Source: Candidatus Poribacteria bacterium
GTDB taxonomy: Bacteria > Poribacteria > WGA-4E > PCPOR2b
Assembly: GCA_965215015.1 (NCBI GenBank)
Contig: OZ244042.1
Coordinates: 5,088,001-5,152,000, forward strand
DNA length: 64,000 nt
Direction: 5' to 3'
The notes beneath the pieces were generated by a model. It was given only the letters and a program-made list of their open reading frames with translations. It did no database searches and had not been told where the DNA came from. Of the stretch, positions 1 through 64,000 are shown piece by piece. Made by a program: the position numbers and the translations under genes. How positions within the stretch are numbered: position 1 is the stretch's first letter; each line of letters begins with the position of its first letter.

Positions 1-297
1 ATCTCCATCTTCTGAACACTTTTCGATTTCTGACCGCTAGAATGTAACACAACATCACTTTAATATCAACATTTTTTTACGTCTGGATGGGCAAAAAATG
101 GCCCTACTACAAACCAAGGGAGTTTCGATTCTCTTCCTGTCTGAGCAATGGATTGGGATTCGGAGATCCCTCCTACAAGAGAACTAAATGCTCCTAGAGG
201 CTGAAGCAAGAAATAGCGTTGATATACCGCCCCCGATGTGATACAATTTGTAAAAATGTTCAAGCGCGCTCATTACCCCAAGGAGGTTTATACAAAA

Positions 298-1596
298 GTG
301 AAAAATAGGGATTGCACCTTGATGAGACGGTTCGCCATGGTGTTATTTGGTACTTGGTATTTAATTGGTAGCGTGTTGAGTGCTAAAGCGGAGTGGCCCC
401 AATGGAGGGGCCCCAATCGCGATGGAGTCTCCGATGAAGTAGGACTCCTCAAGGAGTGGCCCCCAAATGGCCCCAAAATGCTGTGGACAATCCCACTTGG
501 AGAAGGGTTTTCTGGCATCTCCGTTTCTCAAGGGCATATCTATACCATGTTCTCCAAAGGGGATGACGAGTTTGTCGTCTGCCTCAACGCCACAGAGGGG
601 CAGGAAATTTGGCGTTTCCGTTCCGATGACAATTACTATGAGGGTATGGGCGGCAATGGACCCCGTACGACGCCGACGATTGACGGGGATTTCCTCTATA
701 CAGTCAGTGCCCACGGCAAACTGTATGCCCTAAACGCTGCGAGTGGACAAGAGGTCTGGTCACATGACCTGCAGCAAAAGTTTGGAAGCAAAATGCCGAG
801 ATGGGGGTTCAGCACATCACCGCTGGTTGATGGGGAGCTGCTTCTGGTCGAAGCTGGTGGGACAGGTGAAAAATCCATCGTTGCTTTTAATAAAAACAGT
901 GGTGATGTGATATGGAGTTCTCATAAAGACAAACTTGGATACTCATCGCCTATTGCCATCACGGTCAAGGGGGTTCGACAAATCATCTGTTTTACAGGGA
1001 CTCAGCTGGTTTCTCTCTCTCCAACCGATGGAACAATCTACTGGAAATACCGGTGGAAGACTGGCTACGATGTCAACGCCGCCACGCCAGTTTTTATTCC
1101 GCCGGATAAAGTCTTTATATCCTCCGGGTATGACAAGGGTGCCGCTGTACTGCAGATAAGGGTTTTCGTTTCGCCCGATCATGACCGCACGGCGATGCAG
1201 CAAATCAGGGAAAACCAAGGTATAGTGAGGATTAAAGAGATTTGGAAAAATCGCAAAATGAAGAACCAGTTTTCCTCGTCAGTGCTTTATGGGAATCATC
1301 TGTATGGATTTGACAATTCCATCTTAAAATGTATTGATGCAAACACCGGCGAGGAACAGTGGAAGATCCGTGGATTTGGAAAGGGTACGGTAATATTTGC
1401 TGATGGCCACTTGATTATTCTCAGCGATCGCGGCAAGCTGGCCTTAGCCGAGGCAACGCCCGCAGGATACATAGAGAAAACGAGTGCGAAAGTGCTGAGT
1501 GGACTATGCTGGACTGTACCGACGCTTGCAAACGGTAAACTTTATGTGCGAAACGAAGGGGAAATGGTTTGCTTAGACATGACGGGGAAACATTAA
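298..1596 (+). CDS. Secreted PQQ-like beta-propeller protein (BamB/PQQ_2-type), paralog 1
   Basis: Signal peptide then WPQWRGPNRDG; repeated G..IW blades; C-terminal WTVPTLANGKLYVRN. Start moved from 238 to GTG 298 behind AGGAGG (281-286), matching paralog 2. Confidence 0.85.
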   Translation: MKNRDCTLMRRFAMVLFGTWYLIGSVLSAKAEWPQWRGPNRDGVSDEVGLLKEWPPNGPKMLWTIPLGEGFSGISVSQGHIYTMFSKGDDEFVVCLNATEGQEIWRFRSDDNYYEGMGGNGPRTTPTIDGDFLYTVSAHGKLYALNAASGQEVWSHDLQQKFGSKMPRWGFSTSPLVDGELLLVEAGGTGEKSIVAFNKNSGDVIWSSHKDKLGYSSPIAITVKGVRQIICFTGTQLVSLSPTDGTIYWKYRWKTGYDVNAATPVFIPPDKVFISSGYDKGAAVLQIRVFVSPDHDRTAMQQIRENQGIVRIKEIWKNRKMKNQFSSSVLYGNHLYGFDNSILKCIDANTGEEQWKIRGFGKGTVIFADGHLIILSDRGKLALAEATPAGYIEKTSAKVLSGLCWTVPTLANGKLYVRNEGEMVCLDMTGKH

Positions 1597-1896
1597 AAAA
1601 CGGTTCATGTCGAAAGAAAGTGCAAAATGCTAAAGACGTGATGCGTGAAAACCATTTGTTGATGGGTTCACTAATGAACTGGGGCGTGTTGACATTTTGC
1701 TATCACCAATTAGAAATCTTTAAATATCAATAATTTGTAGATTGGGCGTGCTCGCCGAACCTGTAGGTCTATATTCACATCTCGACACAAGACCGTCGAT
1801 TTTGGAAAATTGACCTACTAAATCGGTTTCTGTTGCACGGTTTCTTAATATGAGCTTAAGAAATACCTTCATTACGTCGAGGAGATTTATATAACA

Positions 1897-3147
1897 ATGG
1901 AAGATAAAGTTTGCGCCTTGATTAGACGATTCATTGCGTTATTGTTTGGGGCTTGGTATTTAGTTGGTAGCGTCTTGAACGCTGAAGTAGCAGATAATAG
2001 CAAAGCAGATTGGCCTCAATGGCGTGGCCCAAATCGGGATGGAATTTCGTCTGAAACTGGCTTCCTCAAAAGTTGGCCCAAAGAGGGACCCAAAGTCTTG
2101 TGGCGAATTCCGTTTGGGGATGGCTATTCTGGTATATCCATCGCCCAAGGCAAGATCTATACGATGTTCGCCGAGGGTGATGATGAGTTTGTGATTTGCC
2201 TAGATACGTCTGATGGCAAGGAAATTTGGCGATTTCGGTCAGGTGCTAAATTCACCGAGCAGCGCGGCGATGGCCCTCGCTCGATGCCGACTGTACACGG
2301 CGATTCGGTTTTTGCGCTAGGGGCAGCAGGCACGCTCTACGCCTTAAATGCACGCAACGGGACGAAATTATGGGCACATAATTTTGTAGAGGAATTCAAC
2401 AGCACTATCCCTACTTGGGGATTTTCGTCATCACCCCTAATTGAAGGCAATCTGCTCATCGTTGAAGTTGGCGGTAAAGATGAAAAAGCGATTGTCGCGT
2501 TCGACAAAACAAGCGGCGACGTAGTATGGACGAACCACACAGACGAGGTAGGGTATTCATCGCCCATTCCTATTGATTTCGGTGGGGTTCGACAAATTAT
2601 TTTCTTAACGTCTAAGACGCTCCTTTCCTTGGCACCGGAGGACGGACAGATTTACTGGAAGTACCCCTGGCCAGAAGGCATCAATATCGCCACACCGATT
2701 TTCATACCTGACGATAAAATTTTTATCTCCGCTTCCTACGATAAGGGTGCCGTACTTCTCAGAATGATAGCTGATGAAGATGAGATAGAAATCAAGGAGG
2801 TATGGAAAAGCCGCGTGATGAAGAATCATTTCAACTCATCAGTGCTTCAGGGCGATTATCTATACGGTTTCGACAACGCTATCTTAACCTGCATTGAGGT
2901 AAACACCGGTGAAGAACAGTGGCGGCAGCGCGGCTTCGGAAAAGGTTCCTTGCTGCTTGCAGAGGGCTACCTAATAATCCTTGGCGAGGGCGGGAAACTG
3001 GCATTGGCTGAAGCCGCTCCCAGCGAATACAGAGAAAAAGCCCTTTTCCAATTATTCGATGACAAATGTTGGACCGTACCAACGTTGGCTGGCGGAAAAC
3101 TTTATCTCCGAAACCAGAAAGAGATGGTCTGTCTGGATTTGAGATAA
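1897..3147 (+). CDS. Secreted PQQ-like beta-propeller protein, paralog 2
   Basis: Same motifs as 298-1596, collinear throughout; GAGGAG RBS. Confidence 0.85.
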   Translation: MEDKVCALIRRFIALLFGAWYLVGSVLNAEVADNSKADWPQWRGPNRDGISSETGFLKSWPKEGPKVLWRIPFGDGYSGISIAQGKIYTMFAEGDDEFVICLDTSDGKEIWRFRSGAKFTEQRGDGPRSMPTVHGDSVFALGAAGTLYALNARNGTKLWAHNFVEEFNSTIPTWGFSSSPLIEGNLLIVEVGGKDEKAIVAFDKTSGDVVWTNHTDEVGYSSPIPIDFGGVRQIIFLTSKTLLSLAPEDGQIYWKYPWPEGINIATPIFIPDDKIFISASYDKGAVLLRMIADEDEIEIKEVWKSRVMKNHFNSSVLQGDYLYGFDNAILTCIEVNTGEEQWRQRGFGKGSLLLAEGYLIILGEGGKLALAEAAPSEYREKALFQLFDDKCWTVPTLAGGKLYLRNQKEMVCLDLR

Positions 3148-3375
3148 TCGTTGGGGTAATCTAGCGAAGCGTTGATATTGATGTGGTTCACCTTAAAAAA
3201 TCCTACAACAAAACCGTAGGTACTTGCATCCCGATTGATCAGGAGTCGGAGTTATCCCACCTGTTCTTGCTAATGAACCAACGGTTTTCACGCTTCACTC
3301 TCTTAGCATTTTCCTTTTACATGAGCCATTGATGTTTCTCCACCACATTTTGAATTTTATCTGAGAGGAGCTTTC

Positions 3376-4728
3376 ATGTCCAAAAGTACAGACATTCGGA
3401 TTCTGGATGTCAGTTGTGATTTTGAGGAATATCAATACCGTACCCCGCTCAAATTCGGTGGTGTTCCGATAGATAATTGTGGACTGCTGAATGTGCGTAT
3501 ACAGGTGCAGACACGCGATGGGAAAGAGGCAGTAGGTTTCGGGTCCATGACGCTCAGCAATGTATGGGCGTTTCCACCGCGTTACGTCCCCTTTGACCAA
3601 AGTCTTGAGGCGATGAAGCGTCTCTCAGGACAGCTGGTTGACGCCACACGCGAATGCAATCTGTGCGCTCACCCCGTAGATCTCTCCGAGACCCTTGAAC
3701 CTCAATTCCTGCGAATCGCAGCCAATCTCTCTGCGGAGATGCAGCTCCTCACACCAATTCCGAAGCTCTGCACGGTGGTTACAGCAAGTCCCATTGACGC
3801 AGCCATCCACGATGGATTTGGTAAGGCAAACGGTATCAACAGCTACGATGGGCTCAGTGAAGATTTCATGAGCCACGATCTCTCGCACTACCTTAATGAA
3901 AGATTCGCAGGTAAATACCTTGACCGATACACCCTGCGAAAGCCGAAGCCAAAGATGCCGCTCTACCATCTGGTCGGTGCGCTTGACCCACTAACCGATG
4001 CTGATATCCCGAACCGTCTCAATGACGGACTGCCCGAAACGTTGCCGGAGTGGATTGGCGCAGATGGATTGACACATCTAAAAATTAAGCTGAATGGGGA
4101 TGACTTAGACTGGGATGTGCAGCGGGTGCTTTCGATTGAGAAAATTACCGCCGAAACACAGGCAAAGCGGGATGTGAGTGAATGGTATTACTCTGCGGAC
4201 TTCAATGAAACCTGCCAAGATGTCGAGTACCTGTTGGCGTTTCTGCACAAAATTCGGGAGGGTGAGGGACGCGCCTTTGAACGGTTGGCTTACATCGAGC
4301 AACCGACAAATCGAGATCTCAAGGCACACCCCGAGAACAAAATGCACCGAGCCGCAGAGATTAAACCGGTCGTCATTGACGAGTCCCTGACCGACTTTCA
4401 AACTTTTCAACTCGCACGAGAACAGGGCTATTCTGGCGTCGCACTCAAAGCGTGTAAGGGGCAGTCTCAAGCGTTGCTCATGGGGGCTGCGGCGATTGAA
4501 TACGATATGTTCTTAGCGGTACAAGATTTGACCTGTCCGGGGGCATCGTTCCTGCATTCCGCGGGGCTGGCTGCACGGGTGCCACGAGTTACTGCAATAG
4601 AAGGGAACTCTCGCCAATACTGTCCTGTGGCAAACGAGGCGTGGAAGGACAGATTTCCTTCGATTTTTAATATTAATGACGGAACGGTGGGCACCCATGT
4701 CCTGACAGGCAATGGGCTAGGGCATTAG
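3376..4728 (+). CDS. Enolase superfamily (mandelate racemase/muconate lactonizing enzyme-like) protein
   Basis: LKIKL (KxK) and metal-ligand motifs DFNE, IEQP, IDES; GAGGAG RBS. Confidence 0.75.
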   Translation: MSKSTDIRILDVSCDFEEYQYRTPLKFGGVPIDNCGLLNVRIQVQTRDGKEAVGFGSMTLSNVWAFPPRYVPFDQSLEAMKRLSGQLVDATRECNLCAHPVDLSETLEPQFLRIAANLSAEMQLLTPIPKLCTVVTASPIDAAIHDGFGKANGINSYDGLSEDFMSHDLSHYLNERFAGKYLDRYTLRKPKPKMPLYHLVGALDPLTDADIPNRLNDGLPETLPEWIGADGLTHLKIKLNGDDLDWDVQRVLSIEKITAETQAKRDVSEWYYSADFNETCQDVEYLLAFLHKIREGEGRAFERLAYIEQPTNRDLKAHPENKMHRAAEIKPVVIDESLTDFQTFQLAREQGYSGVALKACKGQSQALLMGAAAIEYDMFLAVQDLTCPGASFLHSAGLAARVPRVTAIEGNSRQYCPVANEAWKDRFPSIFNINDGTVGTHVLTGNGLGH

Positions 4729-4756
4729 CAGAAGGGGCTTAATTGACAAATTTTGA

Positions 4757-5941
4757 TTGAAAGTAGATATAGTGAAAACACCGACGGTTATAGACCTATT
4801 TTGCGGTTGCGGGGGTATGTCCTGGGGATTGCATCAGGCTGGTTTCAAAATCCTTGCTGGAATTGACAATTGGAATCGGGCTCTACAGACTTTTCGGCAT
4901 AATCACCCGGAGGCCAACACTGTTGAAGCGGATATTGCTAACTTGAATCCACAATCCGTCATGGATTCTTTGGACCTAGCCCGAGGCGATTTAGATTGTT
5001 TGATTGGAGGGCCACCGTGCCAAGGCTTCTCGAAAAACGTTCCGGCTGCTTACCGATTTCTTGGAGATTCTCGAAATCAATTATTCCGAGATTTTCTTCG
5101 CTTTGTTGATGAAATGCGCCCTAAAATTGTTGTGATGGAGAACGTCGCGGAAATTTACAATGCTTACGGAGGGATTGTCCGCCAAGAGATTATTGACAGT
5201 TTAGGTAAGTTGGGTTATGAAGTTGACGTTGACAACCTGTTCGCACCGGACTACGGTATTCCTCAACGTAGACGGCGCTGTTTTTTCTTTGCTTCTCGAA
5301 CCGGTGTTTTTCCGCTGCTCTCACCACCAACTTTTGGAAAAGTCGCTACCACAACCCTATTTGGTCAAGTGCAGCCGTACCGTTCTGCTTGGTCTGCAAT
5401 TTCGGATTTACCTGTTTTGCAAAATGGGGATGGCTACGAACCAATGGCTTATAAGTTCCCTGCTCTAAATGCGTATCAGATTCTGATGCGATTAAACTCA
5501 ACTGCTCTCTATGACCATGTGACTCGTAGACTCAACACCAAACAACATACACGAATTGCCTCCTTAGAACCGGGCCAAGGTCTAAAAAATTTGCCCAAGG
5601 AAATTCGTCCGAAATCTGGATATAGCGGTGCATATGGTAGGCTTGATTTCCAGATGATTGCACCAACCATTACCCGATGGTTTTTCCACCCCGGTTCCGG
5701 TCGATTTTGTCATCCTCGTGAGGTTCGCCTACTAACTATTCGTGAGGCGGCACGACTTCAATCCTTCTCAGATGATTTCATATTTACGGGAACGTACATT
5801 GAGAAATCGCATCAAGTTGGAAACGCGGTGCCACCACTAATCATGCAAAGTATGGCCGTGAACATTAAAGTTTGCCTTGGAGCTCTGTCAGAAGAAGAGC
5901 GACAATATCGTGTGTTAAAAGACGTACCGGCTCAATATTGA
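4757..5941 (+). CDS. DNA (cytosine-5)-methyltransferase
   Basis: Motifs DLFCGCGG, GGPPCQGFS, MENV, QRRRR, REAARLQSF, QVGNAVPP. Confidence 0.95.
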   Translation: MKVDIVKTPTVIDLFCGCGGMSWGLHQAGFKILAGIDNWNRALQTFRHNHPEANTVEADIANLNPQSVMDSLDLARGDLDCLIGGPPCQGFSKNVPAAYRFLGDSRNQLFRDFLRFVDEMRPKIVVMENVAEIYNAYGGIVRQEIIDSLGKLGYEVDVDNLFAPDYGIPQRRRRCFFFASRTGVFPLLSPPTFGKVATTTLFGQVQPYRSAWSAISDLPVLQNGDGYEPMAYKFPALNAYQILMRLNSTALYDHVTRRLNTKQHTRIASLEPGQGLKNLPKEIRPKSGYSGAYGRLDFQMIAPTITRWFFHPGSGRFCHPREVRLLTIREAARLQSFSDDFIFTGTYIEKSHQVGNAVPPLIMQSMAVNIKVCLGALSEEERQYRVLKDVPAQY

Positions 5942-6581
5942 AAGTGTAGACATTCCTAGGCAACACAAATCGCTCAAAGAATTGTTTTTGGTTTGGATAC
6001 CACCGAAAAACAAGCTGATTGTCAAAATTTCGCTTTGCTTGCAAGCCCGTTTTGGTCTCGTTCGTCCATTCCCATTTCAGATCCTCGGAGGCGTATTCAA
6101 CTAGCTGAGATTCAAAGTAAGCATACCTTTTTCGATCGCGGGACTTTAGTAGAATGCACACCCGCTTGTCTTCAACACCCTGAAATTGCGCGTCCTTGTT
6201 GACTTTTTCATCGTACCAGTGCTTCAGAAGTGCAAAGCCCAGTTTCTCCGGGGACGAGTTAAGTGATAGTTCGTCAAATCCTAATTCTGTCGCTTTTTTG
6301 AAAATATCTGCCCGTTGGATAACGACCTCGAATTCACAAGGGGGACTGATTCGATGTTGCACGGCTTTAATTGACCAACCAATTTTACGGTTATTATCAA
6401 CAACATCAAAAAGACGTTTGCTTCTGCTATACATAAGTGGATCAATAATTGAAATGTCTTTTGTGTATGCAAAGATGGCTTCCCAAATGAAGTTCTCAAT
6501 ATCATCAACAAACGGAATAGCAAAAGTCGCTTGGATTCCATTGATGAGACGTTTCTTCTGATCGTCATTCAGATCGTACAT
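5865..6581 (-). CDS. Putative type II restriction endonuclease
   Basis: 238 aa, convergent with and overlapping the C5 MTase; AT-richer; FDVVD...WSIK resembles a PD-(D/E)xK variant. Mainly inferred from context. Confidence 0.6.
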   Translation of the reverse strand: MYDLNDDQKKRLINGIQATFAIPFVDDIENFIWEAIFAYTKDISIIDPLMYSRSKRLFDVVDNNRKIGWSIKAVQHRISPPCEFEVVIQRADIFKKATELGFDELSLNSSPEKLGFALLKHWYDEKVNKDAQFQGVEDKRVCILLKSRDRKRYAYFESQLVEYASEDLKWEWTNETKTGLQAKRNFDNQLVFRWYPNQKQFFERFVLPRNVYTFNIEPVRLLTHDIVALLLTELQGKL

Positions 6582-6622
6582 GATTCTCCCATTAGAAATG
6601 AGGCATCAGCAACTGTGGTCAC
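6569..6622 (-). pseudogene. N-terminal stub of a PIN-domain (DUF3368-like) toxin
   Basis: GTG overlapping the UPF0175 stop (GTGA) reads MTTVADASFLM, like a PIN first strand plus Asp, then runs into the endonuclease RBS/start. Confidence 0.45.
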
Positions 6623-6899
6623 TGGTGAAGCCCTTCGGCACTCTCCAATTCTTGTTGGATTTCCTCATCATCATATTCAGCAATTTCAGCAATAGGAATG
6701 CCCCGCTGACTTAAAAGCCGAATAAAATCCTACAGGTGCATCTCTGCTAACTTTGCAGCTTGCCCTAAAGAAGGAGATTACGCTGGAAGAGTGCAACTGC
6801 AAGCAATTGTTTTACCTCTTCAGTGAGTTTCTCTCCGTCGTAGCCTGCAACAGAAAGTGGGATTGCGAGTTTGCTCGGTAAGTCTAATGTGATATCCAC
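6619..6899 (-). pseudogene. UPF0175-family antitoxin-like protein, frameshifted
   Basis: Manual translation MDITLDLP...AVALFQRNLL/SLGQAAKLAEMHL*DFIRLLSQRGIPI...EIQQELE; 1-nt frameshift near 6770 plus an in-frame TAG. Confidence 0.7.
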
Positions 6900-6966
6900 C
6901 TCAACAACCCTCCCCTCTTTTTTAAATCTTCAGAGCAGTATTCATCAATAACAGCATCAGAAACCA

Positions 6967-7740
6967 CTAATCCGCCTTGTTTCCTTGCTTCATAAACGAG
7001 CTCAACAGATCCACAGGTATCGGGAAAACCAGTGTTGAGTTTTTCTCGGCTGCCACTTCAATGAGGGCTTGCAGGTAACGAAGTTGAATACCGATTGGAT
7101 TTTTACTTAAAGTCGTTGCGGCTTCCGTTAAGGCTTCGGATGATTCCAACTCGCCCGCGGCGTGGGTAAACTTGGCACGACGTTCACGCTCTGCTTCTGC
7201 TTGTTTTGCCATTGCCCGCTGCATTTCCGCAGGCAGGTCTACATGCTTAATCTCCATAGCGATGACGTTGATTCCCCACGATTCGCTATTCCTTTGGATA
7301 ATCTCCTCTAACTCCTGATTCAGCTTTTCGCGTTCTGACAAGAGGTCATCAAGCTCTGCACTTCCGAGAATGCTTCGGAGCGTTGTTTGTGCCAGTTGGC
7401 TGATTGCAAACCCAAAATCTTCGACCTCTACGACCGCTTTTGCCGAGTCCACGATTCGGAAGGTTAAAACGGCGTTCACGCTCACAGAGACATTGTCCTT
7501 AGTAATTACATCCTGTGGTGTCACATCCTGTACAACAGTCCGAAGACTCACCCGTTGCATCCGTTCAATCCAGAACGGTATGAGTAGTACCAGCCCGGGC
7601 CCCCTTGCACCGGTCAAACGTCCCAACCGAAATACAACTGCTCTCTCATATTCTCTGAGGATACGTATAGAAGTCATCATCGCTATAATGAGAACAACCA
7701 TTCCGATTCCAATTTCATTCATAAAATTGATTTGTGGCAT
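6967..7740 (-). CDS. SPFH/stomatin (band 7, slipin) family protein
   Basis: [47 protein letters not shown]. Confidence 0.92.
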
Positions 7741-7766
7741 TTACCTCTCCTTCTCTTTAACTTAGT

Positions 7767-8121
7767 TAGGGCTTACGCAGTTGAACGCTCAACACCAACC
7801 CCAGAAAAGGGCGCGCAATGTTCCGGGCGGATTGAACCAACCGTATAGCGCAACAGTGTCTGGTATTCCCTTGCGCGAGAGTTGGGGTATCCTCGGCGAT
7901 TCATCGCCGGTGAAGGTGCCTCGCAACGGCTGATGAATCGGGCGGCGACAGTTCATCCGACAGTAGTAGGCACGCTCCGCGTACCATCCCCCTGCTTGCG
8001 GGGGGGCTAGCGGACCGAAAGGGGGATGGCATACGCCGTATGCCGACTCCTGTCGGACGATTTATGGTCTATCCTGACGCGGGTTGAATTGTGTTACTAC
8101 AAACTCAATGCGTAACTCCCA
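7767..8121. mobile_element. Composite MITE-like element with an internal REP pair
   Basis: Ends TAGGGCTTACGCA ... TGCGTAACTCCCA; inner GTAGGCACGCTCCGCGTACC / CCCCTGCTTGCGGGGGG / GGCATACGCCGTATGCC modules; inverted counterpart at 48133-48420. Confidence 0.65.
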
Positions 8122-8150
8122 GTAATAAAAATAACAAGCCTAATTTAGTA

Positions 8151-9161
8151 TTATTCGTTGAGTTTTCTTGCATATATTGCCCACAGCGCAAAGCAGGTAG
8201 TTTGTAAATTCGCCATTGGCTGTTTTAGTTCAACAGGGGTGGCACTGACGAAACTTCCATCTTCCTGTTGCACATCCCTCAAATACCTGAGCGCGACCTT
8301 ATCTGCGTTCAACGGATCTTCCCCAATAACCAAGGCAAGCACCGTATAGGCGGTAATTTCCGGATCGCTGGGCGCCCCTTTCCACCTACCAAACCCACCA
8401 TCATCATTTTGCATCCGCTTTAGCCATGCAAGTTGCTCATCAATATCATAAACAATTGATAATCCCTGCAATACCCACGACGTGACAAGCACATTAGACC
8501 GTGTCCCCGGTTCCATTGACCACCCACCATCGAAATTAATACGATCGGCAAGCCAATCGGCCGCTTGGGGAACAGGGGAAAACTTCTGATTAAAGCCAAG
8601 TTGCCCCAACCCTGCTAAAACAGCCGCTGTATAGAGCGGGTTACCGGGTTGGCGTATCTCACGTCCCCAACTTCCACTTGCTTTTTGCGCTTCCCGCAGC
8701 CATCGGAGTCCGTTAAACTGTTCATCCGGATTGGTTTCAGCTCGCTTTAGTGCAATGATAGCAAAAATGGTATGCGCGGTATTTCCATTCCAACTTCCAT
8801 CTGGTTTCTGATGCTTTATTAGATAGGTGACCCCTCGACGGATGACACTTGAACCGGATCCCCACCCTTTTAACATCAGTGCTTGCACTGCAATTGCGGT
8901 GATTTCAACATCACTTTCTCTACCCGGTATGAGAGGCCAACCGCCATCTGCATTCTGATGTTTGAGGATATATGATGCAGCCAGTTCGATGGTATCATAA
9001 GTTGATTCCGCAGCCAGCCCCACTGTTGTGTGGAAACTCAATGCAATCAGAAGTGAACAGGACCACAACTTAAAAAAAGCCCGCTGAACAATAGGAAAAG
9101 GGAAATTCGAGAAGAGAGAGCAGAAGCCTTTCCTCCACCTCTCCATATTTCTGAATCTCAA
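8151..9161 (-). CDS. Prenyltransferase/squalene-oxidase repeat (QW-motif) protein, probably exported
   Basis: Repeated QNADGGW, QKPDGSW, QKASGSW, QNDDGGF, QQEDGSF; hydrophobic N-terminal segment. Confidence 0.8.
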   Translation of the reverse strand: MRFRNMERWRKGFCSLFSNFPFPIVQRAFFKLWSCSLLIALSFHTTVGLAAESTYDTIELAASYILKHQNADGGWPLIPGRESDVEITAIAVQALMLKGWGSGSSVIRRGVTYLIKHQKPDGSWNGNTAHTIFAIIALKRAETNPDEQFNGLRWLREAQKASGSWGREIRQPGNPLYTAAVLAGLGQLGFNQKFSPVPQAADWLADRINFDGGWSMEPGTRSNVLVTSWVLQGLSIVYDIDEQLAWLKRMQNDDGGFGRWKGAPSDPEITAYTVLALVIGEDPLNADKVALRYLRDVQQEDGSFVSATPVELKQPMANLQTTCFALWAIYARKLNE

Positions 9162-9225
9162 TTTCTGCCTCCTTTTCGGGTAAGCACATGCAAATCGCCT
9201 AGCAATTTACCGAATGCACCTTCGC

Positions 9226-10353
9226 TTAATTTACGTGCGGTTCAATAACAACCTTATAGACGCCCTCCTCGCCAAGCATCTGGATGCCCTCCTCTAAGCG
9301 AGCTAAGGGAAGATGATGGGTAATCAGATCTTTCAGAGGAACGCGGGTGCGCTCTAAAAAGTCGAGAGCGGTTTGGAATTGGATCTGTGGGTATGCCCAC
9401 ACGCCGCAGATATCGAGATCCTTGTTGCAGATCTGGTGTGGGCGGACATTGACGGAACCTGAATCGGTATAGTGGCCCACCTCGATCACTTTGCCGCCGC
9501 GGCGGACGAGATCAATGCCTTCAGCAAAGACGCCCGGCAACCCGGCGCATTCAATCACGATGTCCGTACCCGCGCCGCTTGTGAGATCTTGCACCTGCTC
9601 AAGGCGTTGTTCAGGGGAGGTTTCACCAACATTGATAACGACATCTGCCCCCATGTTTTTCGCCATATCCAAACGACTGTCCACAATATCAGTAGCGATA
9701 ATTGTTCCCGCACCGGTGCTACGGAGCACGGCAATCACGAGGAGTCCAATGGGACCACAGCCAAGAACGGCAACGCTGTTCCCGATGCCGTATCCCGCCC
9801 CGACTTGCGGCACACCGGGCGCATGTGCACGTTCTACAGCACGGGTTGCAACAGCGACCGGCTCGGTCAGGACACGCAGTTCTTCGGAGATTCCTGCCGA
9901 TACTTTAAACACCCACGAGTTGCCATGGATGTAGGTATACTCAGAAAACTCCCCTGTCAGATGAGGTGGGGTTTCGCAGTTACTGAACCCGTAGATTGTT
10001 CGATTCGTGCATAAAGTCGGACGATGCGGAAAACGCAAACAATAGTAACATTTCCCGCAGTTTTTTGAGCCGGGCACAACCGTCACCGGATCGCCGACTT
10101 TAATTGGTCCACCCATTACATTCATCACCTGATTTGCATCTTTGCCGATTTCAGCGACAGTGCCAACAACCTCGTGCCCCGGAATCACGGGGAAGTTCAG
10201 ATTTGTATGACCCAGATACATGTGCTTGTCGCTACCACAAATTCCGACTTGGTCTACCTGAAGAAGGAGCGCATCGTCAGCAGGGGTTGGTTTTTCAAAT
10301 TCACGAATCTCGATTTGTCCGGGTGTCGGCATTACCGCAGCCTGTACTTGCAT
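9226..10353 (-). CDS. Zn-dependent MDR alcohol/polyol dehydrogenase
   Basis: GICGSD, GHE, CGKCYYC, GCGPIG. Confidence 0.9.
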   Translation of the reverse strand: MQVQAAVMPTPGQIEIREFEKPTPADDALLLQVDQVGICGSDKHMYLGHTNLNFPVIPGHEVVGTVAEIGKDANQVMNVMGGPIKVGDPVTVVPGSKNCGKCYYCLRFPHRPTLCTNRTIYGFSNCETPPHLTGEFSEYTYIHGNSWVFKVSAGISEELRVLTEPVAVATRAVERAHAPGVPQVGAGYGIGNSVAVLGCGPIGLLVIAVLRSTGAGTIIATDIVDSRLDMAKNMGADVVINVGETSPEQRLEQVQDLTSGAGTDIVIECAGLPGVFAEGIDLVRRGGKVIEVGHYTDSGSVNVRPHQICNKDLDICGVWAYPQIQFQTALDFLERTRVPLKDLITHHLPLARLEEGIQMLGEEGVYKVVIEPHVN

Positions 10354-10454
10354 TTTGAAAACTCCTTATGTTCGTATTTGTTGTATGTTTGCTTTCTTTC
10401 ATCACGGGGGCTTTGAACCTTCAACTGCGTAAGTCCTAACTCCTTTACAATTTA

Positions 10455-11045
10455 TTATCGCCTGATTTGCTGGTCAATCCGGTTAAAAACTTCTCGCACT
10501 TCTTCCGCAGTCAACTGCGGCAGTGGATGCATCAATTGAACGATGCCAGCGCGATCAATCAGCACAACCGTGGGCATCTGGAGAGACATCCCATACTGTT
10601 GGGAAACTTCACCTGTCCAGTCCAACAAGACACTCGGTAGATCTACCTCCGCCCCAGCTTCTCGGAGATTTGCTTTAAGCTTCCCCTTCAGAAACAGACG
10701 TGCAAAGAGCGACACACCAGATCCGTTGGCAATAGGAAGAATCCGCAGCTCTTCAGTATACTCTTCAAGGAATAGATTGAGCCACGTTTGACCGCGCTCG
10801 ATGTTATCCTTATCAAAGCCGAACAATAACACATTTTCCCCATGGAATTGGCTCAATCGAAATTCCACATCATGCTGATCTGTGAGGGTAAAATTGGGAG
10901 CTATTGTCCCAGACTCAGGAACGATGAGCGACGGGGAAGCACATGCTAGAAGAATAAGCGGGACACACAAAATCCATCTGTGTGAAACGTAAGGCGTAAG
11001 CTTTAATACGTAACCCGTAAAGTTGTTTGTCGTCCTCTCTCTCAT
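10455..11045 (-). CDS. Thioredoxin-fold (redoxin-like) lipoprotein lacking CxxC
   Basis: LLAC lipobox-like; APNFTLTDQ...LSQFHG, PTVVLIDRAG. Confidence 0.6.
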   Translation of the reverse strand: MRERTTNNFTGYVLKLTPYVSHRWILCVPLILLACASPSLIVPESGTIAPNFTLTDQHDVEFRLSQFHGENVLLFGFDKDNIERGQTWLNLFLEEYTEELRILPIANGSGVSLFARLFLKGKLKANLREAGAEVDLPSVLLDWTGEVSQQYGMSLQMPTVVLIDRAGIVQLMHPLPQLTAEEVREVFNRIDQQIRR

Positions 11046-11130
11046 TCAAGCTGATGGGCAAGCGTTGCTCCTCCTAACGAAAATTGGATCTCGCTCGCCG
11101 TCTCTGTTCTCCCTCCTTTGATACGTCCAT

Positions 11131-12285
11131 TTAATCTGACCAGATTGGCGTCAACACCTTTGTCAATTGGACCAGACTGTCCAGATTATGAGCCGGTAAG
11201 AAATAGTCAACATACGGCAGTGCCGTGCGTATGCCGCGACAGATTGGCTGGTACCCTTCACTACCGAGCAGGGGGTTCAGCCAAATCAACTTATATGCTT
11301 GACGATGCAGTACCTCCATCCCCTTTTGCAGGACATCCGCTTCGCCCCGATCCCAACCGTCACTGATTAGAATGACCACAGTTCTGTACGCAGAGAAGGA
11401 GCGTCCAAACTCCCGGTTGAAGGCGACGATACTCTCACCGATTCTCGTCCCCCCTGACCAATCAGGCACAACCTGTGCAACTTCACGTAGTCCATCTTCA
11501 AGTCCTTTGCGGCGGAGGAGCCCGGTGATGTTGGTGAGCTCTGTGCTGAAGACCGCAACTTCGACCTCTTCAAGTGCTTGCTGCATCCCGTAGATAAACT
11601 GGATCAGAAAGGTGGAATAGTAGTCCATCGATCCGCTGACATCACAGAGCAGCAAAATCTTGTTTTTCTTGACCTTTTGACGCTTCCGTATCAATTTCAA
11701 CGGCTCCCCACCGTAGGCGATGTTTTTACGCCAACTCCGTCGAAAATCGATTGTCTTCCCTTTGGTGCTGGTCTTTTTCCGACGGCTCAGCTTTGTTGCC
11801 AACAATGGGACAAGTTTAGCGATAATCTCTCGCGCTTTTTGCATCTCCTCTGCCGAGAACTGGCCAAAATCCTTTTGGGTCAAAACCTTCTCAGCACTAT
11901 AGGCGATTGTATCCTCTTCCCCCTCCTCTTTATCCTCCTCCATTTCTGTCCATTGGTCCAAGTTTATCACTGTTTCTTCAGCGTTGAACAGATCTTCGAG
12001 AGACATCACCTCTTCTCCGTCTGTATCAAGCCCCAACTCTTGTGGATCAGGACGCGGATATCTCCAGAACCAGTCAAAAGCGGTGTCAAATAACGCCCGA
12101 TCCGATTCATTGGCGATCAGATTCATCTTGGCGGCGTCATAGAAATCCTGTTGTTGTCCAATATCGATTAACTCAACACTTCGGCAGAAACTGATTTGAT
12201 TCGTTGTGGTAATATTCACGCCCATCTGCTTGAGTAATCGGCAGAAGGCGGTGATTTCTTGAAGGAGGGGTTGTTGATTAGTCAT
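11131..12285 (-). CDS. CoxE-like VWA-domain protein
   Basis: CDVSGSM MIDAS, WSGGTRIG, ISDGWDRG, WLNPLLG. Confidence 0.88.
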   Translation of the reverse strand: MTNQQPLLQEITAFCRLLKQMGVNITTTNQISFCRSVELIDIGQQQDFYDAAKMNLIANESDRALFDTAFDWFWRYPRPDPQELGLDTDGEEVMSLEDLFNAEETVINLDQWTEMEEDKEEGEEDTIAYSAEKVLTQKDFGQFSAEEMQKAREIIAKLVPLLATKLSRRKKTSTKGKTIDFRRSWRKNIAYGGEPLKLIRKRQKVKKNKILLLCDVSGSMDYYSTFLIQFIYGMQQALEEVEVAVFSTELTNITGLLRRKGLEDGLREVAQVVPDWSGGTRIGESIVAFNREFGRSFSAYRTVVILISDGWDRGEADVLQKGMEVLHRQAYKLIWLNPLLGSEGYQPICRGIRTALPYVDYFLPAHNLDSLVQLTKVLTPIWSD

Positions 12286-12288
12286 AGA

Positions 12289-12472
12289 TCAAATCCAATT
12301 TTCGATGGAGGGCTCGTTGGAAGCGCGCCGGGTTGTTCGCGACAATAGTATAGTCATACACAAGATTGGTAGCAGCAATGAACAAGGCGGCATCTTCGAT
12401 TAATTTATTCCATTTTCTGAGTTGATAACAAACGTAAGCTATTTTTTGAGAAACTTTTTCGTCAATTTCGAC
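12289..12472 (-). pseudogene. VapC/PIN toxin C-terminal remnant
   Basis: Manual translation VEIDEKVSQKIAYVCYQLRKWNKLIEDAALFIAATNLVYDYTIVANNPARFQR../SIENWI*, matching the VapC pattern D.LIAATAL...LVTNN..F.R....IENW. Confidence 0.65.
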
Positions 12473-12709
12473 TCAGACACATCTCTGATCTGCAAATTTC
12501 CTGGTGTAATGAGTAGGTAGGGGCCTTTCTCTGAATTTAACGTTTTATTAAAAGCCAGTAACCACCTATTTTATTCCCAATTCTTTCCAGTCCGATAATA
12601 AAATCACAGTCATCTTTAAGGGCATTAAGTTTCTTTTCGGTGTCGGTACCCAGTTGAATTTGGATTATCCTCTCACCGCCTGTCACACTGCTAGTTGTCA
12701 TGCTTAATA

Positions 12710-13654
12710 CTATCCACGCACATATCGCCAATCTGCTAACTCTGTTTTTTCAGCGTCTTTTGCCTCAGAATCACTTCTAGCACCATCTACCATCTTATCC
12801 AAGCCTGCCTCTCGTGCCCGTTGAATATCATCTTGATATTTGAAAATGCAACCGAGCGTTTCATCAACGATAGCGGGATCTAACCCGTCTTTACCCAACG
12901 CAATGAGGGCTAATCCCCAATCCAACGTCTCTGCAACTCCCGGTTTTTTGTAGTAATCCCCTTCCCTAAATACCCGCATCAGGTTGCAAAGTTGCTGTGC
13001 AAGCATATCGTCTATATGCGGGAGCTTGGTTTTAACGATTGCAAACTCCTTCTCAATGGACGGATAATCTATCCACTGATAGAGACACCGACGTTTCAGA
13101 GCTTCATGAATCTCCCGCGTGCGATTTGAAGTCAGCACCACATAAGGAATATGTTTGGCACGAATGGTCCCAATCTCCGGAATAGTAATCTGAAAATCTG
13201 ACAGGATTTCAAGGAGGAATGCTTCAAATTCGCTATCACTCCGGTCCACTTCATCAATAAGAAGCACAGGCGGAGCGGCACCAGCCGTCTGAATGGCTTC
13301 GAGGAGCGGACGCTTTAACAGAAATTCCTCGCTGAAGAGGTCTGCACCAATCTGCTCTTTGTCCATGCCTTGCGCTTCGTCAATACGTAGTTGGAGAATC
13401 TGTTTCGTGTAATTCCACTCATACAACGCGCTGTTCACATCCAGTCCTTCGTAACATTGCAAGCGGATTAGATTTCCACCGGTTGCCCCCGCCAAAACCT
13501 TTGCAACCTCTGTTTTCCCAACGCCGGGCTCGCCTTCAAGGAAAATCGGTTTTTTTAGATGATGCGCTAAGTAGATTGTTGTTGCCAACGCTCGATCGGC
13601 AATATAATGCTGTTCCACAAATGTTTCTTGTACTTCTTCAATTGATTCAATCAT
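12710..13654 (-). CDS. CoxD-like MoxR AAA+ ATPase
   Basis: GEPGVGKT, RLQCYEGLD, LLIDEVD, LTSNRTRE, KKPGVAETLDW. Confidence 0.9.
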   Translation of the reverse strand: MIESIEEVQETFVEQHYIADRALATTIYLAHHLKKPIFLEGEPGVGKTEVAKVLAGATGGNLIRLQCYEGLDVNSALYEWNYTKQILQLRIDEAQGMDKEQIGADLFSEEFLLKRPLLEAIQTAGAAPPVLLIDEVDRSDSEFEAFLLEILSDFQITIPEIGTIRAKHIPYVVLTSNRTREIHEALKRRCLYQWIDYPSIEKEFAIVKTKLPHIDDMLAQQLCNLMRVFREGDYYKKPGVAETLDWGLALIALGKDGLDPAIVDETLGCIFKYQDDIQRAREAGLDKMVDGARSDSEAKDAEKTELADWRYVRG

Positions 13655-13696
13655 TTACTATCCTTTTACAGTTAGGTTTAAATTTGCCGCCCAATT

Positions 13697-14362
13697 TTAT
13701 GCGGTTGAGGATTTCCGCAATGCTTCTTCGTAATCTGTCCGATAATCGATGTCCCACAGTACTCGGTCAGTATCGACAGTCACATAATGGATGTCATCTG
13801 CATATTTTTGGAAAAGCGACCGAACCCCGCCGCTATGCCTCTCCAGGGCAAGGAGGTCAGCAGCGTAGCGTCGGTTAAAAATTACAGGATGCCCCCGACG
13901 ATAGTTATAACTTGGCACCGCAATTCCACCTTCTGTTTGGACGTATGTGTCGATGACCAGATTAACCAAATCCGGCGTGATGAGCGGTAAGTCTACCAAG
14001 GTCATCGCAAACGCATCGGCGGACGCTGAAATTGATTGCACACCGCACTGTGCAGAGGTCAGCATGCCCTCCTGATAATCGGGGTTGAATACAATCTTGA
14101 CCGGTTTGTGCTGGATATACGCTTGAATTTTCTTGGCTTCGTGCCCAATAATAACGATAACCTCGCTCAGATTGGATCCAAGCAGGTTATCGATCACGGT
14201 TTCAATAATCGTGCTGCCACCGAAAGGAAGGAGTTGCTTAGGTTCGCCCATACGAGTAGACAGGCCCGCAGCGAGGATGATACCTGATATTTTGGGTGTC
14301 GGTTGGGGAGGATTCATTACGCCTGATGCCTCATTTGTTGATTGCAAGGGCACTAGTATCAC
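13697..14362 (-). CDS. Molybdenum cofactor cytidylyltransferase (MocA-like)
   Basis: ILAAGLSTRMG.PKQLL, NPDY..GM, GHPV, DID; adjacent to coxD/coxE-like genes. Confidence 0.8.
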   Translation of the reverse strand: MILVPLQSTNEASGVMNPPQPTPKISGIILAAGLSTRMGEPKQLLPFGGSTIIETVIDNLLGSNLSEVIVIIGHEAKKIQAYIQHKPVKIVFNPDYQEGMLTSAQCGVQSISASADAFAMTLVDLPLITPDLVNLVIDTYVQTEGGIAVPSYNYRRGHPVIFNRRYAADLLALERHSGGVRSLFQKYADDIHYVTVDTDRVLWDIDYRTDYEEALRKSSTA

Positions 14363-14823
14363 CCCGTTTATAAATCATGCGTTATTCTTCTAATCAACAG
14401 ATTGTCTATTCTTTCCATAGCTCAGATGAAAATGATACACGCAAAAGTCAATTCCATCAAGTTTTATTTGAAGAAAATGTCTGTTCTTGCCAATTTTTCA
14501 CGTTAGCTCGATCCGTATTAACACCCCCAAATCCTCATCGGACTTTCTTTAGTAACAGGGTACGACCTCAACTCGGTCCCACCGAGGTTCTATAGATTAA
14601 ACACGACAGAAGTGTCGTAGTCCGCGCGCTCTCACTTCAGCGATAATCAGTTCTGGCAGTTTCATAGTTCTCTCCCGATGATTCTCTACATCCCACTTAT
14701 GGAGACAGTTTGATATAGGGTATGAATTTCTTGATGGTGCGTCAACCTCTATCGACTATATTATGTCATAAGATGGGGGGGCGATCCAGAAAAAACAACC
14801 TGCCAGCTCATTTTGTACATTGC

Positions 14824-15243
14824 TAGGGTATGTTGACATTTGACAGCACGTCGGTCCAAGACTCTCCTAACGGAGTTGGGTTGAACGGGAACCTTCAACC
14901 CAACTCCCAATTTAAAAGAAACGGGAAACAGCAGTAGGTACGCTCCGCGTGCCCTCCCCCTGCTAAATACCCGGTGGGTTGTCCGTCAGTTCCTGGCTCA
15001 TTGAGCCTAGAACGGTTCTTTTCCCCCTGCTTGCGGGGGGGTTAGGGGGGGTGATGGTACGTATCATCCTCCAAGTTGCTAGATAGCCCGTAGGTCGAGT
15101 TTCCATACTCGACATCTATTATAAAAACAACTTATAGATGGCACCCCAACCTGTAGAGGTTGGGGTGCCTAACCCGCCGGAGGAGGGAAGGGTACTTATC
15201 GACCAATTACGGACACGACTCACATAAATGTCAACAGAACCTA
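14824..15243. mobile_element. Composite MITE-like element
   Basis: Inverted ends TAGGGTATGTTGACATTT ... AAATGTCAACAGAACCTA; contains a perfect 14-bp hairpin (14872-14907), GTAG REPs and CCCCTGCTTGCGGGGGG. Confidence 0.6.
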
Positions 15244-15372
15244 ATAATCCAAGAAAATGATTGATAAAATTGGACAACCGTGATATATTTTTCACAATTT
15301 CCAAAGCCCAATTTTTGGCCCCTAGATGGAAAGTACCCGCCATAAGCGTGGCAGAAAGAGGAATGAATTATC

Positions 15373-16413
15373 ATGCACGGATTGACGTTAGCAAATCCTT
15401 ACTTGACTAACGAATTATCGCCGCCGCCCGCTAGGAGTTACCGCTACCGGCAGTGGGTTGAACGAGGATATCAAGGCCTCCTAGGACCGATTCCCTCTGA
15501 CAACGAGCTAGGAGTCTTGATTGGGCAAATGGGCTGGGTAGGAAGCCACGCGCATGTGCACGGCTATCTGTGGGCTTCGGCGGGTAACATGGGGGCACTC
15601 TTATCCGAGGCGGTGGATGAAGCTTGTCTGCTTCCACGCAATGAATCGCCTCGTTACGCCCTGCCCCCAGCAATTACTGTGAAAGGGTTGGCGGGGCGAC
15701 ACGTCCTCTTAACAAAATCCGGCTCACGGTTGGATATGATTGCCCTTGAGCATCCAGCACTCAACTTGACAATTGTTGAGGTGGAAGACGACGGTGTGCA
15801 CTACCGCATGCGCTTTGGTACACCTCCGCTCTCTGCACTCGACAAGGTTCAGACGAAACCCCCGAAACCGACGAGCGAGATGTTTCACTATATGCTAATC
15901 TTTGAGAAGCTCGAAGCAGATGGTTTCAAAGCGTTGGTGCATCTACAACCTAAGTTCTTGAACCTAATCTCCCGCACTGAACATGGGGCGGCATCACGGT
16001 TTTACGATTTCCTGAGAGGGTATGAACCAGAAACCCCGATTATGTACGATAAATCCGGCGGAATCGGTTTTGTACAAGAGCGAGCACCCGGCATCCCTGA
16101 GCTTTCCTATGAAAGTCTGCGCCTTTTTAAGGGCGAAGACCTCCCGGCAAATCAACGTCACGAGATGCGCTACATCATCTATTGGGTTGGACACGGCACC
16201 TTTTCCCGTGGGGTTGATATTCTAGACGCCTACAGGCATTCCGAGTATTTTGAGGCAGCGGCTCGAATGACGTGGGAAGCCAACCAAAATCGTATTAACG
16301 TACAGGCTTATAGCGAAGAAATCGTGAACTGTATTCTGCGTGAGTTTCAGGCGAATCAGGAACCCGCCCAAGAGCCCCTTCCTGAACGGGATAACTTGTA
16401 TAATTACCCGTAG
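15373..16413 (+). CDS. Class II aldolase/adducin family protein (rhamnulose-1-P aldolase-like, divergent)
   Basis: WASAGN, TKSG, KPTSE, LVHLQP, WVGHG, AY..EYFEAAA follow the RhaD motif order. Confidence 0.6.
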   Translation: MHGLTLANPYLTNELSPPPARSYRYRQWVERGYQGLLGPIPSDNELGVLIGQMGWVGSHAHVHGYLWASAGNMGALLSEAVDEACLLPRNESPRYALPPAITVKGLAGRHVLLTKSGSRLDMIALEHPALNLTIVEVEDDGVHYRMRFGTPPLSALDKVQTKPPKPTSEMFHYMLIFEKLEADGFKALVHLQPKFLNLISRTEHGAASRFYDFLRGYEPETPIMYDKSGGIGFVQERAPGIPELSYESLRLFKGEDLPANQRHEMRYIIYWVGHGTFSRGVDILDAYRHSEYFEAAARMTWEANQNRINVQAYSEEIVNCILREFQANQEPAQEPLPERDNLYNYP

Positions 16414-16459
16414 TCCAGAAATTTTGGATCAAGCAGGTAAACGTAGCCCCGTTAGACCG

Positions 16460-18415
16460 TCAAATCTTCCGAGCGAAAGTATGCCCCTCCATAATCGCAT
16501 GCTGGAGCGTGCGCGGTGCGAAGGCATCGCCGATAACGAAGCATGTCACCTCGTCTGGGAGCGATTGAGATAACTCGTCAACCGCTTGTCCACCAAAGGC
16601 ATGGACTATAGCATCGTAACCGTTCAGCTCGCCCCTCGTCTCAGCCCAAGCGTTTTCGGTAATAAGGGTATTGCTCTCAATTGCGCGGACATGCAGATGC
16701 GGGTGGATTACAATCCCTTTGTGGAACAGACGTTGATACACCGGTGGGCGCGTTGTTGCGCCGAGCAGCGTACAAATCGCTTCCATACTTGTGATAATCT
16801 CCACAGATTTTCCTGCATCAAGCAGTAGCTCCGCGACATTGGGTCCCTGGAAACCGTACTCCTCATCAATAACCGCCACACGCTCACCTGTTGGAATATC
16901 ACCGTTCAAGACAGACCACGCATCTATCGTATTTTCAACCCCAGGCACCTCCGGCATCAGTGGACGCGCACCGGTCGCCACGATGACGACATCGGGGGAT
17001 TCGCTCAAGATTGATTCGGCGGTCGCCGTACAGTTTAGTCGAACCTTGACCCCGGATTTTCGGCATTGCTCTCCCAACCATTCCGTTGCACCTGAAAACT
17101 CGCCGCGCAATGGGGCTTTGGCGGCAATCAGCGTTTGACCGCCCAGCTCACTATCCCTCTCCATCAACACGACATCGTGCCCGCGCCATTGTGCGATGCG
17201 TGCAGCTTCAAGCCCTGCGGGACCACCGCCAACCACCACCACCTTGCGAAGGTGCTCCGCCGGTGTGAGTGCGTCCAACTCAGTCTCCCTTCCTATCGTC
17301 GCGTTCTGTACGCACGTCACGCCACGCCCGGTATAGATGCGATCGATGCATCCTTCGTTGTAACCGCGACATAACCGAATGTCCTCCAACTGTCCTGCCA
17401 TCGCCTTCTGAGGTGCTTGTGGATCAGCAATTAGCGCACGGGTCATGATGACCAGATCCGCCTGATCGTTTGAAACGATTTGCTCTGCTTCCATTGGATG
17501 TGTTACCCGCCCTGCCGTGATGACCGGCACGGACACCACATCTTTGATCGAAGCTGCCAGCAGCGCGTATGTTGCATGGGAGAAGGTCATGTCTGGCACC
17601 GCTCCTGCTTCGCCGACGAAGGTTTCGGCAGTCGCCCCGATAATGCTAAAGTAATCGAGGATTCCTAGCGAATTTAGATTGGCCGCAATCTCTTGCATCA
17701 TTGCATTGTCAAGACCACCCTTGGTGAAATCATCACCTGTGATACGGATGCCGATGATGAAATCATCGCCGCACCGTTCACGGATAGCCTCAATGACCCG
17801 TATACCGAAACGCAAACGATTGGGGAGCAAGCCGCCGTACTCATCGGTGCGGCGGTTGGCGTTTTGCGTCCAGAATTGATCGATTAGATGGCAGTGGCTC
17901 GCGTTTACCTCACAGCCGTCAAAGTTGCCTTGCTTCAATCGCCATGCCGCATCCGAGAACGCTTGGACGAACTCAGTTATCGTTTCCTCGTCAAGTGTGT
18001 GCGGTGTTTCGCGGTGGTTCGGCTCGCGGATAGGAGATGGGCCGTACATCCGATGAAGCCGATCTACGCTCCGCCCCCGTCGGCCGCGGTGTGTAATTTG
18101 CGAAATGACCGGCACATTATAGGCGTGCATTGTGTCGGTAAATTTAGCGAGGTACGGAATCACGCGGTCCTCGAACAATTCCACGCCGTTCCAATCCTGC
18201 GCCGGTGACGTTGGGTGGACACCTGCCGAGCCGAAGCACATCAGTAGTCCTACCCCGCCCTTTGCCTTTTCCTCGTAGTAACGGCGTGCTTTCTCCTTTG
18301 GAATCCCATCTTCCGCCAAGGCATCAGCATGTGCCGATGTGACGATTCGGTTCTTGACCGTAACATGGCGGAGTTGTAGCGGAGTGAACAGATGCTTAAA
18401 TACCGGTGCAGCCAT
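16460..18415 (-). CDS. NADH:flavin oxidoreductase (OYE barrel + 4Fe-4S + FAD domain; DgcA/StcD/FadH-like)
   Basis: KNRIV, HLIDQF, NRRTDEYGG, CRGYNEGC...C, VVVGGGPAGLEAA. Confidence 0.85.
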   Translation of the reverse strand: MAAPVFKHLFTPLQLRHVTVKNRIVTSAHADALAEDGIPKEKARRYYEEKAKGGVGLLMCFGSAGVHPTSPAQDWNGVELFEDRVIPYLAKFTDTMHAYNVPVISQITHRGRRGRSVDRLHRMYGPSPIREPNHRETPHTLDEETITEFVQAFSDAAWRLKQGNFDGCEVNASHCHLIDQFWTQNANRRTDEYGGLLPNRLRFGIRVIEAIRERCGDDFIIGIRITGDDFTKGGLDNAMMQEIAANLNSLGILDYFSIIGATAETFVGEAGAVPDMTFSHATYALLAASIKDVVSVPVITAGRVTHPMEAEQIVSNDQADLVIMTRALIADPQAPQKAMAGQLEDIRLCRGYNEGCIDRIYTGRGVTCVQNATIGRETELDALTPAEHLRKVVVVGGGPAGLEAARIAQWRGHDVVLMERDSELGGQTLIAAKAPLRGEFSGATEWLGEQCRKSGVKVRLNCTATAESILSESPDVVIVATGARPLMPEVPGVENTIDAWSVLNGDIPTGERVAVIDEEYGFQGPNVAELLLDAGKSVEIITSMEAICTLLGATTRPPVYQRLFHKGIVIHPHLHVRAIESNTLITENAWAETRGELNGYDAIVHAFGGQAVDELSQSLPDEVTCFVIGDAFAPRTLQHAIMEGHTFARKI

Positions 18416-18688
18416 GATGATTCCTCCCTATTAAAAAAATTACAAAGTTGATCCCCGTATCCATTCGCGGTGAGCTCTCTTCCATCTTATTCACTTTAGG
18501 AGTTACGCTCTTGAGTTTGTAGTTAAAACCTTCGCACCTACCATGAGAAACTCACGGTGCATTCATCACCGAGCACGATGCTGCCAGCCAATTGCTCCAA
18601 AATCCCTTTCGCCATGTGATTCTCCTCCTCAAAACGAATTACTTTTTTCGAGAACACAGAGAAATGAGGAGCAATCTATTGCCCTCAA

Positions 18689-19744
18689 TCATCTCTGTTG
18701 TGCGACAATTAATGGGTTTTCGCCAGAGGACAGCGGCAGTGCCACAGTCTGCCCCTCGACAATTGATTGGTAAGCTGCCATCAGCGTTTCGACAGCGATG
18801 AGTGCAGTTTCGATGTTGCTTGTAGGTGGCGTGCCGTTTTCGATTGCATTAATCAATTGCTCTACCGAGCCCATAACCGTTGCGCCCTCGACAAACTGAT
18901 CGTAATCTTGAGGAATATGGTTGATTGTAACGACCTGTGCGCTCGCGTCGATAAACATCGTTTGACCCTCAAAGTTGACCGTCATCGAATTACTATGACG
19001 ACGCTCTTTGATCAACTGCTGTTTGCCTACCTCAAGAAAAGCGAAAAAATCGCCATAGTCAAGGACAATCTGCCCGAAGTTCTCAACGTCAGCTTCCGCA
19101 AAAACATCCCAGAGTTTTCGCCATTTTGCGGTGACGGTTTTTGGACGACCGAACAGCGAAGCTGCGTAGTCAATCGCATAGCATCCCATGTTGGTCATCT
19201 CTCCGCCGCCGGACTTCTGAGGAGGATCAAGCCGTTCGGGCCATGCAGCTGCTAATTCAAAATCGATCGGGAAATTCATCCCGAAGAGATGATGATAGCC
19301 CATCACCGTGCCGTGCATTCCCGCCTGTACCTCTTCCAATAACCTTGCATAGACCGGCACAAAACGAACCATCGGTATATCGTGCACGAAATGGACATTG
19401 TATGTTTTGACCGCTTCAGCGATACGGCGTGCACTGTCCAGACTTTCACAGAGCGGCTTGTTGAGGAAAACGTGTTTGCCCGCAGCAGCGGCAAGCTCAA
19501 CCATCTCTGCCTTATCACCTGGATTACAGGACACCGCAACGAAATCTACACCCGGGTGATTGATGACTGCCTCGTATGAAGTTGACAAAGGGGCACCGAA
19601 GATTTGTCGCAGTTCTTCCGCACGACGCGGATTTTCTTCGTATGCAGCAATAACACGGGTATCGGATCTGCCCTTGAACATGCTACAGATGCCTGCGCCG
19701 TGTGTGCAACAGTTACCGAGGAGGCCTACATTATATAACTTCAT
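18689..19744 (-). CDS. Gfo/Idh/MocA family oxidoreductase
   Basis: AAAGKHVFLNKP, SGGGEMTNMGCY. Confidence 0.85.
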   Translation of the reverse strand: MKLYNVGLLGNCCTHGAGICSMFKGRSDTRVIAAYEENPRRAEELRQIFGAPLSTSYEAVINHPGVDFVAVSCNPGDKAEMVELAAAAGKHVFLNKPLCESLDSARRIAEAVKTYNVHFVHDIPMVRFVPVYARLLEEVQAGMHGTVMGYHHLFGMNFPIDFELAAAWPERLDPPQKSGGGEMTNMGCYAIDYAASLFGRPKTVTAKWRKLWDVFAEADVENFGQIVLDYGDFFAFLEVGKQQLIKERRHSNSMTVNFEGQTMFIDASAQVVTINHIPQDYDQFVEGATVMGSVEQLINAIENGTPPTSNIETALIAVETLMAAYQSIVEGQTVALPLSSGENPLIVAQQR

Positions 19745-19903
19745 TTTTATCTTCGTCCCTCCGAGATTGGGTTACTCAATGGGATAGCAGATATCACCAG
19801 TTGCAGGAATTGAATATATAGGAAAGCTTTAAAGGGTTCAGTTTCTCAATTTCGTGTTGAGGCTCGATTTCCAAGTTGCGGCATACGGAGTATGCCTACT
19901 ACT

Positions 19904-20764
19904 TTATTCAAAAAGCCGCTTGAATTCCGGCAAACACTCCCAAAATCCATCTTCAAATGTCCCGTTATCGGGTCTATAGACACTTTCAAGAGAGATGTTC
20001 CCCTGATAATTATCACGCAAGAGTGCGTTAGCAATACCTTCAAGGTATGGAGCGACATCTCCCCCGCCGAGCGGGCAGAAACGAACCGTTGCTTTTGAGA
20101 TGTCAACCTGGCAATCTTTGAGATGAATATGACCAATGTCATCTTTAATCTGTTCGTAGGCATCCGGATAGGGGACTTCCGTACAATACATGGTGTTGGG
20201 GATATCCCAGAGGATTTTAAGATGCTTGCTCCCTAGATCATCAATCAGTTTTTTCGCCAGCACACCCGATGTTATCATCGCATTATTTCCGGTTTCAACA
20301 ACGAGGGTCACCCCTTTCTCTTCGGCTAATTTTACCGGGGCTTCCATGAGCTTGAGTAGTCTATCCCAAGCCCCCGTACTGGCAACCCAGTCCTCTGCAC
20401 CGTTAGCACCAAAGATAATCATCTCTTTTTTGCAGCTCATGATTCTAACCCGGTTGGTTCCTAACTCTTGGGCGATGTGGATACACCGTTGAAGCCCCGC
20501 CATATGTTCTTGATAAATAGAATCTTCCGGTTCAATCTCCATTATTGGAAGCCCCGCGAAATTATGTCGCGAAATACAAGAGACTTCCACCCGATATTGT
20601 GCAACCAATTTTTTTATTTTTCGGATTTCCTCTGATGTTTGATCTCCAATCTCCTTGTCCCAAAGGAACTGGAGTTCTGCATATTTGAGCCCTGCTTTAG
20701 CCATCGCCTGCAATGCATACTCAAGATCCCTACTGATACCGTTAGTAATGACGCCGAGTTTCAT
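19904..20764 (-). CDS. Sugar-phosphate isomerase/epimerase (AP endonuclease 2 TIM barrel)
   Basis: LVVET, LWDIPN, HIHLKD, ISLE. Confidence 0.85.
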   Translation of the reverse strand: MKLGVITNGISRDLEYALQAMAKAGLKYAELQFLWDKEIGDQTSEEIRKIKKLVAQYRVEVSCISRHNFAGLPIMEIEPEDSIYQEHMAGLQRCIHIAQELGTNRVRIMSCKKEMIIFGANGAEDWVASTGAWDRLLKLMEAPVKLAEEKGVTLVVETGNNAMITSGVLAKKLIDDLGSKHLKILWDIPNTMYCTEVPYPDAYEQIKDDIGHIHLKDCQVDISKATVRFCPLGGGDVAPYLEGIANALLRDNYQGNISLESVYRPDNGTFEDGFWECLPEFKRLFE

Positions 20765-21059
20765 CCTGTTCTGCCCCCTTCATGTGAACCGGCTTTGACC
20801 CCTATTTTTGCAATTTGCTTACAATTTGCGAATGTTGTCACCTAACACCCCGTATTTTTTCCGTATAAATCAAAGTTGAATCTTATCCAGTGATCGAGTA
20901 AAATACCTGATGATTTTAGTATAACAAAGCGCATAAAGTCAAGGATCGAATTTAGTATTTCATATATGCCTCATTTTTCCGAGTCCATTACCCTTCTTTG
21001 TAAGCCCCGACTGCTTATATCGTGCCCAGTCTGGCGTTCTCGTATCATCGAGGCTACAA

Positions 21060-22997
21060 TTGAAAGATACCTCTGACACCCCAAAAAGCGGCTTAACGCT
21101 CAAGTCCCTCCTGACCACGCTGCTGCTCACTCCGATTAATGCGGCTTGGGTCATCCAACTGGAAGTAGTTCGCCATACCTGCCCAACGATTATCCATCCC
21201 TTCGCAAATGTAATTTTTATTTTCTTTTGGCTGCTTCTGATTCAGCACATACTGAATAAAGTTTCTCCCATACTCGGCCTTTCTCAGCAGGAATTACTAA
21301 CCATCTATATCATGTTGTGTATTGTCTCCTGTCTCTGTTCGTACGACTGCCTAGAAGTCTTGATTCCAATCATGGGACATCCGTTTCGGTTTGCAACGAT
21401 CGAAAACGAATGGCAACAACTGTTCATCAAGCAACTTCCCCATTGGCTCACTATCTCCGATGAAAAAGCACTAACCGCTTTCTATGAAGGCGATTCAAGC
21501 CTCTATAACAGGCATCATCTTAACGTATGGTTCATCCCTGCCGTTACGTGGATATTGTTCATCTTAGTGATGATGATTGTGATGGTGTGCATTAACACGC
21601 TGTTACGAGTGCAGTGGGCAGAACGTGAACGGTTGACCTATCCAATCATTCAACTTCCACTAGAAATGACCCATCCAAAATCGAGGTTCTTCAAAAACAG
21701 ACTGATGTGGCTCGGTTTCGGTATCATCTCGCTAATCGTGACCGTGAATATCCTTAACTCACTCTACCCATCGGTTCCCTATATCCCCATCAAACGTCAG
21801 GACATCCATCAGTATTTTACCCATCGCCCCTGGAACACGATAGGCGGGGTACGAATCTCTTTCTATCCTTTCGTCATCGGCATTAGCTTCCTTATACCGC
21901 TCGAACTTCTATTTTCATGTTGGGCGTTTTTCTGGGTTTACAAGATCGAACTGATGGTCGGTAGCCTGATGGGTTGGCGAAAGCTCCCACGCTTCCCTTA
22001 TGCCAGTGAACAGGCATTCGGTGCATATATGGCGATATTAGGATTCATACTCTGGAGAGGGAGATTGCATCTCAAAGGGTTAGTGCATCATCTGTTAGGA
22101 TCGCGTGCATCTGCGTCACAACTGGATGACTCTCGTGAACCGATGCCGTATCGCCTTGCCGTTGGAGGCATCGTCACTGGCACGGTCTTCTTGACGATTT
22201 TTTCCTACAAAGCAGGAATGTCGTTGTGGGTGATACCAATTTTTTTCGGGACCTACTTCTTATTAGGGATAATGGTTACAAGACTCCGTGCCGAATTAGG
22301 TCTCATGGTACACGATATGATTGGTATCGCGCCACATAGCATAATTATCACCGGTTTTGGCACACGTCAACTGGGTAAGGGTACGCTGACCACCTTTGCG
22401 TTGTACCTGTTCTTCACCCGCACCAACTGGGCAAATCCGATGCCGGAACCTCTCGAAGCCTTCAAAATATCGTCCTTGCGAAATATTAATTCCCGTAATA
22501 TGGCAGTTGCCATTCTGTTCGCAACGATTATCGGATCGGGGACCACCTTTTGGCTCCTGTTGGATATCTACTACCGGCATGGTGCAGCATCCGGATACTT
22601 CTATCCAAGCACGTTAGCGTTTGGACGCCACGCTTATGGTCTACTTGAGAATTGGCTGAGTTTTCCCCAAGGGTACGATGGGCCCGCACTTGCCTTTACA
22701 GGGGGTGGACTTGGGGTGGCGGGGTTGTTGATGTTTTTGCGAGCGCGCTTTTTGTGGTGGTCGCTTCACCCACTTGGTTATGCAATGGCAAATAGTTGGG
22801 GGATGTACAATCTATGGTGCTGTCTCTTTGTCGTTTGGGTCGCCAAGCTTATTATCCTACGTTATGGAGGCCTACGGGCGTATCAACGCGCGATTCCCTT
22901 CTTTTTGGGGTTGGCGTTGGGAGACTGTATAGCTGGCAGTATCGGGAGCATTTTAAGCATCCTTCTAAACACGCCTGTCTATGAATTTTTTCCCTAA
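21060..22997 (+). CDS. Polytopic membrane protein (DUF6785/DUF6784-like, OPT-related transporter candidate)
   Basis: Many hydrophobic segments; QW..RERLTYP, RLRAELG, WWSLHPLGY, RYGG.RAY...PFFLGL. Confidence 0.6.
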   Translation: MKDTSDTPKSGLTLKSLLTTLLLTPINAAWVIQLEVVRHTCPTIIHPFANVIFIFFWLLLIQHILNKVSPILGLSQQELLTIYIMLCIVSCLCSYDCLEVLIPIMGHPFRFATIENEWQQLFIKQLPHWLTISDEKALTAFYEGDSSLYNRHHLNVWFIPAVTWILFILVMMIVMVCINTLLRVQWAERERLTYPIIQLPLEMTHPKSRFFKNRLMWLGFGIISLIVTVNILNSLYPSVPYIPIKRQDIHQYFTHRPWNTIGGVRISFYPFVIGISFLIPLELLFSCWAFFWVYKIELMVGSLMGWRKLPRFPYASEQAFGAYMAILGFILWRGRLHLKGLVHHLLGSRASASQLDDSREPMPYRLAVGGIVTGTVFLTIFSYKAGMSLWVIPIFFGTYFLLGIMVTRLRAELGLMVHDMIGIAPHSIIITGFGTRQLGKGTLTTFALYLFFTRTNWANPMPEPLEAFKISSLRNINSRNMAVAILFATIIGSGTTFWLLLDIYYRHGAASGYFYPSTLAFGRHAYGLLENWLSFPQGYDGPALAFTGGGLGVAGLLMFLRARFLWWSLHPLGYAMANSWGMYNLWCCLFVVWVAKLIILRYGGLRAYQRAIPFFLGLALGDCIAGSIGSILSILLNTPVYEFFP

Positions 22998-23386
22998 GCG
23001 ATTCAGGTACGTAAAAAAAAGTAATTCCGTTAGGACTTACGCAGTTGAACGTTCTCAGTCTTGCGCTGCGTTGACCACACCTCCCCTAACTCCCCCTTGT
23101 ATTGGGTCGGGCTGAGCTCGCTGGCGATCGAATCCGCCTCCGAAGCCAAGCGGGCGATACGTCGGTCAAAGGGCTCGCGTTCGTGGAGGTTTGTAAGCCG
23201 TTCTTTGGCGTACAGCTCACGCCCCTATTGGTCAATAATCCCTTCAAACTCCCAAATGACGGGTTGATGTCCGCCAAGGCGAGGACATTATCAAGCTTAG
23301 CCTGCCTCGTGGGATTTGTCGATTTGAGATTAAGACAGCTTCATATATTTTCCTCCTTTACGCAGATTGGCAGTGTTACAGTCCCT

Positions 23387-24454
23387 TCACTCAAAAGCCA
23401 GCACTGTCCGCGCAACTTTCCCTTGGTTCATATCGTCGAAAGCTTCGTTGAGTTCGTCCAGTGGACGGTAGCGCGAGATAAGTTCGTCGAGTTTAATCTT
23501 CCCCTGATTGTATAGATCTAGAATCCAGAGAAAATCAACACGCGCCCGGGCAGCACCATGGAAAGCACCCATCAGTGTTCGATCCTGTAGCAGATGCCAG
23601 CCATCAACTGAAATCTCCTCGTCCGTGGGTTGTACCCCAACTACCACGGCGGTTCCGGTGGTACGGATTGAGTCGATCGCTTGTCGCACCAGCCCTGGGA
23701 ATCCGACCACCTCGAAGGCGTAGTCAGCACCTCCGCCGGTGATCTCTTTGATTCGCTGGACAGGATCCTCCTTAGAAGCATTGACGAAATGCGTGGCACC
23801 CATCTGCTCTGCCAACTCCAACTTATATGGAAACCTATCAATCGCGATGATTTTGCCTGCCGAAGCGAGGACACCACCTTGGATGACGTTCAGACCGACC
23901 CCGCCGCAGCCGAACACTGCCATTGCGGCACCGGCTTCGACCTTCGCACGATTGACGACAGCACCGATGCCGGTGATGACCGCACAACTGATGAGGCAAG
24001 TTTTTTCGAGCGGTGTGTCGCCCGGAACTTTGACGCAGGCATCGGCATGAACAATCGTTTGTTCAACAAAGGTTGGTCTACTATGGTAGACCGGCTCGCC
24101 GTTTTTTGTCATCCGGCTTACAGCCCCGGGGGGATGCGTCTCACACAATGCAGGACTGCCGTTGCTGCAGTTGCGGCAGTAACCACACATGGCGTCAAGA
24201 GATAGGATGATTTTGTCCCCGGCCGCGACGCTAGTTACACCGGGCCCAACCTCTCGGACGATACCCGCACCTTCGTGTCCCATGACCCACGGAGTTTGCT
24301 CACGCTTGACGTGACCATCTACAGAGTGGTAGTCGCTGTGACAAACACCCGCACCAACAATGTCGAGCAACACTTCACCCACTTGCGGTGGTTGGATTTC
24401 GAGCTCCTCAATAGATACGGGAGCGTGGGGTTGGTAAAAGACCGCTGCTTTCAT
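23387..24454 (-). CDS. Zn-dependent alcohol dehydrogenase (class III-like)
   Basis: GVCHSD, GHEGAG, CGYCRNC, GCGGVGL; start at MKAAV after GGAGG. Confidence 0.9.
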   Translation of the reverse strand: MKAAVFYQPHAPVSIEELEIQPPQVGEVLLDIVGAGVCHSDYHSVDGHVKREQTPWVMGHEGAGIVREVGPGVTSVAAGDKIILSLDAMCGYCRNCSNGSPALCETHPPGAVSRMTKNGEPVYHSRPTFVEQTIVHADACVKVPGDTPLEKTCLISCAVITGIGAVVNRAKVEAGAAMAVFGCGGVGLNVIQGGVLASAGKIIAIDRFPYKLELAEQMGATHFVNASKEDPVQRIKEITGGGADYAFEVVGFPGLVRQAIDSIRTTGTAVVVGVQPTDEEISVDGWHLLQDRTLMGAFHGAARARVDFLWILDLYNQGKIKLDELISRYRPLDELNEAFDDMNQGKVARTVLAFE

Positions 24455-25016
24455 GGTTTCCTCCAATCTTCTCATAAGGTATGGTCAGACGATAAGCTAT
24501 TTTGGGGTGGCTTGTGCTTTTGGTATCGTCTTATCGTGGTGGTAAACCCAGATGTCTATTCAGAGATTTAGTCCACCACCCCAACTTAGTATGTCAATAG
24601 TATAGCAAAGGATACAAAAAAGTGCTACCTCATTGTTAGCTGAAACTCCAATCCTCTGCTCGGATAAGATTGGGATTCAAAGCAACTTAAAGCGTTCATG
24701 GTAGTACGCATGCTCCGTCGTGCCGTAAACCACACAATCGTTATATGGTTGGGCTAACACGCAACTGCCATTAAAATCCCAACCCCAATGGGAACAAAAT
24801 ATCTCCAACCCCGTCGGTAGGGCATCTTGTCCCATCTACTGCCTGAGCCCCCTATCTGTATTCGTGTAATCTGCTGCATCTATTAAATCCGCGATTCAGA
24901 CAACTATTATGAGCACCCCTCAGTTAAAATAGGTAGACACGAACGATAAAAAAAAGTAGAATAGGTTGGAAGGTTGTAGAGACAGAACACCCACCCGGCA
25001 AACGGAGGAAGAATTG

Positions 25017-26567
25017 ATGACAAAAGAAACGAAAGATTTCGCGCAAGGCGAGAGTGCCGCTATCGCTAGAGACATCTCGGCGCAGGGCGATTGGGTGCCG
25101 CTGATTGATTGGTCCTCCACCTATCCCGGCAATCGTGGGGTCAATCGGGTGGGGCACTATGAACTGTACGACGCACCCGTTGGTGTCCGTATCACGATCG
25201 AGGAAGCGCAGAAAGTGGGACCAATACTTGCAGCAGATCAGGAGTGGGACGGACGCGGTTCACTAGTGCCGCTCCGTATCTGGCGCGACGCGGAACGATA
25301 CCATCTGCTCTATAGCTCACATCCGCGTGTAACGGGTTATCCGGGACTCGGCAGTGGGCATTACCTCTGCTACGCGACAAGCGAGGATGGCTATAACTGG
25401 ACGTGTCCTCATCTGGGTCAAGTTGAATGGAAGGGATCAACCACCAACAACATCATTGCGAACGGACCAACAGGCACGCCCTTTGAAGATCCACAAGCCC
25501 CTCCCGAAGAGCGGTTCAAAGCCATCGGTCAGGTTGGAGCCAATTTCGATCCCGACACCGAGGAGAGACTCGATCCACAGGAGGCTTACAACCGATGGCG
25601 CAGGCAGGAGTATGAAGGGGCCGCTTACAAGGGGCCGCGTATGACCTCTCGCCACTGGGTAGAGGGTTGGACTTCACCGGATGGTATCCATTGGAAAAGC
25701 GTAGGTCAGCTGGGGGATATGAGCTCTGATGGCGGCAGTGCAGCCCAATACGATCCGGATACCCACAGCTATTTCGCGTACATCCGGGTTGGCGGGATGG
25801 GACGGCGGGCGACTGGTTTGACTCGCACTACGGATTTTTGGCATTGGCCCCACGCTGAACTGTGTCTCTTTCCGGATCCGCAGGACCCGCCGGATGTGTC
25901 GTTTTATGGCTGCAGCTACTTCCGCTATCCAACTGACAAACGCCTGCACGGTGCCTTCGTGGAAATCTACCATCAGGTAACGGATCATAATGATGCACAG
26001 ATTGCGTTTACCCGCGACATGACGCACTGGTACCGCCCGGAACGTCGATCGATTATCCCATGTGGTCCATCCGGTAGCCCCGACTCAGGTGGAGCAAGAC
26101 CTTGGGGTGGGCTTTTTGAGCTGCCCGATGGCTATTGGGCAACGATGTATCGTGGACACACATCGCTTCACAACTACCGAGAAAGCGAACCAGCCATCGA
26201 ACCCAAACCGGGTGTGCTGATGCTCGCCCGCTGGTTGCCGCATCGATTCTGCGGTATCGAAGCGGAAATGGAAGGGCGATTCACCATTCCGACTGTCAAA
26301 CACCGCAACAACGAGTTGCGTCTCAACTACCGGTGCCGCAACGGCGGCTATATCGCTTGTGAGTTGATTCGGGGGGTGCCCTCGCGAATCCATCCTGACG
26401 CAGATCCAATCCCCGGTTACTCCTTTGCGGAGAGCAATCTGCTAACCGGCGATGAACTCAGTCGATCAGTCACATGGAGAGGCAAGAGCGATATATCGGG
26501 TATCGGTGGAAGCCTCGCGATACGGCTGCGTATGTTTCAGGCAAAAGTGTTTGCCTATTCTGTCTGA
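25017..26567 (+). CDS. Glycosidase-like five-bladed beta-propeller protein
   Basis: Asp-box-like ATSEDGYNW, TSPDGIHW, TRDMTHW; C-terminal beta-sandwich (LRLNY, VTWRG, KVFAY). Confidence 0.55.
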   Translation: MTKETKDFAQGESAAIARDISAQGDWVPLIDWSSTYPGNRGVNRVGHYELYDAPVGVRITIEEAQKVGPILAADQEWDGRGSLVPLRIWRDAERYHLLYSSHPRVTGYPGLGSGHYLCYATSEDGYNWTCPHLGQVEWKGSTTNNIIANGPTGTPFEDPQAPPEERFKAIGQVGANFDPDTEERLDPQEAYNRWRRQEYEGAAYKGPRMTSRHWVEGWTSPDGIHWKSVGQLGDMSSDGGSAAQYDPDTHSYFAYIRVGGMGRRATGLTRTTDFWHWPHAELCLFPDPQDPPDVSFYGCSYFRYPTDKRLHGAFVEIYHQVTDHNDAQIAFTRDMTHWYRPERRSIIPCGPSGSPDSGGARPWGGLFELPDGYWATMYRGHTSLHNYRESEPAIEPKPGVLMLARWLPHRFCGIEAEMEGRFTIPTVKHRNNELRLNYRCRNGGYIACELIRGVPSRIHPDADPIPGYSFAESNLLTGDELSRSVTWRGKSDISGIGGSLAIRLRMFQAKVFAYSV

Positions 26568-26925
26568 ATAGGTATGCTGCGGCCTAAATTCAAATGCTCA
26601 ACTACTTGAGGGAGGTGCGCCATTATTGTCTGAATCACGGATTCGACAGATTGAGCGAAAAACATGGATAATCCAATAGGGCAACCATGAGGGTTGCCCT
26701 CCTGTAGGTCAATTTTCCAAAATCGAAAAGACCGAGAACATTGCGCTATAGAATACCGGACACTGTTACGCCACACGATTGGCTCAATCCGCCCGGCACA
26801 TTACGCGAGAGTCCGGGTGTTTTGTCGAGCTATGAATCTCGACCAACTAACAGCATTTGTGGAATTGGCGGCAGTAAGATGTCAACACGCCCTAGCAACT
26901 TGAGTTAATAAATCTAAACGTTCGA

Positions 26926-27657
26926 CTACTTGGGACCGTCCAACAACCCTCGCAGTACCGGCAGGTCCGTTTTGTACGCATCAACGGTCGAGTTTGGAGC
27001 ACTGTTATCCTCGGGATGTGGCGTCGGGTTGCTCCACCCCTGATAATGTCCACCCCACAGGTGCCGTAGTTCGGAAGAACTCCCGCGCTTGGAGCAATGC
27101 CATACAGCAGTGTCAAAGATGACCGCCGATCCCGGCGGAACCACAACCTCCACCTGTCCTTCCCATTCCGACCCAACATCGCCTTTTGGCTCGACCGAAT
27201 GGTTTAGACCACGCGGTAGAACGATTAAGGGGCCAATGTGGGAACCGGATCCATCCACGTAGATATTGCAGAGCACCCGCTCCGGATTCTCCCGCTGAAG
27301 CCCTGTCGGGGGAATCTCCCATGCATAGTGAACGTGCCAGTTGGTGAGGGTTTCTCCTACGAGCGCGTTGTTAAAAACAGCAGCACCGCTGTGTGCAAGG
27401 CGAACATCATCCTGAAAGACCTCTGCCATAGCATCTACAACAACCGCCTTTGCAAAGAAAGGGGACATCTTCGGCCCCCACTCTAAGAGCGGGTGAAAAC
27501 TGATAGTTGGACGCTCGGACGAAAAACCGTTCTTGTCGTCACACAATTGCTTGAAAATAGTACGCATCTGTTCGCATTCCCGGTTATCATAGACTGACTC
27601 AAGCACACAATAGCCGCGTTCAATAATTTCACGCGCTTTCGATTTCAGGTCAAACAT
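26926..27657 (-). CDS. Phytanoyl-CoA dioxygenase (PhyH) family protein
   Basis: ERGYCVL, WHVH, PGSAVIFDTAVWH, R; start after GGAGGT. Confidence 0.75.
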   Translation of the reverse strand: MFDLKSKAREIIERGYCVLESVYDNRECEQMRTIFKQLCDDKNGFSSERPTISFHPLLEWGPKMSPFFAKAVVVDAMAEVFQDDVRLAHSGAAVFNNALVGETLTNWHVHYAWEIPPTGLQRENPERVLCNIYVDGSGSHIGPLIVLPRGLNHSVEPKGDVGSEWEGQVEVVVPPGSAVIFDTAVWHCSKRGSSSELRHLWGGHYQGWSNPTPHPEDNSAPNSTVDAYKTDLPVLRGLLDGPK

Positions 27658-27815
27658 TGTGAACACCTCCCGATTGAAAATTTAATACAGCATAGCACGG
27701 CATGGTGGCTGCGTCAATTGCCAAACGAAAAAGCTGGATTTGTGTTGAGTAAGTGCCACAGGTATGATAAGATGGCAGACATTCGCGGATTGATAGTTGA
27801 GCGAGGAGAATCGTT

Positions 27816-28643
27816 GTGATAACAACAGAACAGATTGCCCACTTCCAGACGTTCGGCTTTTTGGCATTGAAACAAGCGTTCTCTTTCGACGAGATGGCGG
27901 AGATTAGCCGGATTTTCGACAACATCCTTGAGGAAGACCGGCAGGGTCAGCCCTCCCTAGACGAGAAGCAGCAGTCAAGATACCATCGGCTACAGTCAAT
28001 CTATGGGATTGCTGGGAGAGACCCGTTGCTGACAGGACTTGTGGCAGATGACCGTATTTACGAGACTGTCTCCCAGTTGTTGGGACACGGCTGCCGCTGG
28101 CTCTGCTCTGAGGGACACCGCTACCTTGGGGATACGAAATGGCATCCAGATGGGGGGAGCACCCAAGACTACCCATTTATAAAGGTTTCATTGTATCTTG
28201 ATCCACTCATGAAAGATACCGGCTGCTTACGTGTAATCCCCGGTTCGCACCGGTCGCCGTTGCACGATGCCCTGAAAAAATTGGCAGACCGGGAGGGACC
28301 TGCAGATCGATCGACTCCACGGATTGATGTCCCCGGAACCGAGGTGCCGTCCTTTCCGCTCGAATCAAAGCCCGGAGACATCTTTTTCTTAAACATGAAT
28401 CTCTGGCACGCCTCATTTGGCGGTAAACCCGGCAGGCGTCACCTAGCGTTAAATTTCACACCTGAACCGACACATCCAGAACATATCGCAATGCTGAAGA
28501 AGGACTATCAAGGTGTCCTGAACTTGATGAAACAGGTACAGCCCGGACAGCCGGGGCGGGTGTTTTCAGATGCTTTCCTCCAGAGCGATAATCAGCGTAT
28601 TCAGCAGCTGGTGTCCACTTGGGTGGAGTTGGGATTGAAATAA
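27816..28643 (+). CDS. Phytanoyl-CoA dioxygenase (PhyH) family protein
   Basis: FQTFGFL, WHPD, GCLRVIPGSH, PGD...LWHAS, RR. Confidence 0.88.
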   Translation: MITTEQIAHFQTFGFLALKQAFSFDEMAEISRIFDNILEEDRQGQPSLDEKQQSRYHRLQSIYGIAGRDPLLTGLVADDRIYETVSQLLGHGCRWLCSEGHRYLGDTKWHPDGGSTQDYPFIKVSLYLDPLMKDTGCLRVIPGSHRSPLHDALKKLADREGPADRSTPRIDVPGTEVPSFPLESKPGDIFFLNMNLWHASFGGKPGRRHLALNFTPEPTHPEHIAMLKKDYQGVLNLMKQVQPGQPGRVFSDAFLQSDNQRIQQLVSTWVELGLK

Positions 28644-28725
28644 TTCGTAAGTGTAGGGAACGTAGATCTGTGTTCCCTACACAATTGATATAGGATTTAT
28701 ATAACCATTTCATCTGCTAAAAACT

Positions 28726-29691
28726 ATGCAATATACAACACTCGGTAAGACAGGGCTTCAGGTAAGTGTGGCGGGACTTGGCTGCGGTGGATATAGCCGG
28801 TTGGGTCTGGCGACCGGCAGAAGTAAGGTTCAATCTATTGCCCTAGTCCAACAAGCCATTGACCAAGGGGTCAACTTCATCGACACAGCCCGGACCTACC
28901 GCACAGAAGCCATCGTTGGTAAGGCATTAAAGGAACGGAATCGGGACGAATTAGTGATTTCGACCAAGACTACGCTCGCTGATGACACAGGTCGAAAACC
29001 ACCGGCGCAGGTGGTCAGAGAATTGGAAGCCTCTTTGCGGAAGATGGATCTGAATTTTGTAGATGTGTTTCATCTGCACGGCGTTCAACCTTCGGGCTAC
29101 GACCATGCTGTCGAAAAAATAGTTCCTGCGCTGCTGCGGGAGCGAGAAAAAGGGAAATTCTGCTTTCTCGGTATCACGGAGGTTCCCCCCAAAGACCCCC
29201 ATCACCAGACGCTTGAACGGGCGGTTCAACAGGACTGCTTCGATGTGGTGATGGTCGCTTTCCACCTTATGCACCAATCAGCACGCGAGAAGGTTTTCAA
29301 ATACACGCTCCCGAAAGGGATAGGTGTGTTGAATATGTTTGCCGTGCGACTGTTGTTCAGCCAGCCGGGCAGATTGAATCGGGTGGTTACACAATTAGCG
29401 GAAGAGAGAAAATTGCCCGCTTGGCTGGCGGGAACAGAGGATTCGCTCGGTTTTTTGATTCACCCGGACGGTGCTCGCACGATTATTGACGCAGCATACC
29501 GGTATTGCCGTCATGAACCCGGTACGGACGTGATACTCTTCGGCACAGGCAGCCCAACCCATCTGCGGTCGAATATCGATTCCATTCTGAGCGGTCCTTT
29601 GCCAGCAGCCGATCTCGGACGGATTAAAGAGCTGTTTGGGGCATTAGTGGATGTCGGTCTAGATGCGCCGGGGAAGCAGCGTCCCACTTGA
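28726..29691 (+). CDS. Aldo/keto reductase
   Basis: LGKTGLQVS..GLG, FIDTARTY, ISTK, DVFHLH. Confidence 0.9.
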   Translation: MQYTTLGKTGLQVSVAGLGCGGYSRLGLATGRSKVQSIALVQQAIDQGVNFIDTARTYRTEAIVGKALKERNRDELVISTKTTLADDTGRKPPAQVVRELEASLRKMDLNFVDVFHLHGVQPSGYDHAVEKIVPALLREREKGKFCFLGITEVPPKDPHHQTLERAVQQDCFDVVMVAFHLMHQSAREKVFKYTLPKGIGVLNMFAVRLLFSQPGRLNRVVTQLAEERKLPAWLAGTEDSLGFLIHPDGARTIIDAAYRYCRHEPGTDVILFGTGSPTHLRSNIDSILSGPLPAADLGRIKELFGALVDVGLDAPGKQRPT

Positions 29692-29862
29692 AATCAATCT
29701 TTGTACCTTCCCACCAAATTTGTCTCACGGGCCTCCTTTATTCTGTTAAATAGCGTACTCTTAACTATACATCTGTCGTCCCATACCGATGCTGCAATCA
29801 GGATTTTACTGCGCTCAACTTGAGGGGATTGGGGACAATCGGTTTTTGGTAGATTAACCAAA

Positions 29863-30168
29863 GTAGTAGGCACGTCCCCCTCGAATCCCGAATCCCTACA
29901 CAGTTCTTTTCCCCTGCTTTGCCCTCCCCCTGCTTGCGGGGGGACTGAGGGGGTGGGGTTCTTAGGCGGGCTTAGCGGGCGGAAGGGGGGACGGCATACG
30001 AAGCATGCCTACTACTAGCAACACACTATGGGGCGACAAAATACCCCGAACTATTGCGTCACACGATTGGCTCAAGCCGCCCGGAACGTTACATTATAGT
30101 CCGGGTGTTTATGGCTTGGATATGTCTATCCAAGCCGATCGGATTTGACTATTAGCAACTTGAGTTAT
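29863..30168. repeat. Cluster of REP/MITE modules
   Basis: GTAGTAGGCACG, CCCCTGCTTGCGGGGGG, GGCATACGAAGCATGCCTACTAC, TAGCAACTTGAGTTA, all recurring elsewhere in the window. Confidence 0.65.
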
Positions 30169-30263
30169 TAGAATTTACTTGCAGCGTATCAAAATCTGAT
30201 ATAGAATTGGGATATTGTTAAAAATTTTTAGGGAAATTGATTTGCGATTTCAAGGAGTGATTT

Positions 30264-31217
30264 ATGGCGACAAACGCAACATTATCCATACCGCGCCGCC
30301 GTTTGGGACGGACAGAGCTGAGTATCCCCGTCGTTCCCTTTGGGACACAGGGGTTCGGTAACCATTTCGGTTTTGTTTCCGATGAGGATGCCATCGTCCT
30401 CATCAAACACGCCATCAATATCGGTGTTAACCATTTCGACTGTGCCCGCTGCTATGGAGATTCTCTCCGTAAACTCGGCCTGGCGTTGAAGGAGATACCA
30501 CGCGAGGATGTGATAATTACCGGGCGCCTTTGCTGCCATTCCGCAGCAGAATGGGGAGGTTACGGGGAGGGAAGCCCCGATTATTCTGCCGACCGTGTGA
30601 TTGCGGATGTCGAAGATCAGCTACAGTTGCTCGGTACAGACTATTTCGACGGTATGCTGATTCATGATCCGTCCGAAATTGAGCCAACGCTTGAGAAGGG
30701 GGGAACGTTAGACGGTGTGCTACAGTGCAAAGGGTCGGGGTTGGTTCATTTTGTCGGCTACGGGATGCGCCCCCACGATTTCCATCTGAAGGCTATTGCC
30801 ACCGGCGACGTCGATCTCCTCTTGTGCTTTAACGATTACAACTTAGTCCGGCAGACCGCCGCGGATACCGTTCTGCCGGCCGCCGCCGAAGCCGATGTCG
30901 GCATTATGAACGGTTGGTCAATTCTGCGTGGGTTGCTGACAGGGGTTGACATTGACGCGGAAGTAGAACAAGGGCGATGGAACAATCACCCCGACCTTGA
31001 ATCTGCAAGGGCGAGATGGAAGTGGTGCCAAGAAGAAGGAATAGATTTGCTCCAATTAGCTCTTCAGTTTTGCCTGCGGGACGATCGGATTCATGGCAAC
31101 AACATCGGTTCGCTCAACATCGAGCAGTTGGAAGCAAACGTGCGGGCGGCGAGTACGCCTCTCACCGACGAGGTATGGGAAAAATATGACGCGCAGTTCG
31201 GTGATGAGATGAACTGA
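30264..31217 (+). CDS. Aldo/keto reductase
   Basis: RRLGRTEL, HFDCARCY, DGMLIH, QLALQF, EQLEAN. Confidence 0.88.
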   Translation: MATNATLSIPRRRLGRTELSIPVVPFGTQGFGNHFGFVSDEDAIVLIKHAINIGVNHFDCARCYGDSLRKLGLALKEIPREDVIITGRLCCHSAAEWGGYGEGSPDYSADRVIADVEDQLQLLGTDYFDGMLIHDPSEIEPTLEKGGTLDGVLQCKGSGLVHFVGYGMRPHDFHLKAIATGDVDLLLCFNDYNLVRQTAADTVLPAAAEADVGIMNGWSILRGLLTGVDIDAEVEQGRWNNHPDLESARARWKWCQEEGIDLLQLALQFCLRDDRIHGNNIGSLNIEQLEANVRAASTPLTDEVWEKYDAQFGDEMN

Positions 31218-31257
31218 TTTTCGTCTCTCATAGGACAGCTCTGTCGAGGTAAAACCG

Positions 31258-32010
31258 ATGACTTCGCCCTCTCATTCATGGGATTTCCCACCAAAGACAC
31301 TTATATTACCAAACAACGCCGTTCACGTTTGGCGGGCCTCTTTGCATGCCTCTGCCTCCTACCTGCATACCCTTGAGAGCAAGCTCACGGCGGACGAGCG
31401 TGCAAGAGCCGAACGATTCTACTTCCAGCAACACCGGGAACACTTTATCGCCGGGCGCGGGCTGCTGCGGAATATCCTGAGCCGTTATCTGGATAGGGAA
31501 CCGAATCAGCTGCGCTTTTGTTATAATTCTTACGGAAAGCCAGCCTTGATCGAAGAGACTGACACTGAAAGACTGTGCTTCAACTTGTCTCACTCCCACG
31601 GAATAGCTCTCTACGCCATCACCCGCGGACGGGAAATCGGTATCGATATCGAGTATTTTCGTTGTGATATTGAAGCCGAGAAACTCGCTGATAGATTCTT
31701 CTCACCACGAGAGGCGACTGTCCTCCGCGCTCTCCCTGAACACTTGCGGAAAGAGGGATTCTTTAACTGTTGGACGCGCAAGGAAGCCTATATCAAGGCA
31801 GAAGGAAAGGGACTTTCCATCCCTTTGAATGCGTTCGATGTTTCGCTGATGCCGGGGGAGCCAGCAGCATTGCTGCGTACCCAAAAGCATCCCCAAGAAG
31901 CTGCCTGTTGGTCTCTGCAAGCGTTAAACCCTGCGCCCGGTTACGCAGCGGCACTTGCGGTGAAGGGACATGACTGGGAACTGAAATGTTGGCGATGGTC
32001 CCCAGCGTAG
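31258..32010 (+). CDS. Sfp-type 4'-phosphopantetheinyl transferase
   Basis: YGKP, FNLSHS, IGIDIE, WTRKEAYIKA.G.GL. Confidence 0.93.
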   Translation: MTSPSHSWDFPPKTLILPNNAVHVWRASLHASASYLHTLESKLTADERARAERFYFQQHREHFIAGRGLLRNILSRYLDREPNQLRFCYNSYGKPALIEETDTERLCFNLSHSHGIALYAITRGREIGIDIEYFRCDIEAEKLADRFFSPREATVLRALPEHLRKEGFFNCWTRKEAYIKAEGKGLSIPLNAFDVSLMPGEPAALLRTQKHPQEAACWSLQALNPAPGYAAALAVKGHDWELKCWRWSPA

Positions 32011-32044
32011 GTGGTATGCGTTGGTGGCATGTATCAATAACAGA

Positions 32045-32730
32045 CCTACTTGACAATCACCCTCCGCTCCGTCGCAGTGAAATCCTCTATTTCCAACCGA
32101 TAAAAGTAGACTCCCGTCGCAACACGCTCTCCCAACGTATTTCTCCCATCCCAATGCGCCTCACAATTTCAGGAAAGATAAACCCCTGCCGGTTGTTGCC
32201 CGAGATTCAAGGTGTGAACCCGCACCGGCGATGGGGTTGCAAGCTGATAGGGTATCCACGTCTCGGGGTTGAGTGGATTGGGATAGTTGGGGAGTGGTGC
32301 GCCCCATCGTAACTGGCGGCAACAGTATCCCGACTAAAAATTATGCGCCGATATGGCAGAGATAACTCTGCAACCAGTCGTCTGGCCCGTGTATCCCAAA
32401 TCTGCACCGCAGGCGCGTAAGTATCCCCATCGGGACCACGAACACTTGTTGTGAACCCCCTGGGGCTGCTGCATTCGTTCCCTTATCATAGTGCATCTCC
32501 GCGATAATTTCCGTTGTGGCGATGTCCCGAACGCGAGCAACACCCCTAGCTATAACAAAGTATCTACCATCATCGCTAAATCCGATCTGGATTGGATGAC
32601 CGTGGCCTTCAAACCTGCCACTTAACTTTCCAGTGTCTACCTCCCAACACCGCACATTTGCGGAACGATACTGTATGCCAAATCATCGATACGACCTTCA
32701 CCCCCGGTCAGCGTCTCAACTACCTGTCCC
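32045..32730 (-). pseudogene. Decayed WD40-repeat protein with C-terminal FlgD-Ig/T9SS-A-like sorting domain
   Basis: Fragments RCWEVDTGK..FEGH, FSDDGRY, QIWDT; then PNYPNPLNPETWIPYQLA...GVYLS*...WDGRNTLGERVATGVYFYRL with stops, frameshifts and deletions. Confidence 0.75.
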
Positions 32731-32791
32731 GTAATGTACATTAGGTTACGGCATACGGAGTATGCCTACTACTAGCAACTTGCGTTAAAAT

Positions 32792-32832
32792 AAAAAAAGC
32801 CGTCTCAAAGAAATCACCTCAAGACGGCTTTT
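32792..32832 (-). terminator. Intrinsic terminator of the ECF operon (possibly bidirectional)
   Basis: AAAAAAAGCCGTCT-loop-AGACGGCTTTT. Confidence 0.7.
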
Positions 32833-32856
32833 CTATTTTTCGTAGGGAATAATCCA

Positions 32857-33414
32857 CTATTTGATCGCGGCCCTCGCCGCAAGTATGTCCTTCCCGCGTC
32901 CTTGTTCTTGCAGTGCAATCAAGGTCTGTAACGTTTTCCTCAGTTCTTGACGATAGCTATAGCTGAAAACCACAAATTGGGCCTGTTGTTCAACAGTCAA
33001 GATCTGGTTAATTTCGTCCATGATCTTTTGTCTTTCGGCAATGAACCCATTCTCGACTTCGCGGTGATGTGTTAAGGCGGTTTGTAACTCAACCTGTGCT
33101 GTCTTAGAGTCAACCGGGGTGGCTTGTAATTGCTTTAGTAGGTTCATACTTCGCCGGTGTTCCTGCCTATACCGCATTTTTAACTTTTCCAGTTTGTTGA
33201 ACTGGCTTAATAAAGGCAGCTTTTGCTCTGCCGTTGGTGAAACTGCATCAACCAACTTCCAAATTTTGAGGGTTTCAACCAATTCAGCTATCTCGCTCTC
33301 GCTTGGCGTTGTCGGTCGGGAAGCCGGTGTGTCTGCTTTGATGAACGGAATCAAGAACACCAGCGCGAGCACTACAGGGATTACCAAAAGCAATGGTAGA
33401 TAACGACGTTTCAT
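32857..33414 (-). CDS. Exported helical protein, Spy/CpxP-like
   Basis: Signal peptide; LTVEQQAQF (LTxEQ) motif; third gene of the ECF operon. Confidence 0.6.
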   Translation of the reverse strand: MKRRYLPLLLVIPVVLALVFLIPFIKADTPASRPTTPSESEIAELVETLKIWKLVDAVSPTAEQKLPLLSQFNKLEKLKMRYRQEHRRSMNLLKQLQATPVDSKTAQVELQTALTHHREVENGFIAERQKIMDEINQILTVEQQAQFVVFSYSYRQELRKTLQTLIALQEQGRGKDILAARAAIK

Positions 33415-33441
33415 AGATAGTATCCTCCTTTGAAAGTTTTT

Positions 33442-34107
33442 TTACTCCAAGACGGTAAAAGCAAATTGATCTGTCGTCGAAGGAACAGCATCAGTGAAAA
33501 CCTCATCTCCAAAAGCTTCAACGTTGATTTCGGCATTAATGACATGGAACCATTGGTTGACAAGGTCGGTGGATGCCTCCGAATTTGGCAGTCGAATTTC
33601 ATCCACAAGTGAACTCCGGCTGTCCCAAATCGAAGGCACGTCTAGGCGTTGAAGTTCACGATTTAACTGTTCCCGCAACTGTTCTACAGGGATTTCAGCC
33701 ATAAAACTTGGGGAAATGAGCACATCAAAAGTCGAGGCATCGGTTGAGGCTCTGAATAAGGGACTGTTGGAAAGTCCCCAGAAGCTTAAAAGGAGAACCA
33801 ATACACAAGCCCCACCTGCCATTTTCCATCCTTGCCTCCTTACCCAAAGGAGAAGGTGATTTTCTTCAAATCCTTGACTCTGCGAAATTCTCATACGGAG
33901 AGTGGGCCAAAACGCTCTCCATGCCTCTGGCGTGGGATACTCTACCGGCAGACTGCTAGCATGATGGATTGTTTCCTCAAAGATTTGCAATTCTTTTTCG
34001 CAGTGAGGGCAGGCGTCAATATGAAGTTCTAATTGCTGGGACCGTTTTGGATATAACGTTCCCTCAATATATGCTGGTATTAATTTTTCGACTAATTTAC
34101 ATTTCAT
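33442..34107 (-). CDS. Zinc-binding anti-sigma factor (zf-HC2) with TM helix
   Basis: HIDACPHC (HxxxCxxC) and one hydrophobic helix. Confidence 0.85.
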   Translation of the reverse strand: MKCKLVEKLIPAYIEGTLYPKRSQQLELHIDACPHCEKELQIFEETIHHASSLPVEYPTPEAWRAFWPTLRMRISQSQGFEENHLLLWVRRQGWKMAGGACVLVLLLSFWGLSNSPLFRASTDASTFDVLISPSFMAEIPVEQLREQLNRELQRLDVPSIWDSRSSLVDEIRLPNSEASTDLVNQWFHVINAEINVEAFGDEVFTDAVPSTTDQFAFTVLE

Positions 34108-34113
34108 GAGGAA

Positions 34114-34689
34114 TCAATTTTCTTCTAAGTAAGGTACAAGTAGGTCTCGTAGTTTTCGCGTCGCGCTAAAGAGATGGGCTTTGACGCTTCCGACACGCAG
34201 ATGGAGCACATCGGCAATTTCACGAAGTGCTAATCCTTCATAGTGCCTTAAAATAAACACTTGCTTCTGGCGCGGAGACAACTGTTGGATGGCATTCCTA
34301 ATTTCCCTTCCAAGCTCAGCCTGTTCTAAGCCCTGCATTGTAACATCTTCGACACCGCCTGAAGGGAATAGGAAATCATCAGCAGGAAATTCTTCGACAA
34401 AAGAGATATTTTTATGACTTGCCCGACGGCGTGTATAATCAATGCACGCATTTTTAGCAATCCGATAAATCCATGTGTAAAATGTGGATTTGCTTTCAAA
34501 GCGATTGAGTGCCTTGAAGCTTCTGAAGAAGATCTCCTGAGACAGATCGTACGCATCCTCCGGATGGTGAGTAAAGCTATAAGCAAGCTCGTAAATCCGT
34601 TTCTGATACTTCTGAACCAACTCACCAAAAGCACGGGTATCCCCGCACTGTGCTCTTTTAACGAGGTAGCGATCTGGATCTTCTTTCAT
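34114..34689 (-). CDS. ECF RNA polymerase sigma factor
   Basis: AFGELVQKYQ, DLSQEIF, FYTWIYRIAKN, region 4 EIADVL..VGSVK. Confidence 0.93.
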   Translation of the reverse strand: MKEDPDRYLVKRAQCGDTRAFGELVQKYQKRIYELAYSFTHHPEDAYDLSQEIFFRSFKALNRFESKSTFYTWIYRIAKNACIDYTRRRASHKNISFVEEFPADDFLFPSGGVEDVTMQGLEQAELGREIRNAIQQLSPRQKQVFILRHYEGLALREIADVLHLRVGSVKAHLFSATRKLRDLLVPYLEEN

Positions 34690-34705
34690 GGCGTTTGTCC
34701 CGTAG

Positions 34706-34732
34706 TAGACGCAGTAAAAAAAGAAAAGTTTA
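34706..34732 (-). promoter_or_regulatory. ECF-type autoregulatory promoter
   Basis: Minus strand TAAAC-N16-CGTCTA, 16 nt upstream of the sigma ATG. Confidence 0.6.
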
Positions 34733-34814
34733 GGTAACTCCAGCTGAGCCTTACAACCCGGCTAAGACCTGCGATAGTACAGAATTGAGACAGAGGGAGG
34801 GATAAGTACAGAAG

Positions 34815-34891
34815 TGGAGCCGGTGAGAGGATTTGAACCTCCGACCTGTTGATTACGAATCAACCGCTCTGACCAACTGAGCTACACCGGC
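34815..34891 (-). tRNA. tRNA-Thr(CGT)
   Basis: GCCGGTGTAGCTCAGTTGGTCAGAGCGGTTGATTCGTAATCAACAGGTCGGAGGTTCAAATCCTCTCACCGGCTCCA; CCA encoded. Confidence 0.95.
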
Positions 34892-34941
34892 ACATAAGAA
34901 AAACGGTCCCAACACAGATGATGAGACCGTAAGAATAGGGA

Positions 34942-35014
34942 TGCCGAGGGGCAGAATTGAACTGCCGACACATGGATTTTCAGTCCACTGCTCTACCGAC
35001 TGAGCTACCTCGGC
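34942..35014 (-). tRNA. tRNA-Phe(GAA)
   Basis: GCCGAGGTAGCTCAGTCGGTAGAGCAGTGGACTGAAAATCCATGTGTCGGCAGTTCAATTCTGCCCCTCGGCA; CCA not encoded. Confidence 0.95.
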
Positions 35015-35033
35015 ACGATTAAAAGTGGGTAGA

Positions 35034-35063
35034 ATAATACCAAATGAATAAAGTGGATGTCAA
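35034..35063 (-). promoter_or_regulatory. Sigma-70 promoter for the tRNA pair
   Basis: TTGACA-N18-TATTAT about 20 nt upstream of tRNA-Phe. Confidence 0.65.
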
Positions 35064-35173
35064 GCGTTTTTTTACTTCGGGCACCCAAACCATACGGATT
35101 GAGCCAACCGGGCGGCGACAGTGAATCCCAAAGCAGTCGGCACGCGGAGCGTGCCCGCCCCCGGCTTACGGGG

Positions 35174-35277
35174 AAGGAGGGGTTACGGCATACGGCGTAT
35201 GCCTTAATTAAGTTCGTAGTAGCGCAATTCATTGCGCGTAAGGAGGGGTTACGGCAAACCGCGTATGCCTACTACCT
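35174..35277. repeat. Tandem REP copies
   Basis: AAGGAGGGGTTACGGCA...CGTATGCCT occurs twice, separated by GTAGTAGCGCAATTCATTGCGC. Confidence 0.65.
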
Positions 35278-35388
35278 TAAAGACGTGCAATGAACATGCT
35301 ACTACAAGCTCAATGTGTAACACCTAAGTAAAATAAAAAGCCCTATGCGCTGTATATAGGGCTTGAGGTCAATCTGAAATGTTTTCTA

Positions 35389-35796
35389 TTATCGCGGTTG
35401 GACGCCTGGCCACTGATCATCGCTTGCTGTCACATCTACTACAATTCCGTCAGGGTCTTCCACCTTGAACGATTCGTCCGGGGGCGAATCCGGATCGTAG
35501 GCTTTTCCGCCAACTCCATCCGATATAATTGTGAAGCCATTCGCCTCACACCGCTGCGCTGCTTCCTGTAGGTCTGGGACACGAACACCGATGTGGAGAT
35601 AGTCCAGCATTCCACCAACGTGCGGCGGACGTTCGGGGCCATTGTGCTGAAAGACCCGGAAGTTGTGGTAGCCATCGGTGAGATCGTAGCAGCCATCCAT
35701 TGTTGAAAACACTTTCAATCCGAGGGCATCGCGCCAAAATCGGATAGTCTCCTCTAAATTGGTGGCGCGGACACCGATATGTACGAGGGTTGACAT
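35389..35796 (-). CDS. VOC/glyoxalase family protein
   Basis: HIGVR...FWRDALG, second HIGVRV, EDPDG. Confidence 0.85.
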   Translation of the reverse strand: MSTLVHIGVRATNLEETIRFWRDALGLKVFSTMDGCYDLTDGYHNFRVFQHNGPERPPHVGGMLDYLHIGVRVPDLQEAAQRCEANGFTIISDGVGGKAYDPDSPPDESFKVEDPDGIVVDVTASDDQWPGVQPR

Positions 35797-35888
35797 TACT
35801 GATTCCTCCTTGTAGAAAAGGTTACAAAGTACGGGGAATTATAGCACACTTGCATCAAGGGAAAAACAAAAAAACACTTCGAGCGCGT

Positions 35889-36323
35889 TTAATGTACAGC
35901 GATGCTATCCCGAATCCTCTCCAATGTTTTCTCCCCAATGCCTTTGACGTTGGTAAGGTCATCAACGGTGGAAAATTCGCCGGAGATTTGACGGTATTCA
36001 ATAATGCGTTGCGCCATTACAGGTCCAATACCTTGCAGTGTTTGTAATTCTTGGGAGGTCGCGGTATTGATATTAATGTGCACCCTATCTGACGGTACAG
36101 ACCTCTTTACGGAAAGCTGCGAGGACACAGAAGGAACAGATGGGGTGGAAGGTGGAGGTGATGTAGGTAAAGGTGGGGCCGCTTCTGTCTCGATAACGAG
36201 ATCGGGTTCACCGAGAAAAAGCGCGGGGTGAAAATGCTTTAACATCCAATACCCCCCGGCGGCAAGTATCACGACAACGAGAGCAATAATAACCTTGTTA
36301 TATTCTGATTCGAGGAGGTCCAT
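35889..36323 (-). CDS. ComEA-like helix-hairpin-helix DNA-binding membrane protein
   Basis: TM helix, Pro/Ser linker, ININTAT..EL..LQGIG..A.RII.YR, VKGIG. Confidence 0.88.
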   Translation of the reverse strand: MDLLESEYNKVIIALVVVILAAGGYWMLKHFHPALFLGEPDLVIETEAAPPLPTSPPPSTPSVPSVSSQLSVKRSVPSDRVHININTATSQELQTLQGIGPVMAQRIIEYRQISGEFSTVDDLTNVKGIGEKTLERIRDSIAVH

Positions 36324-36344
36324 CTTCTATCTGTACCGACCTAG

Positions 36345-37430
36345 CTATTTAATCCAGCCGCCACCAACGACGGTGTCGCCATCATAGAATACCGCTGCCT
36401 GTCCCGGAGTCACAGCACGACGCGGTTGATCAAACTTGACTTCCACCTCTGTGTCCCCCAAGGGACTAATCGTCGCCGCTGCCCCTGCATCCTTATAGCG
36501 AATCTTGACATCGGATCGTATCGGCTCAGTTAGCTTATCCATCGTGATGAGGTTCACCTTCTCGACCTGCATTGTATCCGCCAAGAGGTCTTCGTTCTTT
36601 CCAACGACAATGGTGTTGTCGTGAACCTTTAACTCCGTAACATAGAGCGGCGTATTGGCAGAAATCCCCAACCCTCTCCGTTGGCCAACCGTATAAAACG
36701 GGATTCCTTGATGCGCTCCGAGCACCTGACCTTCTTGGTCAACGATAGTGCCTTCCTGAATATTTTCAGGGATTCGATCCGTAAGAAATCGCTTGTAGTT
36801 GTCATCTGCTATAAAGCAGAGCTCTTGGCTTTCCGGCTTCTCCGCTGTTCGCAACTGATACTTCCGTGCTACCTCTCTTACCTCGTCCTTTGCGTACCCG
36901 CCAAGCGGCATCAACGCGCGGCTCAACTGTGCCTGTGTCAACGAAAACAGGAAGTAGGACTGATCTTTGCGGGAATCAATCCCTTTGTGCAAGGTATAGC
37001 GACCTGTCTCCGGATCGCGTTCGATTCTGGCGTAGTGCCCTGTCGCTACGTGCTCAACTTCCAATTGCGTTGCGAGCTCAAGTAGTTTCCCAAACTTCAA
37101 GTCCTGATTGCAGATGACGCAGGGGCTCGGTGTCCGTCCAGAAACGTATTCGTCAGTAAAGTAATCAATGATACTCTGGCGGAAAGGTGTTTCGTAATTG
37201 ACGGCGTAAAACGGTATCCCCAACTGTGTCGCAACCCGCCGTGCATCCTCAACACCCTCAAGCGAGCAACAGCTCGGCTTATCCGACTCGATCTCGATTG
37301 TGTCATGTGTACCGAGTCGCATGGTAATTGCAATCACATCATAGCCGGCTTCAACCATCAATGCCGCAGTTACTGAACTATCAACACCGCCGCTCATCGC
37401 AGCGATAACCTTCGTGTCCAATATAATCAC
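36345..37430 (-). CDS. mnmA: tRNA-specific 2-thiouridylase
   Basis: AMSGGVDSS, TPSPCVICN, ATGHYAR, KDQSYFL, ESQELCF, TVGQRRG, TPGQAAVFY. Confidence 0.97.
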   Translation of the reverse strand: MIILDTKVIAAMSGGVDSSVTAALMVEAGYDVIAITMRLGTHDTIEIESDKPSCCSLEGVEDARRVATQLGIPFYAVNYETPFRQSIIDYFTDEYVSGRTPSPCVICNQDLKFGKLLELATQLEVEHVATGHYARIERDPETGRYTLHKGIDSRKDQSYFLFSLTQAQLSRALMPLGGYAKDEVREVARKYQLRTAEKPESQELCFIADDNYKRFLTDRIPENIQEGTIVDQEGQVLGAHQGIPFYTVGQRRGLGISANTPLYVTELKVHDNTIVVGKNEDLLADTMQVEKVNLITMDKLTEPIRSDVKIRYKDAGAAATISPLGDTEVEVKFDQPRRAVTPGQAAVFYDGDTVVGGGWIK

Positions 37431-37674
37431 CTACCTCCACAATTTGCAGAATGAAATTATAATCTAAGTGACTACCTGTCGCCCCACTGGGGCTAAAGAA
37501 GGAGTGGGCCAACCACGCTTCTAAGTCCCTTGGTTTCTCATTCGATATAGTTAAAAGTACAAAATATCAATAGGCTTTAAGTGAATTTTATATTAGGAAT
37601 TATATTAAGGATAGCATACGCTCTCATGCGTTGTCAAGATCTTCAGAATTTCTAGAAAGTTTTGACAATTTTAC

Positions 37675-37703
37675 TTGACTACTTTATATTTGTGTGGTAT
37701 AAT
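37675..37703 (+). promoter_or_regulatory. Near-consensus sigma-70 promoter
   Basis: TTGACT-N17-TATAAT with extended TG. Confidence 0.7.
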
Positions 37704-37802
37704 TCACATTTGGAAAAACGAGGATTAACATATTGTGAAATGCAACCCCCTTCGTAACCTAGTGAAAGTATGATGTATATACATAAAGAAAGGAACTCCC
37801 AA

Positions 37803-37979
37803 GTGAAAACAGCATCTTCATCAAAAGTAACTAAAGCAATCCACGTGATCAAAGATCAGTGTTGCGCCAAGTGTGGTACGCAAGCGAAAGGCTTTGTCTA
37901 CCGCAAAGCGCATCCGATTTACTACTGCCGCAGATGCTTGCGCGATGAGATTGACAATCGTGGACAATTGGTCGCGTAA
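37803..37979 (+). CDS. Small Cys-rich (CxxC...CxxC) zinc-finger-like protein
   Basis: 58 aa from GTG after AAGGA; CAKC...CRRC; own promoter and downstream terminator. Confidence 0.55.
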   Translation: MKTASSSKVTKAIHVIKDQCCAKCGTQAKGFVYRKAHPIYYCRRCLRDEIDNRGQLVA

Positions 37980-38110
37980 GTGTAACGCAAATTGCTAGGT
38001 GATAAACCAAGCGTCAAAAACCGACGCAAGGGTCGGGAATTCCAATTCCCGACTCCTACACAATACAGCCGGTAGGGGACGCACCTTCTAAGTCGCGATT
38101 TGCGTTACAA

Positions 38111-38152
38111 AACTAAAAAAGGGCGTACCCACAGGCGCGCCCTTTTTTAGTT
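38111..38152. terminator. Bidirectional intrinsic terminator
   Basis: AACTAAAAAAGGGCG...CGCCCTTTTTTAGTT between convergent genes. Confidence 0.8.
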
Positions 38153-38166
38153 GTTCGTTTGATATA

Positions 38167-40014
38167 CTAATTATCATCCTCACGTTCACTGAGCAACTCG
38201 CCACGTGCCAGCCGTTCCGCATTCTCGGTTGACCAGAGGATATTCTTCATCAACTTTTGTGCGGTGATGTAACGGGTCGCCGCGAGGAGATGCATCCGCT
38301 TCTCCTCGGAGTCGCTAGTCAGCGCATAGTGCCGAAAAGCGACTTCGAGCACCTGAAACATGTGAAGTTCTGCATCTTCACGGAGTAGAATGTGAGCCAA
38401 TGCACGCTTGAGCGCGTCAACGTCGTGACCTTCCTCCCAATATTGGTTCACAAGGATTTCCGCTTCGTAGACCTTTTGGAAGTCGGCAAACTCCTGAAAA
38501 CGATCCAACATCTCATCAACGGAGTCGAAAGCTTCGTCAAGCCGTTGACCGAGGCGGGGGATACGCGCCGCCGGCATGTTCAACCAGCGTAGGTAGTTCA
38601 GGAACACGGCACCGTGGAAGATTCCACGTAAAAGGTCTGCGCTCGGTGCGTAGTGGGACGCGCAGTAAAGCGCGTGTGCGTAGGAGTAAATGTTTGCCAC
38701 GTCGTGCCAATCGCCCTCATTCTTGAGATGGAAGCGCGCGGTCCGAATCGCTGCAGCGTAAGTCATAGCTCGGCAGATATCGGTCGGTTTCACACCGGCG
38801 CGAAGTTTCTCCTCAATCTCCGCAACAATCGGCACAAAATCGTCGCCAAGCATCGTTTCGGTGAAATCCGAAATATTGAGTTCCGCCGCATTGGCTTGGT
38901 TCGCCTCCCAGATTTCATCCAACCGATTGAAGATTGGCTCCAGCACCGGCACACTATCTGCCCATCGGGACGTCTCCTCATGCCGTGTCCGGCTAACCAA
39001 ATCGACCACAATTGGACGCAAGATCTCATGTGCGCCCTCCCACTCGACGTAATCCAACGCTTCAAACATCTTGTTGGCAAAATCGAGGGCGTGACCGTCG
39101 CCGGTGAAGTAGAAATCAGTGGCAGCAGTAAACACGAAATCCGCTATGACCGATTTGCCGTAGCCGCGGTCATTCAGCGTGAGCAGAATGCGCTCAGCGG
39201 CACCGCGGTCCCGTTTGTCGATAAAATAGCGGAACCATCGTTTCAGGGTTGCGAGGTCGTGTTCCTCTGTGGCCTGTGGGAACGGCGCACGATATGGACG
39301 CGAACTTCCCGATGTTCGACGGCTGATCTGCACCAGTCCATGTACGAGGAATAGGTTGTGATCTTTCGGGTCCACCTCGTCCCATAAATTCGCTGCGAGC
39401 GTCAGAATGGCAACGCCGGATGACCAGCCCTCGCTGCTTTTATGGGCACCATAGTGAAGCCCTTGCTGAATAATCTCCTGTGATGTTGCCCCTGCATCGG
39501 TGAGTGCTGTAACTGCCTTCGCAATGAAGAAGGAACTCCGGTCCTTGAGCCCTCGTTCAAGGGCGCGCTTGCCACGGTCAATGACACGGCGTTTTGCTGC
39601 ATCTCGCTCGCCACGGGCCAGCCCAACGTACAGATACCCGTCATCGCGCACCGTAACCGGGAATGCTTTCAGATCATCCCCAGATGCGAGAAAGCAACCG
39701 CCCGATTTGAGGTCAAATTCCCAGTGGTGCCAGTGGCAAATCAACACACCATCTCGGACGCTGCCTTCGGACATCGGATAGCCCATGTGCGGACAGCGGT
39801 TATCAACCGCGTAAAATTTATCCCGATACTTAAAGATGGCAAGGTGCGTGCCATCTACATGAAAAGGTTTTCCCTCGCCTTCTTCATAGGTATCGGCGGG
39901 GCAGAGTTGATGATAGACCAGATCGGTTTCATCCGTAAAATCTACAGTCGGAAGATCTGCAACATGGATTGAACCTGCCGGTGTTTCTTGAGAGGTACGG
40001 GGTGAAATACTCAT
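38167..40014 (-). CDS. Rieske [2Fe-2S] domain protein with long helical His-rich C-terminal region
   Basis: NRCPH...CHWHH Rieske ligands; GHALDFANK, GDWHDV, ELHMFQ in the helical part. Confidence 0.8.
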   Translation of the reverse strand: MSISPRTSQETPAGSIHVADLPTVDFTDETDLVYHQLCPADTYEEGEGKPFHVDGTHLAIFKYRDKFYAVDNRCPHMGYPMSEGSVRDGVLICHWHHWEFDLKSGGCFLASGDDLKAFPVTVRDDGYLYVGLARGERDAAKRRVIDRGKRALERGLKDRSSFFIAKAVTALTDAGATSQEIIQQGLHYGAHKSSEGWSSGVAILTLAANLWDEVDPKDHNLFLVHGLVQISRRTSGSSRPYRAPFPQATEEHDLATLKRWFRYFIDKRDRGAAERILLTLNDRGYGKSVIADFVFTAATDFYFTGDGHALDFANKMFEALDYVEWEGAHEILRPIVVDLVSRTRHEETSRWADSVPVLEPIFNRLDEIWEANQANAAELNISDFTETMLGDDFVPIVAEIEEKLRAGVKPTDICRAMTYAAAIRTARFHLKNEGDWHDVANIYSYAHALYCASHYAPSADLLRGIFHGAVFLNYLRWLNMPAARIPRLGQRLDEAFDSVDEMLDRFQEFADFQKVYEAEILVNQYWEEGHDVDALKRALAHILLREDAELHMFQVLEVAFRHYALTSDSEEKRMHLLAATRYITAQKLMKNILWSTENAERLARGELLSEREDDN

Positions 40015-40089
40015 GGTGTGCCCTCCTTGTCACGTAAGAGATGACGTGATAAATTACAGTCGTTTTCTGATTCGATCTGACTGATTGAA

Positions 40090-40118
40090 AGTGTAGCGCG
40101 TCTAATGGATCTTGTCAA
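40090..40118 (-). promoter_or_regulatory. Sigma-70 promoter for the Rieske protein gene
   Basis: TTGACA-N17-TACACT on the minus strand. Confidence 0.6.
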
Positions 40119-40123
40119 CATAA

Positions 40124-40275
40124 TTAGCGTTCTATCGGATAGCCGCCGCTCTCGCGCCGCAACCCGTTCAAGAGCACCTTGGCATTTGAGAAGCTGCTTT
40201 CGAGAGTTTCGCTACTAGCGCGGCGGCAGCACCGACACCCGGTCGGTCCCAGTCGATGACAATTGCTGTTTCAAC
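40124..40275 (-). pseudogene. Rhodanese-like domain C-terminal remnant
   Basis: Manual translation VETAIVIDWDRPGVGAAAALVAKLSKA/(G)FSNAKVLLNGLRRESGGYPIER* with a 1-nt frameshift; resembles rhodanese GF.NV.VL.GG...W...GYP.E. Confidence 0.45.
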
Positions 40276-40299
40276 CAAAGTTCCGGTTGCCTAAGCTTT

Positions 40300-40317
40300 A
40301 AGCAAATTTGATGCCAA
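40300..40317 (-). promoter_or_regulatory. Sigma-54 (-24/-12) promoter
   Basis: TTGGCATCAAATTTGCTT with exact GG-N10-GC spacing, facing the Rieske protein gene. Confidence 0.8.
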
Positions 40318-40404
40318 GATCTTCAAAATCGGCAGAACCTGCACTGGTGTTGGACATCGCGCATGAATGAGCAATCAACGAACCGCTCCACATGAGTCTG
40401 CGAG

Positions 40405-40509
40405 TGTTTCAATTTGAAACCACTGGTATGCGCTAGCGTCCGACGCACCAATGCAGGTAGGCTATTCTCAGAATTGTTTCATCTTGAAACCTTGTTCATA
40501 TTTGAAACA
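40405..40509. promoter_or_regulatory. Three palindromic upstream activator sequences
   Basis: TGTTTCAATTTGAAAC (40405), TGTTTCATCTTGAAAC (40475), TGTTCATATTTGAAACA (40493), about 90-190 bp upstream of the sigma-54 site. Confidence 0.7.
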
Positions 40510-40516
40510 AAAAGAG

Positions 40517-40546
40517 TTGACAGGAAATCGCATTATATGGTATAAA
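40517..40546 (+). promoter_or_regulatory. Sigma-70 promoter of the activator gene
   Basis: TTGACA-N18-TATAAA, directly beside the third palindrome. Confidence 0.6.
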
Positions 40547-40605
40547 GGCCAAATAAAATAGAGAAAAGGAAGCCTATCAGCCCGTTTCACCTATGGGAGG
40601 GAAAA

Positions 40606-42777
40606 ATGACGAGATGGATGCAAGTTGCACAAAGATCGGAGGTTGAACCTGGCGAAAGCAAAGTGGTTCAGCTGGGGGACGAGCGCGTGGCAGTATTCAA
40701 CGCCGATGGAAAATTCTACGCCATCAATAATGCCTGTCCACATCAAGGGGGGCCACTTGGAGAAGGTACCTTGGATGGAGAGGTCATCACCTGTCCCTGG
40801 CATGAGTGGAAGTACGACCTGAAAACTGGCTGTCCCATCGTCACACCATCCGTCAAAACTTATGCGCTCCGAGTTAATGGAGAAACAATTCAAATCGCTG
40901 TCGAGCCCAAGGAGGAAGCGCTTGCCCGACAGGACCCAGTGCCCTCTAAGGGATCGGAAGCAACCGATCCGGTCTATGAGATTCTTGAACAGATCAACCT
41001 CGGCAAGACACTTGATGAAGTGTTCGAGAATATCTACGTTGGGCTTCAGGCCGTTGTGCCGCACAGTCGTTTGGGCATTGCACTAATTGACGAGTCATCA
41101 GGCAGGTTGGTACAGGTTAAGACAAAATCTGATCGCAAAATCCTTTTGGACAACGGCTTTTCAGCACGAATCGCCGGATCGACCCTTGAGAGCGTTTTGG
41201 AATCAGGAGAAGCACGGATTATTGATGATTTTCGAGAGGTCCTCGAAAAACGCCCCAGTACCTGGACCCAGCTTATGGTTGAAGAAGGTATGCACTCAAA
41301 CCTGACGCTACCGCTGAAGGTAGGTGGAAAGCCGATTGGCGTTGTATTTTTTACCAGCGCAATTCCCCGGGCGTTTTCAGCGGCGCACGGCGGGTTCCTC
41401 AAACAGATTGCCGGACAACTTTCCATCCTGATCGAGAAGGGCCGATGGGTCAGCGACCTCGCACAGAGCAACGCGCGATACCGCATCCTTTTTGAGATGT
41501 CCAACGATGCAATCTTCATTTGTTCCGCTCCCTCCGAGCCCTTTGTGACGGTCAACGAAAATCTGTGCATATGGCTGGGCTACACACATCAGGAGCTCTC
41601 CAATTTATCATTGCACAATCTGATGAAGGGAGAAGAATTTCAGCGGGTCTCCCAATTGCTGGAGGAACTTATCCCTCAAGGAACAACAATCACTTTTGAA
41701 ACAGAACTCTCGAAAAAAGATGGGGGTATACTACCATTGGGGATGCGGGTGGTCGGCATTGAGCACGCGGGAAAACGGTTCATCCAGGGGTTCGCCCGCG
41801 ATCTCTCAGAGGTAAAAGCTCTCAACGAACAATTGAAAAGCCTTTACACATTTGAAAAACTCATCGGTAAAAATCGACAAATGCAGGAAATCTATGAACT
41901 GATTCAACAGGTGGCACCAATGTCGACGACCGTGTTGATTCAGGGGGAGAGTGGCACCGGAAAAGAGTTGGTTGCCAACGCGATTCACCATCGAAGTGAG
42001 AGGACAGATGAAGCGTTTGTCAGTGTCAACTGTGGAGCGTTGGCAGAGAGTCTCCTCGAAAGTGAGTTGTTCGGCCACGTAAAGGGAGCATATACGGGTG
42101 CAACCACAACAAGACAGGGACGGTTTGAGAGGGCGGACAAGGGGACGATTTTTCTGGACGAAATTGGAGATCTAAGCCCTGCGATGCAGGTAAAGCTACT
42201 CAGAGTCTTGCAGGAGGGAGCGTTTGAAAAGGTTGGCTCCTCTCATACGCAAAAGGTAGACGTGCGAATCATCGCTGCGAGCAATCGCAATCTGAAAGCC
42301 GCAATTGAGTCAGGAGATTTCCGGGAAGATCTCTACTACCGGCTGAACATTGTGCCGATTCAGCTACCACCGCTGCGGGAAAGACGGGAGGACATTCCCC
42401 TCCTGATTGAGCACTTTATCCAGAAATTCAATCGGCACACCCAGAAGTCCATTCAGGACGTTTCTCCTGAAGCATTAGCTATCCTAATGGAGTACCCCTA
42501 TCCCGGCAATGTGCGACAGTTGGAAAATATCATCGAGCACACTTTTGTCAAATGTCCGGGCGAGCGCATTGAAAAGAAACATCTCCCCACAGAACTGATT
42601 GGACCTAAGGACGACATTGTAACACTGGTGCTCATGGGCGAAAATCCCCTCGCCACACTGGAGCGGGAATTGATTCAACGGGTTTTAGAACAGTGTGAGG
42701 GCAAACCGAAGTTGGCTGCGAAACGTCTAGGCATTAGCCGTACCACCCTGTGGCGACGGCTCAAGGCGGAAAAGTGA
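40606..42777 (+). CDS. Sigma-54-dependent activator: Rieske-GAF-PAS-AAA+-HTH
   Basis: NACPH...CPWH; GAF (LTLPLKVGGKPIG); PAS (YRILFEMSND...ARDLSE); GESGTGKE, ESELFGHVKGAYTGA, FLDEIG; HTH AAKRLGISRTTLWRRL. Confidence 0.92.
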   Translation: MTRWMQVAQRSEVEPGESKVVQLGDERVAVFNADGKFYAINNACPHQGGPLGEGTLDGEVITCPWHEWKYDLKTGCPIVTPSVKTYALRVNGETIQIAVEPKEEALARQDPVPSKGSEATDPVYEILEQINLGKTLDEVFENIYVGLQAVVPHSRLGIALIDESSGRLVQVKTKSDRKILLDNGFSARIAGSTLESVLESGEARIIDDFREVLEKRPSTWTQLMVEEGMHSNLTLPLKVGGKPIGVVFFTSAIPRAFSAAHGGFLKQIAGQLSILIEKGRWVSDLAQSNARYRILFEMSNDAIFICSAPSEPFVTVNENLCIWLGYTHQELSNLSLHNLMKGEEFQRVSQLLEELIPQGTTITFETELSKKDGGILPLGMRVVGIEHAGKRFIQGFARDLSEVKALNEQLKSLYTFEKLIGKNRQMQEIYELIQQVAPMSTTVLIQGESGTGKELVANAIHHRSERTDEAFVSVNCGALAESLLESELFGHVKGAYTGATTTRQGRFERADKGTIFLDEIGDLSPAMQVKLLRVLQEGAFEKVGSSHTQKVDVRIIAASNRNLKAAIESGDFREDLYYRLNIVPIQLPPLRERREDIPLLIEHFIQKFNRHTQKSIQDVSPEALAILMEYPYPGNVRQLENIIEHTFVKCPGERIEKKHLPTELIGPKDDIVTLVLMGENPLATLERELIQRVLEQCEGKPKLAAKRLGISRTTLWRRLKAEK

Positions 42778-42895
42778 TAGTGAAAAAGCAATTGACCCGC
42801 TCCGCAGTCTGGTGTTATAATGTCTCTAATTTTGGCATGTCACTACGTATCTCATCTTCCACCGTCTTCGGATTATCACGAGCGAATATATTTCG

Positions 42896-43651
42896 ATGTC
42901 AGTCCAGCAAAATCTTACAATCCATCCGCTAAATTACCCATTGATTTATATCCCCGAGGGACCATTCGTCATGGGAACGCTTCCGACAGGCCTGCGAAAA
43001 ACTGACCATGAGGAACCGCAGCGTACGGTAACGCTCAACGCTTACTATATTGGTAAGTTTCCTGTGACTAACGCCCAATATGCACGATTCGTGGAAGACA
43101 CAGGGTATTATCCGCCGCGTTTTCACACCGATTCGCGCTTCAATGCGCCGGACTGTCCTGTGGTTGGCGTCAGTTGGCACGACGCACGGGCGTTTCTAAT
43201 ATATCTCAATGAATTGACAGGCGAAGCATATCGCCTACCGACAGAAGCGGAGTGGGAGAAGGCAGCGCGAGGTACCGATGGACGAGAGTATCCGTGGGGA
43301 AATGAATGGGACCCATCGAAAACGAATTCGTCGGAAAGTGGACTCAAACGAACAACATCTGTTGACAGCTATCCAGAAGGCGTCAGTCCTTATGGGTGCT
43401 ACAATATGGGAGGGAATGTTTACGAGTGGTGCATAGACTGGTTTCACCCACAGACTTATCGCTACGCCCCGGCGCAAAATCCCTTCGGCCCAGCCGAAGG
43501 CAGGCGCAAGGTGATTCGGGGAGGCTCATGGGTGCCGCGAGGGCAATTCGCGGCGCGCTGTGCAAACCGTGCGGCGTATGAGCCAATAGAGATGGTGCAC
43601 AACGTTGGGATTCGGATTGCGAAGTCAGCTTCCAAATCAACCTCAAGATGA
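42896..43651 (+). CDS. FGE-sulfatase (SUMF1-like) domain protein
   Basis: GPFVMG, PVTNAQY, RLPTEAEWEKAARG, NMGGNVYEW, RGGSW; upstream TTGACC-N18-TATAAT (42792-42821). Confidence 0.88.
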   Translation: MSVQQNLTIHPLNYPLIYIPEGPFVMGTLPTGLRKTDHEEPQRTVTLNAYYIGKFPVTNAQYARFVEDTGYYPPRFHTDSRFNAPDCPVVGVSWHDARAFLIYLNELTGEAYRLPTEAEWEKAARGTDGREYPWGNEWDPSKTNSSESGLKRTTSVDSYPEGVSPYGCYNMGGNVYEWCIDWFHPQTYRYAPAQNPFGPAEGRRKVIRGGSWVPRGQFAARCANRAAYEPIEMVHNVGIRIAKSASKSTSR

Positions 43652-43669
43652 ACAAAAGCAGGTGATTCC

Positions 43670-45244
43670 ATGTTACGTGGTAGAAATACTCGTCGAGCCC
43701 TTATCTGCTCGCTCGCCATTCACCTTATTGCTGTAGTAATCATGATCCATCTACAGATTAAGCAGCGTCAACTACCCCCATCCGATAACGCTGTTCTGGT
43801 TGACATCACCCATTTTCAACGCCCGGCGGTTCTCCTACCCAAGCCGGTTGAGCCGCCGTCCCCTAAATCCGTAAAATCAGTTGAGCCGCCCCCTGAATTG
43901 GTGAAGGTTGTTTCGGAAGCCCCGACCCCTAAGCCAAAACCCGCATCTACGACCGATTGGCTGACGGTTAATTCACTCAAAACCAATCACCGAGAGGCAA
44001 TCGAGTCAAAAATTGATTCGCCCTCCACTTTCGATAGTGTTGGACCTGTTTCTCAACTACAATTATCCTCAAAAACAGGTCCAGACTCCAGAGCACTTAC
44101 CATCACAGCGATAGATCTGCCCAGAGCGGACTCAGGATCGCCTTTGGCAGCATATCAGAACATCAATATGAATGAGGACAGCAGCAATCTATCAGAGAGC
44201 TCTCCTGAGGTCGGTGTAGCGCAGTTGCGCGTGGGACGCAGACGAGGCGAGACGATTGCGGGGATGCCTATCGGAAATTCGGGGGGAGGCAGCGTTTCAG
44301 GCACCTCTGTGGGGGACAATTACGTTCAGATGATGACTGAACTGGCTCGAAGTTTGACAGATGCGGCAAGCGTTCAGAAGATTGATCTGGTTTTTATCAT
44401 CGACAAAACCGGGAGCATGGAAGACAATGTCCGGGGCATTCGCGCTTATATTGACCTCTTTTTTGAGCATTTCGCGCGCTTAGGACATGATGCAGCCTTT
44501 GGTTTGGTAACATTTGCTGACGCCACTGAAAACAAGCCGAAGGTTCAGGGGGTCACGACGGATCACGGCAAATTCAAAAATTGGCTTTACAAAATTAAGT
44601 TTGAAGGCGGCGGCGATCTCGCCGAATCGGGATTGGATGCGTTGATGGCTGCGCTACACAAGACTAAATTTCGAGGCAACACCCAACGATTTTTCGTCCT
44701 TGCGAGTGATGGCACCTTCCACGATGCGGATTACGACGGCAGATCGGAATATAGTCAAGATGGGGTTATCGAAGCCTTACAGTACAATGGGATTCGTGTT
44801 GATGTCATCGGACTGAATTTCCTCCCCATCAAACAGATTGCCTGGGCAACCGGTGGCACTTGGCGGGCAATCCCCGGTAGAGGTTATCTGGAGCACATCC
44901 CATCAACGCTCACAGCCAAGATGCTCTCTGAGCTGGGCGTTCTTGGTTTCGACGGAGATGACCTGGAGGCGGACGAGGTTGTCGTCTACATTCGTCGCGA
45001 CCCACGTCCAACATGGCTTGAAGTTACATGGAAAGTGCTCAACCCGTTAGGTGAACGATGCTATGGTCCGTTCTCACAGCGTCTAAATATCCCGAACGAC
45101 GGTTCAGAGGTGATGCGGTTTACCCCTACTATTGATGTCAACCAATTTCGAGCCGCAGCAGGGACATACACTGTCATCTACCACCTCGAAAACAATCTCG
45201 GACATCGAAGCATCTTGCGCCGTACCCTTGAATATGGAGGTTAA
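43670..45244 (+). CDS. Membrane-anchored VWA-domain protein with Pro-rich linker
   Basis: TonB-like anchor SLAIH, Pro-rich linker, DLVFIIDKTGSM, GGGDLAES, SDGTFH. Confidence 0.75.
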   Translation: MLRGRNTRRALICSLAIHLIAVVIMIHLQIKQRQLPPSDNAVLVDITHFQRPAVLLPKPVEPPSPKSVKSVEPPPELVKVVSEAPTPKPKPASTTDWLTVNSLKTNHREAIESKIDSPSTFDSVGPVSQLQLSSKTGPDSRALTITAIDLPRADSGSPLAAYQNINMNEDSSNLSESSPEVGVAQLRVGRRRGETIAGMPIGNSGGGSVSGTSVGDNYVQMMTELARSLTDAASVQKIDLVFIIDKTGSMEDNVRGIRAYIDLFFEHFARLGHDAAFGLVTFADATENKPKVQGVTTDHGKFKNWLYKIKFEGGGDLAESGLDALMAALHKTKFRGNTQRFFVLASDGTFHDADYDGRSEYSQDGVIEALQYNGIRVDVIGLNFLPIKQIAWATGGTWRAIPGRGYLEHIPSTLTAKMLSELGVLGFDGDDLEADEVVVYIRRDPRPTWLEVTWKVLNPLGERCYGPFSQRLNIPNDGSEVMRFTPTIDVNQFRAAAGTYTVIYHLENNLGHRSILRRTLEYGG

Positions 45245-46241
45245 GCAAATCACACATCACGTTGCAAAACCTATCGTATCTGAGAAACAGATTGCAATCA
45301 ACGCGGTATTGAAGACCGTACAATTGTGTCAGCAAGTACAGGCTGACATGGTGAAGGCGGATGCAGTGGAGAAGGCGGATCGAAGTCCCGTGACAGTGGC
45401 AGATTTCGGTTCACAGGCTTTAATCTGTCAAGCCATTGGTAAGGCATTTCCAGCAGATGCCATTGTCGCCGAAGAGGATTCTCAGACGTTGCAGGCAAAC
45501 CCTCAACTTATACAGCGTGTGACCGGATATGTCAACAACTTTGCCGCAGGGACACTTTCCACCCAAACGGTCTGCGATTGGATCGATCGGGGGGGGGGAA
45601 AAGTAGGAGAACGTTTCTGGACGCTAGACCCGATTGATGGCACAAAAGGATTCTTACGAGGGGACCAATACGCCATTGCGTTAGCGTTAATTGTTGATTG
45701 GAAGGTAAAATTGGGCGTGCTGGGCTGCCCGAATCTGACGCAGAAATTGGACGACCCGCAGGCACAACACGGTTGTCTTTTTGTCGCGGAGAGGGGTGAG
45801 GGCACGCGGATGCTTTCGTTGGATGGGAAGTTCTCAGAGCGGATTCGCATCTCCCATACTACACGCCGTTTTGCAGAAAGCGTTGAGTCTACCCACAGCG
45901 ACCTTGACGCGCACGCACAAATCGCTCAACAGGTCGGTATCATTGACCCACCGATCCGGTTGGACGGTCAGGGAAAGTATGGGGTACTTGCACGCGGCGA
46001 AGCGGCTGTCTATATTCGTTTGCCAAACCCGGCGACGCCGAATTACCGTGAGTGCATTTGGGATCACGCCGCTGGGATGATTGTGGTGGAAGAAGCAGGG
46101 GGAGTGGTCACGGATGTCGATGGACGTACACTTGACTTCTCGCAGGGGAGACGGATGATCGCCAATCGTGGAATTTTAGCGACGAATGGCGAAATGCATC
46201 CGCAGGTATTGGAGTGTATTCGTAAGTGGAATCATAATTGA
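45234..46241 (+). CDS. 3'(2'),5'-bisphosphate nucleotidase (HAL2/SAL1-like inositol monophosphatase family)
   Basis: SPVTVADFGSQ, AEED, WTLDPIDGTKGFLRG, YRECIWDHAAG. Confidence 0.9.
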   Translation: MEVKQITHHVAKPIVSEKQIAINAVLKTVQLCQQVQADMVKADAVEKADRSPVTVADFGSQALICQAIGKAFPADAIVAEEDSQTLQANPQLIQRVTGYVNNFAAGTLSTQTVCDWIDRGGGKVGERFWTLDPIDGTKGFLRGDQYAIALALIVDWKVKLGVLGCPNLTQKLDDPQAQHGCLFVAERGEGTRMLSLDGKFSERIRISHTTRRFAESVESTHSDLDAHAQIAQQVGIIDPPIRLDGQGKYGVLARGEAAVYIRLPNPATPNYRECIWDHAAGMIVVEEAGGVVTDVDGRTLDFSQGRRMIANRGILATNGEMHPQVLECIRKWNHN

Positions 46242-46253
46242 CGGTGAAACAGT

Positions 46254-47309
46254 TTAATCCACTGCTTGTGCCGTTGTTGGAATCTCAACTTTCTGCTCGT
46301 TCCAAAACCGATATGCCCCACGATGCAGCGGAATCACAAACGCTTTTGGCGCATTTTCGAGCGTCATATCCTTCGCAGCGGGGGTAGTGGTTACCAAGGT
46401 TTGATGCCCCGCTTGATCGTAGATGTGCTTCAGGATCGTATAAACCGTTTCCTCACTGATGTCTTTGTGTGCGATGAGGACTGTTGGCATCAGGAGTGTG
46501 TTGACCGGCTGGACGTTTTTGTACGCCTTCTCAGGTAATGTGCCGGACAGATAGAAGGGATATTTCTCGTAAAAGCCGTATTTCTTAGCGGGGGCGTCGA
46601 AGTCAATCAGGCGGATGGATTTGATTTCAGAGACGTAAATAATGGCAGAATTGGGAGCACTGACAAGCCATTGAAAACCCGCCACCTGTCCATCGCGCAG
46701 AGCATCACTACCCGCGGTCCCCCCTTTATACACCGGCGTAAACTTGTCGTGGATGCCAGCGAGCTTCGCGAGACGTTCCAGTGTCTGTGCAGAGCCTGAC
46801 CCCGCTGCACCCATCGCAATTTTCTTCCCGACAATATCCTCAAATTGATGCACATCGCTGTTCGCCAAGGTGGCGAATTGATTGTAAGCGATGTAAAGCA
46901 GCGTTACCATCCGGATATTTTCTTTTTTTCCGTCTTTAGCAAAGACCTCCCGCCCATGATATCCAAGATAAACATCAGATGCAAACGCAACGCCCATATA
47001 GTCCTCACCGCTGTTGACGCGACGGACATTTTCAATCGATCCGGCGGACGCTTCGACGGAGATTTTGATGGTGGGCTCTGCTTTTGAAACGACGGTCCCA
47101 ATCCCACTTGCAAACGGTGAAAAACTCCCACCGACCGCCCCACCGAGGATGGAAAGCCATATCTGCTTTTTCTTCAGTTTGTTTTCCTGACCGTTCTCCC
47201 TTTGGACATATGACTGTTTGTCACCACTTTTCTGATTATCGCAGCCATAGATCAGCAGACTTAGCGCACAGAAAATAGACAACCATAAATGAAACTTTTG
47301 GCGTTGCAT
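46254..47309 (-). CDS. TAXI-family TRAP transporter solute receptor (lipoprotein)
   Basis: IYGC lipobox; GGAVGGSF, SAGSIENV, GAAGSGS, PLHRGA. Confidence 0.85.
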   Translation of the reverse strand: MQRQKFHLWLSIFCALSLLIYGCDNQKSGDKQSYVQRENGQENKLKKKQIWLSILGGAVGGSFSPFASGIGTVVSKAEPTIKISVEASAGSIENVRRVNSGEDYMGVAFASDVYLGYHGREVFAKDGKKENIRMVTLLYIAYNQFATLANSDVHQFEDIVGKKIAMGAAGSGSAQTLERLAKLAGIHDKFTPVYKGGTAGSDALRDGQVAGFQWLVSAPNSAIIYVSEIKSIRLIDFDAPAKKYGFYEKYPFYLSGTLPEKAYKNVQPVNTLLMPTVLIAHKDISEETVYTILKHIYDQAGHQTLVTTTPAAKDMTLENAPKAFVIPLHRGAYRFWNEQKVEIPTTAQAVD

Positions 47310-47328
47310 TTTGCTCCTTTATCGTCAA

Positions 47329-48039
47329 CTACGCTTTCCCATAGACAGGAATTGCCGCCCCATTGATGATAGCAGCAGCGTCGGAAATAAGGAATAGGAT
47401 GACTTTGGCAATGTCGACGGGTGAAACCCAGCGGGAATGATCTTCGTCGGGCATTCCCTCGCGGTTCGCAGGCGTATCCATGATGCTCACCAGCAGGGAA
47501 TTGACGTTAATCCCCAAATCTTTGACTTCCTCTGCAATGGATTCTGTCAGAATCCGTACCCCGTTTTTAGAAACGGAATAGGCACCCAGTCCAGCGGCCC
47601 CACTTAACCCGGCACGGGCAGAGGTGTTCACAATTTTCCCATATCCCTGCTCAATCATGTGCGGCAGCACTGCTTTACAGCAGAGAAAAATCGATTTCAG
47701 ATTCAAATCCATCATGAAATTCCATCGCTCTTCAGCCATCTCGGCAACTGGGATGCCGCCGACAAAGCCCCCGATCGTATTCACTAAAACGTCAATTTGA
47801 CCGAATTTGTCCAATGTGGTTTGGACAAAATTTTGAACTTCAGTTTCAACCGTCAGGTCTGCGCGAATCAGTGTGACTTGCGCTTTGAGGCCGCCAATTT
47901 GACGATCAAACGGTTCGATATTGCGCTCAGAGGTGTAAGGGACCGCAACTTGGTAACCTTCTCTAAGCAGAGCTTCCGTGACGACCGTTCCCAACGCACC
48001 AGTGCCGCCAGTGACAATAGCAAACCGCTTTTCATCCAT
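47329..48039 (-). CDS. Short-chain dehydrogenase/reductase
   Basis: TGGTGALG, YSVSK, DTPANR. Confidence 0.9.
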   Translation of the reverse strand: MDEKRFAIVTGGTGALGTVVTEALLREGYQVAVPYTSERNIEPFDRQIGGLKAQVTLIRADLTVETEVQNFVQTTLDKFGQIDVLVNTIGGFVGGIPVAEMAEERWNFMMDLNLKSIFLCCKAVLPHMIEQGYGKIVNTSARAGLSGAAGLGAYSVSKNGVRILTESIAEEVKDLGINVNSLLVSIMDTPANREGMPDEDHSRWVSPVDIAKVILFLISDAAAIINGAAIPVYGKA

Positions 48040-48132
48040 TTTAGAATCCTTTCTCCCCGGATGCGCGAAACCGATCCAGATTTTAGTGCTTTATCAGAAT
48101 TGGATTTTGCTTTGAATCCATTCTATTATAGG

Positions 48133-48420
48133 TAGGAGCCACACACTTGAGTTTGTAGTCGCGCAATTCAACCCGCGTCTTTAAGGGAGTCGGCATACGC
48201 CGTATTGCTGTACCCCCATTCCCCTGCTTGCGGGGGGCTGAGGGGGGACTTAGAGGGGGACAGCACGGCGGAGTATGCCGACTCCTCTGAGATTAACTGT
48301 CGCCGCCGAATCCATCGGGCCCGGAACGTTGCGCGAGAGTCCGGGTGTTTTCAACCCACTATGAACATTGCGTGACCGTTTCTGGTATTGGCTTCGACCG
48401 TTCAACTGCGTAAGTGCTAT
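48133..48420. mobile_element. Composite MITE-like element (inverted counterpart of 7767-8121)
   Basis: TAGGAGCCAC..TTGAGTTTGTAGTCGCGCAATTCAACCCGCGTC, REP, CCCCTGCTTGCGGGGGG, REP, ...GTTCAACTGCGTAAGTGCTA. Confidence 0.65.
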
Positions 48421-48425
48421 TAGGA

Positions 48426-50009
48426 TTAGATTTGGGGACCCGCCGCTCGGACAGCCGCTGTGGCACTGTCGGTAAATTGATTAAAGTTTTCCGCAAACAT
48501 CTTAGCGAGTTCTCGCGCCTGAACATCGTAAGCCGCACCATCTTTCCATGTGTTGCGCGGCTTGAGGACTTCAGACGGCACGCCTTCGCAGGCTGTTGGC
48601 ACATGGATTCTGAAAATTGGATCCGGTTTTATTGGGATATCCGCTAGCTTACCCTTCAAAACGGCGTCAACGATGGCGCGGGTATACGCAATCTTCATTC
48701 GTGTGCCTTCGCCATAGGGACCGCCACTCCATCCGGTGTTAATCAACCAGCAGTCAACCTGATGTTGATTAATCTTTTCCCCAAGCATGTTGGCATATAC
48801 AGCGGGATCTAACGGCATAAATGGATCCCCGAAGCAGTGACTGAAGGTCGCTTCGGGGCCGTCTCCTAGGCCCCGCTCAGTGCCAGCAACTTTCGCGGTA
48901 TATCCCGAAAGGAAATGGTACATCGCTTGTTCGGTTGTTAATTTGGCAACGGGAGGCATCACGCCAAACGCATCGCATGTGAGCATGATTAGATTCTTTG
49001 GATGGCCGCCGACACCTTCCGGGACGATATTATCGAGATGGGTAATTGGGTAACCTGCACGCGTATTCTCGGTTAATGAATCATCATCAAGGTCGATCTG
49101 CCGCGTTACTGGATCGAGAATCACGTTTTCCAGAACTGTACCAAATTTGTGTGTACAGGCGTAAATCTCCGGCTCTGCCTTTTTGGAGAGATTGATTGTT
49201 TTTGCGTAGCATCCGCCCTCAAAGTTAAAAACGCCGCGCTCACTCCAACCGTGCTCATCATCGCCGATCAGTTGTCTCCCCGCTGCGGAGGAGAGCGTTG
49301 TTTTTCCGGTTCCGGACAATCCGAAGAAAAGGGCAACATCTCCAGCGGGCCCAAGGTTCGCTGAACAGTGCATCGGCAGCACCCCCTGGCTCGGTAATAG
49401 ATAGTTAAGGTATGTGAAAACCGATTTCTTCATCTCACCCGCGTACCGCGTTCCGCCAATAAGTACCAAATTCCGCCTAAAATTTACAAGGATAAAGGTC
49501 TCTGAATTAGTGCCATGTAATTCAGGATTAGCGTGCAGTCCCGGGAAATCAATAATTGTAAAATCAGGGGCCCGGGCTGGAGATAACTTGTCGGCGGGGA
49601 TAAGGAGACTTTGGATAAACAGACTGTGCCACGCATATTCGGTGATAGCACGAACATTGATGCGATGCTGCGGGGCGGCACCGGCATAGCAATCTTGAAC
49701 AAAGACATCACGCCCCTGGATGTAAGTTAGCATGTGATTATACACGCGATCGAAGTGCTCTTCGGAAATAGGACGGTTGACTTTGCCCCACCAGACTTTG
49801 TCTCGGTTTGACGATTGTTCAACGATAAATTTGTCGCTCGGTGAACGGCCCGTATGGGCTCCTGTTTCAACAATAAAAGGACCGAATTGAGCAATTTGCC
49901 CCTCACCCCGCTTGAGGGCCTCTTCATATAGAGTAGGTGTTGATAAGTTCCAATATATATTTTTTATATTAGCAATTTTATGATCTCTCAATAACTGGGC
50001 TTTGCTCAT
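48426..50009 (-). CDS. pckA: Phosphoenolpyruvate carboxykinase (ATP)
   Basis: TGRSPSDK, YAGEMKKS, MHCSAN, GLSGTGKTTLS, IGDDEHGW, TENTR. Confidence 0.97.
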   Translation of the reverse strand: MSKAQLLRDHKIANIKNIYWNLSTPTLYEEALKRGEGQIAQFGPFIVETGAHTGRSPSDKFIVEQSSNRDKVWWGKVNRPISEEHFDRVYNHMLTYIQGRDVFVQDCYAGAAPQHRINVRAITEYAWHSLFIQSLLIPADKLSPARAPDFTIIDFPGLHANPELHGTNSETFILVNFRRNLVLIGGTRYAGEMKKSVFTYLNYLLPSQGVLPMHCSANLGPAGDVALFFGLSGTGKTTLSSAAGRQLIGDDEHGWSERGVFNFEGGCYAKTINLSKKAEPEIYACTHKFGTVLENVILDPVTRQIDLDDDSLTENTRAGYPITHLDNIVPEGVGGHPKNLIMLTCDAFGVMPPVAKLTTEQAMYHFLSGYTAKVAGTERGLGDGPEATFSHCFGDPFMPLDPAVYANMLGEKINQHQVDCWLINTGWSGGPYGEGTRMKIAYTRAIVDAVLKGKLADIPIKPDPIFRIHVPTACEGVPSEVLKPRNTWKDGAAYDVQARELAKMFAENFNQFTDSATAAVRAAGPQI

Positions 50010-50073
50010 GCAGTTCTCCTGAAAGCTGATCTTGGATATGATACACCTGTATGGACATCATTTGTCAACGAAC

Positions 50074-51081
50074 CTAACCCTCAACCGGAACCACTCCAAT
50101 TCCGGGCAGATTGGGTAAGATGAGTTTACCCGCCTCAAGTGTTACACCACGATATGGATCATTCGCAATGAGTAGATGTCCATCCAGATCCGCGTAATCT
50201 ACAAGCGGTGTGAGATGCGCTGCTGCCGTGATGCCTAGGGAACTTTCAATCATACAACCAATCATCACTTGCAGCCCATGCGCTCGTGCAATGTGGATGA
50301 TTCGCATCGCTTCAAGCAAACCGCCGCATTTGACCAACTTAATGTTGATACCATCAACACAACCGACCAGCGAAGGTATGTCTGCAGCACGTTTCACACT
50401 TTCATCGGCGAAAATCGGGAGCTCCGAGTGCTCGCGGACAAACTTTAATCCCTCCAAATCGTCCGGCTTTGTGGGTTGCTCGATCAGTTCAATACCGTAG
50501 GGAACAAGCTCACGAATTTTACGAACTGCCTCTTTGGGAGTCCACGCCGTGTTGGCATCTACATAGATTGGTTTATCCGTGACCTCACGGAGTGCACGGA
50601 TGAGCTCCAAGTCACGGTGGCTGCCAAGTTTAACCTTGAGGAGGGGATATGCCTCCGCTTCACGCGCCTTTTGCTGCATAAGCTCCGGCTCATCAAGTCC
50701 GATTGTGAAGGTGGTAAGCGGCGTACCCGTTGGATCGAGCCCCCAGAGCCGATAAAGCGGTACACTTAACTTTTTGCCAAGCCGGTCGTGCAGGGCCATA
50801 TCAATCGCGGACTTTGCAGCGTAATTCCGTCCGAGAATTGATTCAAGCTCGGACATCACGCTCTCAATAGCATCAAGATTTCCATCAAGACCCGTATCGA
50901 GGAGGTCACAAGCGACTTGAACCGTTTCAACGGTTTCGCCGTAGAAGCGCGCGGGAGCCGTTTCACCCAGTCCGCCATCAATTTCAACAGAAATCACTTG
51001 ACGGAATTCATCAACGGCTCGCCTGGCAATCTTGAAGGGATGGATAAGTTTGAGATCCGTGACCTGATATCGGATATTCAT
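50074..51081 (-). CDS. L-Ala-D/L-Glu (dipeptide) epimerase, enolase superfamily
   Basis: FKIAR, KVKLG, VDAN, IEQP, ADES, NIKLVKCGG, GCMIES, DLDG. Confidence 0.9.
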   Translation of the reverse strand: MNIRYQVTDLKLIHPFKIARRAVDEFRQVISVEIDGGLGETAPARFYGETVETVQVACDLLDTGLDGNLDAIESVMSELESILGRNYAAKSAIDMALHDRLGKKLSVPLYRLWGLDPTGTPLTTFTIGLDEPELMQQKAREAEAYPLLKVKLGSHRDLELIRALREVTDKPIYVDANTAWTPKEAVRKIRELVPYGIELIEQPTKPDDLEGLKFVREHSELPIFADESVKRAADIPSLVGCVDGINIKLVKCGGLLEAMRIIHIARAHGLQVMIGCMIESSLGITAAAHLTPLVDYADLDGHLLIANDPYRGVTLEAGKLILPNLPGIGVVPVEG

Positions 51082-51099
51082 AAAGCGGGTGCAAAACTT

Positions 51100-51236
51100 T
51101 TGAGTTTGTAGTCGCGCAATTCAACCCACGTCTTTAAGGGAGCCGGCATACAGCGTATGCCGACCCTTCCCCTTGCTTGCGGGGGGACTGAGGGGGGTAC
51201 GACACAGTGGGGCGTGCCGACTCCTGTCGGATGAAC
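51100..51236. repeat. REP-pair module
   Basis: TTGAGTTTGTAGTCGCGCAATTCAACCCACGTCTTTAAGGGAG, GGCATAC..GTATGCC, CCCCTTGCTTGCGGGGGG, CGTGCCGACTCCTGTCGGATG. Confidence 0.7.
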
Positions 51237-51425
51237 CTGTAGTTTGCTTAATTGCGTACCAGTTAAACTCGGGCAGTTGCAAATTTCTGATCGACCGACG
51301 TTTTCAGCTAAGTATAGTATGATGGTGAGTAATTGTCAAGAGGGTTTTCTACTTTGGCGTGTTGATCCATCTTTTTACACAAACAATCACATTTCACAAT
51401 TTGTTAATTTTTTTTTCAACTTTAA

Positions 51426-51455
51426 TGCAACTTTTTGCTGTGTCATTCGTAGTAA
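51426..51455 (+). promoter_or_regulatory. ECF-type promoter copy 1
   Basis: TGCAAC-N16-CGTAGTAA; related copies at 52887 and 53051. Confidence 0.65.
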
Positions 51456-51485
51456 AGGCAACCCGAAGTAAAAAACATAGAAGAA

Positions 51486-51632
51486 TAGGAGTTACGCCCT
51501 TCAGTTTGTAGTAGTGCAATTCAACCAGCGTCTTTAAGGGAGTAGGCATACGCCGTATACCGTCCCCTCCCCCTCGCTTGCGGGAGTTAGGGGGGGACGG
51601 CACAGTGGAGCGTGCCTACCACTGTCGGATGA
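51486..51632. repeat. REP-pair module with MITE end, between promoter and gene A0
   Basis: TAGGAGTTACGC end then the same module order as 51100-51236. Confidence 0.7.
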
Positions 51633-51778
51633 TCGGTAGACACATGGGTATAGGCAAAAAGGTATTACGCCTCGCTGTCGCTTTATTGGTGCTGATGCCT
51701 CAGTATATTGCGTCCATAATTTACTTTATCTTCCGGCTTGATGAGTCGCTTAACAAAAACACAGAAGGAGGCAAAACC

Positions 51779-52552
51779 GTGCTCTTTACAGGTAAGCAGA
51801 AGCTGGTGATAGGTGGAGCGATACTGTTCGCTGCGCTATTCGTTGTGGGTAGTTATTTCGGCAGCCACTGGTACTATGGCGATATTGAGCCGGTGCCAGA
51901 GCATCTGCTGACAATAGAGCCGCGCCCCCCAATAGTGAGCCAAGAAACGCCCGTTTCTGGCTCTCAGGATATGGAAGGACTTGAATCGTTATCGGTTGCA
52001 GAGACAGGAGAATTATCCGGTGGTAATGCTGTTTCGACACCCCTTGCGGATATAACCGATAATGAACTAGACGCACTTTTACAAGAGTTGGATGAGTCCC
52101 CTGATGAAAAGGGGGATTTTCCTGAAGTCCCCGACGGATTTCCCTCAGACCTCACCCCCGTTTGGATCGAGTATCCCGATTATAAAAAGGGGAATATGTA
52201 TGAGCATGAGATGATTTACCGTGTTTTAATAAAACTGTGGAATCAGGGAGACCACGATTTTGTGAATGGCGTTTACAGGCATGATAAGGTCTACCCCCTT
52301 TATCGCGATGTGCTGTATGTTGGCTGGAAGGAAACGGTCTTGGACACTGCTGATGGCCCGCTTACAGTCCGGTTTGTATCTAGGGCAACTGGCACCCATG
52401 CCAGATCTTCTGCTAAAGAAGATATGATCGGAGGTGCTTTTTCGTTTCAAGATTTTATTACGGGGGATTATAAAACGAGATATCCCGGACTAAAACTTGT
52501 TGAGTATGAGAATGGAGGGTATAACCCTGAAACCTTTCTCGCTAACGATTAG
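51779..52552 (+). CDS. Family-A membrane-anchored protein, copy A0 (most diverged; unknown function)
   Basis: LVIGG..LF...YFGSHWYYGDIEP anchor, acidic linker, FPEVP, RVLIKLWNQG, VYP, YNPETFL; GTG start after AGGAGG. Confidence 0.8.
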   Translation: MLFTGKQKLVIGGAILFAALFVVGSYFGSHWYYGDIEPVPEHLLTIEPRPPIVSQETPVSGSQDMEGLESLSVAETGELSGGNAVSTPLADITDNELDALLQELDESPDEKGDFPEVPDGFPSDLTPVWIEYPDYKKGNMYEHEMIYRVLIKLWNQGDHDFVNGVYRHDKVYPLYRDVLYVGWKETVLDTADGPLTVRFVSRATGTHARSSAKEDMIGGAFSFQDFITGDYKTRYPGLKLVEYENGGYNPETFLAND

Positions 52553-52631
52553 AAATTTCTCTGTTTGGAGGAAGTTTCTATCAACATAGCAGAATCCTTG
52601 GCACGGTAAACGAAGGAGAGGCCGCTGAAGG

Positions 52632-52667
52632 GGTATCCGCCATTTTTCCGGTGGATACCGCTTTTTT
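52632..52667 (+). terminator. Intrinsic terminator after A0
   Basis: GGTATCCGCC-loop-GGTGGATACC-GC-TTTTTT. Confidence 0.6.
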
Positions 52668-52749
52668 GGGGCATCGCTTCCTTTCCGTTCCGCGGCAGAC
52701 AATCTGTAGAAGGTGTTTTGAGAAAACCGATACACCCTCCCGCCGTGGC

Positions 52750-52859
52750 TTATAACCCAGAACCGTTATCAGCCCCTTTTCTCCTCTTCCACGCCTTGAC
52801 GACCTCCCCCGGCGTCAGCGGCTCTCCCAGATACGCACACCAATCGCGTCATAAATCGC
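52750..52859 (-). pseudogene. Duplicated, diverged 3' end of the molybdo-enzyme large subunit gene
   Basis: Reads AIYDAIGVRIWE/PLTPGEVVKAWKRRKGADNGSGL* versus intact AIYDAIGVRIWEQPLTPEKVVKAWKEKERSSNGSGL*; 29 bp identical (52831-52859 = 57979-58007). Confidence 0.85.
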
Positions 52860-52886
52860 AATTTGTTAATTTTTTTCAAACGTTGA

Positions 52887-52916
52887 TGCAACTTTTCGCT
52901 ACGTCATTCGTAGTAA
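52887..52916 (+). promoter_or_regulatory. ECF-type promoter copy 2
   Basis: TGCAAC-N16-CGTAGTAA within a ~75-bp block duplicated from 51398-51475. Confidence 0.65.
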
Positions 52917-53050
52917 AGGCAACCCGACCTAAAAAATCCAACAAAAATATAATATGTTCACAAATGTGTTTCTCAATCTGGTAGAATAATACCAAGCACA
53001 GGTCGTGTATCTACTCAATAATCAAGATGATATCAAAAGCGTGATTTTGA

Positions 53051-53080
53051 TGTAACTTTTCGTCATAGCATTTGTAGCAA
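53051..53080 (+). promoter_or_regulatory. ECF-type promoter copy 3 (directly upstream of sigma gene)
   Basis: TGTAAC-N16-TGTAGCAA, 30 nt before the ATG with AAGGAGG RBS. Confidence 0.55.
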
Positions 53081-53110
53081 GGACAGTCTCATACTAAAGG
53101 AGGTGTTCCT

Positions 53111-53653
53111 ATGCTAGAGGCAGTGTTTCTTGATCTTGTCAAGCAGCACCAAGGACAGGTCTATCAATACGCGCTGTACCTGCTCAATGACAAAGAGGAA
53201 GCGGAGGATGTGACTCAGGAAACTTTTATCAAAGCGTGGAATTACAATGCTGAATTACATCTTGAGACGGTCCAATCATGGTTGCTCAAATGCGCCAATC
53301 ATTTATGTATTGACCTGTTACGCCGCCGTCGATTTCGAGTACCGTTGACAGTGGGGGATACCGAAGAAATTGAAACGCTGGCACACTATCAGCGCGAGGG
53401 CGTAGCATCTCAATCATCAAATCCGTCGCCGGAAGCACTCTGCATCAGGGGAGAACATCAACAGTTGGTGCAGCAAGCCATTGCTCAACTCCCTCTCCAT
53501 TTTCGTACGGTTGTGATTATGCACGCAATAAATGACTTGAGTTTTGAGGAGATTGCGAAAACGCTCAATCAACCTGTCGGCACCGTGAAATCGAACATGT
53601 TTCGCGGAAAAAAAAGATTGCGGGAGATACTGCGAAACCTTATGAGGGGGTGA
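53111..53653 (+). CDS. ECF RNA polymerase sigma factor
   Basis: EAEDVTQETFIKAW, WLLKCANHLCID, SFEEIAKTLNQPVGTVKS. Confidence 0.92.
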   Translation: MLEAVFLDLVKQHQGQVYQYALYLLNDKEEAEDVTQETFIKAWNYNAELHLETVQSWLLKCANHLCIDLLRRRRFRVPLTVGDTEEIETLAHYQREGVASQSSNPSPEALCIRGEHQQLVQQAIAQLPLHFRTVVIMHAINDLSFEEIAKTLNQPVGTVKSNMFRGKKRLREILRNLMRG

Positions 53654-53672
53654 ATCGCTGAAACGAGATATA

Positions 53673-53957
53673 ATGACACAAGGGATACATTGTGAGGACG
53701 TCCATACAGTTTTGGAAGAATACTTTGTCGGTGAACTGAACGCCGACGCTCAAGCGACAGCTGAGACACACATTGCTACATGTCAAGGTTGCCAAAATGA
53801 GTTGAACTTCGCACTCCAAATTGATGATATACTGAAGGAGATGCCCAAACCGGCCCCACCTTCGGAGGTTTTTGATCAGGTTGAGGCCTATGTTCAATCT
53901 CATCCAAACCCCACTGCTCGGGAAATGTCAACATGCCCTAGGTTCAACATGCCCTAG
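53673..53957 (+). CDS. zf-HC2 anti-sigma factor, probably C-terminally truncated
   Basis: HIATCQGC motif; no TM helix; ends in the tandem 16-mer TCAACATGCCCTAGGT x2. Confidence 0.75.
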   Translation: MTQGIHCEDVHTVLEEYFVGELNADAQATAETHIATCQGCQNELNFALQIDDILKEMPKPAPPSEVFDQVEAYVQSHPNPTAREMSTCPRFNMP

Positions 53958-53999
53958 GTTGAGGAACCTTTACACCTATCAAAACGGAAGGAGAGTCTC

Positions 54000-54776
54000 A
54001 TGAAAACCGTATTAGACTTAATGCGTCAACCGTTAGTTATCGGTGCACTCGTATTAAGTATTCTCATTGTCAGTGGCGCGTATTTCGGCAGCCACTGGTA
54101 CTATGGTGATATTGAACCTGTCGAGAGGCCGACGGTCTCTGCACCGACTCCACTCCCGCCTAAAAGTCTTTCCCCCGCTGAAGTTGATTTGAGTGGTTTG
54201 CAAGAGGAATCATTACCTCTGCAAATGGGATCAACGCCTACAGTTCCGCCGGCAGAGAACGAGTCAGTCGATGATTTCTTGGTAGGGTTGTCGGATGAGG
54301 AGAAAGCCTTGTTGACGGCTGAAGTCGTGGAGGAGACTCAGCCGGTTTCCCCCTTTGGCTTCGGTCCATATCCCGAAGTGCCTTCAGATTATCCCGATGC
54401 GCCTATTTGGGAACGATATGATTACCCCGAAGGTGATGGGGAGTTTGGAAACGATTTTATGCAGTCTCTGGAATTGATAGATCGGGTCTTAATTAAACTC
54501 TGGAAGCAGGGTCGTAGGGCCACCTCTGCAAAAATGAATAGTAGTGGGATTGTCTATCCAGGATATCCCGATACGGTTTATGTTACATGGGCTTATGTTG
54601 AGGAACCCGATGGGACCCTTAGCCGCTATGCTTCTGACATATCGAGCGGGCCGGATGTGCCGCTGAGTGTCCATGATACTATAAGCGATGAGGGGATTAT
54701 TCCGTTCGGTATAAAGGTGCTCAGTCATGATACCGATGGAATAAATCCTTACACTTTTTTGAATCTCAATCAATAA
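54000..54776 (+). CDS. Family-A membrane-anchored protein, copy A1
   Basis: TM anchor, YFGSHWYYGD, SPFGFGPYPEVP, ELIDRVLIKLWKQG, GINPYTFLNLNQ. Confidence 0.85.
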   Translation: MKTVLDLMRQPLVIGALVLSILIVSGAYFGSHWYYGDIEPVERPTVSAPTPLPPKSLSPAEVDLSGLQEESLPLQMGSTPTVPPAENESVDDFLVGLSDEEKALLTAEVVEETQPVSPFGFGPYPEVPSDYPDAPIWERYDYPEGDGEFGNDFMQSLELIDRVLIKLWKQGRRATSAKMNSSGIVYPGYPDTVYVTWAYVEEPDGTLSRYASDISSGPDVPLSVHDTISDEGIIPFGIKVLSHDTDGINPYTFLNLNQ

Positions 54777-54787
54777 GGAGAAATACA

Positions 54788-55078
54788 ATGCGTAACCGAT
54801 TTTTGGTGGTTTTTATAGCCTGTCTTTTTGCTACTTTCTCCGTATTTCCGTTTGTGGCACTAAGCAGATAGGAATGTAAGCAAGGTGTCTGTGCCGAAGG
54901 GAGAGTATACGGTGGATCCAAGCTCAGAGCGAAGGCAAGGGTCTCTAGCACAAGCTCCTATGATGGTCGATGGACATATAGCATCAAGGCCGGAAGCCAG
55001 AAAGAAAGTAATGAGGATATTTATCGGCAAGGCTATAGTGAAACATGGGAGGTATCGGCTTATACCGCGACCGCATGA
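54788..55078 (+). pseudogene. Family-B small secreted protein, copy B1 (amber at codon 28, 3'-truncated)
   Basis: MRNRFLVVFIACLFATFSVFPFVALSR*ECKQGVCAEGRVYGGSKLRAKARVSS...WEVSAYTATA*, collinear with B2; absent from the ORF track. Confidence 0.8.
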
Positions 55079-55158
55079 CTTCTAACCTTCGCCTCCTGTT
55101 AGGCTTTGCCTAACAAGCTGTTCAGAAGCTGAAGGTTGAAAGTCTTGGAGAAAGTCCG
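55075..55158 (+). promoter_or_regulatory. Hairpin leader upstream of A2 (repeat copy 1)
   Basis: GACTTCTAACCTTC...GAAGGTTGAAAGTC outer stem, TGTTAGGC-TTT-GCCTAACA inner stem, ending just before GGAG RBS. Confidence 0.55.
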
Positions 55159-55923
55159 ATGAAAACCTTATTAGATTTAATCCGCCAACCGTTGGTTATC
55201 GGTGCGTTTGTCTTAAGCATTCTCATTGTCGTCGGTGCGTATTTCGGGAGCCACTGGTACTATGGTGATGTTGAATCTATCGCCATACCAGAAAACTCAC
55301 CGCTCGTGCCCCGTCCACCTGAGCCGGTCCCTGAAGTCAACTTAGAGGGCCTATCCGCTGAATCCGAACAAACGCCAATTGAATCAACATCTACCCCGAT
55401 TATCGGGGTGGAGAACGAGTCAGTCGATGATTTCTTGGCAGGGGTGTCGGATGAGGAGAAAGCCCGGTTGATGGCTGAAGTCATGGAGGAGACTCAGCCG
55501 GTTTCCCCCTTTGGCTTCGGTCCATATCCCAAAGTGCCTTCAGATTTTCCCGGAGATATCATTTGGGAAACGGTGGATATGTATGAAAAAATCAATCAAC
55601 ATGGACGCGGCATGATGAAGGCAATGGAATTGATGGATCGGGTGTTAATTAAACTTTGGAATCAGGGACATCACGCGACCTCTGCTTCAATGGAGAGAGG
55701 ACTCGTCTATCCAGGATTTCCCAACACGGTTTATGTCGAATGGGCTTACACCGAAGAACCAGATGGCACAGTGACCCGATATGCTTCCGAAATAACGAGT
55801 AGTTATGATGTACCGCAGAGTGTCCATGATGCTCTAAGCGAGGGAATCGTTCCGCCCAATATAACCGCGCTTGGCTATGATGATGGAATTGATCCCTACA
55901 CTTTTTTGAATCTCAACCAATAA
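55159..55923 (+). CDS. Family-A membrane-anchored protein, copy A2
   Basis: Same architecture and motifs as A1. Confidence 0.85.
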   Translation: MKTLLDLIRQPLVIGAFVLSILIVVGAYFGSHWYYGDVESIAIPENSPLVPRPPEPVPEVNLEGLSAESEQTPIESTSTPIIGVENESVDDFLAGVSDEEKARLMAEVMEETQPVSPFGFGPYPKVPSDFPGDIIWETVDMYEKINQHGRGMMKAMELMDRVLIKLWNQGHHATSASMERGLVYPGFPNTVYVEWAYTEEPDGTVTRYASEITSSYDVPQSVHDALSEGIVPPNITALGYDDGIDPYTFLNLNQ

Positions 55924-55934
55924 GGAAAAATAAA

Positions 55935-56303
55935 ATGCGTAGACGTTTTTGGGTTGGTTTGATAACCTGTCTTTTTGCTACTTTTTCCATATCCCCCCTT
56001 ATGGCAATAAGCAAGCAAAAATGTGACGGACCGGTATGTGGCAGTACGAGAGTATCAGGTGGGTCAAGGCTAAGAGCGAGGGCGACAGTCCGTTCTCCGA
56101 GCAACTGTTGGGGTGGATGGGGAATAACGGTGCGCGCTGGAAATCTGGGTAAAAACCCTTCAGACTATTACACAAAAGGGACAAGAAAGTCTGCGGAAGT
56201 CGAGGCGTATACGTCAAATGCGGCGGCATCAGTGTGGATTACCGGATATAATAAGTATGGCAATTCTTATGATGTCTATGTCTCTGAGAGGTCTGGTGGT
56301 TGA
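55935..56303 (+). CDS. Family-B small secreted basic protein, copy B2 (intact)
   Basis: Sec-type signal (MRRRFW...PLMA), CxxxxC, Gly/Ser/Arg/Tyr-rich ~98-aa mature part; RBS overlaps the A2 stop. Confidence 0.75.
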   Translation: MRRRFWVGLITCLFATFSISPLMAISKQKCDGPVCGSTRVSGGSRLRARATVRSPSNCWGGWGITVRAGNLGKNPSDYYTKGTRKSAEVEAYTSNAAASVWITGYNKYGNSYDVYVSERSGG

Positions 56304-56620
56304 TGCACCGTAGGGGTCAATCCTGATGAAACGAAACTGATGGAAACGGCACGTGAAAACGTTTCATGGCGGTGTTTCCTTGGGGTGTTTTGGGGCATTG
56401 TTAGGTATCACCAACAAACTGTCTAAGATACCCTTTTTTGACTGTATCGCGGTTCTATGAATCGTTGAGTCTCCTAACAGTCTGCCTCATTCGCTTTGAG
56501 TTTCGCAAACCGTTTGCCGATGCGCTCAGTGAGTGTAGGGCGGGACGGTGGTAACTGCGCTAATAGTCTGTGTGTCTCGTTTGTTTGTGTAGGGCTTCAC
56601 GCAGATGGTCTATCAACAAA

Positions 56621-56704
56621 ATGACTTCTAACCTTCGCCCCCTGTTAGGCTTTGCCTAACAGGCTGTTCAGAAGCTGAAGGTTGAAAGTCTTGGAGAAAG
56701 TCCG
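56621..56704 (+). promoter_or_regulatory. Hairpin leader upstream of A3 (repeat copy 2)
   Basis: Differs from 55075-55158 at two positions by eye. Confidence 0.55.
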
Positions 56705-57475
56705 ATGAAAACCTTATTAGATTTAATCCGCCAACCGTTGGTTATTGGTGCGTTTGTCTTAAGCATTCTCATTGTCGTCGGTGCGTATTTCGGGAGCCAC
56801 TGGTACTATGGTGATGTTGAATCTATCGCCATACCAGAAAACTCACCGCTCGTGCCCCGTCCACCTGAGCCGGTCCCTGAAGTCAACTTAGAGGGCCTAT
56901 CCGCTGAATCCGAACAAACGCCAATTGAATCAACATCTACCCCGATTATCGGGGTGGAGAACGAGTCAGTCGATGATTTCTTGGCAGGGGTGTCGGATGA
57001 GGAGAAAGCCCGGTTGATGGCTGAAGTCGTAGAGGAGACTCAGCCGGTTTCCCCCTTTGGCTTCGGTCCATATCCCGAAGTGCCTCCAGATTATCCCAAT
57101 GCGCCTATTTGGGAACGGTACGATTACCCCGAAGGTGATGGGGAGTTTGGAAGCGATTTTATGCGGTCTCTGGAATTGATAAATCGGGTCTTAATTAAGC
57201 TCTGGAAGCAGGGTCGTAGGGCCACCTCTGCTTCAATGGAGAGAGGACTCGTCTATCCAGGATATCCCGATACGGTTTATGTTACATGGGCTTATGTTGA
57301 GGAACCCGATGGGACCCTTAGCCGCTATGCTTCTGACATATCGAGCGGGCCGGATGTGCCGCTGAGTGTCCATGATACTATAAGCGATGAGGGGGTTATT
57401 CCTTTCGGTATAAAGGTGCTCAGTCATGATACCGATGGGATAAATCCTTACACTTTTCTGAATCTCAATCAATAA
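56705..57475 (+). CDS. Family-A membrane-anchored protein, copy A3 (A2/A1 mosaic)
   Basis: N-terminal half near-identical to A2, C-terminal half near-identical to A1, with an A2-type SMERGL patch. Confidence 0.85.
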   Translation: MKTLLDLIRQPLVIGAFVLSILIVVGAYFGSHWYYGDVESIAIPENSPLVPRPPEPVPEVNLEGLSAESEQTPIESTSTPIIGVENESVDDFLAGVSDEEKARLMAEVVEETQPVSPFGFGPYPEVPPDYPNAPIWERYDYPEGDGEFGSDFMRSLELINRVLIKLWKQGRRATSASMERGLVYPGYPDTVYVTWAYVEEPDGTLSRYASDISSGPDVPLSVHDTISDEGVIPFGIKVLSHDTDGINPYTFLNLNQ

Positions 57476-57486
57476 GGAGAAGTAAA

Positions 57487-57513
57487 ATACGTAAACGTTT
57501 TTGGGTTAGATAA
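57487..57513 (+). pseudogene. Family-B stub, copy B3
   Basis: After AAGGAG: ATA CGT AAA CGT TTT TGG GTT AGA TAA, i.e. (M)RKRFWV with lost start, matching the B2 N-terminus. Confidence 0.55.
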
Positions 57514-57788
57514 CTGAAATCCCCTTGAACGCTAAAAGCAAATCCCGATAACAGACTAGGGGCAGCCAGAAGCATCCCTTAAGTCTGATGCTAAAATCGC
57601 TAAAAAGCCCCTGGCGTGAAAGTTTCGGTTTGAGGGATGGTAGTTTTGCCTATCCCTTACCAACACAAACAACACCAGGGGCTTTTTTTTGTTTCGTCTA
57701 GCTGTAAAGTTTTCCAATGCGGGTCGTGAACGTGGGGTGTGTTGATGCTTTGTTGTTAAGGACAATCTCCCTGAACATTATAAAGTAT

Positions 57789-57866
57789 AAGGGTTATGCC
57801 CTTGAGTTTGGAGTCGCGCAATTCAACCCGCGTCTTTAAGGGAGTCGGCATACGCCGTATGCCGTA
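57789..57866. repeat. Partial REP/MITE module
   Basis: TTGAGTTTGGAGTCGCGCAATTCAACCCGCGTCTTTAAGGGAGTCGGCATACGCCGTATGCCGT. Confidence 0.7.
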
Positions 57867-57896
57867 CTCCCAATCGTCCACGCATTCCACCGTGGT

Positions 57897-60248
57897 TTAT
57901 AATCCAGAACCGTTACTGGACCTCTCCTTCTCCTTCCACGCTTTGACAACCTTTTCTGGAGTTAGCGGCTGCTCCCAAATACGCACACCAATCGCGTCAT
58001 AAATCGCGTTGCCGATTGCGGGCGACGTGGGCACCACGACGATTTCACCGGCCCCTTTGGCACCGTAGGGGCCATGCTGGTGCGGGACTTCGACGATAAT
58101 CGACTCCATATATTCGTTCAACGGCATCTCAACGATGGAGGGAATCTTATAGTCCATCAAACTGGCGTTGGTCATCTGTCCACTTGCATCAAAGCACATG
58201 TCCTCGTGCAGCGCGATACCGATACCCATACACCCGCCGCCATAGTTCTGCATTTCGACCCCCTGCGGATTCATCGCCTTGCCGACATCAATCGCGGAGA
58301 CAAACTTCCGAATGCGTACCTGCCCCGTTTCAACGTTGACCTCGACTTCGGCTGCTTGGGCACCGTGTCCCATGTAAGCCATGGGTTGCTCGCCTTGTCC
58401 AGTGTTCGGGTCATGCGGACTCGCGCTGACTTCCCATGTTGCTTTGCCGATGACCTCGACGTCCGCCGGCCGTTTGCCCGCCAGCATCTCCACCACGAAC
58501 AAATCTTCAACTTCAATGGCCTTAGAAGAACCTTTAACGAAGATACGTCCACCGGAAACCTCTAAGTCGTCCGGATGCGCTTCCAACTTGGGTGCGGCGA
58601 GCTCCCGTATCTGGCGTTTCGCATCGTCACACGCCATCCGGGTGGCATTGCCGGTGTGGAAGGTCTGCCGACTGGAACCGGCGACATGGTCGAAGGGCGT
58701 GATCGCGGTGTCCGGGGTGACCAGTTTGACCTGATCAATCTCGATTCCGAACTCATCGGCGACGATTTGCGTGAGAATGGTATAAGCGCCCTGCCCCAAA
58801 TCGACCGCACTGGTTCGCAGTTCGCAGGAAGCATCCTCATGGACCTTTAACTCCGTACTAGAAGCGGTCGGCGCAAAAGAATATTTATTACCTAAAGCGA
58901 TGCCCTTTCCGCGATACCACGGGAATCTCAGCGGTTCAGAGGGGGTTTTCCACTCAATTGCATCAGCGCATTTGGTCAGGCATTCGTGGGCACTGAACGC
59001 ATGGGCGGGCATGGTGATAGCGGTACGCTCGCCTTCGGTCAGCAGGTTATTTATACGCAGTTCAACAGCGTCAATGTCACATTTCCTCGCAATGATGTCC
59101 ATCTGCGTTTCGACCGCCCAAGCGGACTCCGCGCAGCCGTAACCTCGCAACGCACCACCAGAGACGCGGTTGGTATAAACGCCGTAAGAATCTACCCAGA
59201 GTGCAGCTAAACGGTAGGAGCCGGGATAGAGATGCGTGGAGAAAATCGGTTTGAGAATTCCCTCGCCGCTATAACCGCCGCCCCAGAGAATAGAGGTTAC
59301 TTTCCGACCAATCAGGAGGCCATCCCTGGTCACAGCATCTTTTATATCAAAGATGAACGGCGTGCGTGCCGCCGTGGCGGAGAGGTCTTCGGCACGGGTT
59401 AAGATAATTTTGACGGGACGCCGAGCTTTACGGGCAAGTGCAGCGGCGATAGCACCCTCTTTGACTGTCAATTTACCTCCGAAGGCACCACCGACAAATG
59501 GAACGATAACGCGAACTTTGGAGGGCGATAAATCAAGGGCCTTCGCTAAACCATCACGGGCGATGTATGGCGATTGGCCCCCTGCCCAGAGGGTAAGTGT
59601 GCCATCGGAACTCCATTGGGCCACTGCGCCATGGGGCTCCATACAGGCGGTGTGGACATAACCAGTTGCATAACGGTTCTCGATGATTTGTCCGCCTTCG
59701 TCCTCCGCTTTTTTGAACGCGGCGTCAATGTCGCCGTGCCGGATGCGGTACGCCTGCCACAGGTTGGGCGGCCGCTCGTCCATTTCGGCGAGTTCAAGGA
59801 GTTTTTCATACTCTTCGTATTCTTCGTGCAGCACCACCGGTGGGTCTAACTTAATCGCTTCCTCCGGGTCAAAGAGGGGAGGAAGCTCTTCGTATTCGAC
59901 CTCAATCTGTTCACAGGCCGCCCGCGCAATCTCCGGGGTATCCGCAGCGACCGCAGCGACAGGTTCACCGACAAGGCGCGTTTTGTCGTGGGCAAGTAAA
60001 TGCTCATCCAACGTGAGGATGCCGAGCCGTATGTCGGGTAGATCGGCAGCGGTAATCACAGCGCGGACACCGGGCATCTGTTCCGCTTTGCTGGTATCAA
60101 TTCCCACAATCCTTGCATGTGCAAACGGGCTGCGTTTCAGCTTGGCATGAATCATACGAGGCAGCACGATGTCGGTTGTGAATTGTGCAGTTCCAGTTAC
60201 TTTCTCTATGCCATCAATGCGTTTAGCAGAAGTTCCAACAACGTTCAT
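57897..60248 (-). CDS. Xanthine dehydrogenase family molybdopterin-binding large subunit
   Basis: KVTG, MEPH, VGGAFGGK, ALRGYG, DLGQG, GSSR, GAKGAGE. Confidence 0.93.
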   Translation of the reverse strand: MNVVGTSAKRIDGIEKVTGTAQFTTDIVLPRMIHAKLKRSPFAHARIVGIDTSKAEQMPGVRAVITAADLPDIRLGILTLDEHLLAHDKTRLVGEPVAAVAADTPEIARAACEQIEVEYEELPPLFDPEEAIKLDPPVVLHEEYEEYEKLLELAEMDERPPNLWQAYRIRHGDIDAAFKKAEDEGGQIIENRYATGYVHTACMEPHGAVAQWSSDGTLTLWAGGQSPYIARDGLAKALDLSPSKVRVIVPFVGGAFGGKLTVKEGAIAAALARKARRPVKIILTRAEDLSATAARTPFIFDIKDAVTRDGLLIGRKVTSILWGGGYSGEGILKPIFSTHLYPGSYRLAALWVDSYGVYTNRVSGGALRGYGCAESAWAVETQMDIIARKCDIDAVELRINNLLTEGERTAITMPAHAFSAHECLTKCADAIEWKTPSEPLRFPWYRGKGIALGNKYSFAPTASSTELKVHEDASCELRTSAVDLGQGAYTILTQIVADEFGIEIDQVKLVTPDTAITPFDHVAGSSRQTFHTGNATRMACDDAKRQIRELAAPKLEAHPDDLEVSGGRIFVKGSSKAIEVEDLFVVEMLAGKRPADVEVIGKATWEVSASPHDPNTGQGEQPMAYMGHGAQAAEVEVNVETGQVRIRKFVSAIDVGKAMNPQGVEMQNYGGGCMGIGIALHEDMCFDASGQMTNASLMDYKIPSIVEMPLNEYMESIIVEVPHQHGPYGAKGAGEIVVVPTSPAIGNAIYDAIGVRIWEQPLTPEKVVKAWKEKERSSNGSGL

Positions 60249-60252
60249 ATTA

Positions 60253-60723
60253 TTATTCCTCCTTCTCCCCTACAACGCTCAAAATCGCTTGCGTTGCGTG
60301 CGTGTAGACCCCGCAGCGGCAGAGATTCCCCACAAACGCAGAGCGGATGTCTTCCTCAGTTGGATTCGGGTTCTCATCTAGCAACTGCTTTGCTGTCAGC
60401 AGCATCCCCGGTGTACAATAACCACACTGCACAGCACCGTGCTCAAGAAACGCACTTTGCAACGGATGCAGTGCATCGGGGGAGCCCAGGCCCTCTATGG
60501 TCAAGACCGATTTCCCTTTTGCCTGTAGCCCAAGCGTCAGACACGATTTCACCAGCTGCCCGTCAAGCAGTACTGTGCAGGTCCCGCACCGCCCATCCTC
60601 ACAAGCACACTTAGTCCCCGTTAGCCCGATTCCATCGCGAATCGCCTCCATCAAGGTGTGGTAGGGTTCAACGAGGATGTCATAGTTTTCATCATTGACT
60701 GTCAACGATAATGGGTATTTCAT
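60253..60723 (-). CDS. [2Fe-2S] small subunit (CoxS/XdhC-like)
   Basis: TGTKCACEDGRCGTC, QCGYCTPG, NLCRC. Confidence 0.93.
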   Translation of the reverse strand: MKYPLSLTVNDENYDILVEPYHTLMEAIRDGIGLTGTKCACEDGRCGTCTVLLDGQLVKSCLTLGLQAKGKSVLTIEGLGSPDALHPLQSAFLEHGAVQCGYCTPGMLLTAKQLLDENPNPTEEDIRSAFVGNLCRCGVYTHATQAILSVVGEKEE

Positions 60724-60783
60724 TAAAACGCCTCCAAATAGTAAGTTATCAATCCAACTCCAATCGAAGATTCGGATTTTACG

Positions 60784-61671
60784 CTATCCTTTTAACGGTC
60801 TCAAACGATAGCAGTCGATAGCTTTCGCCAATGCTTCTTTCGTCAATACACTGACAAGGTCGGTTTTGTATTCGCTCGACGCCATCGGATCACTCGATGG
60901 TGCGACATTCGCTGCGGCGATTTCGCCGGCTTCGGTGAGTGCCCAACGCTCCCTGACGCTATTACAACCCTTCAGGCGCGCCTCTGCTGCCGGGGCGCGA
61001 ACCGGGGCACCAGAACAATTACCAACCACGATGCGGCTATCCTGAAACAGATCCGCTTCATCAAGGCTGATAAATGCGCCGACGCCCACGACAGGATAAT
61101 CGCCTGCCCGCAGAACAAACCGGCGATGGGCGGCGGCAGCTGATGTGGGATCGAATGATGGCACAACTACCTCTGTCAGTAACTCACCCGGTTCGACAGC
61201 GGTAGTAAAGGCATCGGTGACAAAATCGTGCATAGGCACAACCCGTTCACCTTCTGCACTCGCCAATTTTACCGTAGCATTCAGCGCGATCAGAATAACG
61301 GTGATGTCGCTTGCTGGATGCGCTTCACAGATTGCACCACCCAGTGTTGCGAAGTTACGAATCTGCGAATCTGCCACCTCGTTGAGGGCATCACTCAAGC
61401 CCCACAGCGTCGGATGTGTTGCACCCATGCCGTTCAAACGATTCAGTGTAACCTTGGCACCAATTTTTACACCGTCCCCCGATGTGGTTATGTCTTCTAA
61501 TCCGGAGACATGCTGGAGACTGATCAGACAGGAGGGTTGGATTAATCCATTCCGTAACAACAGTGCCATGCTCTGTCCACCTGCAACAACCTTCGCACCA
61601 TCCCCGTGCTTGGCTAGCAGTGTACAGACCTCCGATACGGTAGTCGGCTCAAGATAGTGACAATCAATCAT
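60784..61671 (-). CDS. FAD-binding medium subunit (CoxM-like)
   Basis: VAGGQS, QIRNFATLGG, HPASD. Confidence 0.9.
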   Translation of the reverse strand: MIDCHYLEPTTVSEVCTLLAKHGDGAKVVAGGQSMALLLRNGLIQPSCLISLQHVSGLEDITTSGDGVKIGAKVTLNRLNGMGATHPTLWGLSDALNEVADSQIRNFATLGGAICEAHPASDITVILIALNATVKLASAEGERVVPMHDFVTDAFTTAVEPGELLTEVVVPSFDPTSAAAAHRRFVLRAGDYPVVGVGAFISLDEADLFQDSRIVVGNCSGAPVRAPAAEARLKGCNSVRERWALTEAGEIAAANVAPSSDPMASSEYKTDLVSVLTKEALAKAIDCYRLRPLKG

Positions 61672-62485
61672 GTATTTCCTCCCTCATTTAGATGAGTTAT
61701 TGGACTTTTTGAAGAAACCCTCAATGTATCAGGGAATTTCCTATTATAACCGAAGTTGCTAGTAGTAAGCACACTCCGTATGCCGTAACCCTTGTGCAAA
61801 CGACAGAACGAGCCGACTCCTGTGTATAGACATATCCAAACCGTCTGTGTGGCGGTGCCGTGGATTGATCAATCCACGGCAAGCGGGGATTGGCTCTGAT
61901 TTTTCCGGTTTGCAACGTTTTCTATAAGCGGCAACTTGCATTATTATAAACAGATTGTATTTTTTGAAAATTGCTCAAGATTATAACACAGTTATCCTAA
62001 AAATAGAAACCCAAAAATCATCCACGCGCTTTAGTCGTGTAAGCGCGTATCCAATTCTGTTGACCCAATCGCCCGAATCTGCTATAATGGCAAAGACTTG
62101 GTTACCATGGCTAGGGGTATCTTCATATCAGCTATTCACATAAAGAAGGTCAAACCGTGATCCGAACACACTATTTGCTATTTCTTTATCGTAATTCCGA
62201 TAGGTCGAGCGAATCATCCTGCCCAACTCATCGCATTGAGTCTGCCGGGATGTCACAGATTTACAGATTAATTACCGCTCGTAGTAGATCGACAAATTCA
62301 CGGCACCCCCACCGGTATGATTTGGATATGTCTATCTAAATTGTAAGCTCTAAATTGTAAACTCTCAGCGGCGTCCAAGCCTGTAGGTTGAGATTCATAT
62401 CTCGACAAAATGCTGATTGAACCTAGACTATTGCGTAATGTTCTAGTATCTTCGATTTTGGAAAATTGACCGCCAGCAGCGCAAC

Positions 62486-62534
62486 CACAAGGGTGCCCCT
62501 ACAGGAATTGATCCAATGTAGGGGCACCCTTGTG
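62486..62534. repeat. Perfect 18-bp inverted GTAG-type REP pair
   Basis: CACAAGGGTGCCCCTACA-N13-TGTAGGGGCACCCTTGTG. Confidence 0.75.
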
Positions 62535-62619
62535 CCTGCCCAAAATACTCTCGGAACGGAGATAGGTTCAATTTGTCAAATATCAACACATCCTAGCAAC
62601 TTGCACTATTAAAATTTTT

Positions 62620-62772
62620 CGCTCATGTTAAGAAATCGTGCAACAACCCCGATTTTTCAACAAAAAACTCGGGGGCAAATACCAATCGTGTTGGACTCCG
62701 GTGTTTGGTGAATTGAGCCCAAACTGTTGCGCGATGTTCCGGGTATCTTTGTACCCTCTTTTTACATGAGCC
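62620..62772. mobile_element. 153-bp MITE with 8-bp target-site duplication
   Basis: Ends cGCTCATGTtAA ... TTtACATGAGCc, flanked on both sides by AAATTTTT (62612-62619, 62773-62780). Confidence 0.7.
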
Positions 62773-62799
62773 AAATTTTTAATATAAGGAGATGAAACT

Positions 62800-63633
62800 A
62801 TGGGAAGTCTAACAGATCAGGTCGCAATTGTCACAGGCGGTGCTCAAGGCATCGGCGGTGCAACTTCGAGACGGCTTGCCGAATCGGGTGCGAAAATCCT
62901 CATCGCCGATATGGACATTAAGACAGCACAAGCCAACGCCGAGCGGATTTGTAATGCAGACGGCGTCGCGGAAGTTATTGAGACTGATGTCTCTCGGCGG
63001 GACGACATCGAGGCGATGGTCAGCAGAGCAGTAGAACTATGGGGACGTCTCGACATCCTTGTCAACAACGCTTTCAACACCAAAGAGCCGGATGGTAGCG
63101 CGGTAGATTTATCGGAGGAGGCTTGGGACTATGCCATGAACGTTCTAGTCAAGTCCATGTTTCTGGGGGCGAAGTACGCCGTACCGGAGATCCAAAAATC
63201 TGGTAAAGGTAGTATCATCAATATCTCATCCGTCCACGGTCTGCTGATGGCTCCGAAGAAATTGGTATATGAAGCGGGTAAGTCCTCCGTCATCGGTGTC
63301 ACCCGTCAGATGGCAATCGACTTCGGACCGATGGGCATACGGGTCAATGCAATCTGCCCCGGTCATATCGTGACCGAGCGCATTGAAGCGCATTGGGCAC
63401 AGAACCCGTCGCTCCTGCGTTTCTTTGAGGCGCAATATCCGGTTCGCCGTGTCGGACGCCCGATTGACATCGCTAACGCCATCAACTTCCTCTGCTCGGA
63501 CGAAGCATCTTTCATCACAGGGCACGCCCTAGCGGTAGACGGTGGGCTGACAATTCAACTTCAGGAGGACTTCGGCGTGGGTCAGGCGCGATTTTATCAG
63601 GATCATCCGGATACCGATCTATCTTCTTATTAG
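62800..63633 (+). CDS. Short-chain dehydrogenase/reductase
   Basis: TGGAQGIG, LVNNA, NISSVHG, YEAGK, VNAICPG, VDGG. Confidence 0.92.
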   Translation: MGSLTDQVAIVTGGAQGIGGATSRRLAESGAKILIADMDIKTAQANAERICNADGVAEVIETDVSRRDDIEAMVSRAVELWGRLDILVNNAFNTKEPDGSAVDLSEEAWDYAMNVLVKSMFLGAKYAVPEIQKSGKGSIINISSVHGLLMAPKKLVYEAGKSSVIGVTRQMAIDFGPMGIRVNAICPGHIVTERIEAHWAQNPSLLRFFEAQYPVRRVGRPIDIANAINFLCSDEASFITGHALAVDGGLTIQLQEDFGVGQARFYQDHPDTDLSSY

Positions 63634-64000
63634 ATTATCTTTTCTGGCGTAATAGGGCAATTGTATATAAATTATTGCGTAGATCTTTGGTATACGACAA
63701 TCAAAATCGAATCGTAGCCGCAGCGTATATTCTCAATCTTATCGGGGCTCCCCAACGTGTGCTCGTGCCGTAACCAATACACTAATGCACGAATGAACAC
63801 ATCAGGAGTCGGCATATAGTCGTAGGTATACGCCGTATGCCGTAACCCCTCTGTGCCACGACGGGGGTTATCCCCAATTTCTGATGGGGCAATTGCCTAA
63901 TTTCTATAACAGATGCAATGCCCCTATCGAGTAATTTATACCCTTGTATTGATTGGAAATTCGTTGTATAATACGCCTGTTAATAGGCATTCTATCATTT

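Follow-up and report, generated by a model that had tools for sequence, protein, structure and literature searches.

We consider here a locus at 51.4-57.5 kb of the window (the whole 64,000-nucleotide stretch of DNA that was analysed), which is best explained as an array, now in decay, of an envelope module that consists of two genes and is confined to Poribacteria. The locus holds four paralogs of a family that we call A (A0 to A3), an ECF sigma factor, a soluble zinc-finger anti-sigma, and genes of a second family, B, of which B2 is intact, B1 is dead and B3 is a stub. Every gene lies on the + strand. The four A paralogs co-oriented with a sigma/anti-sigma pair, and the three states of B, had been proposed in an earlier note on this DNA and are confirmed by the open reading frames, the repeat analysis and the reading of the sequence. 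Judged by sequence comparison, neither A nor B is a member of a described family: searches of both against Pfam, NCBIfam, PADLOC, PHROGs and the PDB sequences give no match, in agreement with the earlier view of them as uncharacterised families.

A0 to A3 have in common a TM helix, the sequence YFGSHWYYGD, an acidic and Pro-rich linker and a head with RVLIKLW...PYTFL. A0 (51779..52552, 35% identical to A2) stands alone with no B behind it, and is followed by a terminator-like hairpin with a T-run (52632..52669; a 10-pair stem with 6 GC pairs and the tail GCTTTTTTGG). Its start is probably the GTG at 51779, behind GGAGG, and not the ORF start at 51578 (the ORF 51578-52552 has an A-profile match of 4.6e-57); the part of the ORF 5' of this GTG passes through a dispersed repeat. 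A1 (54000..54776; A-profile match 1.1e-97, with 329 relatives at E<=1e-3) is followed by B1 (54788..55081), a pseudogene with 45% identity to B2 (residues 1-98) and one TAG and one TGA inside. An 84-nt spacer with the hairpin CCTGTTAGGCTTTGCCTAACA (55075..55158; repeats D2 and I4) leads to A2 (55159..55923), which the structure model and the predicted complex make the cognate partner of B2 (55935..56303; B-profile match 1.9e-49). The spacer recurs (56621..56704; 99% identity to 55075-55374 over 300 nt) before A3 (56705..57475). Since the 5' 300 nt of A3 are 99% identical to A2 (repeat D2) and its 3' part is 93-95% identical to A1 (repeats D1 and D3), A3 is a chimera of the two. Behind it, the B3 stub (57487..57513) has its ATG changed to ATA, followed by eight codons and a stop, with the remainder deleted. 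B starts 11 nt past the A stop behind A1, A2 and A3, close to the spacing of about 12 nt noticed earlier, and the TAAGGAG at the A stop serves as the ribosome-binding site for B at this locus.

A is paired with B generally. Each of the 19 B-family ORFs in the 26 regions surveyed adjoins an A gene on the same strand, 10 of them with the identical 11-nt spacer, and a profile search of the own genome finds six intact B genes that all adjoin an A, with none standing alone. The A side does occur without a live partner (A0, A1 and A3 in this locus), whereas an orphan B does not (0/6; 19/19 paired). Around the 98 further A genes of 72 further loci, a signal-peptide ORF of 60-300 aa lies just 3' of 56, as compared with 11 of 246 control genes (57% versus 4.5%). 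A is 5' of B in most pairs, with the B start 11-14 nt past the A stop, and this adjacency persists even where B has diverged extremely and where the gene order has changed. In a congener, the same flanking genes at the same chromosomal site enclose the sigma, the anti-sigma and five intact A-B pairs, so the ECF linkage is kept there as well. These counts bear out the picture of a repeating A+B module in which A is kept, B is often lost and the domains diversify.

According to structure prediction, the A head binds the mature B tightly in a 1:1 complex. Modelling of the cognate pair, a check suggested in the earlier note, predicts binding: A2 (112-254) with B2 (27-122) gives ipSAE values of 0.90, 0.89 and 0.89 while the best of 3 controls gives 0.00, the runs agree in all contacts, and the partner pLDDT is at least 90. 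In a benchmark, 116 of 157 solved complexes and 2 of 215 mismatched pairs come up to the ipSAE mark; these counts are only rough for A2-B2 because our own alignments were used here. If A and B were simply neighbouring lineage-specific hypothetical genes that have been duplicated together, with no joint function, neither would need to be annotated (neither is), and co-duplication does explain part of their co-variation; but adjacency would hardly be kept through such divergence of B and reshuffling of gene order, and neither the downstream enrichment nor the complex score against its controls would be expected, so that we regard this explanation as very improbable.

The predicted contact surface is where the A head varies most. 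Over 13 close pairs the pairwise identity is 47% at the predicted A interface and 69% in the remaining head, a control that is not restricted to surface positions. Interface residues are surface residues, which are more variable in any case. The identity of A heads tracks that of their B partners (Spearman 0.77 over 18 pairs, whereas the N-terminal part of A gives 0.44). Co-duplication by itself would produce such co-variation too. The mature B changes faster than the A head (dN/dS 0.22-1.44 versus 0.09-0.31), and 68 partners fall into 28 BLAST clusters, although the B profile reaches 24. Taking observation and prediction together, the A-B pairs appear to have increased in number and recombined, and to have diversified jointly into specificity types.

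We turn to the architecture of A, which is predicted to be a single-pass inner-membrane protein with one TM helix and a short basic N-terminus inside the cell; a disordered acidic and Pro-rich linker of about 70 residues and then a 140-residue alpha/beta head would lie outside the cytoplasm. The A2 model has a pLDDT of 79, with the head mostly above 85 and most of it at 95-98. Fold searches, which used the whole A model and not the head folded alone, give no fold match for the head (best Foldseek E 0.6; best VIA Z 4.4, with most rows on the TM helix). TonB and TolA are laid out in a similar way: from a TM anchor at the N-terminus, an extended or Pro-rich linker leads to a small partner-binding domain at the C-terminus, in the periplasm, although for A the binding of a partner is predicted only. 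It is conceivable, though we consider it rather doubtful, that A is a tether of this kind, whose long linker and head keep hold of a variable B, either in the periplasm or at the outer membrane; the pairs would then form a set of envelope proteins that can be exchanged and that face the host or phages, and the diversity of the interface would only avoid cross-binding between paralogous pairs. The strong predicted complex fits such a tether, as do the succession of TM helix, linker and globular head, the fast evolution of B (as in exposed proteins), the conservation of the A N-terminus and TM helix, the 15 or more matches in some genomes, and the PD40/TolB-like propeller genes that adjoin several A loci. 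An anchor without cargo should decay, however, and intact A persists without B, both as A0 with its own motif and terminator and as three tandem head-only copies, each with a lipobox, at 910678-912238 of the genome. The searches with the whole A model (head not folded alone) find no TonB/TolA C-terminal domain, and the loci scanned contain no ExbBD/TolQR-like genes; unlike TonB and TolA, A is present in numerous paralogous copies per genome, every copy having a variable partner of its own. At 66%, the N-terminus, the TM helix and a linker helix of A are about as well conserved as the head core (69%), something that a simple immunity protein would not need and that hints at contact with other conserved machinery.

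The genes of this locus stand behind a dedicated ECF sigma, with a promoter motif, so far as it can be recognized in the sequence, in common with the sigma gene. The ECF (group 4) sigma-70 factor (53111..53653; 180 aa) consists of regions 2 and 4 only (Sigma70_r2 4.1e-15, Sigma70_r4_2 6.7e-15) and matches TIGR02937 with 83.3 bits (cut-off 42.9). The gene of the ZAS anti-sigma (53673..53957; 94 aa), a protein with no TM segment, starts 19 nt 3' of it. The zf-HC2 match of the anti-sigma (E 2e-4) falls just below the cut-off (21.8 versus 22.2 bits) and its anti-sigma NCBIfam matches are weak, while the HxxxCxxC motif is readable as H33ATC37QGC40, with C7 also present. The protein is small and soluble like RsrA of the SigR-RsrA pair, and its C7-H33 spacing resembles the Cys-26 residues-HxxxCxxC pattern of RsrA, but the RsrA model TIGR03988 gives only 25.1 bits (cut-off 62.5). 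The motif ATGYAACTTTT-N-YGTAG has exactly three matches in the 5.94-Mb genome, once before A0 (51425..51452, ATGCAAC-N16-CGTAG) and twice before the sigma gene, distal (52886..52913; repeat families D11/D12) and proximal (53050..53077, ATGTAAC-N16-TGTAG), all on the + strand; the A0 copy sits in an 88-nt block that is duplicated at 52849-52936. This putative promoter is of the type TGYAAC-N16-YGTAG, in the AAC...CGT class, and a copy also precedes the orthologous sigma gene in a second locus (L050). The sigma is presumably autoregulated and held by the soluble zinc-finger anti-sigma. The earlier note had extended the shared ECF-type promoter to all the genes, which holds for A0 and the sigma gene but not for A1, A2 and A3, before which the genome-wide motif search finds no copy. 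Control by envelope stress, also proposed there, fits poorly because the anti-sigma lacks a membrane segment, and many other A loci use sigma-54.

At those other loci, sigma-54 promoters go together with PspF-like activators, found at 7 of 20 and at 12 of 72 loci in two locus sets that overlap in genomes, and ECF sigma genes occur at this locus, at L050 and at 6 of the 72. The activators have no receiver domain, and a -24/-12 box stands before the target A. One locus (L094) has the activator, A, B and an ECF sigma in one row, and in the congener a perfect sigma-54 box lies 5' of the ECF sigma promoter. This order, together with activators that have no receiver domain, recalls the cascade of Pseudomonas syringae in which HrpR/S and sigma-54 lead to the ECF factor HrpL; in contrast to HrpL and SigR, the regulon consists of A-B cassettes and not of a secretion system or thiol-stress genes. 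The island in this window has no sigma-54 box, the window as a whole having 33 matches where 32.8 are expected.

Recurrent sigma-factor and sigma-54-activator neighbours would fit a signalling role too, in which A-B is a periplasmic sensor that feeds the adjacent ECF sigma/anti-sigma or the sigma-54 activators, with B modulating A as RseB modulates RseA and CpxP modulates CpxA. The L094 row agrees with this, and so do the lack of a membrane part in the anti-sigma and the position of A1, which is in the anti-sigma frame after a single stop codon. In the congener, though, A is not in the frame of the anti-sigma, and no fused anti-sigma-A protein is found, the one longer relative (481 aa) having no ZAS domain. 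Only about 10 residues of A lie in the cytoplasm and an output domain is missing, five pairs per sigma and a majority of pairs with no regulator nearby are not what a sensor would look like, and the sigma-54 boxes in front of A make A-B the target and not the input. We therefore judge a sensor to be unlikely.

B appears to be a Sec-exported beta-sandwich of about 95 residues: the B2 model (pLDDT 87.5) has nine strands behind a Sec signal peptide. G60 is the only invariant position apart from the start Met, and for this reason B is not an evident enzyme. B has no match to toxin families in Pfam, NCBIfam and further family searches (25 B members give no Pfam match at E<=1), and shows no toxicity signature. 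The best-covering fold match is lactococcin 972 (PDB 2lgn), a Sec-dependent beta-sandwich bacteriocin that is small and secreted like B, but this likeness is weak (Z 5.9, rmsd 2.3 A over 63/66 residues), as a Z of about 6 is in the chance range for beta-sandwiches, and CsgH, CsgC and the MspA rim match equally well, CsgH and the MspA rim at Z 6.4. The Pfam model Lactococcin_972 (PF09683) gives no hit in this genome up to E 10, and the immunity genes of the lactococcin 972 family encode ABC-type or multi-pass membrane proteins, unlike A.

Combining these lines, we prefer, tentatively and at somewhat less than an even chance, to read the cognate pairs as a secreted bioactive protein with a membrane-tethered immunity or retention protein. 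B would be bacteriocin-like and would act by binding rather than by catalysis, and A would capture it on the outer side of the inner membrane. Copies of A may remain useful after the death of B, like orphan immunity genes, which colicin-Im and periplasmic T6SS effector-immunity pairs also have in their cassette arrays; A0 with its own promoter motif and terminator but no B, A1 and A3 intact beside dead B genes, and the three head-only copies with a lipobox support this reading. The A-B arrays share with bacteriocin and polymorphic toxin-immunity arrays the tight cognate linkage, the diversifying interface, the tandem recombining cassettes, the partner that outlives the other, and an extracytoplasmic, TM- or lipid-anchored protector. 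They differ in having no sequence or fold relation to known toxin or immunity families, in a B that is small, free and Sec-exported and comes with neither a delivery domain nor a delivery system, in the order with A mostly first, and in the conserved TM helix and long linker of A, and toxicity of B is only putative. The preferred reading is weakened by the missing toxicity signature, by the conservation of the N-terminus, TM helix and a linker helix of A, by the recurrent sigma-factor and sigma-54-activator neighbours, by the weak likeness to lactococcin 972, and by the outer membrane, across which no route for B is seen, with no lysis or export gene seen in the A-B loci.

A different outcome, which we hold possible but rather less likely than immunity or retention, is an envelope system not seen before that differs from both a sensor and a classical toxin-immunity pair. 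A would be a periplasm-spanning tether with a new fold and B its interchangeable, fast-diversifying beta-sandwich ligand, with at least a dozen mutually insulated copies of the pair in each cell, switched by a sigma-54 to ECF cascade, and serving self/non-self recognition or a varying display to the sponge host or phages.

The family is found only in Poribacteria, the pair occurs throughout one order of the phylum, and the module is present in 132 of its 176 genomes, with 695 clusters at 50% identity; it is thus among the larger lineage-specific expansions of Poribacteria. These uncultivated bacteria are dominant sponge symbionts, and to our knowledge the mediators of their competition and host contact are largely unknown. 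The module unites dedicated alternative-sigma control, a head domain of no known fold and a confidently predicted heterodimer. The pair lends itself to tests in E. coli, of binding, of cognate specificity and of what B does in the periplasm, and two protein families would join the databases.

We begin with the gene array itself, all of whose members lie on the plus strand of the window. Four paralogs, A0 to A3, encode membrane-anchored proteins of family A (a TM helix, an acidic and proline-rich linker and a C-terminal head), and genes or remnants of a small secreted partner family, B, stand behind A1, A2 and A3. The listed reading frame of A0 spans 51578-52552 (+), and its true start is probably the GTG at 51779, behind GGAGG; the stretch 5' of this codon crosses a dispersed repeat. 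Next come an ECF sigma factor (53111-53653, +; Sigma70_r2 and r4_2; TIGR02937 at 83.3 bits against a cut-off of 42.9) and a zinc-finger anti-sigma of 94 aa (53673-53957, +), which scores 21.8 bits for zf-HC2 against a cut-off of 22.2, contains H33xxxC37xxC40 and has no membrane segment. The remainder consists of A1 (54000-54776, +), B1 (54788-55081, +; 45% identical to B2, with one TAG and one TGA inside), A2 (55159-55923, +), the intact B2 (55935-56303, +), A3 (56705-57475, +) and a B3 stub at 57487 (+), where ATA replaces ATG and a stop follows after eight codons. Each window B starts 11 nt past the stop codon of its A, and the TAAGGAG found in the gap would serve as the B ribosome-binding site. 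The composition described in the earlier note (four A paralogs, a sigma/anti-sigma pair, a dead B1, an intact B2 and a B3 stub, all co-oriented) is borne out throughout by the reading frames and the repeat comparison. Contigs from three other studies carry the locus in related strains with small differences. Those from two runs of another study lack 13 nt in the stop region of the anti-sigma (53944-53957), so the end of this gene varies among strains.

The array has been reshaped by copying. A3 shares 99% identity with A2 over its first 300 nt (the spacer before the gene counted in) and 93-95% with A1 over its 3' part, a pattern that identifies A3 as a recent chimera of the two. Two duplicated stretches flank A0: at 52740-52859 the 3'-terminal part of the convergent molybdopterin-dehydrogenase gene (57887-58007) is repeated at 83% identity, and a promoter block is present at both 51387-51475 and 52849-52936. 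Judged from these repeats, A0 arrived via a segmental duplication of 1461 nt, together with the promoter block and a 120-nt piece from the 3' end of the adjacent dehydrogenase gene. An array in another genome of the same genus, at the locus we number L050, has matching flanks (SDR, PEPCK and MR_MLE on one side, molybdopterin dehydrogenase and a 2Fe-2S subunit on the other) and holds between them a sigma, an anti-sigma and five intact A-B pairs. By this comparison, the window array is a reduced array of the L050 type with an added A0 block. The duplicated spacers in the window agree with a turnover of cassettes through segmental duplication and recombination.

Two kinds of small element lie among these genes. 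An element of about 150 nt with the palindrome CGGCATACGCCGTATGCCG occurs at 51081-51234, 51481-51632 and 57783-57865; it has 119 blastn matches in the genome (81 of at least 60 nt), reaches a depth up to about 30 times that of adjoining sequence in metagenome contigs, and looks REP- or MITE-like. A perfect hairpin, CCTGTTAGGCTTTGCCTAACA, without a T-run, is found at 55095-55115 and 56643-56663 in the 84-nt spacers before A2 and A3, and could be an operator or a site of RNA processing or stability. The spacers of the congener array contain a related element, GCCTAACAAG.

We now consider the proteins. Profile searches, which the earlier note had proposed, find no characterised family for either: A0-A3, B2 and the partners found in family f4 of the order have no meaningful match in Pfam, NCBIfam, PADLOC or PHROGs, and profiles of PDB sequences match neither A (best E 0.045, at the TM segment) nor B (best E 3.1). 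The A2 structure model, built from a 72-row alignment (mean pLDDT 79), is predicted to have a TM helix near the N-terminus (residues 11-35), followed by a disordered linker (42-88, with pLDDT values under 50), then the short conserved helix ESVDDFLAxLSDEE and finally a confident alpha/beta head (about 112-254). Elsewhere in the genome (C1:910678-912238, -; L009-L011), three tandem head-only A genes stand behind a lipobox-like signal (…WGCA…), with a truncated B-like ORF upstream and PD40/TolB-like propeller paralogs on the flanks. The head is placed outside the cytoplasm because basic residues precede the TM helix and because the head-only copies have this signal. Fold searches with the whole A model yielded no match for the head, with a best Foldseek E of 0.6 and best VIA Z scores of 4.4 (wide) and 3.5 (second look); most VIA rows were alignments of the TM helix, the head having been part of the whole-model query. 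B2 is predicted as a Sec-type signal peptide followed by a nine-strand beta-sandwich (pLDDT 87.5), whose matches to ApaG/PDIP38 (TM-score 0.49), the MspA rim and CsgH (Z 6.4), Formosin D (Z 6.0) and lactococcin 972 (Z 5.9 across 63 of 66 residues) are weak and generic; the Pfam Lactococcin_972 model has no match in this genome. In the ESM Atlas, the A head (0.80) and B (0.83) both fall under the lead level of 0.9. Many B proteins end at their very C-terminus in (D/E)xSGG, as seen in the B alignment.

The cognate A2-B2 complex, whose modelling the earlier note had called for, is predicted with confidence. For residues 112-254 of A2 (its head) and 27-122 of B2 (the mature protein), the ipSAE values are 0.90, 0.89 and 0.89, whereas the best of three controls reaches 0.00; every contact recurs across the runs, and the partner pLDDT is at least 90. 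Among solved complexes 116 of 157 attain the mark for this score, as do 2 of 215 mismatched pairs, counts that are rough here given the custom alignments. The prediction supports binding of B2 by the A2 head. On the A side, contacts are predicted at residues 132-139, 152-163, 174-181 and 196-227, and no other part of the head varies as much: over 13 close pairs, pairwise identity is 47% here against 69% for the remaining head, a difference to which the general variability of surface residues may contribute. Identity between A heads tracks that between B proteins (Spearman 0.77 over 18 pairs, versus 0.44 for the A N-terminus), a correlation to which common duplication history contributes. Over ten comparisons, dN/dS ranges from 0.09 to 0.31 in the A head and from 0.22 to 1.44 in mature B, and B2 gives 0.95 and 1.44 against two close relatives.

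The next question is how general the pairing is. In the same genome, A-profile matches occur at eight places beyond the four window genes, and all six intact B-family genes directly adjoin an A; the profile search finds none of the six standing alone. A survey of 26 regions, six of this genome and 20 of relatives, found 19 B-family ORFs, and every one of the 19 has an A as its same-strand neighbour; the spacer is the identical 11 nt in ten cases, and a few pairs have the order B then A. A second survey of 72 further loci defines the partner as a same-strand ORF of 60-300 aa, directly downstream, with a signal-peptide-like N-terminus; such a partner follows 56 of 98 A genes and 11 of 246 control genes of the same loci. 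The earlier expectation that A homologues elsewhere would be trailed by B-like genes is upheld in the form of a secreted partner, and it is highly improbable that A and B have no joint function. The B profile directly matches only 13 of these partners, and its iterated form reaches 24 of 68 and had yet to converge at round five; by BLAST, the partners group into 28 clusters. In f4 arrays a secreted protein with no Pfam match is encoded 0-16 nt behind each A, and it is a different one each time. This variety of downstream partners describes the module as a conserved A with a hypervariable secreted partner.

The matches are confined to one lineage. One or more are carried by 132 of 176 genomes of the phylum, in three families of one order (f1 26/28, f2 10/11, f4 95/112), some genomes having 15 or more, and by none of the 24 genomes of the other eight families. 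A scan of one genome per species (185,579 species) returned 72 loci, 68 titled Poribacteria and four 'uncultured bacterium'. Among 1.84 billion representatives, the profile finds 695 clusters at 50% identity, of which the best 150 are 168-287 aa long, mostly near 250. Nothing in print on the A/B family was found in literature listings and the opening lines of abstracts.

Other genes recur near these loci. A second TM-anchored family (330-410 aa, no Pfam match), ending in ...GPEEGLRRLRENDPEVA..., is found at C1:1398675-1399853 (-) in the same genome, at L054:9200-10429 and at L068:5291-6277. Very long proteins (927-1058 aa) with an N-terminal ECF sigma domain are encoded at L066:4189-7365, where the domain is followed by BNR/Sortilin-type repeats (Pfam) and the gene adjoins A genes, and by ORFs in L107 and L121. 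Genes like sucCD adjoin the A-B loci L052, L054 and L055.

We turn our attention to regulation. The motif ATGYAACTTTT-N-YGTAG has exactly three copies in the 5.94-Mb genome, one before A0 and two before the sigma gene, and none before A1-A3. The ECF-type promoter that the earlier note had taken to be shared by all is therefore retained for A0 and the sigma operon and withdrawn for A1-A3. As the motif marks only these, the sigma appears to be devoted to regulating this island and to control its own expression as well. Envelope-stress control, also proposed earlier, is disfavoured in its classical form, since a soluble anti-sigma argues against sensing via a membrane anti-sigma. The Cys7...His33xxxCys37xxCys40 spacing may resemble that of the redox-sensitive RsrA; the best PDB match of the anti-sigma, DdvA, is not significant (E 0.15). 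A split anti-sigma was considered and rejected: the anti-sigma and A1 share a frame in the window and not in L050, and looking for longer relatives turned up one 481-aa protein, which lacks a ZAS domain.

Sigma-54 may act at a further level. In L050 the promoter motif also lies upstream of the orthologous sigma, and a perfect sigma-54 box (TGGCACATAAATTGCT) precedes that motif by about 100 nt, which suggests a cascade from sigma-54 to the ECF sigma. In the first set of loci, the -24/-12 box precedes 11 of 59 A ORFs (at most two mismatches; four perfect), and in the second it precedes 18 of 102 (at most one mismatch), where the motif totals 44 in the 1.17 Mb searched; the window island has no such box. 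An activator with Sigma54_activat and HTH_8 is the neighbour of A in 7 of 20 and 12 of 72 loci, two sets that overlap in genomes and include several orthologous loci. Loci with such activators beside A-B and boxes before A are L051, L052, L053, L055, L058, L059, L066 and L094, the last having the order activator, A, B, ECF sigma. The activators from the window's own genus have no receiver domain, and neither do PspF and HrpR/S. That A-B is instead a signalling accessory of the neighbouring sigma factors is improbable: the search for longer relatives found no fused anti-sigma-A form, and the promoter boxes put A-B downstream of the regulators.

What, then, could the pair do? The earlier note had described a two-gene module in which A is kept and B is often lost, and this part is confirmed; the immunity-type function attached to it is a possibility that we hold tentatively, at somewhat under even chances. 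On this view B would be secreted and bioactive, and A, tethered in the membrane, would provide immunity to its cognate B or retain it. We favour these cognate protective pairs because B never occurs without A, while intact A persists without B, and one B-less A (A0) keeps its own promoter motif and a terminator-like hairpin. The variability of the interface, the recombination in the arrays and the lipoprotein copies made of the head alone fit as well. Against it, the family scans found no toxin signature, no outer-membrane export route for B was seen, and conservation extends to the N-terminus, TM helix and linker helix of A, which is more than a protein that only confers immunity should require. 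We consider it unlikely that the pairs form a display system of anchor and cargo with a design like that of TonB/TolA. It is well supported that A and B form a lineage-specific, translationally coupled extracytoplasmic pair, predicted to bind, which has been multiplied, recombined and diversified under the control of alternative sigma factors; in these Poribacteria such pairs may possibly join a bioactive secreted protein to its own protector.
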